Source: an uncultured Candidatus Rokubacteria bacterium
GTDB lineage: Bacteria; Methylomirabilota; Methylomirabilia; Rokubacteriales; DASRDR01
Reading direction: 5' to 3'
NCBI GenBank assembly: GCA_963826115.1
Contig: CAWGVS010000010.1
Location: 480,001-544,000, forward strand
DNA length: 64,000 bases
Part shown: piece after piece, positions 1 to 64,000 of the stretch
Numbering within the stretch: the first letter of the stretch is position 1
How the letters are laid out: each line of letters begins with the position of its first letter
The notes under the pieces: generated by a model
Database searches by the model: none
What the model saw: only the letters and a program-made list of their open reading frames with translations
What the model was told of the DNA's origin: nothing
Program-made: the position numbers and the translations under genes

Positions 1-1
1 C

Positions 2-1456
2 TTCCGGGGCCTGAAGAAGGACGCCGTCCCGCAGGTCCTGCTCACCGTGGTCCTCTGCGTGACGTGTCTCGTGGCTGCCTTCCTCGCGTCGAAGGTCCTC
101 GGGTACGACATGGGGACGGCGGCGGGGCTCCTGGCCGGCGCGTTCTCGGAGTCCACGGTGATCGGGACCGCCGGCGACGCCATCAATCGCCTGCCGGGGC
201 TCTCGGCCGAGGAGCGGACCCAACTGGTCAACAACATCCCCGTCGCGTACGCGGTCACGTACCTGGTCGGCACGGCGGTCCTGGTGTGGTTCCTCCCCAC
301 AATCGGCCCCAAGCTGATCGGCGTGAACCTCCGGGACGAGGCCAAGAAGATGCAAGCGCAGGGGGCGGGCGCGGTGGAGGCCGAGCCCGGAGTCGTCTCG
401 GCGGCCCGCCGCTTCGACGTCCGCTCCTACCGCGTGACCAACGACAACATCGTCGGCAAGACCATCGCGGAGCTCGAGGCGCTGCCCAGGGACGTCCGCT
501 TCTTCATCCTCCGGATCCGTCGGCAGGGCCAGTTCCTCGAGGGTGAGCGGACCACGAAGATCCAGCGGGATGACGTCGTCGCGGTGGTCACGCGCATGGA
601 TGTCCATGTGGACCGGGGCGGCGTGATCGGACCGGAGATCCACGACCGGGAGCTGCTCGACATCCCGATCGAGGTGCTCGACGTGGTGGTCACGAGCAAG
701 GGCGTCGCCGGCAAAAGCCTGGCCGAGCTGGCGCGGGGCGAGTTCGCCCGCGGGGTCTTCCTGCAGAAGCTCGCCCGGGCCGGGGTGGAGATGCCGGTCG
801 CCCCGGAGACCCGCGTCGACCGGGGCGACGTGGTGACGCTGATCGGCCCGAAGCCCGCGGTCGAGCAGGCGGTCACGGTGATCGGGTATCCCGACCGCCC
901 CACTCACGCCACGGACATGATCTTCGTCGGCACCGGCATCGTGCTGGGCGGCTTCGTCGGCCTCCTGTCGGTGGTCATCGCGGGGGTGCCGATCACGCTC
1001 ACCGCCAGCGGCGGCGCGCTGATCATGGGGCTCGTGTTCGGGTGGCTCCGCTCCGTGCGGCCCTTCTTCGGGCGCATTCCCGAGGCGGCGATCTGGATTT
1101 TCGACACCGTGGGCCTCTGCGTCTTCATCGGCGTCGTCGGGATCACGGCGGGCCCGGGCTTCGTGACCGGCCTCCAGAAGACGGGCGTGAGCCTGGTCAT
1201 CGTGGGCCTCATCTGCTCCTTGACCCCGCACATCGTGTCGATCCTGTTCGGGCGGTACGTGCTGCGCATGAACCCCCTCATCCTCCTGGGCGCCTGCGCC
1301 GGCGCCGGCACGATCACGGCCGCCCTGCGCGCCCTCCAGGACGAGTCGCAGAGCAAGGTGCCGGCCCTCGGCTACACCGTGCCATACGCCGTCGGGAACA
1401 TCCTGCTCACCGCCTGGGGACCGGTCCTCGTGGCCATGATGGCGGGGAGCCGCTAG
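2..1456 (+). CDS. aspT: AspT/YidE/YbjL family antiporter (aspartate:alanine exchanger-like), 5' truncated by window edge
   Basis: Frame is open from base 2 (FRGLKKDAVPQ...). Two hydrophobic halves (GLLAGAFSES / GACAGAGTITAAL, ALGYTVPYAVGNILL) flank two TrkA_C domains. Confidence 0.85.
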   Translation, partial: FRGLKKDAVPQVLLTVVLCVTCLVAAFLASKVLGYDMGTAAGLLAGAFSESTVIGTAGDAINRLPGLSAEERTQLVNNIPVAYAVTYLVGTAVLVWFLPTIGPKLIGVNLRDEAKKMQAQGAGAVEAEPGVVSAARRFDVRSYRVTNDNIVGKTIAELEALPRDVRFFILRIRRQGQFLEGERTTKIQRDDVVAVVTRMDVHVDRGGVIGPEIHDRELLDIPIEVLDVVVTSKGVAGKSLAELARGEFARGVFLQKLARAGVEMPVAPETRVDRGDVVTLIGPKPAVEQAVTVIGYPDRPTHATDMIFVGTGIVLGGFVGLLSVVIAGVPITLTASGGALIMGLVFGWLRSVRPFFGRIPEAAIWIFDTVGLCVFIGVVGITAGPGFVTGLQKTGVSLVIVGLICSLTPHIVSILFGRYVLRMNPLILLGACAGAGTITAALRALQDESQSKVPALGYTVPYAVGNILLTAWGPVLVAMMAGSR

Positions 1457-1618
1457 CGGTGTGTCCGAGTAACCCCCGTCCAGGTCATTCCGATGAAATC
1501 ACGATCCCGCATGTGGCTCAGCGTCGAAGATCTCGATGCGGATGACGGTTTGACGTCTCCCCGAAGCGGCGCCCGAATCACTGTTGGAACGCACTCCTAG
1601 CGGACCGGATCCCGGGCA

Positions 1619-2170
1619 GTGGAGGCAGTGGTCGTGGCGGAGGTCCCGGAGATCGGTCCATCGGTTTCCCGTGGTGCGGAGGCCCTGGGCGGTCGCCTCA
1701 CCCTGACGCTCGCCGGCCTCACGGTGCTCGTGCTGGCGCTGTCGGTCCCCGATTCCCTGCGTGAGGCCTGGGAGCGCGGGGGCTTCTATCTCTTCTCCCA
1801 CGCCTTCCTGGAGGACCTGCCAAAGCGGCTGACGGGCCCTGGCCGCTTCCGCTTCGTTCTCCAGCCGCTGATCGCCATCATTCTCGGGGTCCGCGGCGGC
1901 CGGGCCGACGCGCGGGCGGGCCGGCCGCCATACCTGCTGGGGCTCGTAACCGATCGCGAGCGCCGTCGCGACCTCGGGCGGGCCGGCCTCGGAGCGATCG
2001 TCAATCTCGTGCTCATGGGCATCCTGCTCGATTCCGTCTTCCAGTGGCTGATCCTCGGCCAATCGTATCCGGGCGCGGCGCTGGTGGTGGGCCCGGTCCT
2101 GATCACGACGCCCTACGCCGTCGCCCGCGCGCTGGCGAACCGCGCGACGCGCGCGAGCGCGCCGCGGTGA
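1619..2170 (+). CDS. Conserved hypothetical membrane protein
   Basis: High-GC3 frame, several hydrophobic segments, motif RLTGPGRFRFVLQPLIAIILG. Start uncertain. Confidence 0.7.
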   Translation: MEAVVVAEVPEIGPSVSRGAEALGGRLTLTLAGLTVLVLALSVPDSLREAWERGGFYLFSHAFLEDLPKRLTGPGRFRFVLQPLIAIILGVRGGRADARAGRPPYLLGLVTDRERRRDLGRAGLGAIVNLVLMGILLDSVFQWLILGQSYPGAALVVGPVLITTPYAVARALANRATRASAPR

Positions 2171-2213
2171 GCCGGGAGACGGGCTCGACGCTTCGACGAC
2201 CCGGAGGAACGCA

Positions 2214-2906
2214 ATGAACCGATGGACGAACGCAGCGGTGGCTGCGGTCATCGCGGCGCTCGTGCTGGGCGGCGCGCCGGCGCGGGCGGACGACGCGCTC
2301 GACGCGCGACAGACGGTCGAGCGGGCCAAGCTCACGGTGGAGACGTTCCAGACGGACCCGAACATGGGCGCGCTGCGTGACCTCGCGAAGAAGGCCAAGG
2401 GGATGCTCATCATGCCCCAGATGCTCCGCGGCGCGTTCATCGTCGGAGGGTCGGGCGGCACCGGCGTGCTGGTCGCGCGGGGGGACAAGCCCGGCGAGTG
2501 GCGCGGTCCGACGTTCCACACCCTCGGCGGCGCGAGCTTCGGCTTCCAGGCGGGCGTCGACGCGGCCGAGGTGATCATCCTCACGATGACCGAGCGCGGG
2601 GTGACGAAGCTCCTGAGCCCCCAGGTGAAGCTCGGGGCCGACATCAGCGTCGCGGCGGGCCCGGTCGGGGCCGGCACTTCGGCGGGGACGGCGGGGCTGA
2701 GCGTCGACCTCCTCAGCTACTCCGTGTCCAAGGGGCTCTACGGCGGGTTCTCGGTCGACGGCTCGGTGGCCGGGGTGCGCACGGCGCTGAATCACGCGTA
2801 CTACGGCAAGCCCGTGAGCCCGGCGGACATCCTCGTGAAGGGCGCGGTCAGGAACCCGCAGGCGGGTCCGCTGCTCGAGGCGGTCGCCAAGCTGGCTGGG
2901 CGCTAG
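2214..2906 (+). CDS. Lipid-binding SYLF (Ysc84-like) domain exported protein
   Basis: GGAGG RBS, signal peptide, motifs GAFIVGGSGGTGVLV, GASFGFQAG, SYSVSKGLYGGFSVDGS. Confidence 0.9.
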   Translation: MNRWTNAAVAAVIAALVLGGAPARADDALDARQTVERAKLTVETFQTDPNMGALRDLAKKAKGMLIMPQMLRGAFIVGGSGGTGVLVARGDKPGEWRGPTFHTLGGASFGFQAGVDAAEVIILTMTERGVTKLLSPQVKLGADISVAAGPVGAGTSAGTAGLSVDLLSYSVSKGLYGGFSVDGSVAGVRTALNHAYYGKPVSPADILVKGAVRNPQAGPLLEAVAKLAGR

Positions 2907-2908
2907 AC

Positions 2909-3445
2909 ATGACCGGCCGACGCGGCCTCGGCGCGGTTCTGCTCGCGGTCCTCATCGGCGCCGCCGCGCTCGCTGTCGGCGTGGGGGCCGAGGAGCGGAC
3001 GGTCAACGCGACCTCGGCGTGGGAAGGCCGGGCGCGGGTCTTCGTCACCGGGCCCCGGCACGGGTTCATGCTGGGCGTGTTCGCCGGGCTCCTGACCGTC
3101 GAGGGCGGGGCGGATCCCCTCCAGGGCGCGCGGATCGCGTGTCCGGGGGCGGTCGACGCGGACTACGGCGCGAACACGCAACGAGGCGAGGGACGCTGCG
3201 TCGTGACGACCGGGACCGGGGATCGCCTGTTCGCGCGGTGGACCTGCGCGGGCGAGCCGGACAAGGGCTGTGCCGGGCGGCTCGTCCTGACGGGCGGCAC
3301 GGGGGCGTACCAGGGGGTGACCGGGGAGGGGGAGATGACGGTCCGCCTCGTCCTTTCGAACCTCCTCAACTTCGAGCGACTGGAAGCCGAGTACGACCTG
3401 GCAGGAGTGGTCGCCTGGTCGAAGCTCCGATACCGCACGCCCTGA
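2909..3445 (+). CDS. Hypothetical exported beta-rich protein with 4 Cys
   Basis: ATG at 2909 just after the upstream stop, signal peptide, LTGGTGAYQGVTGEG motif resembling dirigent/allene-oxide-cyclase-like barrels. Confidence 0.7.
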   Translation: MTGRRGLGAVLLAVLIGAAALAVGVGAEERTVNATSAWEGRARVFVTGPRHGFMLGVFAGLLTVEGGADPLQGARIACPGAVDADYGANTQRGEGRCVVTTGTGDRLFARWTCAGEPDKGCAGRLVLTGGTGAYQGVTGEGEMTVRLVLSNLLNFERLEAEYDLAGVVAWSKLRYRTP

Positions 3446-3470
3446 CGGCGGCGGCAGAAGGGGAAGGGGC

Positions 3471-6230
3471 ATGACGACCGGGAAGGAAGCAGCGGAGGCG
3501 GCGCGGCTCACCGCGGCGCGAGAGCAGAGCGTGCCGTGGCGGAAGTGGGGACCGTACCTCTCCGAGCGGCAGTGGGGGACGGTCCGCGAGGACTACAGCG
3601 ACAACGGGGACGCCTGGAACTACTTCAGCCACGACCAGGCGCGCTCGCGGGCGTACCGCTGGGGCGAGGACGGCCTCGCGGGGGTCTCCGACGACCGGCA
3701 GCTCCTCTGCTTCGCGCTGGCGCTCTGGAACGGGAAGGATCCCATCCTGAAAGAGCGCCTGTTCGGCCTCACCAACAGCGAGGGGAACCACGGGGAGGAC
3801 GTCAAGGAGTACTACTTCTATCTCGACTCGACCCCCACCCACTCGTACATGAAGTACCTCTACAAGTACCCGCAGGCCGAGTTCCCCTACGGCGACCTCG
3901 TCGAGACGAACCGGCGCCGGGGCAAGCTCGACTTCGAGTACGAGCTGCTCGACACCCGGGTCTTCGACCAGGACCGCTACTTCGACGTGCTGGTCGAGTA
4001 CGCCAAGGCGTCGCCCGAGGACCTTCTCGTCCAGGTCACCGTGACGAACCGCGGCCCGGCGGCAGCGACGCTGCACGTCCTGCCGACCCTCTGGTTCCGC
4101 AATCTCTGGTCGTGGGGCGGGGACGCGCCGCGCCCGGTGATCCGGCAGGCCGCGGGGAGCTCGAGCCCCGTGATCGCGGCCGCCCACCCCGAGCTCGGCG
4201 AGCGGTTCCTCGCGTGCGAGGGCGCGGCCGCTCTGCTGTTCACGGAGAACGAAACGAACGCGGCGCGGCTCTTCGGAGCCCCCAACCGCACCCCCTACGT
4301 CAAGGACGGGATCAACGACTACGTCGTCCACGGCCGCGGGGAGGCGGTGAACCCCGCCCACACGGGCACCAAGGCCGCCGCGCACTACCCGCTCACCGTG
4401 GAGGCCGGCGCGTCCCGGACGCTCCGGCTGCGCCTCTTCGACGTGTCGGCGAAGAGCGAGGCCTTCGGGCGCGACTTCGACGCGACCATGGACGCACGCC
4501 GGAAGGAGGCCGACGAGTTCTACGCGGGGGTCATCCCGCGGTCGCTCGACTCCGACGCGCGGCTCGTGATGCGACAGGCGCTGGCCGGCATGATGTGGAC
4601 GAAGCAGTTCTACCACTACGACGTGGACCGGTGGCTCGAGGAGCACGGCGCCGAGCCGTTCGGGGGCGGGCGGCGGTCCGCGCCCCGGAACGACCACTGG
4701 CACCACATGCAGAACGCCGACATCATCTCGATGCCGGACAAGTGGGAGTACCCGTGGTATGCGGCGTGGGACCTGGCCTTCCACTGCCTCGCCCTGACCC
4801 TGGTGGACGAGGACTTCGGCAAGCAGCAGCTGGACCTCATGCTGCAGCAGCAGTACATCCACCCGAGCGGGCAGATTCCTGCGTACGAGTGGAACTTCGG
4901 CGACGTGAACCCGCCGGTGCACGCGTGGGCCACCTTGTTCACGTACCGGCTGGAGAAGGCCCGGCGCGGGCGGGGCGACCTCGACTGGCTCGAGCGCTGC
5001 TTCCACAAGCTGATGCTCAACTTCACGTGGTGGGTGAACCGGAAGGACCGCAACGGCAGCAACGTCTTCGAGGGCGGCTTCCTGGGCCTCGACAACATCG
5101 GCGTCTTCGATCGCAGCGCGCCGCTCCCGACCGGCGGCTACCTGGAACAGGCCGATGGCACCGCGTGGATGGCCCTGTTCTGCCAGAACATGCTGGACAT
5201 CGCCGGGGAGCTGGCGATGGAGCGGCCTGCGTACCAGGACCTGGCGCTGAAGTTCGTCGAGCACTTTCTCTGGATCGGGACTTCGATGATGCATGCCGGC
5301 GGCGACACCGGGATGTGGGACGAGGCGGACGGGTTCTTCTACGACGTCCTGCGCACACCGGACGGGCGGGCCCAGCGCCTGAAGGTGCGCTCCATGGTCG
5401 GGCTGCTTCCGCTCTGCGCGGTCACCGTCTTCGAGGGGAAGTTGCTGACCAAGTATCCGGAGCTCCAACAACGGGTGCGTCGCTTCCTCGAGGGGCGGCC
5501 CGAGGTGCGCGCGTTCATCCACGACCCCGCGAAGCAGGGCCAGGGTGGCCGGCGCCTCGCCGCCCTCCTCGACGAGACGAAGCTCCGCCGGGTCCTCACC
5601 ATCATGCTCGACGAGAAGGAGTTCCTGAGCCCCTACGGGATCCGCGCCCTCTCGAGCTTTCACACGGACCACCCCTACGTGTTCCACGTGGGGAATCAGG
5701 AGTACCGCGTGTCGTACCTGCCGGCAGAGTCCGACAGCGGCATGTTCGGCGGCAACTCGAACTGGCGGGGGCCCATCTGGATGCCCGTGAACGGACTGAT
5801 CATCCGGGCGCTGCTCCAGTACCACACCTACTACGGCGACACGTTCACCATCGAGTGTCCGACGGGGTCGGGCCGCCGGATGAACCTGTACCAGGTCGCC
5901 GAGGAGCTGTCGCGGCGTCTGGCCAGCATCTTCCTCCGGAACGCGGAGGGACGGCGCCCGGTCCACGGGGGCGCCCGGAAGTTCCAGGAGGACCCGCACT
6001 GGCGCGACCTCGTGCTCTTCTACGAGTACTTCCATGGCGACAACGGGGCGGGCCTCGGTGCCAGCCACCAGACGGGCTGGACCGGCATCGTCGCGCGTGC
6101 CATGCACCTGTTCGCCACCAGCACGTCGTCGGAGTTCCTCGGGCTCGGCACCGTTGCCGGCGTGGTGGAGACGCCGGGAACAGGAGCTGTGACGGGCGGC
6201 GGGGCGGCGTCTCGAGTCCGCGAGCCCTGA
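3471..6230 (+). CDS. GH63 / MGH1-like glycoside hydrolase (glucosidase)
   Basis: [70 protein letters not shown]. Confidence 0.9.
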
Positions 6231-6231
6231 T

Positions 6232-7332
6232 GTGCGGGCCTCTCGGCGCCGGGCGCCCGGGATACCCTTCGCGCTGGCCGGCCTGGTCGCCTTGACCGGC
6301 TGCGCCAGCATCGGCCCCGGTACGGTGACGCGGGACCGGTTCGACTACACCGGGGCGGTGGCCGAGTCCTGGAAGAGCCAGATGCTGCTCAACCTGGTGA
6401 AGCTCCGCTACGGCGACACCCCGGTGTTCCTGGACGTGGGGCAGATCGTGAGCGGCTACACGGTGCAGAGCACCTTCACGGCGGGGGGCAGCGTCTTCAG
6501 CACGAGCGGGGTGGTGCCGGGGGTGCCGAGCAGCAGCGTGACCCTCGGCGCCCAGGGGCAGTACACCGACCGGCCAACCATCACGTACGCGCCGCTCTCG
6601 GGCGAGCGCTTCGCCCGCTCGTTGATGACGCCGATTCCCCCGGCCGCCCTGCTGAGCATGATCCAGGCCGGGAATCCGGTGGACCTGGTCCTGCGGCTCG
6701 CGGTCCACGTCGTGAACGGCATCGACAACCGCTATGGGGGCGACGCGCGGGCGCGACCCGCGGACCCGGAGTTCTACGTCCTCCTGGAGCGGCTCCGCCG
6801 GATCCAGCTCTCGGGGGCGATCGGTCTCCGGGTGCGCCGGATCGACCGGGAAGAGGCCGTGCTGATGACCCTGCGGCAGAGGACGGACCCGGGCCTCGAG
6901 GCGGACACGCTGGCCGTCCGGCAGCTCTTGGGCCTCGATCCCGTTGGCCGGGAGTTTCAGGTCGTCTACGGCGCGGTGGCGGCCGACAACACGCAGATCG
7001 CGATTCTCAGCCGGTCCATCCTGGAGATCCTGATAGACCTCTCGTCCTTCATCGAGGTCCCCCAGGCCCACGTCACCGACCGACGCGTGTCGCCGACGGC
7101 GGAACCGGAGGTGGGACCCCGCGGCCCCATCCGGCCCCTGATTCGCATCGGGAGCTCTCCGGACCGGCCGGCCGACGCCTTCCTGGCCGTGCCCTACCGC
7201 GGCTACTGGTTCTGGATCGACGATCGCGACATGCCGTCGAAGCGGCTGTTCAGCTTCCTGATGTTCATCTTCACGCTCGTCGAGACCGGCGCGAAGGACG
7301 GCGCCCCGGTGTTGACGATCCCGACGCAATGA
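6232..7332 (+). CDS. Conserved hypothetical lipoprotein
   Basis: Lipobox LTGC, motifs QMLLNLVKLRYGDTPVFL and DRPTITYAPLSG, operonic spacing. Confidence 0.8.
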   Translation: MRASRRRAPGIPFALAGLVALTGCASIGPGTVTRDRFDYTGAVAESWKSQMLLNLVKLRYGDTPVFLDVGQIVSGYTVQSTFTAGGSVFSTSGVVPGVPSSSVTLGAQGQYTDRPTITYAPLSGERFARSLMTPIPPAALLSMIQAGNPVDLVLRLAVHVVNGIDNRYGGDARARPADPEFYVLLERLRRIQLSGAIGLRVRRIDREEAVLMTLRQRTDPGLEADTLAVRQLLGLDPVGREFQVVYGAVAADNTQIAILSRSILEILIDLSSFIEVPQAHVTDRRVSPTAEPEVGPRGPIRPLIRIGSSPDRPADAFLAVPYRGYWFWIDDRDMPSKRLFSFLMFIFTLVETGAKDGAPVLTIPTQ

Positions 7333-8831
7333 TGGAGGCCCGCGCCATGCCGCTCTCACCCCGCTATCCGGCGCTGTACCAGATCAACACTCGCGTCTGG
7401 CTGACCGAGCGGTCCCGGGCCCTGGGCCGGCCCGCGACGCTGGACGACGTGGCGGACGACGAGCTGGACCGCGTGGCCGGTCTCGGGGTCGACTGGGTCT
7501 GGCTTCTCAGCGTGTGGCGCACGGGTGCGGCCGGCCAGCGGGCGTCGCGCGAAAGCCCCGAGTGGCGGAAGGAGTTCCAGGAGACGCTGCCGGACCTCTC
7601 CGACGACGACATCGCCGGGTCCGGCTTCGCGATCACCGGGTACACCGTCCACCCGGGCCTGGGCGGCGATCCGGCGCTGGCGCGGCTCCGCGACCGCCTC
7701 CGGAAGCGCGGGCTCCGGCTCATGCTCGACTTCGTCCCGAACCACACCGCCCTCGATCATCCATGGGTCGAGGCCCACCCCGAGTACTTCGTGCCGGGCA
7801 CCGAGGCGGACCTGGCCCGGGCGCCCCAGAACTACATCTGGGTCAAGCGACGGCAGGGGCACCGACTCCTGGCCCACGGCCGGGACCCGTACTTCTCGGG
7901 CTGGCCGGACACGCTCCAGCTCGACTACGGCAACGTCTCGACGCAGGAGGCGATGCTGGACGAGCTGCTGAAGGTCAGCGGGCAGTGCGACGGTGTCCGC
8001 TGCGACATGGCGATGCTCGTCCTGCCCGACGTCTTCGAGCGGACCTGGGGCCGTCGGGCGCCGCCGTTCTGGCCGCGGGCGACCCAGCGGGTGCGGGAGC
8101 GGTCGCCGGGCTTCTGCTTCATGGCCGAGGTCTACTGGGACCTCGAGTGGACCATGATGCAGCAGGGGTTCGACTACGCCTACGACAAGCGGCTCTACGA
8201 TCGCCTGCACGAGGGGCACGTGCGGCCGGTGCGCGAGCATTTCCTGGCGGGGCTCGACTACCAGGACCGGCTCGCCCGCTTCATGGAGAACCACGACGAG
8301 CCCCGGGCCGCGACGGCGTTCCCCCCCGGCAAGCACGAGGCGGCCGCCGTCCTGACGTACCTCTCGCCGGGGCTCCGGTTCTTCCACCAGGGCCAGTTCG
8401 AGGGCCGCCGGAAGCGCATCTCGCCGCACCTGGTGCGGGCCCCCGTGGAGCCGGTCGACGAGACGCTCCGGCGCTTCTACGCGGCGCTCCTCTCGGCGCT
8501 CCGGGACCCCGCCGTGCGGGACGGCCAGTGGAGCCTGCTCGAGTGCGCGCCGGCGTGGGAGGGCAACTGGACGTCGGACGGGGTCATCGCGTTCGCCTGG
8601 CAGGGGCCGGCCGGCCGGCGCGCCCTGGTCACCGTGAACTACGCGCCGAACCAGGGCCAGTGCTACGTCCGCCTGCCGTGGGGAGATCTGCGCGGGAAGA
8701 CCGTGCGGTTGCGGGACCGGACGAGCGCCGCGGTGTACGACCGGAGCGGCGACGACCTCGCGGCGCGCGGGCTCTACCTCGACGTGCCGCCGTGGGGCCA
8801 CCACGTCTTCGAGGTGGGTGGCGCGTCGTGA
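7329..8831 (+). CDS. GH13 alpha-amylase family glycoside hydrolase
   Basis: LDFVPNH, DGVRCDMA (nucleophile), AEVYW (acid/base), FMENHDE. Confidence 0.9.
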   Translation: MMEARAMPLSPRYPALYQINTRVWLTERSRALGRPATLDDVADDELDRVAGLGVDWVWLLSVWRTGAAGQRASRESPEWRKEFQETLPDLSDDDIAGSGFAITGYTVHPGLGGDPALARLRDRLRKRGLRLMLDFVPNHTALDHPWVEAHPEYFVPGTEADLARAPQNYIWVKRRQGHRLLAHGRDPYFSGWPDTLQLDYGNVSTQEAMLDELLKVSGQCDGVRCDMAMLVLPDVFERTWGRRAPPFWPRATQRVRERSPGFCFMAEVYWDLEWTMMQQGFDYAYDKRLYDRLHEGHVRPVREHFLAGLDYQDRLARFMENHDEPRAATAFPPGKHEAAAVLTYLSPGLRFFHQGQFEGRRKRISPHLVRAPVEPVDETLRRFYAALLSALRDPAVRDGQWSLLECAPAWEGNWTSDGVIAFAWQGPAGRRALVTVNYAPNQGQCYVRLPWGDLRGKTVRLRDRTSAAVYDRSGDDLAARGLYLDVPPWGHHVFEVGGAS

Positions 8832-8851
8832 CGGCCGCCGGCGGCGTCCGG

Positions 8852-11059
8852 ATGCCCGGCCGATCGCTCGCGCGGGCGCTCGGCGTGATCGGGCTCCTCG
8901 TCCTGCTCGCGGGATGTAGCGCCCCCGCCACACCCGGCCCGGTGTTCGGCGGGAAGGAGCTCCAGGCAGACCAGAAGTGGCCGCAGGAGCTGATGGGCGG
9001 GGACGGCTCGACGGTCCTGCTCTACCAGCCCCAGGTCGAGAGCTGGAAGGACTACAAGCTGCTCCGCGCGCGCATGGCCCTGGCGTTCCGCCGGATGGGG
9101 ACGGACAGCGCCACGCTCGGCGGGGTGCTGCTCGAGGGCGACACCTCGACCAGCAGCGAGGCCGGGCAGGTCCGCATCTCCAACATCCGGATCGTCGAGG
9201 GACGGTTCCCTGGCCTCAGCGCGCCGGACTCCGCGCGCCTCCTCGACGCGCTGCGGGCGCGCCTGAGCAAGGAGGACGTGCTCGTCGAAACGGAGCGGAT
9301 CACGGCCTATCTCGAGCGGGCAGAGACCGCCTTCACTCCGGTCGCGCTGAAGTCGGACCCGCCAAAGATCTTCGTGAGCACCCGCTCCGCCGTCCTGGTG
9401 AACATCGATGGACCGCCGGTGATGGCCAAGGTCCCCGGGACGGAGCTCTCGTACGTGGTCAACACGAACTGGGACCTGCTGCGCGCCGCGACGACCTACT
9501 ACCTGCGCCACGAGCAGGGCTGGCTCACCGCGCCCGCCCCCGCGGGGCCGTGGACCGCGGCGACCTCCATTCCCAAGAGCTTCGAGCTGATCCCGACGAA
9601 CGACCCGAACTGGTCCGACGTGCGGAAGGCGGTGCCGGGCGTCGCCCTGGCTCCCTCCGCGGTGCCGAGGGTGTTCGTGAGCGAGACGCCGGCGGAGCTG
9701 ATCCTGCTCGACGGGGAGCCGAAGCTGGAGGCGATCAAGGGGACCAAGCTTTCCTGGGTCACGAACACCCAGAGCGACCTCTTCCAATCGGCGGCGGACC
9801 AACGCTACTACTATCTCGTGGCCGGGCGCTGGTTCCGCGCCGAGAAGCTCGACGGCCCCTGGCGCTTCGCGACGACGGAGCTTCCGGAGGACTTCAAGAA
9901 GATCCCGCCCGACCATCCGGCGGCCGACATCCTCGCCCTGGTGCCGGGCACGCCCCAGGCGCAGCAGGCGGTGATCCGGGGGCACATCCCCCAGACCGCG
10001 CGCGTCGCGCGCGGGAAGGTGGAGCCGCCGAAGGTGACCTACAAGGGCGCGCCCGAGTGGAAGCCCATCGCCGGCACCTCGCTCGCGTACGCGGGGAACA
10101 GCCCGTACGACGTCCTGAAGGTGGGCGATCTCTACTACCTCTGCTTCCAGGCAGTGTGGTTCGTCGCCAAGAGCCCGGAGGGTCCCTGGGAGCTCGCCGA
10201 CAAGGTGCCCAGCGAGGTCTCCAAGATCCCGCCGAGCGTCCCGGTCTACCCGACGACCTACGTCTACGTGTACGACACGGGCCCCGACTACGTGACCTAT
10301 GGCTATCTGCCGGGTTACTACGGGGACTACTACGGCTGGGGCGTGATGGCGTTCGGCACCGGGTACTACTACGGGGCCTATGTCTACGACGACCTCTACT
10401 GGCCGTACGGGTACACGTACGGCTCGGGCTCCTGGTACAACGAGCGCACGGGCACGTACGGCCGGAGCGTCGTGGGCTATGGTCCGTACGGCGGGGCCGG
10501 GCGGGCGGCCGCCTACAATCCGACGACCGGGACCTACGCGCGCGGCGCCGCGGCCTACGGCGAGTATCGGGCGGGCGCCTGGGCGGAGGCCTACAATCCC
10601 CGGACGGGAACCTCCGCGCGCGCCGTGGAAGGCAGCAACGTCTACGGCAACTGGCGGAGCACGTCGGTGGTGCGCGGCGACGACTGGGTCAACGCGGCGC
10701 GGGTCAGCGGCAGCGCGGGGGACGCCGCGGCCGTCCGCACGTCGAGCGGCGGCAGCGCCGTCGTGGCGCGCGGGGACAACAACGTGTACGTCGGCAAGGA
10801 CGGCCAGGTCTACCGGCGGACCGAGGGCGGCGGCTGGCAACAGTACGATGGCGGCCAGTGGAGCGGCGCCGCCGCCTCGCGCGCCGATTCGAGCACCCAG
10901 CAGAGCCTCAACCGCGACGCCGAGGCGCGCAGCACCGGCGCGAGCCGGGCGAGCCAGTCCCAGTCGTGGCGGAGCAGCGGCGGTGGCGGGGGATACAGCG
11001 GTGGCGGATCGGGAGGCGGCGGCATGCGCGGCGGCGGTGGTGGCGGCCGCCGCCGCTGA
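8852..11059 (+). CDS. Large putative lipoprotein with Tyr/Gly-rich repeats and Gly/Arg-rich tail
   Basis: Lipobox LAGC after ATG 8852 (alternative GTG 8828), three YNxxTGTxxR repeats. The ORF-track start at 7514 overlaps the amylase and is spurious. Confidence 0.8.
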   Translation: MPGRSLARALGVIGLLVLLAGCSAPATPGPVFGGKELQADQKWPQELMGGDGSTVLLYQPQVESWKDYKLLRARMALAFRRMGTDSATLGGVLLEGDTSTSSEAGQVRISNIRIVEGRFPGLSAPDSARLLDALRARLSKEDVLVETERITAYLERAETAFTPVALKSDPPKIFVSTRSAVLVNIDGPPVMAKVPGTELSYVVNTNWDLLRAATTYYLRHEQGWLTAPAPAGPWTAATSIPKSFELIPTNDPNWSDVRKAVPGVALAPSAVPRVFVSETPAELILLDGEPKLEAIKGTKLSWVTNTQSDLFQSAADQRYYYLVAGRWFRAEKLDGPWRFATTELPEDFKKIPPDHPAADILALVPGTPQAQQAVIRGHIPQTARVARGKVEPPKVTYKGAPEWKPIAGTSLAYAGNSPYDVLKVGDLYYLCFQAVWFVAKSPEGPWELADKVPSEVSKIPPSVPVYPTTYVYVYDTGPDYVTYGYLPGYYGDYYGWGVMAFGTGYYYGAYVYDDLYWPYGYTYGSGSWYNERTGTYGRSVVGYGPYGGAGRAAAYNPTTGTYARGAAAYGEYRAGAWAEAYNPRTGTSARAVEGSNVYGNWRSTSVVRGDDWVNAARVSGSAGDAAAVRTSSGGSAVVARGDNNVYVGKDGQVYRRTEGGGWQQYDGGQWSGAAASRADSSTQQSLNRDAEARSTGASRASQSQSWRSSGGGGGYSGGGSGGGGMRGGGGGGRRR

Positions 11060-11083
11060 TGCCTCAGCGAAAAGGAGTCACTG

Positions 11084-11350
11084 ATGCGTAGATTCTCGCG
11101 ACGTGGCGGCCGATGGATCGTGTTACTCGGGAGCGTGGCCCTGGGACTCGGGGCCTGCGCCTCCGGCGAGCAGTGGGCGGAGTGGCGGTCCCACTCGTCC
11201 CACTTCGCGTCCGGTGACCACATGGGCTTCTCGCTCAAGAACCTGGGTGACACGCCTCGCGTGAGCAAGAAGGACGTGCAGGAGGCCGGGACACAGTCCT
11301 GGTGGGGGAAGCCGGTCGCGCCCCGCCCCGGCCAGATTTTCGAGGAGTAG
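11084..11350 (+). CDS. Small hypothetical lipoprotein
   Basis: AAGGAG RBS, lipobox LGAC, HSSHFASGDH motif. Confidence 0.75.
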   Translation: MRRFSRRGGRWIVLLGSVALGLGACASGEQWAEWRSHSSHFASGDHMGFSLKNLGDTPRVSKKDVQEAGTQSWWGKPVAPRPGQIFEE

Positions 11351-11366
11351 CGTCGAGGCGCGGTCC

Positions 11367-12005
11367 ATGCGACTGCTCATAGCGGGACTCCTCGGGCTGG
11401 CGCTGGTCTCGACGGCGGGCGCCCAGCGCTCCTTCGAGGAGGCGGTCCTGCCGCTCCCGCAGTACAGGGCGGCGGACGCCCGCGCTCTCGCCGAGGCGTA
11501 CGCGCCGGAGCTCCGGCGCCTGTACGACGACGTCCGCCGGTGCGTGCCCGAGCTCGATTTCTACCAGCCCGGGATCGGCTTCCGGAAGCCGCGGGGCAAG
11601 CCCCAGCTCTCCCCGCACCTGTCGATCTGGATGATCGCGGACGAGAGCGTGGGGCCCGGCGGAGACGATTTCGGTGCGCGGGCGGCCGACGCCTTCGAGC
11701 GCTACGGGGGCCGGCTGCTCCGCCGGCTCCTGGCCCGGGACCTGGTGCGCGCCGACGGCCGGGTGGGCGGCTACGGGCTCGTCATGACGTGGCTGCGCTC
11801 CCGGGGCGACGAGCGGATGGGCGAGACGATGGTGGTCTTCGTCGATACCGTGAGCGCCACCGGGTTCGCCGGCGGCGCGCTCGGGGCGCGGGACCTTCTG
11901 GCGCGGGCGGACATTCGCCTCTTCGAGGGTGACGCCGAGAAGGCGCGGATCCCGATTCCCGTGGACGATGCCAAGGTGCAGCCGGGTGCCGATGGGTGCT
12001 CCTAG
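11367..12005 (+). CDS. Hypothetical exported protein
   Basis: GAGG RBS, signal peptide ending AGA, coding-like codon bias. Confidence 0.7.
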   Translation: MRLLIAGLLGLALVSTAGAQRSFEEAVLPLPQYRAADARALAEAYAPELRRLYDDVRRCVPELDFYQPGIGFRKPRGKPQLSPHLSIWMIADESVGPGGDDFGARAADAFERYGGRLLRRLLARDLVRADGRVGGYGLVMTWLRSRGDERMGETMVVFVDTVSATGFAGGALGARDLLARADIRLFEGDAEKARIPIPVDDAKVQPGADGCS

Positions 12006-12074
12006 CCCCGGACGCCGCCCCTCCGGGGCGCCCGGGGCAGCGTCCGGGAGGGAAGCCACTGCCAGGACGAGACG

Positions 12075-12524
12075 GTGACACGCGCCGCCCTCATCGTGCT
12101 GTTCGCGTGCCTGTTGGGGATCCCCGCCGGCGTCGGGGGGTTCACCTTCGTGTACGCGAAAGGCCTTTCCTACCTCTCCACCGACCCCAAGGCCTGCGTG
12201 AACTGCCACGTGATGAACGCCCAGTACGACGGGTGGCTCAAGAGCGGGCACCGGCACACCGCGACCTGCGTCGAGTGCCACCTGCCGCACGAGGGGATCG
12301 CGAAGTGGATCGCGAAGGGGGACCACGGCTTCCGCCACTCCGCCGCCTTCACGCTCCAGAACTTCAAGGAGCCGATCGAGATCACGCCGAAGGACCGCGA
12401 CATCGTTCGCGTGAACTGCGTGCGGTGCCACGAGGGGCTCGTCCATGGGGTGGTCCAGGCCACGCGGGGCGAGCTCGACTGCCTGCACTGCCACACCAGC
12501 GCCGGGCACGGCGCCGGCGGCTGA
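12075..12524 (+). CDS. nrfH: Cytochrome c nitrite reductase small subunit (tetraheme, NapC/NirT family)
   Basis: N-terminal TM, YLSTDPKACVNCH, four CxxCH motifs, adjacent to nrfA. Confidence 0.93.
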   Translation: MTRAALIVLFACLLGIPAGVGGFTFVYAKGLSYLSTDPKACVNCHVMNAQYDGWLKSGHRHTATCVECHLPHEGIAKWIAKGDHGFRHSAAFTLQNFKEPIEITPKDRDIVRVNCVRCHEGLVHGVVQATRGELDCLHCHTSAGHGAGG

Positions 12525-12527
12525 GAC

Positions 12528-13940
12528 ATGGGAGAGCGCATGGCGATCGTCCGGTCGTCCCAGGGTAAGGCCGGCGTGTGGCTCCTGGTGCTGCTGGGGC
12601 TGGCCGGGGTGGCGGGCGTCACCGTGCTCCTGCTCGCGCTCCTCACGAACATCTTCGAGCGGAAGCAGGAGGCGCGGCAGGGGTTCGTCCGGCTCGCCGA
12701 GGTCACCGAGAACACGATGGACCCGAAGGTGTGGGGGCAGAACTGGCCCCTCCAGTACGACTCCTACCTCAAGACCTCGCAGCCGACGTCGACGAAGTAC
12801 GGCGGTCGCGGCCTCGGCGCGAGCGACAGCGGGCCGGCCGCCCAGAAGCTCGATCGCGACCCCTGGCTCAAGCGGATCTTCGCGGGCTACGCCTTCGCGC
12901 TCGACTACCGAGACCGACGCGGGCACTTCTACGGCCTCTTCGACCAGGAGCAGACCCGGCGCGTGACGGAGAAGCAGCAGCCCGGGGCGTGCCTCCAGTG
13001 CCACGCGGCGAACCTCGCGCTCTACCGCTTCGTCGGCAAGGGCGACGTCCAGAAGGGCTTCGAACAGGTCTCGGGCATGCCGTACGCGGAGGCCCGGAAC
13101 ATGAAGGACGACAAGGGTCAGCCGCTGGTCCAGCACCCCGTGGCCTGCGTGGACTGCCACGAGCCGAAGACGATGGGCGTCCGGGTCACCCGGCCGGGGT
13201 TCATCGCCGGCATCAAGGCGTGGAAGGCCAAGCAGGGGATCGCCGACTTCGAGCCGAACCGCGACGCCACCCGCCAGGAGATGCGCTCCTACGTGTGCGG
13301 CCAGTGCCACGTCGAGTACTACTTCCGGGGCCCGGGCAAGGTCGTGACGTACCCGTGGGCGAACGGCCTCCGGGTCGAGGAGATCGAGGCCTACTACGAG
13401 AAGGAAGGGTTCACGGACTGGGTGCACGCCGAGACGGGCACCAAGGTGCTGAAGGCCCAGCACCCGGAGTTCGAGGTGTGGTCCCAGGGCATCCACGCCC
13501 GCGCGGGGGTGGCCTGCGCCGACTGTCACATGGCCTACGAGCGGGTCGGCGCGATGAAGATCAGCGACCACTGGGTGCGGAGCCCGCTCTTGAACCTGAA
13601 CCGCGCCTGCCAGACCTGCCACTCGGTGGCGGAGAAGGAGCTCGAGGCGCGCGTGCTCACGATCCAGGACCGCCACCACGCGCTCCTCGAGCGCGCGGCC
13701 CGGGCCACGACCGACATGCTCGACGCCATCGTGGCGGCGAAGAAGGGCGGGGCAGCCGAGAAGGACCTCCAGGCGGCCGCCGTCCAGCACCGGAAGGCGC
13801 AGTGGCGGCTCGACTTCGTGGCCGCCGAGAACTCCATGGGGTTCCACGCGCCGCAGGAGCTCGCGCGGATCCTGGGCGAGGTCATCGACCACGCGCGCCA
13901 GGGGCAGCTCGAGGCGGAGCGGGCGGCGCGCCGGCGATAG
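12528..13940 (+). CDS. nrfA: Ammonia-forming pentaheme cytochrome c nitrite reductase (CxxCH first-heme variant)
   Basis: Five motifs [29 protein letters not shown]; KAQHPEFE; [10 protein letters not shown]. Confidence 0.93.
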
Positions 13941-14139
13941 CGGCCGGCCTCGGGGGCGTGGCCTAGCGGGGCGCCGAGCGCCTGAGCGTCGAAGCGGCCC
14001 GGATCAAGGCCGCGCCGGCGGCTCGACGTCCCGCACGGATCGGCTCGCGAGGGATGGGACAGAGGCCCGCGTCGATCGTCCGTCGAGTCCCGGGATCGCG
14101 CGGGCGCGGCCGGCGATGCGGGAGCGACGGACTACGGGT

Positions 14140-14173
14140 GCCGGCTGCCGGGGCGCGCCCCGGGGCGGCCGGC
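14140..14173. terminator. GC hairpin between convergent nrfA and glutaredoxin genes
   Basis: GCCGGCTGCC...GGCGGCCGGC inverted repeat; no U-tract. Confidence 0.4.
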
Positions 14174-14186
14174 GAAGGACTACGCG

Positions 14187-14438
14187 CTACGCCCCGTCGA
14201 GCCCGAGGACCTGGACCAGGCGGGGGCGGTTGAAGCCCTGCACGACCTCGTCGCCGACGACGATCACGGGCACGGCGAGCTGTCCCGTGTGGCGGATCAG
14301 CGCCTCCCGTCCCTCCTCGTCCTCCGCGACGTTGACCTCCTGGAAGGCCACGCCCTTCGAGGTGAGGAAGGCCTTGGCCGCCTTGCACGGGCTGCAGGTC
14401 GGGGTGCTGTAGACCACCACGGGTCGGTCGGTCGCCAC
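14187..14438 (-). CDS. Glutaredoxin-like protein (NrdH/YruB type)
   Basis: YSTPTCSPC, AVPVIVVG, GF motif; GGAGG before GTG 14438; TATACT -10 at 14506-14501. Confidence 0.88.
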   Translation of the reverse strand: MATDRPVVVYSTPTCSPCKAAKAFLTSKGVAFQEVNVAEDEEGREALIRHTGQLAVPVIVVGDEVVQGFNRPRLVQVLGLDGA

Positions 14439-14640
14439 GGTCCCCTCCGTTCCAGTCACGGTGCGCGCCCACCGGCGCACCAGGTCACGCCGTCGAACCC
14501 AGTATACCCGACCGATCTACCGGGCCGGCCCGGGTCGAGGTCGGCGACCCCCTGACGGTTGATGGCGCGGTGCGCGGTGACCGGGCTGGCGACGCCGGAG
14601 ATTGCCCCGGCCCGCCGGCCAAGCGGGCGCCTGTCTCGCC

Positions 14641-14886
14641 TCAGCCACCCGCGATCGCGGGCAACAGGAACACCTCGCTGTCCGTGCCAATGGCCTCGAA
14701 CAGGGCGTCCTGGTAGATCTGGCCATCGATGGCCACTGCGACGCCGCTCTCGAGGTGAGGGGCGAGCGCCGGGTGGAGCTCGCCGAGCTGCCGGAAGAGC
14801 TGCTGCACGGACCGCGCGGGCAGGTGGAACTCGGCGACCCCCCCGGTCACCTGCGTGAGGTTGCCGACGAGGACCACCCGCGCCAT
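14641..14886 (-). CDS. MoaD/ThiS family sulfur-carrier protein
   Basis: 81 aa ubiquitin-like protein ending LLPAIAGG. Confidence 0.88.
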   Translation of the reverse strand: MARVVLVGNLTQVTGGVAEFHLPARSVQQLFRQLGELHPALAPHLESGVAVAIDGQIYQDALFEAIGTDSEVFLLPAIAGG

Positions 14887-14892
14887 GCGCGG

Positions 14893-17184
14893 CTAGACCT
14901 TGTTGAGCCCCCGCTCCTTCAGCGCCTTGAGCACCTTGGGCGGCGACATCGGCAGCTCGGTGAAGCGGATGCCGGTCGCCTGCTCCATCGCGTTGGCGAT
15001 GGCCCCGAGCGGCGGGACGATGGGCGTCTCGCCCACTCCCCGAACGCCGTGGGGATGCTTCGGATTTGGCACCTCCACGACGATCGCGTCGATCATCGGG
15101 ACATCCGAGGCCACCGGCATGCGGTAGTCGAGGAAGCCTGCGTTCTGGAGCTTGCCATCGGCGCCGTAGACGTACTCCTCGTTGAGCGCCCAGCCGATGC
15201 CCTGAACGGCGCCACCCTGCAACTGCCCCTCGACGTACGCGGGATGGAGCGCCTTGCCGGCGTCCTGGGCCACCGTGTACCGGAGGATGGTCACGCGGCC
15301 GGTCTCCGGGTCGACCTCGAGGTCGACCAGGTGCGTGCCGAGGCTCGGGCCCGCGCCCTGGGCGTTGATGCGCCCGTAGCCGCCGATCGGCCCGCCCGTC
15401 TTGCCGGCCGCCTTGGCGAAGTCGGCGAGCGATAGGGGCTTGACCTTCTCGGCGAGCGCGCCGAGCGGTCGCACGTGGCCGTCCTGGAACTCAACCTGCT
15501 CCGGCTTGGCCTCCCACAGCTTGCAGGCCCGGGCGCAGAGGTCGGCCCGGATCTGCTTGGCGGCCTCGACGATGGCCATCGAGCCCGAGAAGGCCGAGCG
15601 GCTCCCGCCCGTGAGGAACGTGAAGCCGAGCGAGCCGGTGTCGCCGATGATCGGCCGCACCTTTTCGTACGGGATCCCCAGCTCGTCGGCGGCCACCGAG
15701 GCCAAGGACGCGCGCAGACCGCCGATGTCGGGGGTGCCGGCCATGAGCGAGACCGTCCCGTCCTCGTTCACGGTGAGCGACGCGCAGGTCTCGCCGCCGA
15801 TGTTGAACCAGAAGCCGGAGGCGACCCCGCGCCCCTGCCACTTCCGGAGCGGCGTGTTCCAGTGCTCGGTCTTCTTGATGGAGTTGAGCGTCTCCTCGAG
15901 GCCGAGCGGCCCGAACGTCGGGCCGTAGGCGGCCTTGGTGCCCTCGCGGGCGGCGTTCATCATGCGGAGCTCGATCGGGTCCAGCTTGAGCTTCTTGGCG
16001 ATCTCGTCCACCACGCTCTCGACGGCGAACTCCGAGATGGGGGCGCCCGGCGCGCGGTACGCCGCGACCTTCGGGCGGTTGGAGACGACGTCGTAGCCGA
16101 TGACGTTGACGTTCGGGATGTCGTACGGCGCGTAGGCGCAGAAGACGCCGGGCTGGACCGGCGAGCCCTGGAAGGCGCCGGCCTGGTACTTGAGCTCGGC
16201 GAAGCCCGCCACGAACCGGCCGTCCTTCGTCGCGCCCATCTTCACCCGCACGACGGCGCCCGAGGTCGGCCCGCTGGCCTTGAAGACCTCCTCGCGGGAC
16301 ATGACCAGCTTCACCGGGCGCTTGGCCTTTCGGGAGAGCGCGATGGCCAGGGGCTCCAGGTACACGACCGTCTTGCCGCCGAATCCGCCGCCGATCTCGG
16401 TGGCGGTGACCCGGACCTTCGCGATGTCGAGGCCGAGGAGCCGCGCGCAGTGGGCGCGCACGATGAAGTGGCCCTGGGTGCAGCACCACAGCTCGGTCGA
16501 GCCGTCCTCCGACACGCTGGCGAGCGCGGCGTGGGGCTCGATGTAGCCCTGGTGGACGGGGGCGGTCTTGAACTCCCGCTCGACGATGACGTCCGCCTGC
16601 TTGAAGCCGGCCTCGACGTCGCCGTGCTTGATCTCGATCCGCTTGGCGACGTTGGAGGGCCGGTCGGGCTTCGGCTCGACGCCGACCGTGAACATGTCGT
16701 CGTGCAGGACGGGAGCGCCCGGGCGCATCGCCTCGATCACGTCGATGACGTGCGGGAGCACCTCGTACCGGACGTCGATCAGCTTGAGGGCTCGCTTGGC
16801 AACCGCCGCACTGGTGGCGGCGACGGCGGCGACCGCGTGACCCTCGTAGAGCGCCTTCTCGCGGGCCATCACGTTCCGGACGACGTCCTTGTAGTTCATC
16901 ATCATCTCGCCGGCGGGGATGAACTCCGACGGCTGGTCCCCGAAGTCGTCGCGCGTGACGACGGCCTTGACGCCGGGCAGGGCCTCGGCCTTCGACGTGT
17001 CGATCGAGAGGATGCGCGCGTGCGGGTGGGGGCTCCGCAGCACGCGGCCGATGAGCTGGCCGGGCAGGCTGAAGTCGGCGCCGAAGCGCGCGCGGCCCGT
17101 CACCTTGTCGATGCCGTCCGGGCGGATGGTGCGCGTCCCGACGTAGCCCTGCCCGTTGGTCCCGTTCGTGCTCTTGTCAGCCAT
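14893..17184 (-). CDS. Xanthine dehydrogenase family molybdopterin-binding (large) subunit
   Basis: DKVTGRARF, LRSPHPHARI, IGGGFGGK, AYRAPG, GVGE; ATG 17184 behind GAGGGA. Confidence 0.9.
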   Translation of the reverse strand: MADKSTNGTNGQGYVGTRTIRPDGIDKVTGRARFGADFSLPGQLIGRVLRSPHPHARILSIDTSKAEALPGVKAVVTRDDFGDQPSEFIPAGEMMMNYKDVVRNVMAREKALYEGHAVAAVAATSAAVAKRALKLIDVRYEVLPHVIDVIEAMRPGAPVLHDDMFTVGVEPKPDRPSNVAKRIEIKHGDVEAGFKQADVIVEREFKTAPVHQGYIEPHAALASVSEDGSTELWCCTQGHFIVRAHCARLLGLDIAKVRVTATEIGGGFGGKTVVYLEPLAIALSRKAKRPVKLVMSREEVFKASGPTSGAVVRVKMGATKDGRFVAGFAELKYQAGAFQGSPVQPGVFCAYAPYDIPNVNVIGYDVVSNRPKVAAYRAPGAPISEFAVESVVDEIAKKLKLDPIELRMMNAAREGTKAAYGPTFGPLGLEETLNSIKKTEHWNTPLRKWQGRGVASGFWFNIGGETCASLTVNEDGTVSLMAGTPDIGGLRASLASVAADELGIPYEKVRPIIGDTGSLGFTFLTGGSRSAFSGSMAIVEAAKQIRADLCARACKLWEAKPEQVEFQDGHVRPLGALAEKVKPLSLADFAKAAGKTGGPIGGYGRINAQGAGPSLGTHLVDLEVDPETGRVTILRYTVAQDAGKALHPAYVEGQLQGGAVQGIGWALNEEYVYGADGKLQNAGFLDYRMPVASDVPMIDAIVVEVPNPKHPHGVRGVGETPIVPPLGAIANAMEQATGIRFTELPMSPPKVLKALKERGLNKV

Positions 17185-17186
17185 GG

Positions 17187-17663
17187 CTATCCCTCTCTCA
17201 GCGCGACCGCCGCGTCCTTCATGGCGCTGACGATCTTGTCGTAGCCGGTGCAGCGGCAGAGGTTGCCGGCGAGCCAGTAGCGGATCTCCGTGTCGGTCGG
17301 GTCCGGGTTTCGCTCGAGCAGCGCCTTGCCGGCCACGATGAACCCCGGCGTGCAGATGCCGCACTGGAGCGCGGCGTGCTCCAGGAACTTCTGCTGGAGC
17401 GGATGGAGCGCCTGGCCCTTCGCCACGCCCTCGATCGTTTCCACGCGGCGCCCGCCCACCTCGCATCCCAGCACGAGGCAGGAGCAGACCAGCCGGCCGT
17501 CCAGCATCACGCTGCAGGCGCCGCAGTCGCCGGACGCGCAGCCTTCCTTGCTGCCGGTCAGGCTGAGCGTGTCGCGGAGGACGTCGAGCAGCGTCTCCTC
17601 CGTGTCGCAGAGAAACTCGACCGCGTCGCCGTTCACCGTTGCTTCGATGTGGTGCTTGGCCAT
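17187..17663 (-). CDS. Xanthine dehydrogenase family 2x[2Fe-2S] small subunit
   Basis: GCASGDCGAC, QCGICTPG, GNLCRCTGY. Confidence 0.92.
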   Translation of the reverse strand: MAKHHIEATVNGDAVEFLCDTEETLLDVLRDTLSLTGSKEGCASGDCGACSVMLDGRLVCSCLVLGCEVGGRRVETIEGVAKGQALHPLQQKFLEHAALQCGICTPGFIVAGKALLERNPDPTDTEIRYWLAGNLCRCTGYDKIVSAMKDAAVALREG

Positions 17664-18523
17664 CAGTGGGTCCTCGCTCGGTCCAGGGCGATCAGGGCGA
17701 CCCGGCGGGCGAGTACCGCCGCCACGTCGGTGCGGAACTCGATGGTGCCGCGCTTGTCGTCGATCGGACGGCATGCCGCCCGCGCCGCCGCCTCGAGCCG
17801 CTCCAGCGCCGGGTGGTCGAGCCGGCTGCCGATGATGGCCTGCGCGGCGTCCGACACCAGCAGGACTCGCGCAGCGACCGCGCACAGGCTGACCCGCGCC
17901 GCCGCGATGGCGCCGCCGGCGTCGAGGCTCAGACTGACCCCCGCGCCGACCACGGCGATGTCCATCTCGGTCCGCGGGATGAAGCGGAGGTACGCGTCGC
18001 CGGACCGCGGGGGCCGGGGCGGCAGGAGGAACGAGACGACGATCTCGCCCTTCGTGAGCGCCAGCTTGCGGGGGCCGAGCATCACGTCCTCGACGGGCAG
18101 GTCGCGCCGGCCCTTGGGGCCGACCAGGGTGGCCGTCGCGCCGGCCGCGATGAGCGCCGGTACGCTGTCGGCGGCCGGCGAGCCGTTGCAGAGGTTCCCG
18201 CCCAGGGTGGCGCGCCCCTGCACCTGGGTGGAGCCGATCAGGTTGGCGGCCTCGACGACGCCGGGCCACACCTTCTTCAGGTGGGGGTGCTCCTTCAGTT
18301 CCGCCCCCGTCACCGCGGCCCCGATCCGCCAGCCGCCCTTCTCCTCGGTGACCGTCCGTGTCTCCGGGATCCGCTTGATGTCCACGATCAGCTCGGGGTC
18401 CACGACGTCGGCGCGGATCTGCACCAGGAGGTCGGTCCCCCCGGCGAGCACCCTCGCCTCGCCCTTGGCCCCTGCCAGGAGGGCAACCGCTCCCTCCAGC
18501 GACTCCGGCGCCTCATATCGCAT
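17663..18523 (-). CDS. Xanthine dehydrogenase family FAD-binding (medium) subunit
   Basis: LAGGTDL, ATLGGNLCNGSPAADS; GGAGGAG RBS before ATG 18523. Confidence 0.92.
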   Translation of the reverse strand: MRYEAPESLEGAVALLAGAKGEARVLAGGTDLLVQIRADVVDPELIVDIKRIPETRTVTEEKGGWRIGAAVTGAELKEHPHLKKVWPGVVEAANLIGSTQVQGRATLGGNLCNGSPAADSVPALIAAGATATLVGPKGRRDLPVEDVMLGPRKLALTKGEIVVSFLLPPRPPRSGDAYLRFIPRTEMDIAVVGAGVSLSLDAGGAIAAARVSLCAVAARVLLVSDAAQAIIGSRLDHPALERLEAAARAACRPIDDKRGTIEFRTDVAAVLARRVALIALDRARTH

Positions 18524-18790
18524 CGTGTCTGGTCTCCTCCGTGAGCTTGGCTCCGTCGGACATGATACCAACGTCGGCGGCAGATTGCGTGGGCCCGAGA
18601 CTCCGCGCGCGCAGCGCGTCCCGGATATCGCCGGCGCGCCGTTCAACCGATTCCAGCGGCCGGAGCGCTTCGGATCTACGAGGGGTGCCCAAGGGGATGG
18701 TCACCACCCACCACGAGACGATCGACACGGACCTGCTGGCGCTTCTCCGCTCCGAGGCCTTGCCGGCGTCGCGCCGGCCGCGCGGCGCGC

Positions 18791-19660
18791 TCAGACGCGA
18801 GGGTCAGCGGGCGGCGCCGGCGGCGCCTCGTCCTCCGCGTGGACGTAGGCCCACCCGAACCGCCCCTTCACGCAGAGGTTGCCGCGCGTGACGTCGTGGT
18901 CGAACGGCGAGGTGACCTTGACGATGCGGTTGTCCTGGACGTGGAGCGTGAGGACGCACCCGACGCCGCAGTAGGGGCAGACGGTGTCGGTGCGCGTCTG
19001 AGCATCCTCGTTCCAGCGCGCCGCCTGGCGGAGGTCGAACTCGGCCCGCCCGACGAGCGCGCCGGTCGGGCACACCGCGATGCAGTTCCCGCAGTAGACG
19101 CAGGCCGAGTCGGGGAGCGGCGTCTCGTACTCGGTGGCGATCCGCGCGCCGAACCCGCGGCCGGCGACCGCGATCGCGAACGTGTTCTGCCACTCGAAGC
19201 CGCAGGCCTGGACGCACTTGTAGCAGAGGATGCACTTCGCGTAGTCCCGGACGTAGGCCTCGTTGTCGAGCGTTGGCGGAGCCGCCACGGTGCGCCCGCC
19301 GGCGAACCGCTCCGGATGGCCGTCGTAGCGCCGGAGGTAGGCCTGGAGGGTCGGCGCCGTCGACACGTCGACGGAGGAGGCCAGGAGCTCGAGGACCACC
19401 TTCCGGGAGTGGCGCACCCGCTCGCTGTCGGTCCGGATGCGCATGCCGGCCTCGACCCGGCGCTGGCACGCGGGGACGAGGACCCGCGCGCCCTCCAGCT
19501 CGACCACGCACACCCGGCAGGCGTTCTGCGGGATCAGCGTCTGGCCCCAGCAGAGCGTCGGGGTGTCGATGCCGAGCTGGTCGCAGGCGCCGAGGACGGT
19601 CGTCCCCGCGGGCACGCTGACCTCGCGCCCGTCGATCGTCAGCGTGATCGCGTCGGTCAT
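18791..19660 (-). CDS. Fe-S subunit equivalent to the N-terminus of FdsA/NuoG ([2Fe-2S], 2x[4Fe-4S], Mo-proximal [4Fe-4S])
   Basis: CRVC [2Fe-2S] region, CILCYKCVQAC, CVYCGNCIAVCP, CPYCGVGC...NLCVKGRFG. Confidence 0.88.
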   Translation of the reverse strand: MTDAITLTIDGREVSVPAGTTVLGACDQLGIDTPTLCWGQTLIPQNACRVCVVELEGARVLVPACQRRVEAGMRIRTDSERVRHSRKVVLELLASSVDVSTAPTLQAYLRRYDGHPERFAGGRTVAAPPTLDNEAYVRDYAKCILCYKCVQACGFEWQNTFAIAVAGRGFGARIATEYETPLPDSACVYCGNCIAVCPTGALVGRAEFDLRQAARWNEDAQTRTDTVCPYCGVGCVLTLHVQDNRIVKVTSPFDHDVTRGNLCVKGRFGWAYVHAEDEAPPAPPADPRV

Positions 19661-21405
19661 GACGTCCGGAGGTGTCGGAGCCCCGACTGGACCATGCTGG
19701 CCGCGGTCTGGCCGAGCCCGCAGATCGAGGCGTCGCGCATCGCGAGGGCGACGTCGCCGAGCAGCCCCGAGACGTCCTCGCCGTCTGCGAGCCGGGCGAG
19801 GAGCTCCACCTGGCGCTGCGTGCCGATCCGGCACGGCACGCACTGCCCGCACGACTCGTGGGCGAAGAACTCGGCGCCACGGCGGATCAGGTCGAGGATG
19901 TCGGCGGTCTCGTCCAGGACCACGATCGCGCCGGAGCCCACGGTGGCGCCACGCGAACGGAGCCCCTCGGCCGTCAGGGGCAGGTCGAGGTCCGCCGCGT
20001 CCAGCATCGTCGCTGCCGCGCCGCCGCACTGGACCGCGCGCAGCCGGCGGCCCGGGCGGACGCCGCCCGCCAGATCGAGCAGCGCGCGGAGCGTCGTTCC
20101 GGACGGGATCTCGTAGACGCCGGGCTTCGTCACGTGGCCCGACACCGAGAAGAGCTTGGTGCCGGGCGAGTCCGGGGTGCCGAGGGCTTGGAAGGCGTCC
20201 GCGCCGTCGACCAGGATCCCCGGCACGCAGGCGAGCGTCTCGACGTTGTTGATGACGGTCGGCAGGCCGAAGAGACCGTGGTGGACGGGGAAGGGGGGCT
20301 TCGAGCGCGGCTCGCCGCGCTTCCCCTCGATCGAGTTGAGGAGCGCCGTCTCCTCGCCGCAGATGTAGGCGCCGGCGCCCCGCCGGAGCTCGAACGCGAG
20401 GCGGGTGTCGCCGCCCAGCGCCTCGCCGAAGGTGTTCCGCCGCGTCACCTCCTCGATGGCCCGGGCCAGACGCTCGTGCGCGTGGCGGTACTCGCCGCGG
20501 ACGTAGATGAACACCTGCTCGGCCCCGCACGTGTAGGCGGCGATCGCCGCGCCCTCGAGGACGGCATAGGGGTCCCACTCGAGGAGGATCCGGTCCTTGA
20601 AGGTGCCGGTCTCCGACTCGTCCGCGTTGACGACCACGTAGCGGGGCCGGGCGGGATGCCGGGCGACGGCCTCCCACTTCGTCGCGGCCGGGAAGGCCGC
20701 GCCGCCACGCCCCGACAGCCGGCTGGCCTTGAGCGCGGCCAGGACGCCGGCCGGCCCGAGCCGGCGCGCCACGCGGAGGCCCGCCAGGCCGCCGTGGGCC
20801 GCGTAGGCGTCGAGATCCCGCGCGTCCACGCCCGCGAGGACCCGTCGGAGCAGAGGCGCCGGCCCTGACGCGGCGACGTGCGGCCGCGGGGGCTCGCCGG
20901 CCGGCGGCGGGCCGTTCAGCCGGCGGCGCGCGGCGACGGCGCCCGCGAGAGATTCCGCCACGACCCCCGGATCGGTGGCGCGCACCGCGCGGCCGTCGAC
21001 CAGCGCGGCCGGCGCGAAGTCGCAGAGTCCGAGGCAGGGGCTCGGCTCCCAGACCGCGTCGTTCCGCGAGGAGCCCGGCGCGCCGAGGCGGCGGCGCAGC
21101 GCGGCGATGCCCTCGACGGCGCCCGCGAGGCGGCACGGCACGTCGTCGCAGACGTAGGCGACGGTCGGCGGCCTCGGCGTGGTGGAGAACATCGCGTAGA
21201 AGCTCGCCACGCCGAACGCGACGGCGGGCGCCACCTCGATCCGCCTGGTGACCTCGTCGAGCCCCGGGCGCGAGATCCAGCCGACGTGGTCGTTGAGCGC
21301 GTGGAGCGCCGGCAGGAGCTGGTCGGGGGGCGCGCCTTCCGGGACGTCCGCGAGCGCCGCCAGCTCGGCCGGGCTCGGCGGCCCTCCACCCCGGTAGGCG
21401 TCCAT
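19657..21405 (-). CDS. NuoE-NuoF (FdsG-FdsB-like) fusion diaphorase subunit
   Basis: CDDVPC/CLGLC [2Fe-2S], GRGGAAFP, NADESE, GAGAYICGEETAL, ESCGQCVPCRIG...CGLG. Confidence 0.9.
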   Translation of the reverse strand: MDAYRGGGPPSPAELAALADVPEGAPPDQLLPALHALNDHVGWISRPGLDEVTRRIEVAPAVAFGVASFYAMFSTTPRPPTVAYVCDDVPCRLAGAVEGIAALRRRLGAPGSSRNDAVWEPSPCLGLCDFAPAALVDGRAVRATDPGVVAESLAGAVAARRRLNGPPPAGEPPRPHVAASGPAPLLRRVLAGVDARDLDAYAAHGGLAGLRVARRLGPAGVLAALKASRLSGRGGAAFPAATKWEAVARHPARPRYVVVNADESETGTFKDRILLEWDPYAVLEGAAIAAYTCGAEQVFIYVRGEYRHAHERLARAIEEVTRRNTFGEALGGDTRLAFELRRGAGAYICGEETALLNSIEGKRGEPRSKPPFPVHHGLFGLPTVINNVETLACVPGILVDGADAFQALGTPDSPGTKLFSVSGHVTKPGVYEIPSGTTLRALLDLAGGVRPGRRLRAVQCGGAAATMLDAADLDLPLTAEGLRSRGATVGSGAIVVLDETADILDLIRRGAEFFAHESCGQCVPCRIGTQRQVELLARLADGEDVSGLLGDVALAMRDASICGLGQTAASMVQSGLRHLRTS

Positions 21406-21418
21406 CAGTGGGTGAGGC

Positions 21419-23344
21419 TCAACGGGCGGAGGCCGTCGCGACCTTCTCGACGCGCACCGCCGAGGCCTTGAACTCCGCGGTGCCCGAGAGCGGGTCCACC
21501 GCGTTGATCGTCAGGTGGTTCGTCGCGATCTGCTCGGGGAAGTGGAACGTCATGAACGCGAGCCCCGCCCGCACGCCGTCGTCGGTGCGGACGCCCACCT
21601 CGACCTGGCCGCGGCGCGAGCGCACCCTCACGCGCTCGCCGTCGACCAGGCCCATCGCCGCCATGTCATCGGCGCTCAGGAGGAGAGCCTCCTCCGAGCG
21701 GAGCGGGGTGGAGTAGCGGTTCGACTGCTCGCCCGTGTTGAAGGAGTCGAGCCGCCGCCCGGTCGTCAGCAGCAGCGGGTACTCGGCGTCCACCACGTCG
21801 ACCGGCGGATCGTGGACGACGGCCTTGAAGGGCGCCCGCTCGCCCTCGCACGGCGTCTTCCAGAGACGCGCGTGGAGAAACTGCTCGCCGGGATGGCTCT
21901 CGTCCCAGCACGGCCACCGGAGCCCGCTGCCGGTCTCGAGGCGCTCGTAGGTCATCCCGCGGTGGATCGGGGAGAGGGCCCGCAGCTCGTCCCAGATCTC
22001 CCGCGCCGTCTGGGGCTGCCACCAGGCCGCGCCGAGGCGGCGCGCGACGTCCTGCACGACCTCGAGGTCGTCGCGGGCTCCCGGCGGCGGCTCGAGCGCC
22101 TTGCGGCAGCGCTGGACGCGGCGGTCGCTCGCCGTGACCGTGCCCTCGGTCTCGCACCAGCCCGCCGCCGCCGGCAGGACGACGTGCGCCAGCTGCGCCG
22201 TCCGCGTGAGGAACAGGTCCTCGACGACCAGGCAGTCGAGCCGGCCGAGCGCCTTCTCCACGTGGTGGGTGTCCGCGTCCGAGATCGCCGGGTTCTCCCC
22301 GATGACATAGAGGGCGTGGAGCGTGCCCTCGCCGGCGGCGTCGAGCATCTCCGTCACGTTCATGCCGCGCGACGACGGGAGGCGCACGCCCCAGCGCGCC
22401 TCGAACGGCCGCCGCTTCTCGGGGTCGAAGACATCCTGGAAGCCGGGCAGGCGGAGCGGCACCGCGCCCATGTCGCCGCCGCCCTGGACGTTGTTCTGGC
22501 CCCGCAGCGGATTGAGCCCCGAGCCCAGCCGGCCGACGTGGCCGGTGAGGAGGGCCAGGTTGATGAGCGCGTGGACGTTGTCGACCGCGTTGTGGTGCTC
22601 GGTGATCCCGAGCGTCCAGCAGATGATGGCGCGGTCGGCCGTCGCGTAGCGCCGGGCGACCCGCCGGATCTGCTCCGCGGGGACGCCGGTCTCGCGCTCC
22701 GCCCACTCCGGCGTGGTGACGTCCACCGACGCCCGGAACTCCGCGTAGCCGCGCGTGCCGTTCTGGACGAACCACGCGTGCTGGAGGCCCTCCGCGATGA
22801 TGACGTGCGCCATGGCGTTGGCGAGCGCGATGTCGGAGCCGACGCGGAGGGCGAGGTGCTCCTGGGCCCAGCGGGCGCTCGGGGTCCGGCGAGGGTCGAC
22901 GACCACCAGGTGAGCGCCGTTCCGCTGGCCCTTGAGCATGTGCTGGAACATGATCGGATGCGTCTCGCGGGCGTTCGAGCCCCACAGGACGAGCACGTCC
23001 GTCTGCTCCAGCTCCTCGTAGGACGAGGTGCCGCCGCCGGCACCGAACACGGCCGCCAGACCGGCGACCGAGGGGGCGTGTCAGGTCCGGTTACAGCTGT
23101 CGATGTTGTTCGTGCCGATCACGCCGCGCATGAACTTCTGCGCGGCGTAGTTCAGCTCGTTGGTGGTCTTCGAGCACGCGAACATGCCGACGGCGTCCGG
23201 CCCGTGGGCGGTCTTGGCGCGGGCGAGCCCGCGGGCCACGGCGTCGAGGGCGACGTCCCAGGTCGTCGGCCGGAGCGCGCCGTCGACGCGGATCAGGGGG
23301 GTGGTAAGACGGCCACGAAGCCCGGTCGACGCGTGCGTCGCCAT
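21419..23344 (-). CDS. Selenocysteine-containing formate dehydrogenase catalytic (Mo/W-bisPGD) subunit; Sec UGA at 23083-23081
   Basis: The two ORF-track ORFs are in one frame: NIDSCNRT-UGA-HAPSVAGL. PLRGQNNVQG catalytic Arg, AAGGAG RBS before ATG 23344, SECIS-like hairpin. Confidence 0.92.
23048..23083 (-). promoter_or_regulatory. Bacterial SECIS element
   Basis: UGA, 11 nt, then GGUCGCC-GGUCU-GGCGGCC hairpin (23069-23051); layout and GGUCU loop region match the E. coli fdhF SECIS. Confidence 0.85.
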
Positions 23345-23732
23345 CAGACTCTCCTTGCCCTCGGGGGGCCGCCGCCCGCCCCCTGGTGAATCGACGTCCT
23401 CGCGAGCCTCTCGCACCTGGTGGCGCGGGGCTCGACCGGGTCCACCGGCCGGATTCGGCGAGCGCCTGGCGGTGGATCGTCGGCGCTCCCGGCCGGCCGG
23501 AGACGCCGCATGACATGTTACCAGGAGCGGCATGCCACGACCCAGATGGCTGAGAAGGAGACATTCGCTCCTGCGTGACCCCCGGCCGCCGGCGGACGTT
23601 CTGCACCTACGACGCGGCTACCCCCGGGGCGGTCCGCCGCGCGGCCGACCGCAACAAGCTGGCCGTGGACCGGACCACCGAGGTCCGCGCGCTCGACCCC
23701 TACTTCTATCGCTGAGGGCAGGGAGGACAGCC

Positions 23733-23950
23733 ATGACGAACGGCCTTCGCGGATCGATCGTGCTGGCGGCCGCCGTGTCCCTCGCGGCGTGCTCGTCGGC
23801 CACCACGACCCACAGCGTCTCGAGGACGCCGCTCGCCCAGGAGGCGCGCCGCGCCACCGAGCGCTACCAGGACGTCGCCGCGGCGACGTCCCGGCCGGCT
23901 ACGCCCTGTTCCTCGGCCGCGTCAGCAGTCCGCAGGGCGGCGCCACCCAT
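23733..23950 (+). pseudogene. Frameshifted, truncated lipoprotein remnant
   Basis: GGAGG-ATG, lipobox LAAC, ARRATERYQDVAAAT continues in another frame as AGYALFLGRVSSPQGGA, then degenerates. Confidence 0.55.
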
Positions 23951-24207
23951 CAGGAGGCCTCTGAGCCCGGGCCGCTGGGGCCGCGATGTCCCAGCGGGGT
24001 CTCCCTGCCTCAGCGCGCCCCGTTCGGGCATCGCCCCGCTCGGGCTCTAGCGTCGCGAAGCCTTCGAATCCATTGGCCATCGGCCTGCTAGGCCCCAGCA
24101 CGCGGCGAGGAATGCGGCTTGCACCACCCAGGCTGGCGGTGACCCACCGATGACGTGCAGGCCCGAAGATCCCCGGCCCGGGGGGGACTGGCAAGAGGAG
24201 GGAGCGC

Positions 24208-25272
24208 ATGCGAAGCGGGTTGGCGGCAACAGGCCGGACGGGTGTGCTGGTGGTCTTGGTGCTCGCACTGTCGGCCATGCCGGCCTTGGCGCAGAAGGGG
24301 CTGGTGAGCGTCAAGACCGATCAAGCTCCAGCGATTGACGGGGCGATCGAGGCCGCGTGGGAGAAGGCTCCTGCCTACAAGATCACGCTCGACCAGACTC
24401 CGTACAAGCCGGAGGGCTTTAAGGGACTCACGAAGACCACCGTCACCATGAAGTCGATGTACGACAAGGACAACATCTACGTCCTGCTGCAGTGGGACGA
24501 TCCGACCCGGAGCATCGAGCGGGAGCCCTGGGTCAAGCAGGCCGACGGCAAGTGGAAGCAGCTTCACGCGCCCGACCAGACGGGTCACGACAACACCTAC
24601 TACGAGGACAAGCTCGCCATCCTCTGGAATATCAACGCCACGGGCTTCGACAAGAAGGGGTGCGACGTTGCCTGCCACAAGGCGCGTGGCGGCAAGGTCG
24701 CGGGCATCGAGGACAAGTCTCCGGGCCGCAAGTTCACGGACAAGCCGGGCGAGACCATTGACATGTGGCACTGGAAGGGCGTCCGGACCGGCCCCGTCGG
24801 GCAGGTCGACGACCAGTACATCGACGACACTAAGGACCCGAAGAAGAACGACGACTGGGGTCGGAAGGGCGACGCGAAGACGGGCGGCGGCTACTCCAAC
24901 AACGTCAACAAGGACAAGACCGGCCCCGCCTGGATGAACAAGACCCCGTCCGAGGAGAACAAGTACTGGGTCCTCGACAGCGACAAGACGGAGTTCGTCG
25001 ACACCTTCAAGCCGGGAGACGTCGTGGGTGGCATCGTGATCGCCCCCTTCACGGGCTCGCGTGGCGACCTCGAGGCCAGGGCCGTGTGGAAGAACGCGAT
25101 GTGGACGCTCGAGATCAAGCGCAAGCTCGTCACCACGGGCGACAAGGCCAAGGAGCAGGACGTCCAGTTCGATGATCTCAAGAAGACCTACTTCTTCGGG
25201 GTGTCGGTGTTCGACAACACCCAGATCAATCACATGTATCACGAAGGGGTACACCGGCTGACCTTTAAGTAG
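24208..25272 (+). CDS. Exported EB_dh/DOMON-like heme-binding protein with CX3CH motif
   Basis: Signal peptide, APAIDG, IYVLLQWDD, YEDKLAILW, GCDVACH, DMWHWK, WTLEIKRKL. Confidence 0.82.
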   Translation: MRSGLAATGRTGVLVVLVLALSAMPALAQKGLVSVKTDQAPAIDGAIEAAWEKAPAYKITLDQTPYKPEGFKGLTKTTVTMKSMYDKDNIYVLLQWDDPTRSIEREPWVKQADGKWKQLHAPDQTGHDNTYYEDKLAILWNINATGFDKKGCDVACHKARGGKVAGIEDKSPGRKFTDKPGETIDMWHWKGVRTGPVGQVDDQYIDDTKDPKKNDDWGRKGDAKTGGGYSNNVNKDKTGPAWMNKTPSEENKYWVLDSDKTEFVDTFKPGDVVGGIVIAPFTGSRGDLEARAVWKNAMWTLEIKRKLVTTGDKAKEQDVQFDDLKKTYFFGVSVFDNTQINHMYHEGVHRLTFK

Positions 25273-25286
25273 CCGGCGCGCTGGCC

Positions 25287-25326
25287 GTCGGGCCTCTCCC
25301 GTCGAGGTGAGCGGGAGGGGCCCGAC
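25287..25326 (+). other. Intra-operon 15-bp hairpin
   Basis: GTCGGGCCTCTCCCG-10 nt-CGGGAGGGGCCCGAC (one G:U pair); no U-tract. Confidence 0.65.
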
Positions 25327-25377
25327 TCGCCCCATTCACTTCATGCTGGCTGAACCCCCGAGCAAGGAGACGGCGCG

Positions 25378-26259
25378 ATGAAGGTCAGCTCGCGGCACCG
25401 GCGATCGGCGGCACGGTGGCTGGTCGTCGCCGCCTTCGTGGTCCTCGGGGCGCCCGGCTCGCGGGCGCCGCTGCTGCCGGCCTCCTCGGTGACGGATGCG
25501 CAGGCGCAGACGGCTCCCGAGGGCAAGGCGCCCGAGAAGCCGGACGCCAAGGCCGAGGGGACGAAGGCCGAGCCGGCGAAGAGCGACAAGCCCAAGCCTC
25601 AGACCGCCAAGGAGGCCGACGAGGCCCTGGCGAAGCTCATGACGGAGCGAAGGCCCATCCGTGCCGCGACCGCACGGGGTCAGACAGCCGACGAGGCGCC
25701 GAATTTCAAGGTCGTCCCTCGTGTCGACCGGATCCGCAATTACCCCTGCACGAAGTGCCACGACAATCAGTTCGTGGACCGCCGGGTCCGGGAGCTTCAG
25801 GACGAGCACACGAAGCTCGTCTTCGAGCACGGCGGCGGGCGCTTCTGGTGCTACGACGCCTGCCACAAGGGCACCGACATGGACAACCTGGTCTCGCTCC
25901 GCGGCCGGCGGGTCAGCTACGACGAGTCCTACAAGGTGTGCGGCCAATGTCACTTCCAGCGTTTGGACTGGTACTTCGGCGGACACGGAAAGCGTCAGGG
26001 CGCCTGGGAGAACCAGCGCGAGATCCCGAGGGTCGCTGACGAACTGAAGGTCGAGGACCGCAGCCAGATCGGCAGGTGGGGAGGCGAGCGGGTCATCCTC
26101 AATTGCACGGAGTGCCACGACGCCCACTCGCCCTCGATCAAGCCGTTCGAGCCGAGCCCGCCACCCAAGGTCCGCTCCGGGCTGCGTCAGCCTGCGGTCA
26201 AATCCGAGCCGGAGCCGAAGATCTGGGAGCGCCTGGCCGAGCCCAGAGGGAAGCGCTGA
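25378..26259 (+). CDS. Exported multiheme cytochrome c (about 4 hemes)
   Basis: CTKCH, CYDACH, CGQCH, CTECH; AAGGAG RBS; signal-like N-terminus. Confidence 0.85.
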   Translation: MKVSSRHRRSAARWLVVAAFVVLGAPGSRAPLLPASSVTDAQAQTAPEGKAPEKPDAKAEGTKAEPAKSDKPKPQTAKEADEALAKLMTERRPIRAATARGQTADEAPNFKVVPRVDRIRNYPCTKCHDNQFVDRRVRELQDEHTKLVFEHGGGRFWCYDACHKGTDMDNLVSLRGRRVSYDESYKVCGQCHFQRLDWYFGGHGKRQGAWENQREIPRVADELKVEDRSQIGRWGGERVILNCTECHDAHSPSIKPFEPSPPPKVRSGLRQPAVKSEPEPKIWERLAEPRGKR

Positions 26260-26513
26260 TGCCCAAGCCGCGGACGGCACCCGGTGACGCCCCCAACGTC
26301 AGTCGGCGGGACTTTTTGACGAAACGACTGACCGGTGGGATTGCCGGACTGCTCGGCGGGGGGGCGGCGGCCGCCGCCCCGCCGCTCCCGACCGTGGAGG
26401 CCGGGCGGCCCGCCCCCGCCGGCTCTTTCTCCCCGCGAGACCTCACGCCGATGACGCGTGACGAGGTGAAGGCGGCGCTTGCCCGCATCCGGGTCCAGAG
26501 AAAGGAACGCTGA
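26259..26513 (+). CDS. Small twin-arginine (Tat) motif protein, 84 aa
   Basis: TGATG overlaps at both ends; SRRDFL followed by a Gly/Ala hydrophobic stretch. Confidence 0.65.
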   Translation: MPKPRTAPGDAPNVSRRDFLTKRLTGGIAGLLGGGAAAAAPPLPTVEAGRPAPAGSFSPRDLTPMTRDEVKAALARIRVQRKER

Positions 26514-27472
26514 TGGCGCCGAACTCCCGGACGACAGCCGACGGTCTGGCGCTGACGCGTCGTGTGCTGCTGAAGCTCGCCGGTCTTCTGGCGGCCGGCA
26601 CCGCGCTCCTGGGCGGCCGCCGGGCCATCGCCCAGGCCGCCCAGGCGGCGGGGGCGGGGGCCGAATCACTCGCCGACACCTGGGGCGCCCTCTTCCAGCA
26701 GCAGTACACGAGGATGAGCCCGGAGGAGGTCAAGGCCGCCATCGGCCGCATCGAGCGCCGGGCGAAACGGCAGTACGGGGTCGATATCAGCGTCGGGACC
26801 GAGCCGCCCATGGACGGCGTCGTCTTCGGCTACGCCCTGAACATCTCCAAGTGCAAGGGTGTCAGGAAGTGCGTGGAGGCCTGCGTCGCCGAGAACAACC
26901 AGAGCCGGGATCCTCAAATCCAATACATCCGGGTCCTGGAAATGGACCACGGAGACATGAACCTGAACCGGGCCAACCAGTACTACGACGCTGAGACCGT
27001 GCCGCGGCCGGGCAAGTTCTACCTGCCCGTCCAGTGCATGCAGTGCGACAATCCTCCGTGCGTCAAGGCCTGCCCGGTCGAGGCCACGTGGCAAGAACGG
27101 GACGGGATCACGGTGGTCGACTACGACTGGTGCATCGGCTGCCGGTACTGCATGACGGCGTGCCCCTACTGGGCCCGCCACTTCAACTGGAGCGAGCCGA
27201 CCATCCCGCCGGCGTCGCTCAATACCGACACCCACTACCTCGGCAACCGGCCGCGCCCGAAGGGCGTCGTCGAGAAGTGCACCTTCTGCATCCAGCGCAC
27301 GCGCAAGGGCCGCCAGCCGGCCTGCGTGGAAGCGTGTCCGACCGGCGCGCGGATCTTCGGCAACCTGCTCGACCCCGCGAGTGACGTCCGCTACGTGCTC
27401 GAGAACAAGACCGTCTTTCGGCTGAAGGAAGAGCTCGGCACCGAACCCAAGTTCTGGTACTTCACGGACTGA
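26513..27472 (+). CDS. NrfC/DsrO-like 4Fe-4S dicluster protein, Tat-exported
   Basis: TRRVLLK signal; CKGVRKCVEAC, CMQCDNPPCVKACP, CIGCRYCMTACP, KCTFC...ACVEACP. Confidence 0.9.
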   Translation: MAPNSRTTADGLALTRRVLLKLAGLLAAGTALLGGRRAIAQAAQAAGAGAESLADTWGALFQQQYTRMSPEEVKAAIGRIERRAKRQYGVDISVGTEPPMDGVVFGYALNISKCKGVRKCVEACVAENNQSRDPQIQYIRVLEMDHGDMNLNRANQYYDAETVPRPGKFYLPVQCMQCDNPPCVKACPVEATWQERDGITVVDYDWCIGCRYCMTACPYWARHFNWSEPTIPPASLNTDTHYLGNRPRPKGVVEKCTFCIQRTRKGRQPACVEACPTGARIFGNLLDPASDVRYVLENKTVFRLKEELGTEPKFWYFTD

Positions 27473-27478
27473 CTGACC

Positions 27479-28717
27479 ATGAGCGCGCTACTCGCCTTCG
27501 CCACGGACAGCGTGAGGCAGGTATTCCGGGGCGGCCGCCTGTACTGGAGCTGGGTAATCGGGCTCGGCCTGGTCGTGCTGCTGGGGCTCGCCTTCTACTG
27601 GCGGCAGCTGGAGCAGGGCCTGATCACGACGGGCATGAGTGACCAGGTCTCGTGGGGGGCATATATCGCCAACTTCACTTATCTGGTGGGCATTGCTGCC
27701 GCCGCCGTCATGCTGGTGATTCCCGCCTACGTGTTCCACCGGGAGGACGTCAAGCACGTCGTGCTGATGGGCGAAGGCATCGCCGTGGCCGCCGTGATCA
27801 TGTCCATCCTCTTCGTTGTGGTAGACCTGGGCCGGCCGGACCGCATGTGGCACATGATCCCCTGGGTCGGACGACTCCATTTCCCGGCCTCGTTGCTGGC
27901 GTGGGACATCGTCGTCCTCACGGGGTACCTCGTGCTCAACCTCACGATCCCCTTCTACATTCTCTTCAGTCGGTATCGGGGACGGGAGCCGCGCGCGCGT
28001 CTGTACTTCCCCGCCGTGCTGATCTCGATCGCCTGGGCGATCTCCATCCACACGGTCACGGCGTTCCTGTTCTCTTCGAACGTGGCGCGGCCATTCTGGC
28101 ACACCGCCGTGCTCGGACCGCGCTTTCTGGCGTCGGCCTTCACCGCGGGGCCGGCGTTGATCGTGCTCGCGTTGCAGATCATCGACCGGAATACACCGTT
28201 CAAGGTTCAGCCCTCGGTGATCGACCTCATGGCCCTGATCGCCACGGTCGCCCTCCAGATCAACCTCTTTCTCGTGGGGACCGAAATCTTCACGGACTTC
28301 TACTTCCGGACGGAACACGTCGCCGCCGCCACCTACCTGTACCTGGGCCTGGACGGCGCGCGCATGCTCGTGCCCTGGATCTGGAGCGCCATCCTCCTCG
28401 ATGGTGCGGCCGCGATCATACTGACCGTCCATTCGCTGAGACGACGCCGGGTCCTGCTGAGCATCGCCTGCGTGCTCGCGATCGTGGGAGTGTGGATCGA
28501 GAAGGGGATGGGCCTTGTCGTGCCCGGTTTCGTGCCGACGCCGCTCGGTGAGGTATTCGAGTACTCGCCCCATTGGGGCGAGGTGTTCATTTCCTTGGGG
28601 ATCTGGGCGGCGGGGGCGCTGATCTTCACGCTGCTGGCGAAGGTCGCGATTCCGATCGAGCTCGGCGAGCTCCGGCATCCCGAGTCCGCGGGGGTGCCGG
28701 CCGCGCCGCTCCCGTAG
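27479..28717 (+). CDS. NrfD/PsrC/DsrP family integral membrane quinol-interacting subunit
   Basis: About 10 TM helices, VSWGAYIANFTY, DLGRPDR, SIHTVTAF, GPRFLASAF. Confidence 0.9.
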   Translation: MSALLAFATDSVRQVFRGGRLYWSWVIGLGLVVLLGLAFYWRQLEQGLITTGMSDQVSWGAYIANFTYLVGIAAAAVMLVIPAYVFHREDVKHVVLMGEGIAVAAVIMSILFVVVDLGRPDRMWHMIPWVGRLHFPASLLAWDIVVLTGYLVLNLTIPFYILFSRYRGREPRARLYFPAVLISIAWAISIHTVTAFLFSSNVARPFWHTAVLGPRFLASAFTAGPALIVLALQIIDRNTPFKVQPSVIDLMALIATVALQINLFLVGTEIFTDFYFRTEHVAAATYLYLGLDGARMLVPWIWSAILLDGAAAIILTVHSLRRRRVLLSIACVLAIVGVWIEKGMGLVVPGFVPTPLGEVFEYSPHWGEVFISLGIWAAGALIFTLLAKVAIPIELGELRHPESAGVPAAPLP

Positions 28718-28738
28718 CGAGACACCGGAGGAGCCGAC

Positions 28739-29629
28739 ATGCCACCGCGACTCCAGCTGGCCCGCATCCTGGTTCCCCTCGACGGCTCGGTCTGGGCCGA
28801 AACCATCCTGCCGGTGGTCGCGCAGCTGGCGCGCGACCACGCCGCCGAGGTGATTCTCCTCGAGGTCATGGAGGGACAGCAGAGCCGGGAGACCGAGCTC
28901 GACGCGGAGCGCGAGGCGGGCAGCTACCTCGAGCGGGCCGCCGGCTACGTCCGGAGCCGCGGGGTCGGGCGTGTGCGCGTGCGCATGTGGTACGGCGAGG
29001 CCGACCAGGCGATCGCGAACGCGGCCGCGCGGGAAGAGGTCAGCCTCATCGGGATGTCGACGCACGGGCGCAGCGGTCTCAACTGGCTTCGCTTCGGGAG
29101 CGTCGCGGAGCGCGTCGTCCGCCAGGCGGCCGTGCCCGTGTTGCTCGTCCGGGGCACCCCCACCTGGGACGAGGGGGGCATCGGCCGAATCCTGGTGCCG
29201 CTCGACGGATCGGAGGCTTCGGAGGCGGTGATTCCCATCGTCGCCTGTCTGGCGAGCCCCTTCGACCTGGGGATCCAGCTCCTGCACGTCGTCGAGCGGC
29301 CGTCCCTCGAGTCGGACGGGGGCGCCGGAGGGAAGTGGGCGCCGGAGGCGGAAGCGGAGGCCTACCTCGCGGGGGTGGCCGCGCGTCTCGAGACCCGCGG
29401 GCTTCGGGTCGGCGTGACCGCGCGGGTCGGACCAGCGGCCGAGATGATCCCGGTGGTCGCGGCCGAGACCAAGTGCGGCCTGATCGCGATGTCGACCCAC
29501 GGCCGCTCGGGCCTGGAACGCCTGTTCCTGGGCAGCGTGGCCGAGCGCGTGCTGAGAGCCGTGACCGTGCCCGTGCTCATGTGGAAGCCGCCGGCGGGCG
29601 GGCTCCAGACGAGACCGGCCGGTGAGTGA
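28739..29629 (+). CDS. Tandem universal stress protein
   Basis: Two ILVPLDGS...MSTHGRSG...GSVAERV domains. Confidence 0.93.
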   Translation: MPPRLQLARILVPLDGSVWAETILPVVAQLARDHAAEVILLEVMEGQQSRETELDAEREAGSYLERAAGYVRSRGVGRVRVRMWYGEADQAIANAAAREEVSLIGMSTHGRSGLNWLRFGSVAERVVRQAAVPVLLVRGTPTWDEGGIGRILVPLDGSEASEAVIPIVACLASPFDLGIQLLHVVERPSLESDGGAGGKWAPEAEAEAYLAGVAARLETRGLRVGVTARVGPAAEMIPVVAAETKCGLIAMSTHGRSGLERLFLGSVAERVLRAVTVPVLMWKPPAGGLQTRPAGE

Positions 29630-29695
29630 GCCCGAGATTGCCGTGCCCCGAGTGTCACTGGCGTCCGTCGCGCCGGCCGGAAGGGAGGAGCCTCG

Positions 29696-30991
<1,296 letters not shown>

Positions 30992-31004
30992 AAAGGAGCG
31001 TCCG

Positions 31005-32447
31005 ATGCCGACCACACCCTCCGCGAGCTACAGCCTCACGGTCCGCGTCGAGATCCGGAATCTCCCCGGGATGCTCGGCAAGGTCACCTCGGCCATCAGC
31101 CGGGCCGGTGGAGACATCGGGGCCATCGACCTGATCCTGGCAGGCGGGAAGGTCCGGACCCGGGACATCACCTTCAATGCGCGCGACGACCGGCACGGCC
31201 AGACCATCGTGGCCGGCCTGAGCAAGATCGCGGGCGTCCGCGTCCTTCGCACGTCCGACCGGACCTTCCTCATGCACCTCGGCGGCAAGATCGAGGTCCG
31301 CGGCAAGGTGCCGGTGAAGACACGGGACGACCTGTCGATGGCCTACACGCCCGGCGTCGCGCGGATCTGCATGGCGATCCACGAGGATCCGGAGAAGGCC
31401 TACGCGCTGACGATCAAGCAGAACACGGTGGCCGTGGTCACGGACGGCACGGCGGTTCTGGGGCTCGGCGACATCGGGCCCAAGGCCGCGATGCCGGTGA
31501 TGGAGGGCAAGGCCCTCCTCTTCAAGGCCTTCGCCGGGGTGGATGCCTTTCCGCTCTGCCTAGACACGAAGGATCCGAGCGAGATCATCCGGATCGTCCG
31601 CGCGATCGCGCCGGGCTTCGGCGGGATCAACCTGGAGGATATCTCCGCCCCCCGATGCTTCGAGATCGAGGAGCGCCTGCGGAAGGAGCTGGACATTCCG
31701 GTCTTCCACGACGATCAGCACGGGACGGCGGTGGTCGTGCTCGCCGCGCTCCTGAATGCCCTCCGCGTCGTCAAGAAGAAGATGAGCGACGTCCGGGTCG
31801 TCTTCGCGGGCGCCGGCGCCTCGGGAATCGCCACGGCCAAGCTCTTGATGGCCGTCGGCTGCCGGCGCGTCATCGGATGCGACCGGGCGGGAAGCCTTTA
31901 TCGCGGCCGGACCGAGCACATGAATCCGGTCAAGCAGTGGTTCGCGGAGCACACGAACCCCCGGCGCCTTCGAGGCAGCCTGGCTGACGCGCTCCGGGGC
32001 GCCGACGTGTTCATCGGGCTCTCCGGGCCGGGCGTCGCCATTCGGCGCGACATCCGCCGGATGGCCCGGAGTCCCATCGTGTTCGCGATGGCGAATCCCA
32101 CCCCGGAGGTCATGCCGGAAGAGGTTCGCGGCATCGTCAAGGTCATGGCGACCGGACGGTCCGACTATCCGAACCAGATCAACAACGTGCTCTGCTTCCC
32201 GGGATTCTTCCGGGGGCTCCTGGACGTGCGCGCCCGCGGGGTCAACGAGGAGATGAAGATCGCGGCCGCCCGGGCGATCGCATCGATCATCCAGCCGAGC
32301 GAGATCGCGGAGGACTACGTCATCCCGTCCGTGTTCGATCGGCGCGTCGTGGAAGCGGTCGCTGACGGCGTGGCCGAGGCGGCGGCACGAACCGGCATCG
32401 CGCGCCGCCGTCGCCGGCCGGCTCCGGCGGTCGCGGCGGAGGCGTGA
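31005..32447 (+). CDS. NAD(P)-dependent malic enzyme with N-terminal ACT domain
   Basis: ACT-like N-terminus, TDGTAVLGLGDIG, FHDDQHGT, GAGASG, ATGRSDYPNQINN. Confidence 0.93.
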   Translation: MPTTPSASYSLTVRVEIRNLPGMLGKVTSAISRAGGDIGAIDLILAGGKVRTRDITFNARDDRHGQTIVAGLSKIAGVRVLRTSDRTFLMHLGGKIEVRGKVPVKTRDDLSMAYTPGVARICMAIHEDPEKAYALTIKQNTVAVVTDGTAVLGLGDIGPKAAMPVMEGKALLFKAFAGVDAFPLCLDTKDPSEIIRIVRAIAPGFGGINLEDISAPRCFEIEERLRKELDIPVFHDDQHGTAVVVLAALLNALRVVKKKMSDVRVVFAGAGASGIATAKLLMAVGCRRVIGCDRAGSLYRGRTEHMNPVKQWFAEHTNPRRLRGSLADALRGADVFIGLSGPGVAIRRDIRRMARSPIVFAMANPTPEVMPEEVRGIVKVMATGRSDYPNQINNVLCFPGFFRGLLDVRARGVNEEMKIAAARAIASIIQPSEIAEDYVIPSVFDRRVVEAVADGVAEAAARTGIARRRRRPAPAVAAEA

Positions 32448-32584
32448 GGGCCGGCGCGGCGACCTCGCCGGCCGGGCGTGTGCGCGTCAGACGAGCCCGC
32501 GCCGGGTCGCGCCCCGGTGACCGTTGGAGAGTCCGGCGAGGTGACTGTCACGATCACGATGGCAGGTGCAGGAGGATCGGTGAG

Positions 32585-33520
32585 GTGAACATAGCAAACG
32601 TCCTGGCCAGCAAGGGCGGGGCGGTGGCCACCATCGGGCCCGACCAGACGGTGAGGGAAGCCCTGGAGCTCTTCGCCAAGCGAAACATCGGCGCGCTCGT
32701 CGTGGTGGACGACGCCCACCGGCCGGTGGGGATGATCACGGAGCGAGGCATCCTTCGCTCAGCGCTGACGAACGACCACGTGCTCGTCGTGACCGTCGGG
32801 GTGGTGATGACGAGAGATGTTGTCCTGGGACACCCCAGCGACGATCTCATGTCTGTTGCGCACACCATGATCGAGAAGCGAATCCGCCATCTACCCGTGA
32901 TGGAGCATGGGAAGCTGGTCGGGATCGTGTCGCTCGGTGATCTCGTCAAGGCGCAGCGGGACCACTACGAGGGGCAGGTCGTGACCCTGGAGACCGCCTC
33001 TCGGATTGACAAGTCCTCGAACCGGAGATCCCTTCCATTTCCAGGGGCCAGGACGCTGGCGCGCGTCGCCAACCCGGCGGCCCGGATCCGCGGGACGGCC
33101 GGCCTCGCCGAGAGGAGCACGGCGCGCCCCACACGGGACGGGCGGCTTGCCAGGCCGCACCTTCCAGGTGGGACGGTGCCGGGCGGTCGTCAGGCCATGC
33201 CGACGCGCTTGGCGCCTCGGCGGAACAGCGCCGCGCCGTTCGGATCGAACCGGAAGGCTGCCAGGAAGTCCTTGATGCCGTACCCGGGATGCGCGCGCCG
33301 CAGCGTGGCGGCCCATGCGCGCGCCTGGTCGAGCGAGCCCGCGAGCGCCAGGCTGAAGGCGGCGATCGCGAGGATGTGCGGGTGCGCGTTGGGGCGGGAG
33401 GCGGCTTTGACCGCCCAGCCGGCGGCCTCCTCGAACCGGCCGAGGCGGACGAGCGCCATGGCCCGCGCGCCGAGCATGCCGAACAGGAGAGGGTCGAACG
33501 GGCTCAGCCGGCGCGAGTGA
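32585..33520 (+). CDS. CBS-pair protein; domain ends near 32995 and the frame runs on without a stop to 33520
   Basis: IGALVVVD, GMITER, RIRHLPV, GIVSLGDLVK. The downstream part overlaps the opposite-strand gene and looks non-coding. Confidence 0.7.
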   Translation: MNIANVLASKGGAVATIGPDQTVREALELFAKRNIGALVVVDDAHRPVGMITERGILRSALTNDHVLVVTVGVVMTRDVVLGHPSDDLMSVAHTMIEKRIRHLPVMEHGKLVGIVSLGDLVKAQRDHYEGQVVTLETASRIDKSSNRRSLPFPGARTLARVANPAARIRGTAGLAERSTARPTRDGRLARPHLPGGTVPGGRQAMPTRLAPRRNSAAPFGSNRKAARKSLMPYPGCARRSVAAHARAWSSEPASARLKAAIARMCGCALGREAALTAQPAASSNRPRRTSAMARAPSMPNRRGSNGLSRRE

Positions 33521-35238
33521 TCGGAGGCCGCGATCGCGGCGTTCGCGTCGCCGGTCTGCGAGTTGACGAAGGCGAGCGTGTAGTGACCCAGCGCGAAGTT
33601 GGGGCTCAGGTCGATGGCTTGTTCGAGCTCGCCGACGGACTGGTCGTCCTGGCCGCGCAGCCAGAGCGCGCGGCCCATGGCCCAGTGGGCGGCCGGGTCG
33701 CGATCGTCGGCCATCAGGCTCTGCGTGGCGGCGTCGAAGGCCCGGTCGATCGCCGGCTCGCGCTTCGCCCAGCCCTGGAAGGCGCTCTGGAAGTGGGTGA
33801 AGGACAGGCCGGCGTAGGCGCGCGCGAAGGTCGGGTCGAGGCGCACCGCGGTCTCGAAGAATCGGCGGGCGCGGTCGTTGTCGGCCTTGCTGAACCGGTA
33901 CATGTGCCAGAGACCCCGGTGGTGCGCCCCCCACGCGTCCAGCGAGCTCGGCGGGCGCAGGATCGCGCGATTGCGCTCGATCGTCTCGATCTCGCTCGCG
34001 ACCGAGGCGACGATCCGGTTGCCGATCTCCTCGATGACGACGAACGCGTCGTCCAGCTTGTGCTTCAAGACCTCCGCCCAGACGATCCGGGCGGTCCGTG
34101 TCTCGGTCAGCTCGACCGTCACCGTGAGGCGCTTCCCGTCGCGCTGGATGGCGCCGCTCACGATGTAGTCCACGTTCAGCATCCGGCCGGCTTCCTCGGG
34201 GCCGACGTGTCGGGCGTGCAAGGCGAACACGGTCCCCTCGGCGATGACGAAGAGGATGCGCAGCTTGGCGAGCCGGGTGATGACGTCGTGCGCCAGCGCG
34301 TCGGCGACCCCACCGCGCGGGTCGGCCATGGCGGACCGGTCGACGAACGGCATCACCGCGACGGACGCGCGACGAGACGCCGGGATGACGACGGTGTCGT
34401 TGCCGGCGGGGGACGCCGAGGGCGCGGAGACCTGGACGCCCGGCGCGGCGGCCGCCCGCGCCCGCGCCGCCCGCCAGGCGTCGCGAATCGGCGCGACGTC
34501 GAGGCCCTCGCCCTCGAACAGCCGGGCGGCCGCGGCCAGGTGCTCCTCGCCTTCCCGGATCTGGCCCCGCCGGGCGAGCGCGCCCAGCAGGAGCTCGTGG
34601 ACGCGGGGGTCGAAGGGCGCGAGCTGGAGCCACTGCTCGAGGTGCGGCACCGCCTCGGCGTCCGGCACGCGCTTGACGAGCTGCTCCAGCAGGGTGACGT
34701 GCCAGCCGCGGAATCGCCGACGCTGGGCGGTCAGCCACCCCTCGAAGACCGGGCTGCGGCCAATCTCGAGGCCCTCCAGGAGCTCGCCGCCGTACAGCGC
34801 GGCCAGCGCGCGCTGCCGGTCCGGCGGGAGCTTCTCGATGCCGTCGCCAGCCGCGCGGGTGATCTCCACCGCGTCGACGAGGCAGTCCGATAGGTCGAGC
34901 CAGACGGTGTCGCCGCGGGTCTGGACCCGGCGGCGCCCGCGCTGATCGACGAGGTTCCGGACCTTGCTGAGGCACCACCGGAGCTCGCCGCGCGGATCGT
35001 TCGGGACGTCCCAGAGGAGCTCGCACAGCTGGCTCCGCGTCGCCGGCCGCGGCGCCAGGGCCAGGTAGGCGAGGAGCGCCCGCACCTTGCGGGACGCCGG
35101 CAGCGTGACGAGCGCGCTCCCGCGCCAGATCGTCAGGCGCCCGAGCATCCGGACGTGGATGGCGGCCGTCTGACCCGGCCGGCCGAGCCCGACGAATTCC
35201 TCGGGAATTCCCACGGCGGCTACCACGGTGGCTCCCAC
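33190..35238 (-). CDS. SARP-like transcriptional regulator (wHTH + BTAD + TolB-like + TPR); true start probably near 35148
   Basis: RKVRALLAYLAL, ELRWCLSK, SVAVMPF, TPR-rich C-terminus. Confidence 0.85.
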   Translation of the reverse strand: MGATVVAAVGIPEEFVGLGRPGQTAAIHVRMLGRLTIWRGSALVTLPASRKVRALLAYLALAPRPATRSQLCELLWDVPNDPRGELRWCLSKVRNLVDQRGRRRVQTRGDTVWLDLSDCLVDAVEITRAAGDGIEKLPPDRQRALAALYGGELLEGLEIGRSPVFEGWLTAQRRRFRGWHVTLLEQLVKRVPDAEAVPHLEQWLQLAPFDPRVHELLLGALARRGQIREGEEHLAAAARLFEGEGLDVAPIRDAWRAARARAAAAPGVQVSAPSASPAGNDTVVIPASRRASVAVMPFVDRSAMADPRGGVADALAHDVITRLAKLRILFVIAEGTVFALHARHVGPEEAGRMLNVDYIVSGAIQRDGKRLTVTVELTETRTARIVWAEVLKHKLDDAFVVIEEIGNRIVASVASEIETIERNRAILRPPSSLDAWGAHHRGLWHMYRFSKADNDRARRFFETAVRLDPTFARAYAGLSFTHFQSAFQGWAKREPAIDRAFDAATQSLMADDRDPAAHWAMGRALWLRGQDDQSVGELEQAIDLSPNFALGHYTLAFVNSQTGDANAAIAASDHSRRLSPFDPLLFGMLGARAMALVRLGRFEEAAGWAVKAASRPNAHPHILAIAAFSLALAGSLDQARAWAATLRRAHPGYGIKDFLAAFRFDPNGAALFRRGAKRVGMA

Positions 35239-35241
35239 GCC
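35209..35241. repeat. Three CCACG direct repeats at 12-bp period (candidate operator)
   Basis: CCACG starts at 35211, 35223 and 35235, between the divergent regulator and methyltransferase. Confidence 0.5.
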
Positions 35242-35349
35242 CGGGCACTACGCTCGCGATCGACGGTCACGGTCCGCAGACGCGCGGGCTCGGACGACCG
35301 CCGTGGCCGATGCGAGACGAGACAGCGAAGGACGACGAGGAGAGCTGAC

Positions 35350-36189
35350 ATGGACGCAAGCACCGTAGCCATGACCCGGACCGTGGAGCCCGCGCTCGAG
35401 GCGCTCAAGGCGCGCCAGCGGGCCGCCTGGTCCTCGGGCGATTATGCCATCGTCGGGACGACCCTGCAGATCGTCGGCGAGGAGCTGTGCGAGGCCGTCG
35501 ACGTCCGCGCGGGGCAGAAGGTGCTGGACGTCGCCGCGGGCAACGGCAACGCCTCGCTCGCGGCCGCGCGCCGATGGTGCCACGTGGTCGCCTCCGACTA
35601 CGTGCCCGCGCTGCTCGAGCGCGCCCGGGAGCGCGCCGCCGCCGAGCGGCTCGACATCGAGTTCCGCGAGGCCGACGCCGAGGCGCTTCCGTTTCCGAGC
35701 GAGAGCTTCGACGTCGTCGTGTCGACGTTCGGGGTGATGTTCACCCCCGACCAGGAAATGGCGGCGAGCGAGATGCTCCGCGTCGTGAAGTCCGGCGGCA
35801 AGATCGGGCTCGCCAACTGGACGCCCGAGGGCTTCATCGGCCAGGTCTTCAAGACGATCGGCCGCCACCTCCCGCCGCCTCCGGGCGCCAGGTCGCCGGC
35901 GCTCTGGGGCACCCGGGCGCGGATCGCCGAGCTGTTCGGGCTCCACGCCGCCGCGATCTCGACGGCGCAGCGGACCTTCGCGTTCCGCTACCGCTCGCCG
36001 GCGCACTGGCTCGAGGTCTTCGGGAGCTACTACGGCCCGCTCCTCAAGGCCTTCGCCGCACTCGAGCCGGCGTCGCGCGCGGCGCTCGAGCGCGATCTCG
36101 CGGGGCTGATCGACCAGTTCAACCGCGCGCGGGACGGCTCCGTGGTCGTGCCCGGCGAGTACCTCGAGATCGTCGTCACCAGAGACTGA
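35350..36189 (+). CDS. Class I SAM-dependent methyltransferase
   Basis: VLDVAAGNG, ADAEALPF, FDVVVSTFGVMF; GAGGAG RBS. Confidence 0.92.
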   Translation: MDASTVAMTRTVEPALEALKARQRAAWSSGDYAIVGTTLQIVGEELCEAVDVRAGQKVLDVAAGNGNASLAAARRWCHVVASDYVPALLERARERAAAERLDIEFREADAEALPFPSESFDVVVSTFGVMFTPDQEMAASEMLRVVKSGGKIGLANWTPEGFIGQVFKTIGRHLPPPPGARSPALWGTRARIAELFGLHAAAISTAQRTFAFRYRSPAHWLEVFGSYYGPLLKAFAALEPASRAALERDLAGLIDQFNRARDGSVVVPGEYLEIVVTRD

Positions 36190-36226
36190 CGAGCGTGGGC
36201 CTGAGCCCACAGGAAAGGAAGAAGCC

Positions 36227-36724
36227 ATGAACCATGCTGGACGTTCCCTGGGAGTCATCCGCATCACCGCCGTGGCGCTGGGCCTCGGCGCCACCCTCGC
36301 CTTCGCGCCGTCGCCGGACGCCGGTGAGATGCACCACACGGTCGTGCCCGCCGACGCGGTCAAGTGGGGCCCGGCCCCGCCGTCCCTGCCGACGGGCGCG
36401 CAGGCCGCTGTCCTTCTGGGCAGCCCGGCGAAGGAGGGGCCCTTCGTGCTCCGGCTGAAGTTCCCGGCCGGCTACGCCGTGCCGCCGCACCGCCACTCGA
36501 AGGACGAGATCCTCACCGTGATCGCGGGAGGCTTCGCGGTCGCGTCCGGGGAGAAGCTGGACCGCACGGCGAGCCCGTTCCTGGCGCCGGCGAGCTTCGT
36601 CCGCCTCCCGGCCGGGATGCCGCACTACGCCTGGGTCGAGACGGAGACGGTCGTCCAGATCAACGGCGTCGGTCCGTTCGACGTGACGTACGTCGATCCC
36701 AAGGACGACCCGCGCAACAAGTAG
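36227..36724 (+). CDS. Exported cupin-domain protein (DUF4437-like)
   Basis: Signal peptide, PPHRHSKDE, PAGMPHYA. Confidence 0.85.
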   Translation: MNHAGRSLGVIRITAVALGLGATLAFAPSPDAGEMHHTVVPADAVKWGPAPPSLPTGAQAAVLLGSPAKEGPFVLRLKFPAGYAVPPHRHSKDEILTVIAGGFAVASGEKLDRTASPFLAPASFVRLPAGMPHYAWVETETVVQINGVGPFDVTYVDPKDDPRNK

Positions 36725-36875
36725 GAGACCGGCGAGACCCGGGGACCGTCACCGTCGACGCGTGCGGCGGAGCGGTGATCGGTCCCCGGGTACCTCGGGA
36801 AGGCACCGCCGTTCCGATCGACACGCACGAGGCGTCAGCCGGGGTCCCCGGCCGATGAGGCATAATGGCCAGCGG

Positions 36876-37937
36876 ATGACGCTCGCGACGCGGCCGAAGC
36901 GCCTGGGGTTCTTCACGCGCCTCCTCGACGAGGCGGACCCCGCCGAGCGATACCGGCTGGCGACCGCGCAGATCGTCCACGCCGAACGGGTCGGCTTCGA
37001 CTCGGCCTGGATCGCCCAGCATCACTTCCACGAGGACGAGGGCGGTCTTCCCGCGCCGCTCGTCTTCCTGGCCCAGGTCGCCGCCCGGACCTCCCGGATC
37101 CGCCTCGGGACGGGGATCGTGACGCTGCCGCTGGAGCTGCCGGTCCGGGTGGCCGAGGACGCCGCCGTGCTCGACCTCATGTGCGGTGGCCGCCTGGAAG
37201 TCGGCGTCGGCAGCGGAGGCAACCTGTCCGCGTACGCGGCATTCGGCCAGGACGGCGCGGAGCGCGGGAAGGTGCTGGCCGCGCACCTCCAGGTGCTGCG
37301 CGACGCCTGGGCGGGGCGGCCGCTGCCCGGCGGCGGGGACCGGCTGTATCCGCCGAACCCGAGCCTGCTCGAGCGCGTCTGGCAGGCGACGTTCTCGGTG
37401 GACGGCGCCCGGCGAGCCGGCGCCGCGGGGGACGGCCTCATGCTGTCGCGCACGCAGCCCCGGCCGGCCGACGCGCCCGACCTGTCGCTGGCCGAGATCC
37501 AGAACCCGATGATCGACGCCTACCTGGCGGCCCTGCCCGCTGGCCGGGCGCCTCGCATCCTCGCCTCGCGCACGGTGTTCGTGGCCGACGACGGTGGGGA
37601 GGCCCGGCGCCTCGCCGCGATTGGGCTCAGGCGGCATCAGGCGTACCTGGCCGGGATCGGCCGCGGTCTCGGCGTCGACTCGCTGGACGCGATGATCGCC
37701 GCCATGGACGCGCATCTCGGCACGGCGGACGACGTGATCGACTCACTGCAGGCGGACAGCGCGCTTGCGCGGGCGACGGACGTGGCGGTCCAGGTGCACT
37801 CGATCGATCCGCCCCATCCCTTCATCCTGAGATCGATCGAGCTGATCGCCGCGTCGGTGGCGCCGATGCTCGGCTGGGGGCGCGAGACGGAGCGCCTCCG
37901 GCCGTATGGCGTGACCACCGAGCCGACGGGACGCTGA
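36876..37937 (+). CDS. FMN-dependent luciferase-like monooxygenase (KPN_01858-type)
   Basis: RLGFFTRLLD, WIAQHHF, RVAEDAAVLD, VHSIDPPH. Confidence 0.88.
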   Translation: MTLATRPKRLGFFTRLLDEADPAERYRLATAQIVHAERVGFDSAWIAQHHFHEDEGGLPAPLVFLAQVAARTSRIRLGTGIVTLPLELPVRVAEDAAVLDLMCGGRLEVGVGSGGNLSAYAAFGQDGAERGKVLAAHLQVLRDAWAGRPLPGGGDRLYPPNPSLLERVWQATFSVDGARRAGAAGDGLMLSRTQPRPADAPDLSLAEIQNPMIDAYLAALPAGRAPRILASRTVFVADDGGEARRLAAIGLRRHQAYLAGIGRGLGVDSLDAMIAAMDAHLGTADDVIDSLQADSALARATDVAVQVHSIDPPHPFILRSIELIAASVAPMLGWGRETERLRPYGVTTEPTGR

Positions 37938-37939
37938 GG

Positions 37940-38542
37940 ATGGCCGGGACGGACGCCGACGTCATCGACGAGCTGGTCGGGATCACGCCGGGATCCCCGC
38001 TGGCCGCCATCCGCGCCCGGAGACCCGATGCGCGACTCCACGCGCAGGCGACGTACCGCGCGCTGTTCGAGCCGGCGTCGCCGGGCAGCTTCGCCGTCGA
38101 GGAGCGGTTTGCGGTGGGCATGTTCGTCGCCGGGCTCCACCGCGCCGCGGCGGTCTCGGATCACCTCGCCGCGCGGCTCGTCCGGAGCGGTGCTCCCGCG
38201 GCGAGCCGAGCGGCCGTCGACGCCGCCGTCGCGGTGGCCGCGGCCGCCGGGCCCTACGGGCGCTACCCGACCGGGCCGCTGAGCCGCGAGGACGCCGCCG
38301 GTCCTCGCTATCGCGCGGGGGCTGACGTCCGTCGAGTGCTCGGTCCGCGCCTGGCCGCGGCGTTCGAGCACGCGCACCTGCTCGTGTTCCACCCGCGCGA
38401 CGCCGCGCCGGCGGATCTCCAGGCGCTGCTGGACGCCGGCTGGTCCACGACCGACGTCGTGACCCTCTCCCAGCTCGTCGCCTTTCTGTCCTTCCAGATC
38501 CGGGTCGTCGCCGGACTGCGTACCCTCGACGGCCGTCCGTGA
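37940..38542 (+). CDS. CMD domain protein (Avi_7170-type)
   Basis: GPYGRYP, HAHLLVFHPRDA, VTLSQLVAFLSFQIR; context with LLM and AhpD. Confidence 0.82.
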   Translation: MAGTDADVIDELVGITPGSPLAAIRARRPDARLHAQATYRALFEPASPGSFAVEERFAVGMFVAGLHRAAAVSDHLAARLVRSGAPAASRAAVDAAVAVAAAAGPYGRYPTGPLSREDAAGPRYRAGADVRRVLGPRLAAAFEHAHLLVFHPRDAAPADLQALLDAGWSTTDVVTLSQLVAFLSFQIRVVAGLRTLDGRP

Positions 38543-38558
38543 CGCGGGAGGCCCCGGC

Positions 38559-39167
38559 ATGAGCGACAAGGTCCTGGCGCCCCGGCCCCACGCGGCCCCG
38601 ACCGCGTTCACGCAGGCCCAGCTCGACTGGATTCCGTGGCTCGAGCCGCTGGCGGTCGAGGCATTGACCCCGCGCCACCTCGCCAGCCTGGTGGACGCCG
38701 CGCGCGTGAAGTCGCCGTACTTCCGGCTCCTGGCCCGCGACCCCGACGCGCTGGAGGCCCGGACGCGGACCGACAAGGACATCTTCCACAATCCCGACGC
38801 CGGTCTGCCGCGAGCCGAGCGCGAGCTGGCCGCCACCGCGGCGTCCCGCCTCAACGGCTGCCTCTACTGCGCCTCCGTGCACGCGCGCCACGCCGCGACC
38901 TACTCGAAGCGCGAGGCCGACGTCGAGCGCCTGCTCGACGACGGTGTCGCCGCCGACCTCGGCGAGCGCTGGAACGCCATCGTCGCGGCATCGGTGGCCC
39001 TGACCGCGACGCCGAGCGCATTCGGGCCGGAGCACGTCGATCGCCTGCGCCGCGCGGGTCTCGACGACCTGGCGATCGCCGACGTCGTCCACGCCGCGGC
39101 CTTCTTCGGCTGGGCGAACCGCCTGATGCTCTCGCTCGGCGAGCCGGCGGTCCCGACCGGGACCTAG
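38559..39167 (+). CDS. Alkylhydroperoxidase AhpD-domain protein (Avi_7169-type)
   Basis: ERELAATAASRLNGCLYCASVH, FFGWANRLMLSLGE. Confidence 0.88.
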   Translation: MSDKVLAPRPHAAPTAFTQAQLDWIPWLEPLAVEALTPRHLASLVDAARVKSPYFRLLARDPDALEARTRTDKDIFHNPDAGLPRAERELAATAASRLNGCLYCASVHARHAATYSKREADVERLLDDGVAADLGERWNAIVAASVALTATPSAFGPEHVDRLRRAGLDDLAIADVVHAAAFFGWANRLMLSLGEPAVPTGT

Positions 39168-39353
39168 GCGCGGCCCGCCGCCGCGCGGGCGTCCGCGGCG
39201 TGGCCCCGCTCAGGCTCCGAGCTCACGACGCCATTGGCACCCGACCCGGAAGCGGCTGCGTTGGAAAGTGAGGACCATGGCCTCGCAGTAGCGCCTTACC
39301 CCGAAGTCGCCTGAGCGGCCTGCCCGGGTCCGTGAGCACGGCGGGGCTTCGAG

Positions 39354-42300
39354 CTACGCGCCTCGGACCGTGCCCTCGCCTTGGGAGTCCGGCCGGTACG
39401 CCTCCAGCTCCTCGGCGACCACCGCGCTCACCGTTGCCTCTCCGGTGTCCCGGTCCTGGTGGGTCGCGACGGCCGCCATGATCCGCTCGACAGGCTCGCG
39501 CTGGAGCGGCGGCAGAGGCGCGCCGATCGCCGCCCGCTCGACGGCGGCAGCTCCGAGCAGCCGGGCGGCTCGCGCGTGCTGCGCGCGGGCGAATGCGGCC
39601 TCGCCGAGCACCTCCAGGCAGCACGCGATCCCGAGGCGATCGGCGAGATCCGACCGGATGCCGAGGCTTTCGCGGCCGAGGTGCTCCGCCCGGTCGAGAT
39701 CGCCTCCCCAGAGGGCCACCGAGGCCAGCGCGAAGAGCGAGGCGCCGATGCCGCGCCGGTCTCCCAGATCCCGGCGGAGCGCCAGGGCTTCCTCCGCCAG
39801 CTGGCGGGCGTCGTCGAGCGCGCCGGTCACGCCGAGCAGCAGCGCGAGACCGTTGAGCGCCACGCCCATCCCCCGACGGTCACCGACCAGCCGGCGGAGG
39901 CGGAGGCTCTCCTCGTACATGGGCCGCGCCCCCGCCACGTCGCCCTGGTAGTGAGCGGCATTGGCCAGGTTGTTGAGCTCCTGGGCCGTGCCCCAGGCGT
40001 GATCGTTGGCCCGGAACAGCGCCAGCGCCTCCTGACCCAGGACCACGGCCCGCTCGAAGTCGCCCTGGAACCGCCGGGTGCGCCCGAGGTTGTTGAGGGT
40101 CAGGGCGAGTCCCTCGTCGTCACCGGCCGCGCGCCAGGAGGGGATGGCCTCCGAGAAGAACGCTTCGGCATCCGCGTAGCGCGCCTGATCGTGGGCGATG
40201 ACGCCGAGATTGTTCAGGCTGCGGGCGATATCCCGGGGATCGCCGATCTGCCGCCGGAGCCCGAGCGCCTCGGTGTGATGCGCCGCCGCGCTCCGGTAGT
40301 CCCCCACGTCGCGCGCGAGGTTGCCGGCGCCATTCAGCGCACGTGCGCGCTCCGCCGGCGCCTCGTGACCCGCGTCGGCCAGGATCGCCCCGAGCCACTT
40401 GAGTCCCTCGCGGAGCCCGCCGCGCACTTCCCAGAAGCGCCAGAGCGCCGCGCCGAGCCGGAGACGGAGCACGTCACTCGCCCGGTCCTGGTCGCGCCAG
40501 CTCAGCGCGGCCTGAAGGTTGTCGTACTCGGTCTCGAGGCGATCGAGCCACGCGATCTGCTCGGGTCCGCGGCTCCGGCGCTCGGCTTCCTCGGCCAGCG
40601 CCAGGAACCACTGCTGGTGCCGGCCGCGGAGCCATGCGACCTCGCCGGCCGCCTGCGCCCGCTCCTGGCAGTACTCCCGGATCGACTCGAGCAGCCGATA
40701 CCGGGCGACCGCGGCCCCGGAGTCGCCGGTCTCGACGAGGACCATGGACTTGTCCACGAGCTGGGCCAGGAGGTCGAGCGCCTGGGAGGCGTCGAGCTCG
40801 GGTCCGGCAGAGATGCCCTCGACCGCCTCGAGGGTGAACCCACCCGCGAACACCGACAGGCGCCGGAGCAGCGTCTGCTCCGGCTTGGAGAGGAGGTCGT
40901 GGCTCCAGTCCAGCGCGGCGCGCAGCGTCTGCTGGCGCGGCTCGACTGTCCGGCTGCCTCCCGTGAGGAGCCGGAACCGGTCGTTCAGCCGCGCCACGAT
41001 CTGCTCGACGCGGAGGACGCGCACGCGGGCCGCCGCCAGCTCGATGGCGAGCGGGAGGCCGTCGAGCCGCCGGCAGAGCTCGGCGACCGAGGCGGCATTC
41101 GCGGCCGTGATGGCGAAGGTCGGCGCCACCAGCCGGGCGCGCTCGACGAAAAGCCGGACGGCCTCGGACCTCGCCAGGCGATCGGGCGCCACCTCGCGCT
41201 CGTCGGGCACGGCGAGCGACGGCACCTGGAACGTGCTCTCGCCCGGGATGTTGAGGCGCTCGCGGCTGGTCGCCAGCACCGCGAGCCGGGGACACGCGCG
41301 GAGCAGCGCCTCGACGAGCGCAGCGCACGTCTCCACGACGTGCTCGCAGTTGTCGAGGATCAGGAGCGCCTGGCGGCGGGCGAGCGCGGTGGCCAGGAGC
41401 TCGCGGGGCGGCCGGGCGGCGTCCTCGTGGAGACCCAGGGCGGCCGCGACGGCCTGCGCCACCAGGGCCGCGTCCGGCACGGTGCCGAGCTCGACGAACC
41501 AGACGCCGTCCGGGTAGCGCTCCCGGAGCTGCGGGCCCGCCGTGAGGGCGAGCCGGGTCTTGCCGACGCCGCCGGTGCCGAGGAGCGTCACCACCCGGTG
41601 GGCGCCGAGGAGGCGGTCGACGTTGCGCAGCTCCTGCTCCCGGCCGATCAGGCTCGTCACGGGAAGGGGCAGCGTGACCGGCGCGCGCTCCGCCGACGCA
41701 TCGGTCGGGCCCACGGGCTCCGTCGCGCCGGGCGCCCGCTCCGGGGCCAGGCCGTGCTTGTCGATGCGATACCGGAGCTGGCTGCGACTCAGACCCAGAC
41801 GGGCCGCGGCGCGCGAGACGTTCCACCCCGTGTCACGCAGGACCTGTTCGACCCGTTCCGGTCCGATCTCGCCCGCGGCATCCGGCTCCGCCTCTGCCGC
41901 GTCTGCGGCGCGCCCCTTCGAGCGGGCGGGGGACGGGGAGAGCTCCAGGGCCGCCGCCGGCAGCTCGGACGCCTCGGTGAGGAGCACGGCGCGGGTGATG
42001 ACGTTCTTCAGCTCGCGGATGTTGCCGGGCCACTCGTGACCGCGGAGCGCGGCGCGCGCGTCCGCCGTCAGCGTCTTCGGCGGCCGCGCGGTCCCGGCGG
42101 ACGCCTCGCGCAGAAAGCGCTCGGCGAGGGGCAGGATGTCGTCCGGCCGATCGCGGAGGGCCGGCAGCCGCACCGTGATCACCGCCAGGCGGTGGTAGAG
42201 GTCCGAGCGGAACCGGCGCTCGCGGGCGGCGACCTCCAGGTCCTCGCTGGTCGCCGCGATGATCCACACGTCGACCGGCTCACCGCGCGTCGCCCCCAGG

Positions 42301-42785
42301 CGTCGCACCGTGCCTTCCTCGAGGACCGTCAGGAGCTTGGCCTGGGACTCCGTCGGCAGGAGCGCGACCTCGTCGAGGAACAACGTGCCGCCGCCCGCCT
42401 CCTGCACGAGCCCGGGCTTGGCGTGCTTCGCGTCCGTGAACGCGCCACGCTCGAAGCCGAACAGCTCGGCTTCCAGGAGGTTCGACGGGATCGCCGCGCA
42501 GTTGACGTCGACGAAGGCGCCCTCGGCCCTTGGACCGGCCCGGTGGAGCAGGCGGGCCACCATGCTCTTCCCGACCCCCGTCTCGCCCAGGAGGAGGACC
42601 GACGCAGGCCGCCGGGCCTGGGCCTGGCCGACGAGGAGGCGCCGGAGCGTCTCGCGGACGCCCGCCATCGCCGAGCTCTCCCCGATGAGCTCGCCCAGGC
42701 GGTCGATGTCCACGATGGCGTCCCCCGTTTCCTCGGCCCGGTCCCTGGAAGGTCTCGCGGCGGGGCGTCGACGCCCCGCGGCCAT
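39354..42785 (-). CDS. Sigma54-interaction AAA+ / Fis-HTH / STAND (NB-ARC-like) ATPase / TPR fusion; start may be GTG 42713
   Basis: GETGVGKS, GAFTDA, LFLDEV, WPGNIREL, HTH NVSRAAARLG, then GTGGVGKT, LILDNCEH, GLPLAIELAAAR, TPRs. Confidence 0.9.
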   Translation of the reverse strand: MAAGRRRPAARPSRDRAEETGDAIVDIDRLGELIGESSAMAGVRETLRRLLVGQAQARRPASVLLLGETGVGKSMVARLLHRAGPRAEGAFVDVNCAAIPSNLLEAELFGFERGAFTDAKHAKPGLVQEAGGGTLFLDEVALLPTESQAKLLTVLEEGTVRRLGATRGEPVDVWIIAATSEDLEVAARERRFRSDLYHRLAVITVRLPALRDRPDDILPLAERFLREASAGTARPPKTLTADARAALRGHEWPGNIRELKNVITRAVLLTEASELPAAALELSPSPARSKGRAADAAEAEPDAAGEIGPERVEQVLRDTGWNVSRAAARLGLSRSQLRYRIDKHGLAPERAPGATEPVGPTDASAERAPVTLPLPVTSLIGREQELRNVDRLLGAHRVVTLLGTGGVGKTRLALTAGPQLRERYPDGVWFVELGTVPDAALVAQAVAAALGLHEDAARPPRELLATALARRQALLILDNCEHVVETCAALVEALLRACPRLAVLATSRERLNIPGESTFQVPSLAVPDEREVAPDRLARSEAVRLFVERARLVAPTFAITAANAASVAELCRRLDGLPLAIELAAARVRVLRVEQIVARLNDRFRLLTGGSRTVEPRQQTLRAALDWSHDLLSKPEQTLLRRLSVFAGGFTLEAVEGISAGPELDASQALDLLAQLVDKSMVLVETGDSGAAVARYRLLESIREYCQERAQAAGEVAWLRGRHQQWFLALAEEAERRSRGPEQIAWLDRLETEYDNLQAALSWRDQDRASDVLRLRLGAALWRFWEVRGGLREGLKWLGAILADAGHEAPAERARALNGAGNLARDVGDYRSAAAHHTEALGLRRQIGDPRDIARSLNNLGVIAHDQARYADAEAFFSEAIPSWRAAGDDEGLALTLNNLGRTRRFQGDFERAVVLGQEALALFRANDHAWGTAQELNNLANAAHYQGDVAGARPMYEESLRLRRLVGDRRGMGVALNGLALLLGVTGALDDARQLAEEALALRRDLGDRRGIGASLFALASVALWGGDLDRAEHLGRESLGIRSDLADRLGIACCLEVLGEAAFARAQHARAARLLGAAAVERAAIGAPLPPLQREPVERIMAAVATHQDRDTGEATVSAVVAEELEAYRPDSQGEGTVRGA

Positions 42786-42896
42786 TGGCTAGCCAGTGGC
42801 TGACCAGCGGCTGACCCGCGTCGCGCCCGAGTCGGGCCCGCCCGAGATCCTCGCCATCCTACCGATTATTCAGGCGAAACACCAACGCAGACGCCC

Positions 42897-42912
42897 TGGC
42901 ACTGCCCTTGCC
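42897..42912 (+). promoter_or_regulatory. Sigma54 (-24/-12) promoter
   Basis: TGGCACTGCCCTTGC is TGGCAC-N5-TTGC (GG-N10-GC), about 107 nt upstream of ATG 43019 and divergent from a sigma54 activator gene. Confidence 0.75.
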
Positions 42913-43018
42913 CTAGCGTGTCCCCGTGACGTCGCGCTCGAGACCGAGCCCGACGGTCGAGAGAGGCACACAACGGGCCGGTCCTCCTCGCAGGAGGACG
43001 GCAACCCAGGAGGTCGCC

Positions 43019-44059
43019 ATGAAGCTTCCACCGAGCCCGCCGCTGTCGAGCCTGCTGGTCGCCGCGTTTCTGGCCGTCGTGGGATGGCTGGCCTTCACGG
43101 CATTCGCCGGCCCCCAGACCCCGATCGACGGGGCCGTGTCCGACCCCGCGCCGGTCATCGTGCCCCAGGCCGGGCATCAGCACGCGCCGCTCCCGGCTGG
43201 CGCTCCGGCCGCCGCGGTGGCGCCCAAGGCCGGCGCCGACGCGCCTCGGGCCGCCGCCCCGGCCGGCCGGGTGCTGGGCGCGGAGAGCGAGATCGGGAAG
43301 GGGACCGTCTCGACGTACACGGAGATCAGCGCGCAGGGCGAGCTCCGGACGATCGGCATCGTCTTCTCGCCGGGCGCCCTGGACGGCCTGCCCACGGACG
43401 GCTCGGACTTCCACCACTGCTTCGACAAGAACCAGGACGGCGCCGTGGACCGGGCGACCGAGTGCCTCCACAGCTTCGAGCACGTGCTGCCGCTCCCGGA
43501 TGCCGTGGCGCGGCGCAAGGACGTGCCGTTCAAGTGGGTGCTGCTCAACTGGAACCCGCACGGCCACATGCCGCCCGGCATCTACGACCTGCCGCACTTC
43601 GACGTGCACTTCTTCATGGAGCCGATCGCGAAGATCTTCGCGCTCCAGGCCGGCCCGTGCGGGCCGGAGCTGATGCGCTGCGATCAGTTCGAGGTGGCGA
43701 AGCAGCCGGTGCCGTCGAACTACATCCACCCCGACTTCAAGGACGTGGACGGCGTGGTGCCGGCGATGGGCAACCACCTCGTGGACCTGACGGGCCCGGA
43801 GTTCCAGAAGCAGCCCTTCACGCGGAGCTGGATCTTCGGGTCATACGGCGGGCGGATCATCTTCTACGAGGAGATGGTGGCCCACCGGACCCTCGTCAAC
43901 ACGACCCAGTCATGCTCGCCGATCAAGCAGCCGAAGGGCGTGGCGACGGCCGGTTACTACCCGACCCTCTCGTGCCTCCGCCACGACGCGACGACGGGCG
44001 ACACCACGGTGTCGCTCGAGCAGTTCGTCTTCCGCGCCGCCAGCGCCCCGGAGCCCTGA
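43019..44059 (+). CDS. Exported His/Cys-rich protein (DUF5602/TTHB210-like)
   Basis: GGAGG RBS, signal peptide, NWNPHGHMPPGIYDLPHFDVHF, VPAMGNH, IFYEEMV. Confidence 0.78.
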   Translation: MKLPPSPPLSSLLVAAFLAVVGWLAFTAFAGPQTPIDGAVSDPAPVIVPQAGHQHAPLPAGAPAAAVAPKAGADAPRAAAPAGRVLGAESEIGKGTVSTYTEISAQGELRTIGIVFSPGALDGLPTDGSDFHHCFDKNQDGAVDRATECLHSFEHVLPLPDAVARRKDVPFKWVLLNWNPHGHMPPGIYDLPHFDVHFFMEPIAKIFALQAGPCGPELMRCDQFEVAKQPVPSNYIHPDFKDVDGVVPAMGNHLVDLTGPEFQKQPFTRSWIFGSYGGRIIFYEEMVAHRTLVNTTQSCSPIKQPKGVATAGYYPTLSCLRHDATTGDTTVSLEQFVFRAASAPEP

Positions 44060-44076
44060 GCGGCGGCCTGACGGGC

Positions 44077-44124
44077 CGGCGCCCGCTCGCGCGCGATCCA
44101 GGTCGCGACCGCGAGCGGGCGCCG
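44077..44124. terminator. Hairpin between convergent genes
   Basis: CGGCGCCCGCTCGCG / CGCGAGCGGGCGCCG perfect 15-bp inverted repeat. Confidence 0.6.
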
Positions 44125-44141
44125 CCGCGCTTCCGCAGCCT

Positions 44142-44834
44142 CTATCGGCGCGGGGCCGGCTTCTTCCGCGACGTGGCCCGACCCTTCCGGGCCGCGGAGG
44201 CTCGCCGGGGCCGGCGGACGGCCCGCACCTTCCCGGTGCCGCCACTTCCGCAGAAGAACCGGTCGCCGCCGTCGGACTCGAGCCCCGAGACGTTCACGCC
44301 CGGCGGCATCGCGAGTCGCTCCAGGACCTTTCCCGTCCGGGGATCGACCCGCCGCAGCTCGCTCTCGTCGTCCTCCCAGGTGCCGTGCCAGAGCTCGCCG
44401 TCGACCCAGGTGACTCCGGTGACGAAGCGGTTCGACTTGATGGTGCGAAGGATCGCCCCGGTCTCGGGATCGATCTGATGGATCTTCCGGTCCCGGTACT
44501 GCCCCACCCAGAGTGTTCCCTCGGCCCACGCGAGCCCCGAGTCGCCGCCGTCGCCCGGCGCCGGGATCGTGGCGAGCACCCGGCCGGTCTTCGGATCGAT
44601 CTTCTGGATGCGACGCTCGGCGAGCTGGAACAGATGGCGGCCGTCGAAGGCCGTTCCGGCATCGCCGGCGACGTCGAGCGAGCGCACCGTCTTCCCGCTC
44701 GCCGGATCGAGGGCCTTCAGCGTGGCTCCGGCGGCGAACCAGACGCGCTTCCCGTCATAGGTGACGCCGCCGACGGCGTCGACACCCGGAAAGGGTCCGT
44801 ACTCCCGGACGATCTCGGCCGCGGTTGGTTTCAT
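44142..44834 (-). CDS. Glutaminyl-cyclotransferase-like beta-propeller protein
   Basis: Repeated G(V/L)TxDG-xLW blades with IDPxTG motifs. Confidence 0.75.
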   Translation of the reverse strand: MKPTAAEIVREYGPFPGVDAVGGVTYDGKRVWFAAGATLKALDPASGKTVRSLDVAGDAGTAFDGRHLFQLAERRIQKIDPKTGRVLATIPAPGDGGDSGLAWAEGTLWVGQYRDRKIHQIDPETGAILRTIKSNRFVTGVTWVDGELWHGTWEDDESELRRVDPRTGKVLERLAMPPGVNVSGLESDGGDRFFCGSGGTGKVRAVRRPRRASAARKGRATSRKKPAPRR

Positions 44835-44843
44835 GCATTCATC

Positions 44844-46064
44844 CTAGCCACTCGGGAGTGGCGCGGGGAGTAACAAGAGCGTCGTGAATCCCGGCACGGG
44901 CGGGGTCATCCAGCGCCGCGCCCGGCCGCGGCCGAGCGGCTGGACCTTGCCGGCGGCCGCGAGCGAGTCGAGCGCCCGCTGCACGGTGCGCTGGCTGGCT
45001 CCGAGCGCGAGGGCCAGGGCCGAGCTCGACCACGATTCGCCGTCGGCGAGGAGGGCGAGCATCGCCCCGCGCTCGCCTTCGACGGGCGGCGCCAGCACGG
45101 CCACCTCGCGGGCGCGTCTCGGCTCGAGCGCGAACCCGCGCTTCGTCGCGCTGACGCCGCCGAGCGTCCGGAGCGCCGCGCGCAGCCGTCCGACCTCGAC
45201 GCGCAGCCGCGCCCGAAACGAGGTATCGGCGAGCGGGGCGCCGAACGCCCGCGCGACGAGCGTGTCCCGCGACACGTCGCCGGGCCACGCCTCGCCCAGC
45301 GCCCGGGCCAGCTCGAAGAGCACCGGACGCCGGGCGAGCGAGACCACCGTGCGCGCATCGCGCACGGCCCGGCGGCACGCGTCCACGACCAGCGTCCTCG
45401 ACGTCAGCAGGGCCTCGACCTCCTCGAGCCGGAGGGGGCGCTCCTCGCCCCTCGCGATCAGGCGCGCCGCCGGCGCGCCCAGGACGAGGGCGGCGCCGTC
45501 GACCTCCGCCGCCAGGGCGGGAATGCGCGCGTCACGCGCGGCGCGCTCGGCACGGGCGAGCGCCGCGCGCGCCGCCTTCGGCCGGAGCCGGCGCAGCGCG
45601 ATCCCCGCGGCCACCAGCTCGTGGACCGCCCGGTGCGCGGACGGGAGGGCCGAGGGGTCGAGCCCGGCGAGCGCGCGCTCCGCCTCGTCGACGTGGCCGA
45701 TCAGGAGGAGTCGCCGGATGCCCAGGTACCGGGCGTACGCGGCGTTCACCCGGTCGCCGTGCTCCTCCAGCGTCGCCCGCGCGGCCTCGAGCGCTCGCGC
45801 GCGCCAGCCCAGATCGCGCGAGACGAGGGCCACCTCGGCCTCGGCGACGACGCACCGCGCGCGGGCCACCGCCTCGCCCGGACCGAAGGCCCGCGCCGCG
45901 CGGCGCAGGAGCGTCCTCGACCGGGCGTGATCGCCGAGCTGCGCCATCGCGATGCCCCGGAGCGCGAGCGCGGGGGCGTCGTCGCGCAGGGCGACCCGCT
46001 TCAGCGCGGCGAGGGGATCGCCGGCGGCGAGGGCGCGCGCGGCGGCGGTGATCAGGGAGTCCAT
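44844..46064 (-). CDS. TPR-like / winged-HTH DNA-binding protein
   Basis: MDSLITAAARALAAGDPL start; C-terminal WSSSALALALGASQRTVQRAL HTH. Confidence 0.8.
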   Translation of the reverse strand: MDSLITAAARALAAGDPLAALKRVALRDDAPALALRGIAMAQLGDHARSRTLLRRAARAFGPGEAVARARCVVAEAEVALVSRDLGWRARALEAARATLEEHGDRVNAAYARYLGIRRLLLIGHVDEAERALAGLDPSALPSAHRAVHELVAAGIALRRLRPKAARAALARAERAARDARIPALAAEVDGAALVLGAPAARLIARGEERPLRLEEVEALLTSRTLVVDACRRAVRDARTVVSLARRPVLFELARALGEAWPGDVSRDTLVARAFGAPLADTSFRARLRVEVGRLRAALRTLGGVSATKRGFALEPRRAREVAVLAPPVEGERGAMLALLADGESWSSSALALALGASQRTVQRALDSLAAAGKVQPLGRGRARRWMTPPVPGFTTLLLLPAPLPSG

Positions 46065-46188
46065 CGGAATCCCGCCACACTTGTCACTCCCATGGTTCCG
46101 CCATCCGGCGTCAAGTGTATCGCGTGGCCAGGAGCCACGGAGACGTGGCGAGAACCGAACCGACACCCGAGAGAAGGAGACAGGCACC

Positions 46189-46968
46189 ATGACGAAGCAC
46201 AAGACCGGAACCCGCCAGGAGTGGCTCGCGGCGCGGCTCAAGCTGCTCGACGCGGAGAAGAAGCTCACGCGGAAGAGCGACGAGCTGGCGCAGCGGCGCC
46301 AGGAGCTGCCGTGGGTCCGGATCGACGAGAAGTACGGGTTCGAGACGGAGGAGGGGAGCGCCTCGCTGGCCGACCTCTTCCGGGGCCGCTCGCAGCTCCT
46401 CGTCTACCACTTCATGTTTGGACCCGACTACGCCGCCGGCTGCCCGTCCTGCTCGATGATCGCCGACGGCTTCAACGGGTTCGCCGTGCACCTGGCCAAC
46501 CACGACGTGATGCTCTGGGCCGTGTCGCGGGCGCCGCTCGCGAAGCTCGAGGCCTACAAGCGGCGGATGGGGTGGACGTTCCCCTGGGCGTCCTCGTTCG
46601 GCAGCAGCTTCAACGCCGACTTCGCCGTGGGGTTCACCGAGAAGCAGCAGCGCGAGGGTGGCATCGAGTACAACTACCGGCGCGAGGCGGCGTGGCAGTG
46701 GCGCGAGGGCTCGGAGCGCGGCGGCGAGGGGCCCGTCGCCGAGTTCGCGGCCATGACCGGGACCGACGTGCCCACGTACATCCGGGAGCGGCCGGGCGTG
46801 AGCGCGTTCGCCCTCGACGACGGCGTCGTCTACCACACGTACTCCGCCTATGCGCGCGGACTGGACGGCCTCTGGGGCAGCTACCAGTGGCTCGACCGCG
46901 CCCCCCGGGGACGCAACGAGGAGTCGGGCGTGTGGTGGCGCCGCCACGACGAGTACGGGAAGCGCTGA
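46189..46968 (+). CDS. DUF899 thioredoxin-like protein
   Basis: AAGGAG RBS, QLLVYHFMFGP, GCPSCS, WASS, YHTYSAYARG, WLDRAPRGRNE. Confidence 0.9.
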   Translation: MTKHKTGTRQEWLAARLKLLDAEKKLTRKSDELAQRRQELPWVRIDEKYGFETEEGSASLADLFRGRSQLLVYHFMFGPDYAAGCPSCSMIADGFNGFAVHLANHDVMLWAVSRAPLAKLEAYKRRMGWTFPWASSFGSSFNADFAVGFTEKQQREGGIEYNYRREAAWQWREGSERGGEGPVAEFAAMTGTDVPTYIRERPGVSAFALDDGVVYHTYSAYARGLDGLWGSYQWLDRAPRGRNEESGVWWRRHDEYGKR

Positions 46969-46976
46969 GGGACGCC

Positions 46977-47813
46977 ATGGTGACCGCGGCGCAGACTGCG
47001 AGACCGGAGATCTCTCGACGCATGGCGTCCGAGCGAACGTCCCGCCACGCGTTCCTCGGCGTCTCGGCGGTGCTCTTCGCGGCCAGCGCCGCGGTCACGA
47101 TCCGGTGGTGCCTGTCCATGTCCGAGATGGGGGAGATGCCGATGCCCGGCGGCTGGACGATGTCGATGGCGTGGATGCGGCGGCCCGGGCAGACGTGGCC
47201 CGGAGCCGCCGTGTCGTTCCTCGGCATGTGGGTCGTCATGATGACGGCGATGATGCTGCCGTCGCTGGTCCCGGTGCTGTGGCGCTACCGGCAGTCGATC
47301 GCCCGGACGGGGGAAACGCGCCTCGGCGGGCGGACCGCGCTCGTGGGCGCGGGCTACTTCCTCGTGTGGGCCCTGATCGGCATGGCCGTGTTTCCGCTGG
47401 GCGTCACCCTCGCGGCGGCCGAGATGGGCCAGCCGGCGCTCGCGCGCGCCGTGCCGATGGCGATCGGTGTGGTCGTCCTGCTCGCCGGCGCGCTCCAGTT
47501 CACCGCGTGGAAGGCGCGTCACCTGGCCTGCTGTCGGAGGGCGCGCGGACGCGAGCGAGCGTCGCCCGAGGACGCCCGCGCCGCCTGGCGTCACGGCCTC
47601 CGCCTGGGCCTCCACTGCAGCAGTTCCACCGCCGGCCTGACGGCGATCCTGCTGGCCGTGGGAGTCATGGATCTTCGGGCGATGGCCGTCGTGACGGCGC
47701 TCGTCACCGTCGAGCGGCTCGCGCCGGCCGGGGCGCGCGTCGCGCGAGCCATCGGGGCCGTCCTGGTGGGGGCCGGGGCGCTGCTGGTCGTGCGAGCGGC
47801 CGGCCTCGGATGA
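46977..47813 (+). CDS. DUF2182 predicted metal-binding membrane protein
   Basis: Met-rich MPMPGGWTMSMAWM, MWVVMMTAMMLPS, QFTAWKARHLACC. Confidence 0.85.
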   Translation: MVTAAQTARPEISRRMASERTSRHAFLGVSAVLFAASAAVTIRWCLSMSEMGEMPMPGGWTMSMAWMRRPGQTWPGAAVSFLGMWVVMMTAMMLPSLVPVLWRYRQSIARTGETRLGGRTALVGAGYFLVWALIGMAVFPLGVTLAAAEMGQPALARAVPMAIGVVVLLAGALQFTAWKARHLACCRRARGRERASPEDARAAWRHGLRLGLHCSSSTAGLTAILLAVGVMDLRAMAVVTALVTVERLAPAGARVARAIGAVLVGAGALLVVRAAGLG

Positions 47814-47841
47814 GACCGGCCGCGTGGTCTACCGGGAGGGC

Positions 47842-47876
47842 GCGGCGCGGGTGGCCGCTCGGACCACCCGCGCCGC
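47842..47876. terminator. Hairpin between convergent DUF2182 and katG
   Basis: GCGGCGCGGGTGG-9 nt-CCACCCGCGCCGC perfect 13-bp stem. Confidence 0.65.
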
Positions 47877-47883
47877 CCGGGAG

Positions 47884-50796
<2,913 letters not shown>

Positions 50797-50818
<22 letters not shown>

Positions 50819-50855
50819 GTAACAGGACGTTACGGGTGCGCGACGTCCGTGTCAA
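50797..50855 (-). promoter_or_regulatory. Sigma70 promoter plus Fur/Per-box-like palindrome
   Basis: TTGACA (50855-50850), 17 nt, TAACGT (50832-50827); then TGGGAATGAGAATCACTCCCA (50817-50797). Confidence 0.72.
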
Positions 50856-50996
50856 GACGGAGGGCAGGCGATCACGGGCGGCCGTCGTAGCAACCGGACG
50901 GCCTGCGAGTTGCCGCACGGGGGCGCCACCTTGCCCGGCGCGCGGCGCCCGATCGGTTCGGGACGAGACCGGGCCAGCGCGTGGCCGGCCGGGCGG

Positions 50997-55196
<4,200 letters not shown>

Positions 55197-55203
55197 CGGG
55201 GCC

Positions 55204-55309
55204 ATCGTACCCGCCGAGCGACCCCTGTCATAGCCGGTCGCGCGCGCCGTCTCCGAGCCGCCGCCCGGCCCTGCGGCCCTTGACACCCTCGTCGGCCGCC
55301 CGGCACGAT
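55204..55309. promoter_or_regulatory. Divergent sigma70-like promoters
   Basis: Minus: ATGACA (55231-55226), 16 nt, TACGAT (55209-55204). Plus: TTGACA (55280-55285), 18 nt, CACGAT (55304-55309). Confidence 0.45.
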
Positions 55310-55379
55310 CGGAGGCGGTGCACGCCTGGTTCCGTGGCTCCTCGGTCGGCCGGACGGCGGCCGCGCCGGCGTCGAGACG

Positions 55380-56501
55380 ATGAGCCGCCCGAGCCGCCTG
55401 CCGAGCTGGGTCGTTGCCGCGTCGCTCGCCGTCGTCTCGACGCTCGTCTCCCTCGCGCTCGCCGAGGCGCTTCTTCGAAGGGTGTACCGGCTCGAGGATC
55501 TCTTCGCCCAGCGGCAGTACGAGCCGGCCGTCGCCTCCGAGGGCTGGCAGCGCGCTTTCGTGCGCGACTACGGGCGGCTCCGGAAGACGGGCCGGCTGGG
55601 CACCGACCTCGGCGGCTACGTGCACGACCCCGAGCTCGGGTGGGACACGCCGAACCACGTCCGCGGACCCCGCGGCTACCCGGTGGAGCGCCAACCGGGC
55701 GTGTTTCGCGTGGCCGTCGTCGGCGATTCGTTCGCCTACGGCGCCGAGGTGGGCGACGACGAGACCTTCCCGCATCGCCTCGAGACACGCCTCGCGCGGG
55801 GCGAGGTCCTGAACCTGGGCGTGCGCGCCTACGGGATCGACCAGATGGTCCTGAAGTACCTGAAGCGCGGCCGGGCCTATCGCCCGGACCTCCTGATCGT
55901 GGCGATCTGGACCCTCGACTACACGCGCACGCCGCTCACCTTCTACCGCTTCGCCAAGCCGCTCTACGTGCTGGACCGGGACACGCGGGCGCTGGCCCTG
56001 ACGCGGACGCCGATCCCGCCGCCGGACGAGGTGTACGCGACCCTCCGGCGCGAGCTCGGGTTCCTCTCCTACACCTACACCCTGGTCCGCGAGCGGCTCG
56101 GCGGCCGGCCCGACGCCGAGACGTACTTCCGGCGGTGGGACCCGCTGGTCCGCGCGGTCCTCGGCCGGCTCGTCGAGACGGCGAGGGCGGACGGCACGCC
56201 CGTGCTGTTCCTGCTCATCGAGCACGGCCTCGAGCTCGCGAGCGACGAGGGCGTCGTCACGATGTGCTGCGAGCGGAAGCACCTCCTCGACATCTTCCAC
56301 GGCCTGGGCGTCGACGCGATCGACGTCGGCGTGGCGCTCTCGAAGCGGCACTCGCGCGCGACGGTATATGACCGCCTGTACATCCACCATCGCGGGGTGC
56401 CCAGCGGGCACTTCACGCCGCTCGGCAACGACGCCGTCGCCCGAGAGCTCGCGGACTACATCCGCGGCAAGTTCGGCGCGACCGTCGTCGGCCCGGGCTG
56501 A
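55380..56501 (+). CDS. Membrane-anchored SGNH/GDSL hydrolase family protein
   Basis: VVGDSFAYG, VLNLGVRAYG, GHFTPLGN; N-terminal TM. Confidence 0.85.
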   Translation: MSRPSRLPSWVVAASLAVVSTLVSLALAEALLRRVYRLEDLFAQRQYEPAVASEGWQRAFVRDYGRLRKTGRLGTDLGGYVHDPELGWDTPNHVRGPRGYPVERQPGVFRVAVVGDSFAYGAEVGDDETFPHRLETRLARGEVLNLGVRAYGIDQMVLKYLKRGRAYRPDLLIVAIWTLDYTRTPLTFYRFAKPLYVLDRDTRALALTRTPIPPPDEVYATLRRELGFLSYTYTLVRERLGGRPDAETYFRRWDPLVRAVLGRLVETARADGTPVLFLLIEHGLELASDEGVVTMCCERKHLLDIFHGLGVDAIDVGVALSKRHSRATVYDRLYIHHRGVPSGHFTPLGNDAVARELADYIRGKFGATVVGPG

Positions 56502-56516
56502 GGTGGCCGGGCGAGC

Positions 56517-57860
56517 ATGACGGGGCGAGGGCCGCTCGCGCGCCTTCGGGTGCCGCCGTGGCGGAAGGTCGCCGCCGGCCTCTGGAACCGGCTCCCGCTC
56601 CCGTTCGAGCGGATGGCGGTCCGGATCGACGACGACGCGCCCGGCCGGTCGCCCGTCGATGGCCCACCGCTCAACAAGATCCTCGATCGCGCCGACTGGG
56701 AGCATCCGGCCTGGCGCCGCGCGCTGGAGGACCTCGGCTACTCCGCCGACCCGGCCCGCCTCCACCGGAAGGAGTGGGAGTTCGCCCAGGGCGTGTACGG
56801 GCTCCGGAAGCTCGGCTGCCTGTCGCCGCGCGCCGCCGCCCTCGGGCTCGGCGCCGGCGCCGAGCCCATCATCTTCTTCCTGGCCGGCCGCCTGGCGCGG
56901 GTGGTCGCCACCGACCTCTACGCGGGGGAGTTCAGCGCCCAGGAGGCGGACCCGCGCATGCTCCGCGATCCGGAGGCGTTCGCCCCGTTCTCGTACCATC
57001 GCGACCGCCTCGAGGTGCGCCGCATGGATGCGACGGCGATCGACTACTCGCCGGAGTCGTTCGACGTCGTCTTCTCGTTCTCGTCCATCGAGCACTTCGG
57101 CACCCGCCGCGCCCAGCGCGCGTGCTTGGCGTCGATCTTCCGGGTCCTCCGGCCGGGCGGCGTGGCGGTGCTGACGACCGAGGTGATCCTGAACGCGTGG
57201 GGCCGGCACGGCGACTACTTCCGCGTGGAGGAGCTCCTCGACGACCTGATCCCGGGGGCCGGGTTCCGTCTCGCCGGCGGCGATTTCTCCTTCGCCACGA
57301 GCCGGGCGACCCTCGACGGCCTGGTGCGGCTGCCGCACGAGATCGACCGGCGCCCGCACCTGGTCCTGCGCCGCTGGCGGACCTACTTCACCTCGGCGGC
57401 GTGCTTTCTCGAGAAGCCCGCGCCGCCGGGAACGCCGCCGACGCGCCGGGCGGTGCGCGGCGAGGAGGTCCCGGTGGGGCTCCCGCCCCTCCTGCGGGCG
57501 CGGCTCGACGCGACGCCGGAAGCGCTGTCCGTCCGGCGCGCGGCGCCGTACGCGCTGACCGCGCGCGTCGAGAACACGGGCCACGCGCCGTGGCCCGCGT
57601 CGTCGCCGGACGGATTCGGCCACGTCCGGCTGGGCGCCCACCTGATCGCCGACGGAAGCGCCCCGGCGGTCCAGGACTACGGCCGGGCCAGCCTGCCGCG
57701 GGACCTCGCGCCGGGCGCGTCGGCGACCGTCACGATCGAGCTCCGCGCGCCCGACGAGCCCGGGCGCTACCGGGTGGCGCTGGACATGGTCCGGGAAGGC
57801 GTCGCGTGGTTCTCGAGCCGTGAGCCGTCGAGCGTCACGGTGTCCCTGACCGTGACGTGA
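56517..57860 (+). CDS. Class I SAM methyltransferase with C-terminal Ig-like (NBR1-like) domain
   Basis: HRKEWE, LGLGAGAE, FSFSSIEHFG; VENTGHAPW...APDEPGRY...DMVREGVAWF. Confidence 0.82.
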   Translation: MTGRGPLARLRVPPWRKVAAGLWNRLPLPFERMAVRIDDDAPGRSPVDGPPLNKILDRADWEHPAWRRALEDLGYSADPARLHRKEWEFAQGVYGLRKLGCLSPRAAALGLGAGAEPIIFFLAGRLARVVATDLYAGEFSAQEADPRMLRDPEAFAPFSYHRDRLEVRRMDATAIDYSPESFDVVFSFSSIEHFGTRRAQRACLASIFRVLRPGGVAVLTTEVILNAWGRHGDYFRVEELLDDLIPGAGFRLAGGDFSFATSRATLDGLVRLPHEIDRRPHLVLRRWRTYFTSAACFLEKPAPPGTPPTRRAVRGEEVPVGLPPLLRARLDATPEALSVRRAAPYALTARVENTGHAPWPASSPDGFGHVRLGAHLIADGSAPAVQDYGRASLPRDLAPGASATVTIELRAPDEPGRYRVALDMVREGVAWFSSREPSSVTVSLTVT

Positions 57861-57873
57861 TCCGTCCGGCCGC

Positions 57874-59943
57874 CTAGACTCGCTCGACCTCCACGCGGTT
57901 GTCGTGGAAGACCGCCCCGCCGCCCATGTCCGAGTCCCGCTCGTCCACGGTGACGTTGACGGTCGCGTCGCCCTTCACGTGGCGCGGCCAGCGGCCCTTG
58001 GTGCTGGCCACCAGGCCCCGGCGGACGCGGTCGGACACCTCGACGCGCGCGACGAACGCGCCGCGGTCGTTGAAGACGCGCGCCTCCTGCCCGGTCTCGA
58101 GACCGCGCGCCGTCGCGTCCTCCGGGTGGATCCGGACGATCGGCGGCCCCGACCGCTTCATCTGGTCGCCGACGTTGGCGAACAGGGAGTTCAGGAAGTA
58201 GTGGTCGGCCCCGGCGATCAGCGCCAGCGGGTAGCGCGCGGCGAGCGGGGTGTCCCGCTGGGCCGCCTCGTGCGGCGGGGTATACCCGGCCAGCGGGTCG
58301 AGGCCCGCCTTCACCATGCGCTCGGTCCGGAACTCGAGCTTGCCGGACGGGGTGGGGAAGCCGTGGGCGAACGGCACGAACGGCTCGGGGTACTTGACCC
58401 GCATCCAGCCGCGCGCCTTCAGCGCCTCGAGGGTGATCCCGTCTAGCGCCGGATGCCCGGAGCCGAGGACCTGGCGCGCCAGGTCGTCGTCGCTGTCGTA
58501 CAGCGCGGGCGCGTCGAGCCCGAGGCGCTTCGCCAGCCGCCGGAAGATCTCGGTCGACGAGAGACACTCGCCCGGCGGCGGCACGGCCGGCTCGTTCCAG
58601 GAGATGTAGAGGTGCCCGTAGGCGATCTGGAGGTCGGCGTGCTCGAGCTGCATGGTCGACGGCAGGACGATGTCGGCGTACTCGACGGTGTCCGTCCGGA
58701 AGTGCTCGACCACCACGGTGAAGAGATCGGGCCGCTCCAGGCCGCGCCGGATCTTCGACTGGTGGGGCACGCTGGCGAGCGGGTTGCTGGCGGAGACGAA
58801 CAGCGCCTTGACCGGCGGGTTGTCGAGATCGAGGAGCCCCTCGCCGAGCCGCGTCATCGTCAGGACGCGCGTGCCGGGGCGCCGCAGGTCGTCGCGGTAC
58901 AGGGCCGGCCAGTCGACCCCGAAGAACCCGCGGGTGTCGTACCCGGCCCCACCGCCGGGATAGCGCCAGTCGCCCGTGACGCCGGGAATGCACGTGATGG
59001 TGCGGACGGCCATGCCGCCGCCGCCGTGTCGCTGAAGCCCCATGGTCAGCCGGATCCCGGTGGGCCGCGTGTGGGCGATCCGCTTCCCGAGGTCGACGAT
59101 CGCCTCGACCGGGAGGCCGCAGATGTCGGCGACGCGGTCCGGCGGGTACTCGAGGATGCGCGCGCGGAACTCGTCCCAGCCCAGCGTGTGCTGGCCGATG
59201 AACTCCTTGTCCTCCGCGCCCTCGGCGAGCACGACGTGGAGGAGGCCGAGCGCCAGCGCGGCGTCGGTCCCGGGGATCGGCGCCAGGTGGGTGTCGGCGG
59301 CGTCCGCGGTGCGGGTCCGGATCGGGTCGATGACGACGAGGCGGGCGCCCTGCTGGCGCGCCATGGTGATGCTGCGCCAGAGGTGGAGGTTGGTGCTCAG
59401 CGTGTTGCTGCCCCAGAGGACGATGAGCTTCGAGAACCGGAGCGTCTCCGGGTCCATCCCGACGCGGTTGTCGCCGAGGGTGTAGCCGGTGCCGACGCCG
59501 CCGGCGATCGTGCAGATCGTCATCACGTGCTGCGACGTCCCGAGCACGTTCCACAGCCGGCGCCCCGCGGCGTAGCAGCCCTGGAGGAGGCCCATGCTGC
59601 CGGAGCCGAGGTAGGGCCAGATGGCCTCCGCGCCGAACTCCCGAATGATGCGGTCGAGCCGCTCGGCGATCTCGTCGAGCGCGTCGTCCCAGGAGATGCG
59701 CTGGAAGGTTCCGTGCCCCTTGGGGCCGACGCGTCGGAGCGGATGGAGGAGGCGGTCCGGCGACTGGCTGTAGGCGACGTAGCCGTTCACCTTGTTGCAG
59801 AGCACGCCGCGCGTGAAGGGATGGTCGGGGTCGCCCCGGAGGTCGACCGCCCGACCGTCCTTGACGGTGACGATCCAGCTGCAGGTGTCCGGGCAGTCCA
59901 GCGGGCACGCCCCCAGGACCCGTCGCGATCCGTCCCCCGCCAT
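57874..59943 (-). CDS. Molybdopterin oxidoreductase (uncharacterised cytoplasmic DMSOR-family clade)
   Basis: CPLDCPDTC...LCNK, TIC Cys ligand, PTPSGKLEF; no Tat signal; GGAGG RBS. Confidence 0.9.
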   Translation of the reverse strand: MAGDGSRRVLGACPLDCPDTCSWIVTVKDGRAVDLRGDPDHPFTRGVLCNKVNGYVAYSQSPDRLLHPLRRVGPKGHGTFQRISWDDALDEIAERLDRIIREFGAEAIWPYLGSGSMGLLQGCYAAGRRLWNVLGTSQHVMTICTIAGGVGTGYTLGDNRVGMDPETLRFSKLIVLWGSNTLSTNLHLWRSITMARQQGARLVVIDPIRTRTADAADTHLAPIPGTDAALALGLLHVVLAEGAEDKEFIGQHTLGWDEFRARILEYPPDRVADICGLPVEAIVDLGKRIAHTRPTGIRLTMGLQRHGGGGMAVRTITCIPGVTGDWRYPGGGAGYDTRGFFGVDWPALYRDDLRRPGTRVLTMTRLGEGLLDLDNPPVKALFVSASNPLASVPHQSKIRRGLERPDLFTVVVEHFRTDTVEYADIVLPSTMQLEHADLQIAYGHLYISWNEPAVPPPGECLSSTEIFRRLAKRLGLDAPALYDSDDDLARQVLGSGHPALDGITLEALKARGWMRVKYPEPFVPFAHGFPTPSGKLEFRTERMVKAGLDPLAGYTPPHEAAQRDTPLAARYPLALIAGADHYFLNSLFANVGDQMKRSGPPIVRIHPEDATARGLETGQEARVFNDRGAFVARVEVSDRVRRGLVASTKGRWPRHVKGDATVNVTVDERDSDMGGGAVFHDNRVEVERV

Positions 59944-60133
59944 GGCGCCGTCCCTCCTGAAACTATGCTCCACACCGCGCCCTCGCGGATCAATTACCTG
60001 GGAGGTAAGGGCCCGGCGGGCGGCCGGGGCGCTATCATGAAAGGACTCATGGACCGGCTGATGGTCGTTCGAGTCGGGGCGTGGCGGCTCTCGCGGCCGT
60101 CCAGCCAGCCGCCGGCCCGCTGCGGGTAGCCGG

Positions 60134-61207
60134 ATGGGACGGGCGCGGCTCCGCGACCTCGGCCTTCGCACCGGGCAGCTCCCGCCCGGGCCGCTCAACG
60201 CCATCACCGACGTCGCCGACGTACGCGTCGGCCACGCGACCGTCGTCCACGACACCCCCTCCGTCGCGCGCACCGGCGTGACCGCGATCTGGCCGACGGA
60301 TGCGGACGTCTGGACCCATCCCGTGGCCGCCGGGTACCACTCCTTCAACGGCAACGGCGAGATGACCGGCGCGCTCTGGCTCGACGAGCAGGGGCTGCTG
60401 GCGACGCCCGTGTGCCTCACCAACACCCACTCGGTCGGCGTGGTCCGGGACGCCGTCGTCGCCTACGCCGTGCGGGAGCGCGTGCCGCAGCCGTGGCTCC
60501 TGCCGGTCGTGGCCGAGACCCACGACGGCTGGCTCAGCGAGGCGGACCGGTTCCCGGTCACGGCGGCCCACACCTTCGCGGCGCTCGACGTCGCCGCGGG
60601 CGGCGCGGTGGCGGAGGGGTGTGTGGGGGGCGGCACGGGCATGATCTGCCACGAGTTCAAGGGCGGGATCGGCACGGCGTCGCGCCGGGTCGCGGCCGCC
60701 GGCGCGAGCTGGACCGTGGGCGCGCTCGTGCAGGCGAACTACGGCTCGCGGGACCTCCTGCGCGTCGACGGCGTGCCGGTGGGGCTCGAGATCGGCCGCG
60801 ACGAGGTGCCGTCGCACCGCGGCATTCCGGCCCACGAGGGATCGATCATCGTGGTGCTGGCGACCGACGCGCCGCTCTTGCCGATCCAGTGCCGGCGGCT
60901 CGCCCAGCGGGCGACGGTGGGCCTCGCCTGGGTCGGCGGCATCGGCGCGAACGGAAGCGGCGACATCTTCCTCGCGTTCTCGACCAGCAACCGCGTGGCG
61001 CTCGCCGCCCCCCGGTCACGGCTCGAGATGGTCGCGCCGGACGAGATGACCCCGCTCTTCCAGGCGGCGGCGGAGGCGACCGAGGAAGCGATCCTCAACG
61101 CGCTGACCGCGGCCGAGACGACCACCGGCCGGTCCGGACGCACGGTCCACGCGCTGCCGCTCGACCGGCTGCGTGAGGTCATGCGCCACTACCGGCGCGC
61201 CGACTAG
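60134..61207 (+). CDS. DmpA/P1 family aminopeptidase
   Basis: NAITDVADVRVGH, GGGTGM, FKGGIGTASR, NGSGD autocleavage site. Confidence 0.92.
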   Translation: MGRARLRDLGLRTGQLPPGPLNAITDVADVRVGHATVVHDTPSVARTGVTAIWPTDADVWTHPVAAGYHSFNGNGEMTGALWLDEQGLLATPVCLTNTHSVGVVRDAVVAYAVRERVPQPWLLPVVAETHDGWLSEADRFPVTAAHTFAALDVAAGGAVAEGCVGGGTGMICHEFKGGIGTASRRVAAAGASWTVGALVQANYGSRDLLRVDGVPVGLEIGRDEVPSHRGIPAHEGSIIVVLATDAPLLPIQCRRLAQRATVGLAWVGGIGANGSGDIFLAFSTSNRVALAAPRSRLEMVAPDEMTPLFQAAAEATEEAILNALTAAETTTGRSGRTVHALPLDRLREVMRHYRRAD

Positions 61208-61221
61208 CCGACGGAACGGAG

Positions 61222-61632
61222 ATGACGTTCGCGATCAAGGCCGAGGTGCGCAATGCGCGGGCGAAGGCGTTCGCCTTCGCCGCGCAGAAGACGATGTATG
61301 GCGGCAAGCGCATCGCCAAGGGCGACGCGATCTTCGTGTTCGCGAGCGAGAACGAGAGCGGCCAGGGCCTGATCGCGCGCGGGGTGGTCACCTCGGCCGA
61401 GGCGGTCGCGAGGGAGCCCGGCCTCGCCCGGCAGACGCCGCGCGTGAGCATCAGGGTCAGGCGCACGGCGCTCGCGACGCGCCGTCTCGGACGGCGCGAG
61501 CTCAAGCCCTTCACGAGCTGGAACGACGGCGGCTCCCGAACGGAGCTCAACTTCAAGTTCTACCGCCAGGCGACGAACAAGATCGTGGGCATCTCGGACC
61601 GAGCGGCGACATTCCTCGACGGCTACTTCTGA
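61222..61632 (+). CDS. Conserved hypothetical protein (possibly PUA/EVE-like)
   Basis: Coding bias; KTMYGGKRIAKGDAIFVFASENE. Confidence 0.7.
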   Translation: MTFAIKAEVRNARAKAFAFAAQKTMYGGKRIAKGDAIFVFASENESGQGLIARGVVTSAEAVAREPGLARQTPRVSIRVRRTALATRRLGRRELKPFTSWNDGGSRTELNFKFYRQATNKIVGISDRAATFLDGYF

Positions 61633-61711
61633 CCGTAGGGTGGTCAGGAGGGGTCGCGCCCAAGCGCGCGCGAGTCGCTCCTGACCGCGGAGTCGAGCGC
61701 GGCTCTCGGGG

Positions 61712-61873
61712 TCAGTCGATGACCTCGTCGATGCGGGCCAAGAGGGACGGTGGCACCTCGAGGCCCGGTGTCTTGGCCCTCTTCTGGTTGACCACGAACT
61801 GGTTGACCACGAACTCGAACCGGCTCGACTGTCCGACCGGACGGTCGGCGGGCTTGGCGCCCTTGAGAATCCG
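61712..61873 (-). pseudogene. C-terminal remnant of an ABC_sub_bind-type substrate-binding protein, with a 15-nt tandem duplication
   Basis: Reads [53 protein letters not shown]-stop; no N-terminal part. Confidence 0.7.
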
Positions 61874-61888
61874 CCCGGCATTCCGAGC

Positions 61889-61935
61889 TTGACACCGGCA
61901 GAGCCATTGACGTAACTAACTAATGGGTTAACTAG
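61889..61935 (+). promoter_or_regulatory. AT-rich promoter/operator region
   Basis: TTGACA (61889), TTGACG (61907), TAACTAACTAATGGGTTAACTA upstream of the TPP enzyme. Confidence 0.5.
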
Positions 61936-62057
61936 AGCGCGGCACCGGCAGACCGGGAGCGGCTGATCGGGCCCCCCTCCTGGGCTGCCGCCCCATCGAC
62001 GGAGCCCGGGACGGCGGCGAGCGGACGCCGCGGACGCGAAGCAGGGAGGACCCACCG

Positions 62058-63809
62058 ATGACCGGAGCCGAGTTCGTCGCGGAGTGCCTCAGCCGGGAGG
62101 GCGTCTCGAAGGTCTTCGGCCAGTGCGGCCACACGAACCTCGCCCTGATCGACGCCCTCCCCAAGGTGGGGATCGACTTCGTATCCTTCCGGCACGAGCA
62201 GCTGGCCGCGCACGCCGCCGACGCGTACTTCCGCGTGTCGCACAAGCTCGCGGTCGTTCTGGTGCACCTCTCCCCGGGCCTCACGAACGCCCTCACCGGC
62301 GTGGTGACGGCCGCCGCGGATCTGACGCCGATGGTCGTGATCTCGGGTAACACGCCGGCGTACAACCACGCCCGCGACGGGCACCAGTGCATCCGCTTCC
62401 ACGCGGACGCCTCGCAGGGCGACATCTTCCGGCCGCTCTGCAAGCGGGTGTGGCGGGTGGACGACCCCGAGCTCCTGCCCGACGTGATGCCGCGCGCGCT
62501 GAACCTCGCCCAGAGCGGGCGGCCCGGGGCGGTGCTGATCGACGTGCCGATGGACGTCTTCTCGCGCCAGGTGAAGGGCCGCGTGCCGGACTTGCGGAGC
62601 CGGCGGCCGGGCCGGCACCGGGCGGCCGGGGCCGACGCCGCGATCGCCGAGGCCGCCGACCTCTTGCTCCAGGCGACCCGTCCCGTGATCTTCGCCGGTA
62701 ACGGCGTCCACCTCTCGGAGGCCTGGAGCGAGCTCAGGGATCTCGCCGAGCACGCCGGCATCCCGGTGGCGACGACGCTCATGGGGAAAGGCGCCTTTCC
62801 GGAGGACCACCCGCTGTCGGTCGGCATGACCGGCATCTGGGGCACGCGGCTCGCCAACGAGACGACCCGGGGCGCGGACGTCATCCTGGCGGTCGGCACC
62901 GGATTCGGCGAGGCCGACTGCAGCTCCTGGAACCCCCAGTACACCTTCGCGATCCCACCGTCCCGCCTGATCCAGATCGACGCCGATCCGCCCGAGATCG
63001 GCAAGACCTACCCAGTCGAGGTGGGCATCGTGGGCGACGCGAAGGCGAGCCTGGCCAAGCTCCTGGAGCGGATCCGGGCGCGGACGCCGCGCGTCGACTG
63101 GCAAGGGTCACGCCGGGCCGCCGAGCTCGAGACGGTGCGGAAGGGGTGGCTCGGCGACCTCGCGGAGAGCCAGCGTGACGGCGGCCGACCCATCCACCCG
63201 GCGCGGCTCCTCGCCGAGCTGAACCGGGCCCTCCCGGAGGACGCCATCGTCGTCACCGACGTCGGCTGGAACAAGAACGGCGCGGGCCAGCAGCTCGTGA
63301 CGCGGCGGCCGCTCACCTTCATCACGAGCGGCGGCATGGCGACCATGGGGTACGCGCCGGCGGCCGCGATCGGGGCCAAGATCGCCTGTCCGCGCCAGCC
63401 GGTCGTCGCGCTGGTCGGGGACGGCGGCTTCATGTCCACCTGCGGCGCGCTCGCGACCGCGGTGGAGCTGGGGACGCCGGTCGTGTGGGTGCTCTTCAAC
63501 AACTACTGCTTCTCGACGATCCGCACGATGGGCGAGGCCTACTTCAAGAGCACGTACGGCACCGAGTTCACGACGCCCGACGGCCAGCCGTACAACCCCG
63601 ACTTCCAGCTCCTGGCGAAGGCCCACGGCATCGAGGCGCGACTGGTCGAGGATCCCGACGAGCTCCCGCGCGTCCTGCGGGAGTGCCTCGCCCTCAATGC
63701 GCCCTGCGTGCTCGAGGTCCGGACGCGGGGCGACCTGCCGATGCCCAGGACCGGTTACTGGGACATCGCCGAGTTCCTCACGCCCGACCGGGCGGGCATC
63801 GGCGACTGA
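62058..63809 (+). CDS. Thiamine-pyrophosphate-dependent enzyme (acetolactate synthase-like)
   Basis: FRHEQLAAHAAD, SGRPGAVLIDVP, GDGGFM...NN. Confidence 0.92.
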   Translation: MTGAEFVAECLSREGVSKVFGQCGHTNLALIDALPKVGIDFVSFRHEQLAAHAADAYFRVSHKLAVVLVHLSPGLTNALTGVVTAAADLTPMVVISGNTPAYNHARDGHQCIRFHADASQGDIFRPLCKRVWRVDDPELLPDVMPRALNLAQSGRPGAVLIDVPMDVFSRQVKGRVPDLRSRRPGRHRAAGADAAIAEAADLLLQATRPVIFAGNGVHLSEAWSELRDLAEHAGIPVATTLMGKGAFPEDHPLSVGMTGIWGTRLANETTRGADVILAVGTGFGEADCSSWNPQYTFAIPPSRLIQIDADPPEIGKTYPVEVGIVGDAKASLAKLLERIRARTPRVDWQGSRRAAELETVRKGWLGDLAESQRDGGRPIHPARLLAELNRALPEDAIVVTDVGWNKNGAGQQLVTRRPLTFITSGGMATMGYAPAAAIGAKIACPRQPVVALVGDGGFMSTCGALATAVELGTPVVWVLFNNYCFSTIRTMGEAYFKSTYGTEFTTPDGQPYNPDFQLLAKAHGIEARLVEDPDELPRVLRECLALNAPCVLEVRTRGDLPMPRTGYWDIAEFLTPDRAGIGD

Positions 63810-63811
63810 CC

Positions 63812-64000
63812 ATGCAGGCGTTCGTGAAGACGGCCCCGGGCAAGGGGAACATGGAGCTCCGGGACGTGCCCATCCCCGTGCCTCTGGCCGGCGAGGCGCT
63901 CGTCGAGGTCGTCCGGTCCGGCGTGTGCGGGACGGAGGTGCTCGTCCACGACGATCTGTACCGGGGACGGAACCGGCCGATGCCGTTCCCCCTCATCGTC
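63812..64000 (+). CDS. Zinc-binding (MDR) alcohol dehydrogenase, 3' truncated by window edge
   Basis: MQAFVKTAPGKGNMELRDVPIP...GVCGTE; starts 2 nt after the upstream stop; absent from the ORF track. Confidence 0.75.
   Translation, partial: MQAFVKTAPGKGNMELRDVPIPVPLAGEALVEVVRSGVCGTEVLVHDDLYRGRNRPMPFPLIV

Follow-up and report, generated by a model that had tools for sequence, protein, structure and literature searches.

The locus examined here lies in a 64-kb window, the whole stretch of DNA that was analysed, and consists of a regulator gene (P0001), a divergently oriented target gene (P0002) and the control region between them. Its features are as follows:

39354..42785, minus strand: regulator gene P0001; longest open reading frame, 1143 aa
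39546..40349, minus strand: TPR sensor region of P0001, residues ~813-1080; TPR_12 (5e-30), TPR_10 and TPR_MalT
40899..41609, minus strand: STAND NTPase (NB-ARC type) of P0001, residues 393-629; PF00931
41757..41855, minus strand: Fis-type HTH_8 of P0001, mid-protein, residues 311-343; Pfam E 7.8e-12
42171..42686, minus strand: sigma-54 interaction AAA+ domain of P0001, residues 34-205; Pfam PF00158 Sigma54_activat, E 9.4e-59
42429..42446, minus strand: sigma-54 contact loop GAFTDA of P0001, residues 114-119
42786..42816, no strand assigned: candidate enhancer (UAS) of three 11-bp-phased units, TGGCTAGCC, TGGCTGACC and CGGCTGACC
42856..42887, plus strand: block relatively rich in A+T, directly ahead of the -24 element and conserved between loci G000 and G054
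42897-42911, plus strand: predicted sigma-54 -24/-12 element TGGCAC-N5-TTGC, TGGCACTGCCCTTGC; predicted transcription start near 42923
42981..42999, plus strand: predicted 5'-UTR hairpin GTCCTCCT-CGC-AGGAGGAC, 9 nt before the SD at 43008-43013
43019..44059, plus strand: target gene P0002, 346 aa; ATG at 43019 behind AGGAGG (43008-43013)

The true start of P0001 is probably the GTG at 42713 (V25), giving a protein of 1119 aa, because the database cluster of the protein has this length and because the corresponding position is where a 72%-identical orthologue starts, closely preceded by an in-frame stop. With this start, the intergenic distance to the -24 element is 183 bp.

Domain architecture of P0001 and its relation to known regulators

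As judged from its domain matches and motifs, P0001 is an intact bEBP cassette joined to an intact STAND-TPR module. The initial annotation had placed a sigma-54 AAA+ domain at the very N-terminus with no sensor ahead of it, followed by a Fis HTH and then by a complete STAND ATPase with TPRs. The Pfam matches bear out this order, with the AAA+ match at 34-205 followed by AAA_lid_14 (residues 211-289), HTH_8, NB-ARC and the TPRs, and Pfam found no REC, GAF or PAS domain in P0001. The sigma-54 core carries a Walker A motif (GETGVGKS, 67-74) and a Walker B DE (138-139), and its contact loop does read GAFTDA in place of GAFTGA, as had been noted. The NB-ARC match scores 30 bits against a Pfam cut-off of 23.5, and the domain contains a P-loop (GTGGVGKT, 403-410), the Walker B residue D478 and the TSR (506-508) and GLPL (576-579) motifs. 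The SARP-type wHTH and BTAD domains (PF00486 and PF03704) are absent from P0001 among 25 of the 28 Pfam matches listed, and also from the precomputed Pfam list of its database cluster.

The best full-span solved relative of the STAND-TPR module is AfsR (SARP-NOD-TPR; 8k60, 8jke), with query residues 29-675 of this part aligning to AfsR 325-972 (8k60_I) at E 4.5e-10. Both proteins have an N-terminal transcriptional effector, an NB-ARC-type NOD and TPRs in the same order, and among close relatives of the P0001 module there are proteins with BTAD/SARP domains. The effectors differ, however: that of AfsR is an OmpR-type wHTH with a BTAD recruiting the sigma-70 holoenzyme, whereas that of P0001 is a sigma-54 AAA+ motor with HTH_8. 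P0001 thus holds two NTPase engines, since its effector is itself such a motor.

The bEBP part resembles PspF and HrpR-HrpS, in which the AAA+ core likewise stands at the start of the protein with no N-terminal sensor and is followed by the HTH, and the best PADLOC match of P0001 is the RtcR_PspF2 core. The layout is also that of pspF-pspA, where the regulator gene is divergent from a sigma-54 target promoter. PspF is under the control of a separate protein, PspA, acting in trans, whereas P0001 has a ~770-aa STAND-TPR module in cis behind its HTH. Control of a bEBP from its C-terminal side is not unprecedented, as the regulatory domains of LevR-type proteins follow the sigma-54 AAA+ core; these are phosphorylation-controlled PRD and PTS EIIA/EIIB domains, with the DNA-binding domain at the N-terminus and no STAND NTPase.

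The genome encodes seven monophyletic bEBP-STAND paralogues at dispersed positions, and the seven STAND-fused cores form one clade (support 100/99). The six paralogues other than P0001 carry AAA_16 and TPR_MalT plus a cyclase-fold domain before AAA_16, whereas P0001 has an NB-ARC/AfsR-type NOD and neither AAA_16 nor the cyclase-fold domain. That fold, which lies in the 200-aa linker of the AAA_16-type paralogues, was recognised by fold search only; Pfam is silent there even at E <=5. The AAA_16 and TPR_MalT domains of these six are shared with the large ATP-binding regulators of the MalT, cyclase-AAA_16-TPR and LuxR kinds. MalT is a ligand-gated, ATP-dependent oligomerising transcription factor, the same logic as is proposed below for P0001; its LuxR effector is C-terminal and works with sigma-70.

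The P0002 protein and the control region

P0002 had been described as an exported, His/Cys-rich protein. Export remains the prediction, given that a hydrophobic N-terminal helix (signal or anchor) spans residues 9-27 and precedes an AFA-G site, but the enrichment is moderate: 14 His (4.0%) and 6 Cys (1.7%) vs 2.3% and 0.8% for the genome, as counted over a crude gene set. A disordered Ala/Pro linker (39-67) leads to a beta-rich, putatively TTHB210-like/DUF5602 domain (83-339), and the protein has a conserved His/Asp cluster. P0002 itself matches PF18197 below the cut-off of 26.6 bits (14.2 bits, E 0.072) and its orthologue at G054 comes closer to it (24.9 bits); 32 of 53 aligned relatives match at E <=1e-3, and PF18197 is present in the closest Atlas clusters (score 0.94). 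The structure model has a pLDDT of 87.3. Its best matches were at E 9e-3 and TM ~0.15 by Foldseek against the PDB and at Z 4.2 by VIA-align over 48,161 chains, and a profile search of PDB sequences gave a chance-level match at best. None of these searches suggested a function for P0002, and their low scores are no proof of a novel fold. The genes that come next converge on P0002, which makes it a monocistronic unit.

The near-consensus TGGCAC-N5-TTGC reported earlier is present at exactly 42897-42911. It is the sole exact motif in the window, for which the expected number is 0.06; of 100 shuffled sequences, 6 contained the motif once or more. Genome-wide, base composition predicts ~10.5 exact motifs and 42 are present, 26 of them outside gene calls, which are themselves crude. 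No sigma-70-like promoter or intrinsic terminator was matched within 42600-44300.

Upstream, the three candidate UAS units stand at -111, -100 and -89 from the -24 element, and we infer that HTH_8 binds these repeats. The conserved block between them and the promoter is possibly a bending or IHF-type site; the A+T fraction at -30 to -10 is 0.58-0.62 across the family, and the genome has three HU/IHF genes. A dedicated IHF site upstream of the -24 element is not claimed, with the strict consensus in just 3 of 25 loci and a looser pattern in 6 of 25. Downstream, one arm of the 5'-UTR hairpin is anti-SD-like and the other SD-like (MFE fold; z -1.94, marginal), and the hairpin is partly kept at G054.

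The divergent motif and the GAFTDA loop across the family

P0001 is one member of a family of thousands of database clusters, which is uncharacterised and has so far been seen in one uncultured soil phylum. A search for related loci with P0001 returned almost entirely matches to the STAND-TPR module alone, from genome contigs of Actinomycetes, Chloroflexota, Eremiobacterota and others; the bEBP part was covered only in L020 and L042 (genome contigs) and in L132 and L156 (metagenome contigs), a result that gives nothing firm on the range of the family outside the phylum. The context of close orthologues was taken from the genome search only. Alignment of 32 full-architecture homologues, with identities down to 36%, shows that both sets of Walker A/B motifs and GAFTDA are invariant in all of them, as are G67-K73, D138, E139 and the sensor II residues R257 and E258 of the bEBP core, A327, L330, G331, R334 and R338 of the HTH, and GxxGxGKT (403-410), D478, TSR and GLPL of the STAND domain. 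Among the 120 relatives listed with the same STAND-TPR module, 34 carry the bEBP cassette and 86 carry a cyclase, BTAD/SARP, LuxR, XRE, OmpR-type or kinase domain. The bEBP cassette is one more swappable STAND effector, because the module is common to SARP, LuxR, XRE and cyclase proteins, and it joins a list comprising SARP, LuxR, XRE, cyclase and kinase.

The initial annotation had proposed looking for -24/-12 motifs beside homologues, and enrichment was found in each comparison. Four of the seven paralogues in the genome have a divergent motif 111-154 bp from the start (three exact, one with one mismatch). In a first comparative set, the divergent motif occurs at 12 of 18 bEBP-STAND loci, and at none of 12 loci with STAND-TPR but without the bEBP core. 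In the motif scan, GG and GC were kept constant and one mismatch was tolerated, a setting of our choice. A second, separate set from related genomes comprised 40 places in E-value order, 39 of them with >=250 bp upstream. Here a divergent motif lies within 400 bp at 25 of 39 loci (8 exact), against ~0.25 expected from a background of 1.58e-5 per strand-bp, and a same-orientation motif at one of 39. In 19 of the 25, the distance from the anchor is 119-160 bp. The divergent motif is ~100-fold enriched beside family members; its orientation is biased 25:1 and its distance is stereotyped, although the loci are related to each other, so that these counts overstate independence. An enhancer-like inverted repeat, GGTGKT-N9-MCACC, is found ~70-100 bp upstream of the -24 element in 7 of the 25 loci, vs 0.1% of random windows.

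The layout is common and not universal, since no motif with <=1 mismatch was found nearby at 14 of the 39 second-set loci, at two of the four closest orthologous loci (G095 and G108), or within 1 kb of two of the seven paralogues, one of which is the second copy in the window. At G054, the P0001 orthologue (72% identical) faces a divergent P0002 homologue (73% identical), the motif is kept as TGGCAT-N5-TTGC, and 11-bp-phased units are found at -100 and -89, identical distances to those at P0001.

The Asp in the contact loop bears on the coupling of P0001 to sigma-54. A single rpoN and 27 bEBP cores that were aligned are present in the genome; nine of these cores, including all seven STAND-fused paralogues (GAFTDA), have D at loop position 5 and share the single rpoN with the other cores. 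The loop given for DVU2106 of Desulfovibrio vulgaris is GAFTDA (PMC4641369), and this protein, OrpR, is described as acting with sigma-54 RNA polymerase (PMC8359166). The OrpR gene also lies between divergent target operons (PMC4641369, PMC8359166), but the likeness is one of loop and layout only, as OrpR senses via an iron-sulfur cluster (PMC8359166) and is without STAND-TPR. VfmH likewise has GAFTDA; RpoN was reportedly undetected in a pull-down, and the effect of the G-to-D change was left open by its authors (PMC10714721). GAFTDA is probably no defect in the P0001 family, because it is invariant in all 32 members aligned and is also the loop of a proven sigma-54 activator, OrpR.

On an opposing reading, the G-to-D change would have uncoupled the AAA+ core from sigma-54, so that P0001 would work as a repressor or as a regulator of the sigma-70 type; the motif would serve another bEBP or be due to chance. 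The VfmH pull-down and the recurrence of the motif in shuffled windows speak for this. The sigma-54 dependence of OrpR, the enrichment, orientation bias and spacing of the divergent motif, its absence at the 12 loci lacking the bEBP core and the retention of promoter and target at G054 all argue against it, and we regard it as very improbable. That P0001 is a sigma-54 activator paired with the divergent promoter is well supported at the level of sequence; comparative evidence supports the pairing, and sigma-54 dependence is predicted.

The family targets bear on a different alternative, that P0001 is a bacterial NLR-like immune sensor whose STAND-TPR module detects a phage or foreign molecule and whose bEBP part turns on a membrane-acting or exported effector. 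The combination of STAND, repeat sensor and swappable N-terminal effector fits this description, and the family targets include many small proteins that are exported or lie in the membrane. Other targets, however, are an aminotransferase, a GDSL lipase, SoxY, an SBP56-like protein and a fatty-acid hydroxylase, and the genome has seven dispersed paralogues, with ordinary metabolic genes as the neighbours of P0001 in the window. The closest solved relative, AfsR, is a developmental and antibiotic regulator. PADLOC models (2023 release) match the bEBP core and the TPRs generically and none falls on the STAND part, although absence from this library does not exclude a defence role. An immune function is highly unlikely in our view, and the label "NLR-like" given to the protein earlier was loose for a module that is AfsR-like NB-ARC plus TPR with only a generic TPR model from PADLOC.

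Proposed gating by the STAND-TPR module

Taken as a whole, the locus is best explained by P0001 being a one-component sigma-54 enhancer-binding protein under a STAND switch, which we consider reasonably likely. The AfsR-like STAND switch, made up of the NB-ARC NTPase and the TPRs, would have as its N-terminal effector a minimal PspF-like bEBP cassette, tethered through HTH_8 to the three phased repeats. If P0001 behaves like MalT, AfsR and other STAND proteins, a signal read by the TPRs would flip the STAND nucleotide switch so that the NOD domains oligomerise, and this ligand-driven oligomerisation would gather the AAA+ cores into an active ring. The ring would then spend ATP opening the sigma-54 holoenzyme complex at TGGCAC-N5-TTGC, and the output would be transcription of one gene, that of the predicted exported TTHB210-like protein. 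Hexamers are not known among STAND oligomers, which makes it less obvious how these would template an AAA+ ring.

With the same parts, promoter and target, the STAND-TPR module could instead be an autoinhibitory clamp or a partner-binding scaffold, holding the AAA+ core off until released by a signal, as the N-terminal domains of NtrC1, DctD and NorR do. All of the support for a sigma-54 activator with a divergent promoter counts equally for such an arrangement, and an autoinhibitory role fits the data equally well as a drive to oligomerise. Many bEBP regulatory domains act negatively. The GAF domain of NorR is reported to repress the AAA+ ATPase (PMC2941729). The invariant STAND Walker A/B, TSR and GLPL motifs, however, point more to a working nucleotide switch than to a passive clamp, although a clamp could also have them. 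STAND modules with N-terminal effectors generally activate by induced proximity, which counts against a clamp, and overall we judge it rather unlikely.

The STAND-switch reading can be extended to the family, more tentatively. It is possible, although we find it doubtful, that STAND-bEBPs make up a signalling class of their own, with two oligomerising NTPase switches on one polypeptide, the STAND NOD templating or licensing the sigma-54 AAA+ ring. The bEBP(GAFTDA)-HTH cassette would have been joined to at least two STAND types, the AfsR-like NB-ARC of P0001 and the pseudo-cyclase plus AAA_16 of the six paralogues. It would then have radiated into thousands of regulator-promoter-target cassettes, accounting for about a quarter of this genome's sigma-54 inputs (7 of 27 cores). 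The ancestral target of the larger branch would be a conserved exported helical protein of ~170-200 aa, which may feed back on its regulator in an envelope-signalling loop like that of PspA and PspF.

No description of a bEBP-STAND fusion was found in the openly accessible full-text literature, and this agrees with the initial annotation, which knew of no characterised example. Both bEBPs and STAND proteins are textbook oligomer-assembling switches that until now have been studied separately. An abundant natural fusion with both catalytic sites invariant, lying beside a recognisable target promoter, turns into a concrete, testable question how assembly of a sigma-54 AAA+ ring can be controlled by a second nucleotide switch behind the DNA-binding domain. 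For the uncultured soil phylum, the family yields predicted sets of regulator, enhancer, promoter and target by the dozen in each clade. Each cassette is compact, comprising one regulator, ~180 bp of control DNA and a single output gene. This would make the cassettes attractive for use as orthogonal sigma-54 switches that are tightly off, once their signals are known.

Among public sequencing runs, 20 contain part of the stretch, one of them an RNA run; the best share of sampled words is 0.28, and no run in the search held at least half of them. Four of the runs were aligned to the stretch, each of them as fragmentary contigs. In the RNA library, fragments from relatives at <95% identity, which carry no information on start, strand or level, map to the coding part of P0002.

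Domain architecture of the regulator P0001

The initial annotation described P0001 as a protein that starts directly with a sigma-54 AAA+ domain, followed by a helix-turn-helix (HTH) and a STAND ATPase with TPRs, and the Pfam domains agree with this build:

39354-42785 (-): P0001 open reading frame, by translation, 1143 aa
P0001 residues 34-205: Sigma54_activat (Pfam, E 9.4e-59)
P0001 residues 114-119: GAFTDA loop (sequence)
P0001 residues 211-289: AAA_lid_14 (Pfam)
P0001 residues 311-343: HTH_8 (Pfam)
P0001 residues 393-629: NB-ARC (Pfam, 30 bits against a cut-off of 23.5)
P0001 residues about 813-1080: TPR_12, TPR_10 and TPR_MalT (Pfam)

No N-terminal sensor domain was found in P0001 by Pfam, and the NCBIfam matches, to many named regulators, cover only the bacterial enhancer-binding protein (bEBP) core and fall far short of the cut-offs. 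Because the database cluster of P0001 has a length of 1119 aa and a 72%-identical orthologue, which has a stop codon immediately upstream of its start, begins opposite V25, the true start of P0001 is probably the GTG at 42713.

The loop was also read correctly as GAFTDA instead of GAFTGA. All 32 full-architecture homologues aligned (36-86% identity) keep this loop unchanged, together with the two sets of Walker A/B motifs, sensor II, the TSR and GLPL motifs of the STAND domain and the HTH residues. Kazakov et al. place GAFTDA of DVU2106 among the loop variants expected to retain activity (PMC4641369). DVU2106 is OrpR, which shares its loop with P0001 and is described as a partner of sigma-54 RNA polymerase (PMC8359166). 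VfmH carries the same loop, and its authors leave the sigma-54 link open (PMC10714721). Given the invariance among homologues and the OrpR precedent, the GAFTDA variant should be no obstacle to reading P0001 as a sigma-54 activator.

Paralogues and their STAND modules

The host assembly (6.24 Mb, 72% G+C) holds a single rpoN and 27 aligned bEBP cores. Six further cores are 54-60% identical to P0001, and each of the six opens with the AAA+ domain and carries GAFTDA. These paralogues are 1357-1432 aa long and share the order AAA+, HTH_8, about 200 aa, AAA_16 and TPR. The seven STAND-fused cores form one clade (support 100/99), to which a bEBP with a REC domain and a GAYTDA loop is sister; the fused cores' Walker A reads GKG or GKS, and that of the other aligned cores is mostly GKE. 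As the STAND part of P0001 has no similarity to those of the six paralogues detectable by tblastn (E ≤1e-10), one type of bEBP cassette appears to be joined to two different STAND types.

The STAND-TPR module of P0001 is common to proteins with other N-terminal effectors. PF00158 occurs in 34 of the 120 best listed relatives, P0001's own cluster included, and the other 86 have class III cyclase, BTAD/SARP, LuxR, XRE, OmpR-type or kinase domains, or none. Records of the fusion that carry a name are titled only "sigma 54-interacting transcriptional regulator", and their sources are MAGs of Methylomirabilales, Rokuibacteriota or Methylomirabilota. Among solved structures, the best relative that covers both the nucleotide-switch domain (NOD) and the TPRs is AfsR (8k60_I, E 4.5e-10); PADLOC gave no defence-type STAND match for P0001. 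The AAA_16 branch is large, with 7568 of 8000 scored database clusters at E ≤1e-30, and PF00158 and PF13191 occur together in the 120 best of its clusters except P0276, P0278 and P0279.

Pfam missed the 200-aa stretch that separates HTH_8 from AAA_16 in the AAA_16-type paralogues (53601-54203 (-) in the window). Its model is confident (pLDDT 85), and its fold is that of a class III nucleotidyl-cyclase (CyaB, 3r5g_B, E 4e-11, TM 0.67; 188 PDB matches at E ≤1e-3). Its counterparts are the aligned parts of loci L002-L005, L104-L112, L114 and L115, and a 17-sequence alignment contains no invariant Asp in this segment. Since the residues that we take to be the metal-binding Asp of cyclases look replaced, the modelled segment is probably a pseudo-cyclase, perhaps serving dimerisation.

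One of the six paralogues lies inside the window (50997-55205 (-), 1402 aa), with a GAFTDA-bearing sigma-54 core, HTH_8, about 200 aa, AAA_16 and MalT-like TPRs. No -24/-12 motif was found within 1 kb upstream of it at ≤2 mismatches. It is flanked by a peroxidase-family protein (47884-50487 (-), PF00141, 867 aa, catalase-peroxidase-like with two matched stretches) and a molybdopterin oxidoreductase (57874-60426 (-)). Two other paralogues form a tandem pair in the host genome (C12:91862-104063, L002), about 2.6 kb apart, and each has a separate divergent sigma-54 motif. Opposite one is an LPG_synthase_TM gene and opposite the other a gene for a 159-aa membrane protein, after which comes an ORF that looks radical-SAM-like from a by-eye reading of a CxxxCxxC motif. 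In a further paralogue (L003, C12:608280), TGGCAT-N5-TTGC lies on the strand of the gene itself, 282 bp ahead of the start, and might point to autoregulation or to a small leader ORF.

The divergent -24/-12 promoter and a model of gating

The near-consensus TGGCAC-N5-TTGC annotated in the divergent region was recovered as the sole match in the window:

42897-42911 (+): -24/-12 element TGGCACTGCCCTTGC (0.06 matches expected in the window)

Genome-wide, the exact motif occurs 42 times where base composition predicts about 10.5, and 26 of these 42 fall outside the crude gene calls, whose coverage is about 75% of the genome DNA. Beside the seven fused genes, a divergent motif lies 111-154 bp from the start in four (three exact, one with one mismatch) and the same-strand TGGCAT-N5-TTGC in one; at the remaining two, no motif with ≤2 mismatches occurs within 1 kb.

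The motif also recurs beside homologues elsewhere, which was the check proposed in the initial annotation. For this comparison, GG and GC were fixed and one mismatch was permitted. In the first set, loci from a phylum search, a divergent motif was present at 12 of 18 bEBP-STAND loci and nowhere at the 12 loci with STAND-TPR but without a bEBP core. This count leaves out L092 as ambiguous and includes, in this set only, L113 from an unpublished genome as a motif-less locus; none of the conclusions depends on unpublished genomes. The second set comprised 40 further places of the phylum search in order of E-value, with an open frame of ≥1300 aa and no internal stops, unpublished genomes and the host genome being excluded. 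At the 39 places with ≥250 bp available upstream, the divergent motif was found within 400 bp at 25 (eight exact) and the same-orientation motif at one; for 19 of the 25 divergent motifs, the distance to the alignment anchor is 119-160 bp. In the host genome, the background amounts to 197 such motifs (1.58e-5 per strand-bp), or about 0.006 expected per locus and orientation. Because the loci are related to each other, this enrichment is not a clean P-value, but its size, the orientation bias and the fixed distance would be hard to explain otherwise.

Orthologues of P0001 retain the arrangement to varying degrees. The 72%-identical orthologue (genome G054, different family, same class) still has a homologue of P0002 (73% identical) in divergent orientation, with TGGCATCCCGCTTGC on the target strand. 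An orthologue in G115 (52%) has an exact divergent motif before a different gene without Pfam match. No -24/-12 motif was found at the G108 orthologue (51%), which is preceded by another STAND gene, or near that of the same genus (L088, G095:C93:24062-27376, 70%). Two in-frame TGA codons interrupt the latter, and its surroundings hold no homologue of P0002 up to 1.5 kb away; the gene may be in decay, or the assembly may be wrong at these codons.

Alignment of the G054 control region with that of the host revealed TGGCTnnCC-type units in 11-bp phase, at -111, -100 and -89 from the -24 element in the host and at -100 and -89 in G054, the latter two distances being identical; a second conserved block lies immediately upstream of the -24 element. 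In the 25 promoter loci of the AAA_16 branch, a GGTGKT-N9-MCACC inverted repeat occurs about 70-100 bp upstream at seven (0.1% of random windows) and CCACCACC at ten (1.3% of random windows), and others have CTGTCGAA...TTCGACAG. The A+T fraction of these promoters is 0.58-0.62 at -30 to -10 compared with about 0.3 elsewhere. A layout of putative enhancer, bendable spacer and -24/-12 element would be ordinary sigma-54 promoter anatomy.

Architecture, family size, promoter pairing and conservation rest on tool results. Judged from sequence, P0001 has an intact bEBP cassette and an intact STAND switch in a genome with rpoN, promoter presence, orientation and distance track the family, and a conserved repeat array lies at enhancer distance. 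Our hypothesis for gating is that the HTH would bind the repeat array and a signal at the TPRs would flip the STAND switch; NOD oligomerisation would then gather the AAA+ cores into an active ring that could remodel the sigma-54 holoenzyme close to a predicted start (about 42923). Alternatively, the STAND-TPR module may be an inhibitory clamp that is released by signal. The initial annotation knew of no characterised example, and our full-text search of literature open without subscription found no description of a bEBP-STAND fusion. The parts and logic are known; their combination and its scale appear undescribed.

Predicted target P0002 and other predicted targets of the family

43019-44059 (+): P0002, starting at ATG, 346 aa
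43008-43013 (+): AGGAGG of P0002

The genes past P0002 run towards it, which leaves a single gene under the promoter; the genes around the pair are metabolic and unrelated. P0002, in which a hydrophobic helix at the N-terminus is followed by an Ala/Pro linker and a beta-rich domain, is predicted to be an exported TTHB210-like/DUF5602 protein. PF18197 is matched by 32 of 53 aligned relatives, an Atlas search concurs, and the family has 1189 representatives at E ≤1e-3. Residues 83-339 (43265-44035 (+)) give a confident beta-rich model, with most 10-residue blocks at pLDDT >95, for which no credible match to a solved fold was found (Foldseek TM about 0.15; best VIA Z 4.2). D195 is invariant in the family alignment, H183, H193, H197 and H253 are nearly so, and P0002 has six Cys; the domain may hold an extracytoplasmic metal site. 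In the 5'-UTR, a hairpin GTCCTCCT-CGC-AGGAGGAC (42981-43013 (+) region) lies 9 nt before the Shine-Dalgarno AGGAGG. Its CCTCC arm could pair with either AGGAGG (predicted fold, z only -1.94), and its part CCTCCTCGC is kept in G054.

Among other family members, one protein family recurs behind the divergent sigma-54 promoter, at 13 of the 25 promoter-bearing second-set loci and one locus of the host genome:

L196, L199, L202, L206, L207, L209, L213, L217, L224, L225, L228, L231, L232: shared target
C6, downstream of 532060-532074 (-): shared target in the host genome

These proteins of about 165-200 aa have an N-terminal signal or anchor, a helical domain and a conserved FRARQQ-type motif, and no Pfam match. 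The AAA_16 branch seems to have had this family as its ancestral partner, and the proteins could conceivably act in feedback. Predicted targets are varied at a further group of loci:

L201, L205, L208, L221, L223, L233, L234: varied targets
L002:863-2014 (-): varied target

They comprise a fatty-acid hydroxylase, a GDSL lipase, an SBP56-like protein, a class III aminotransferase, Ros/MucR and SoxY, and an LPG_synthase_TM-type membrane protein appears twice, once in the host genome.
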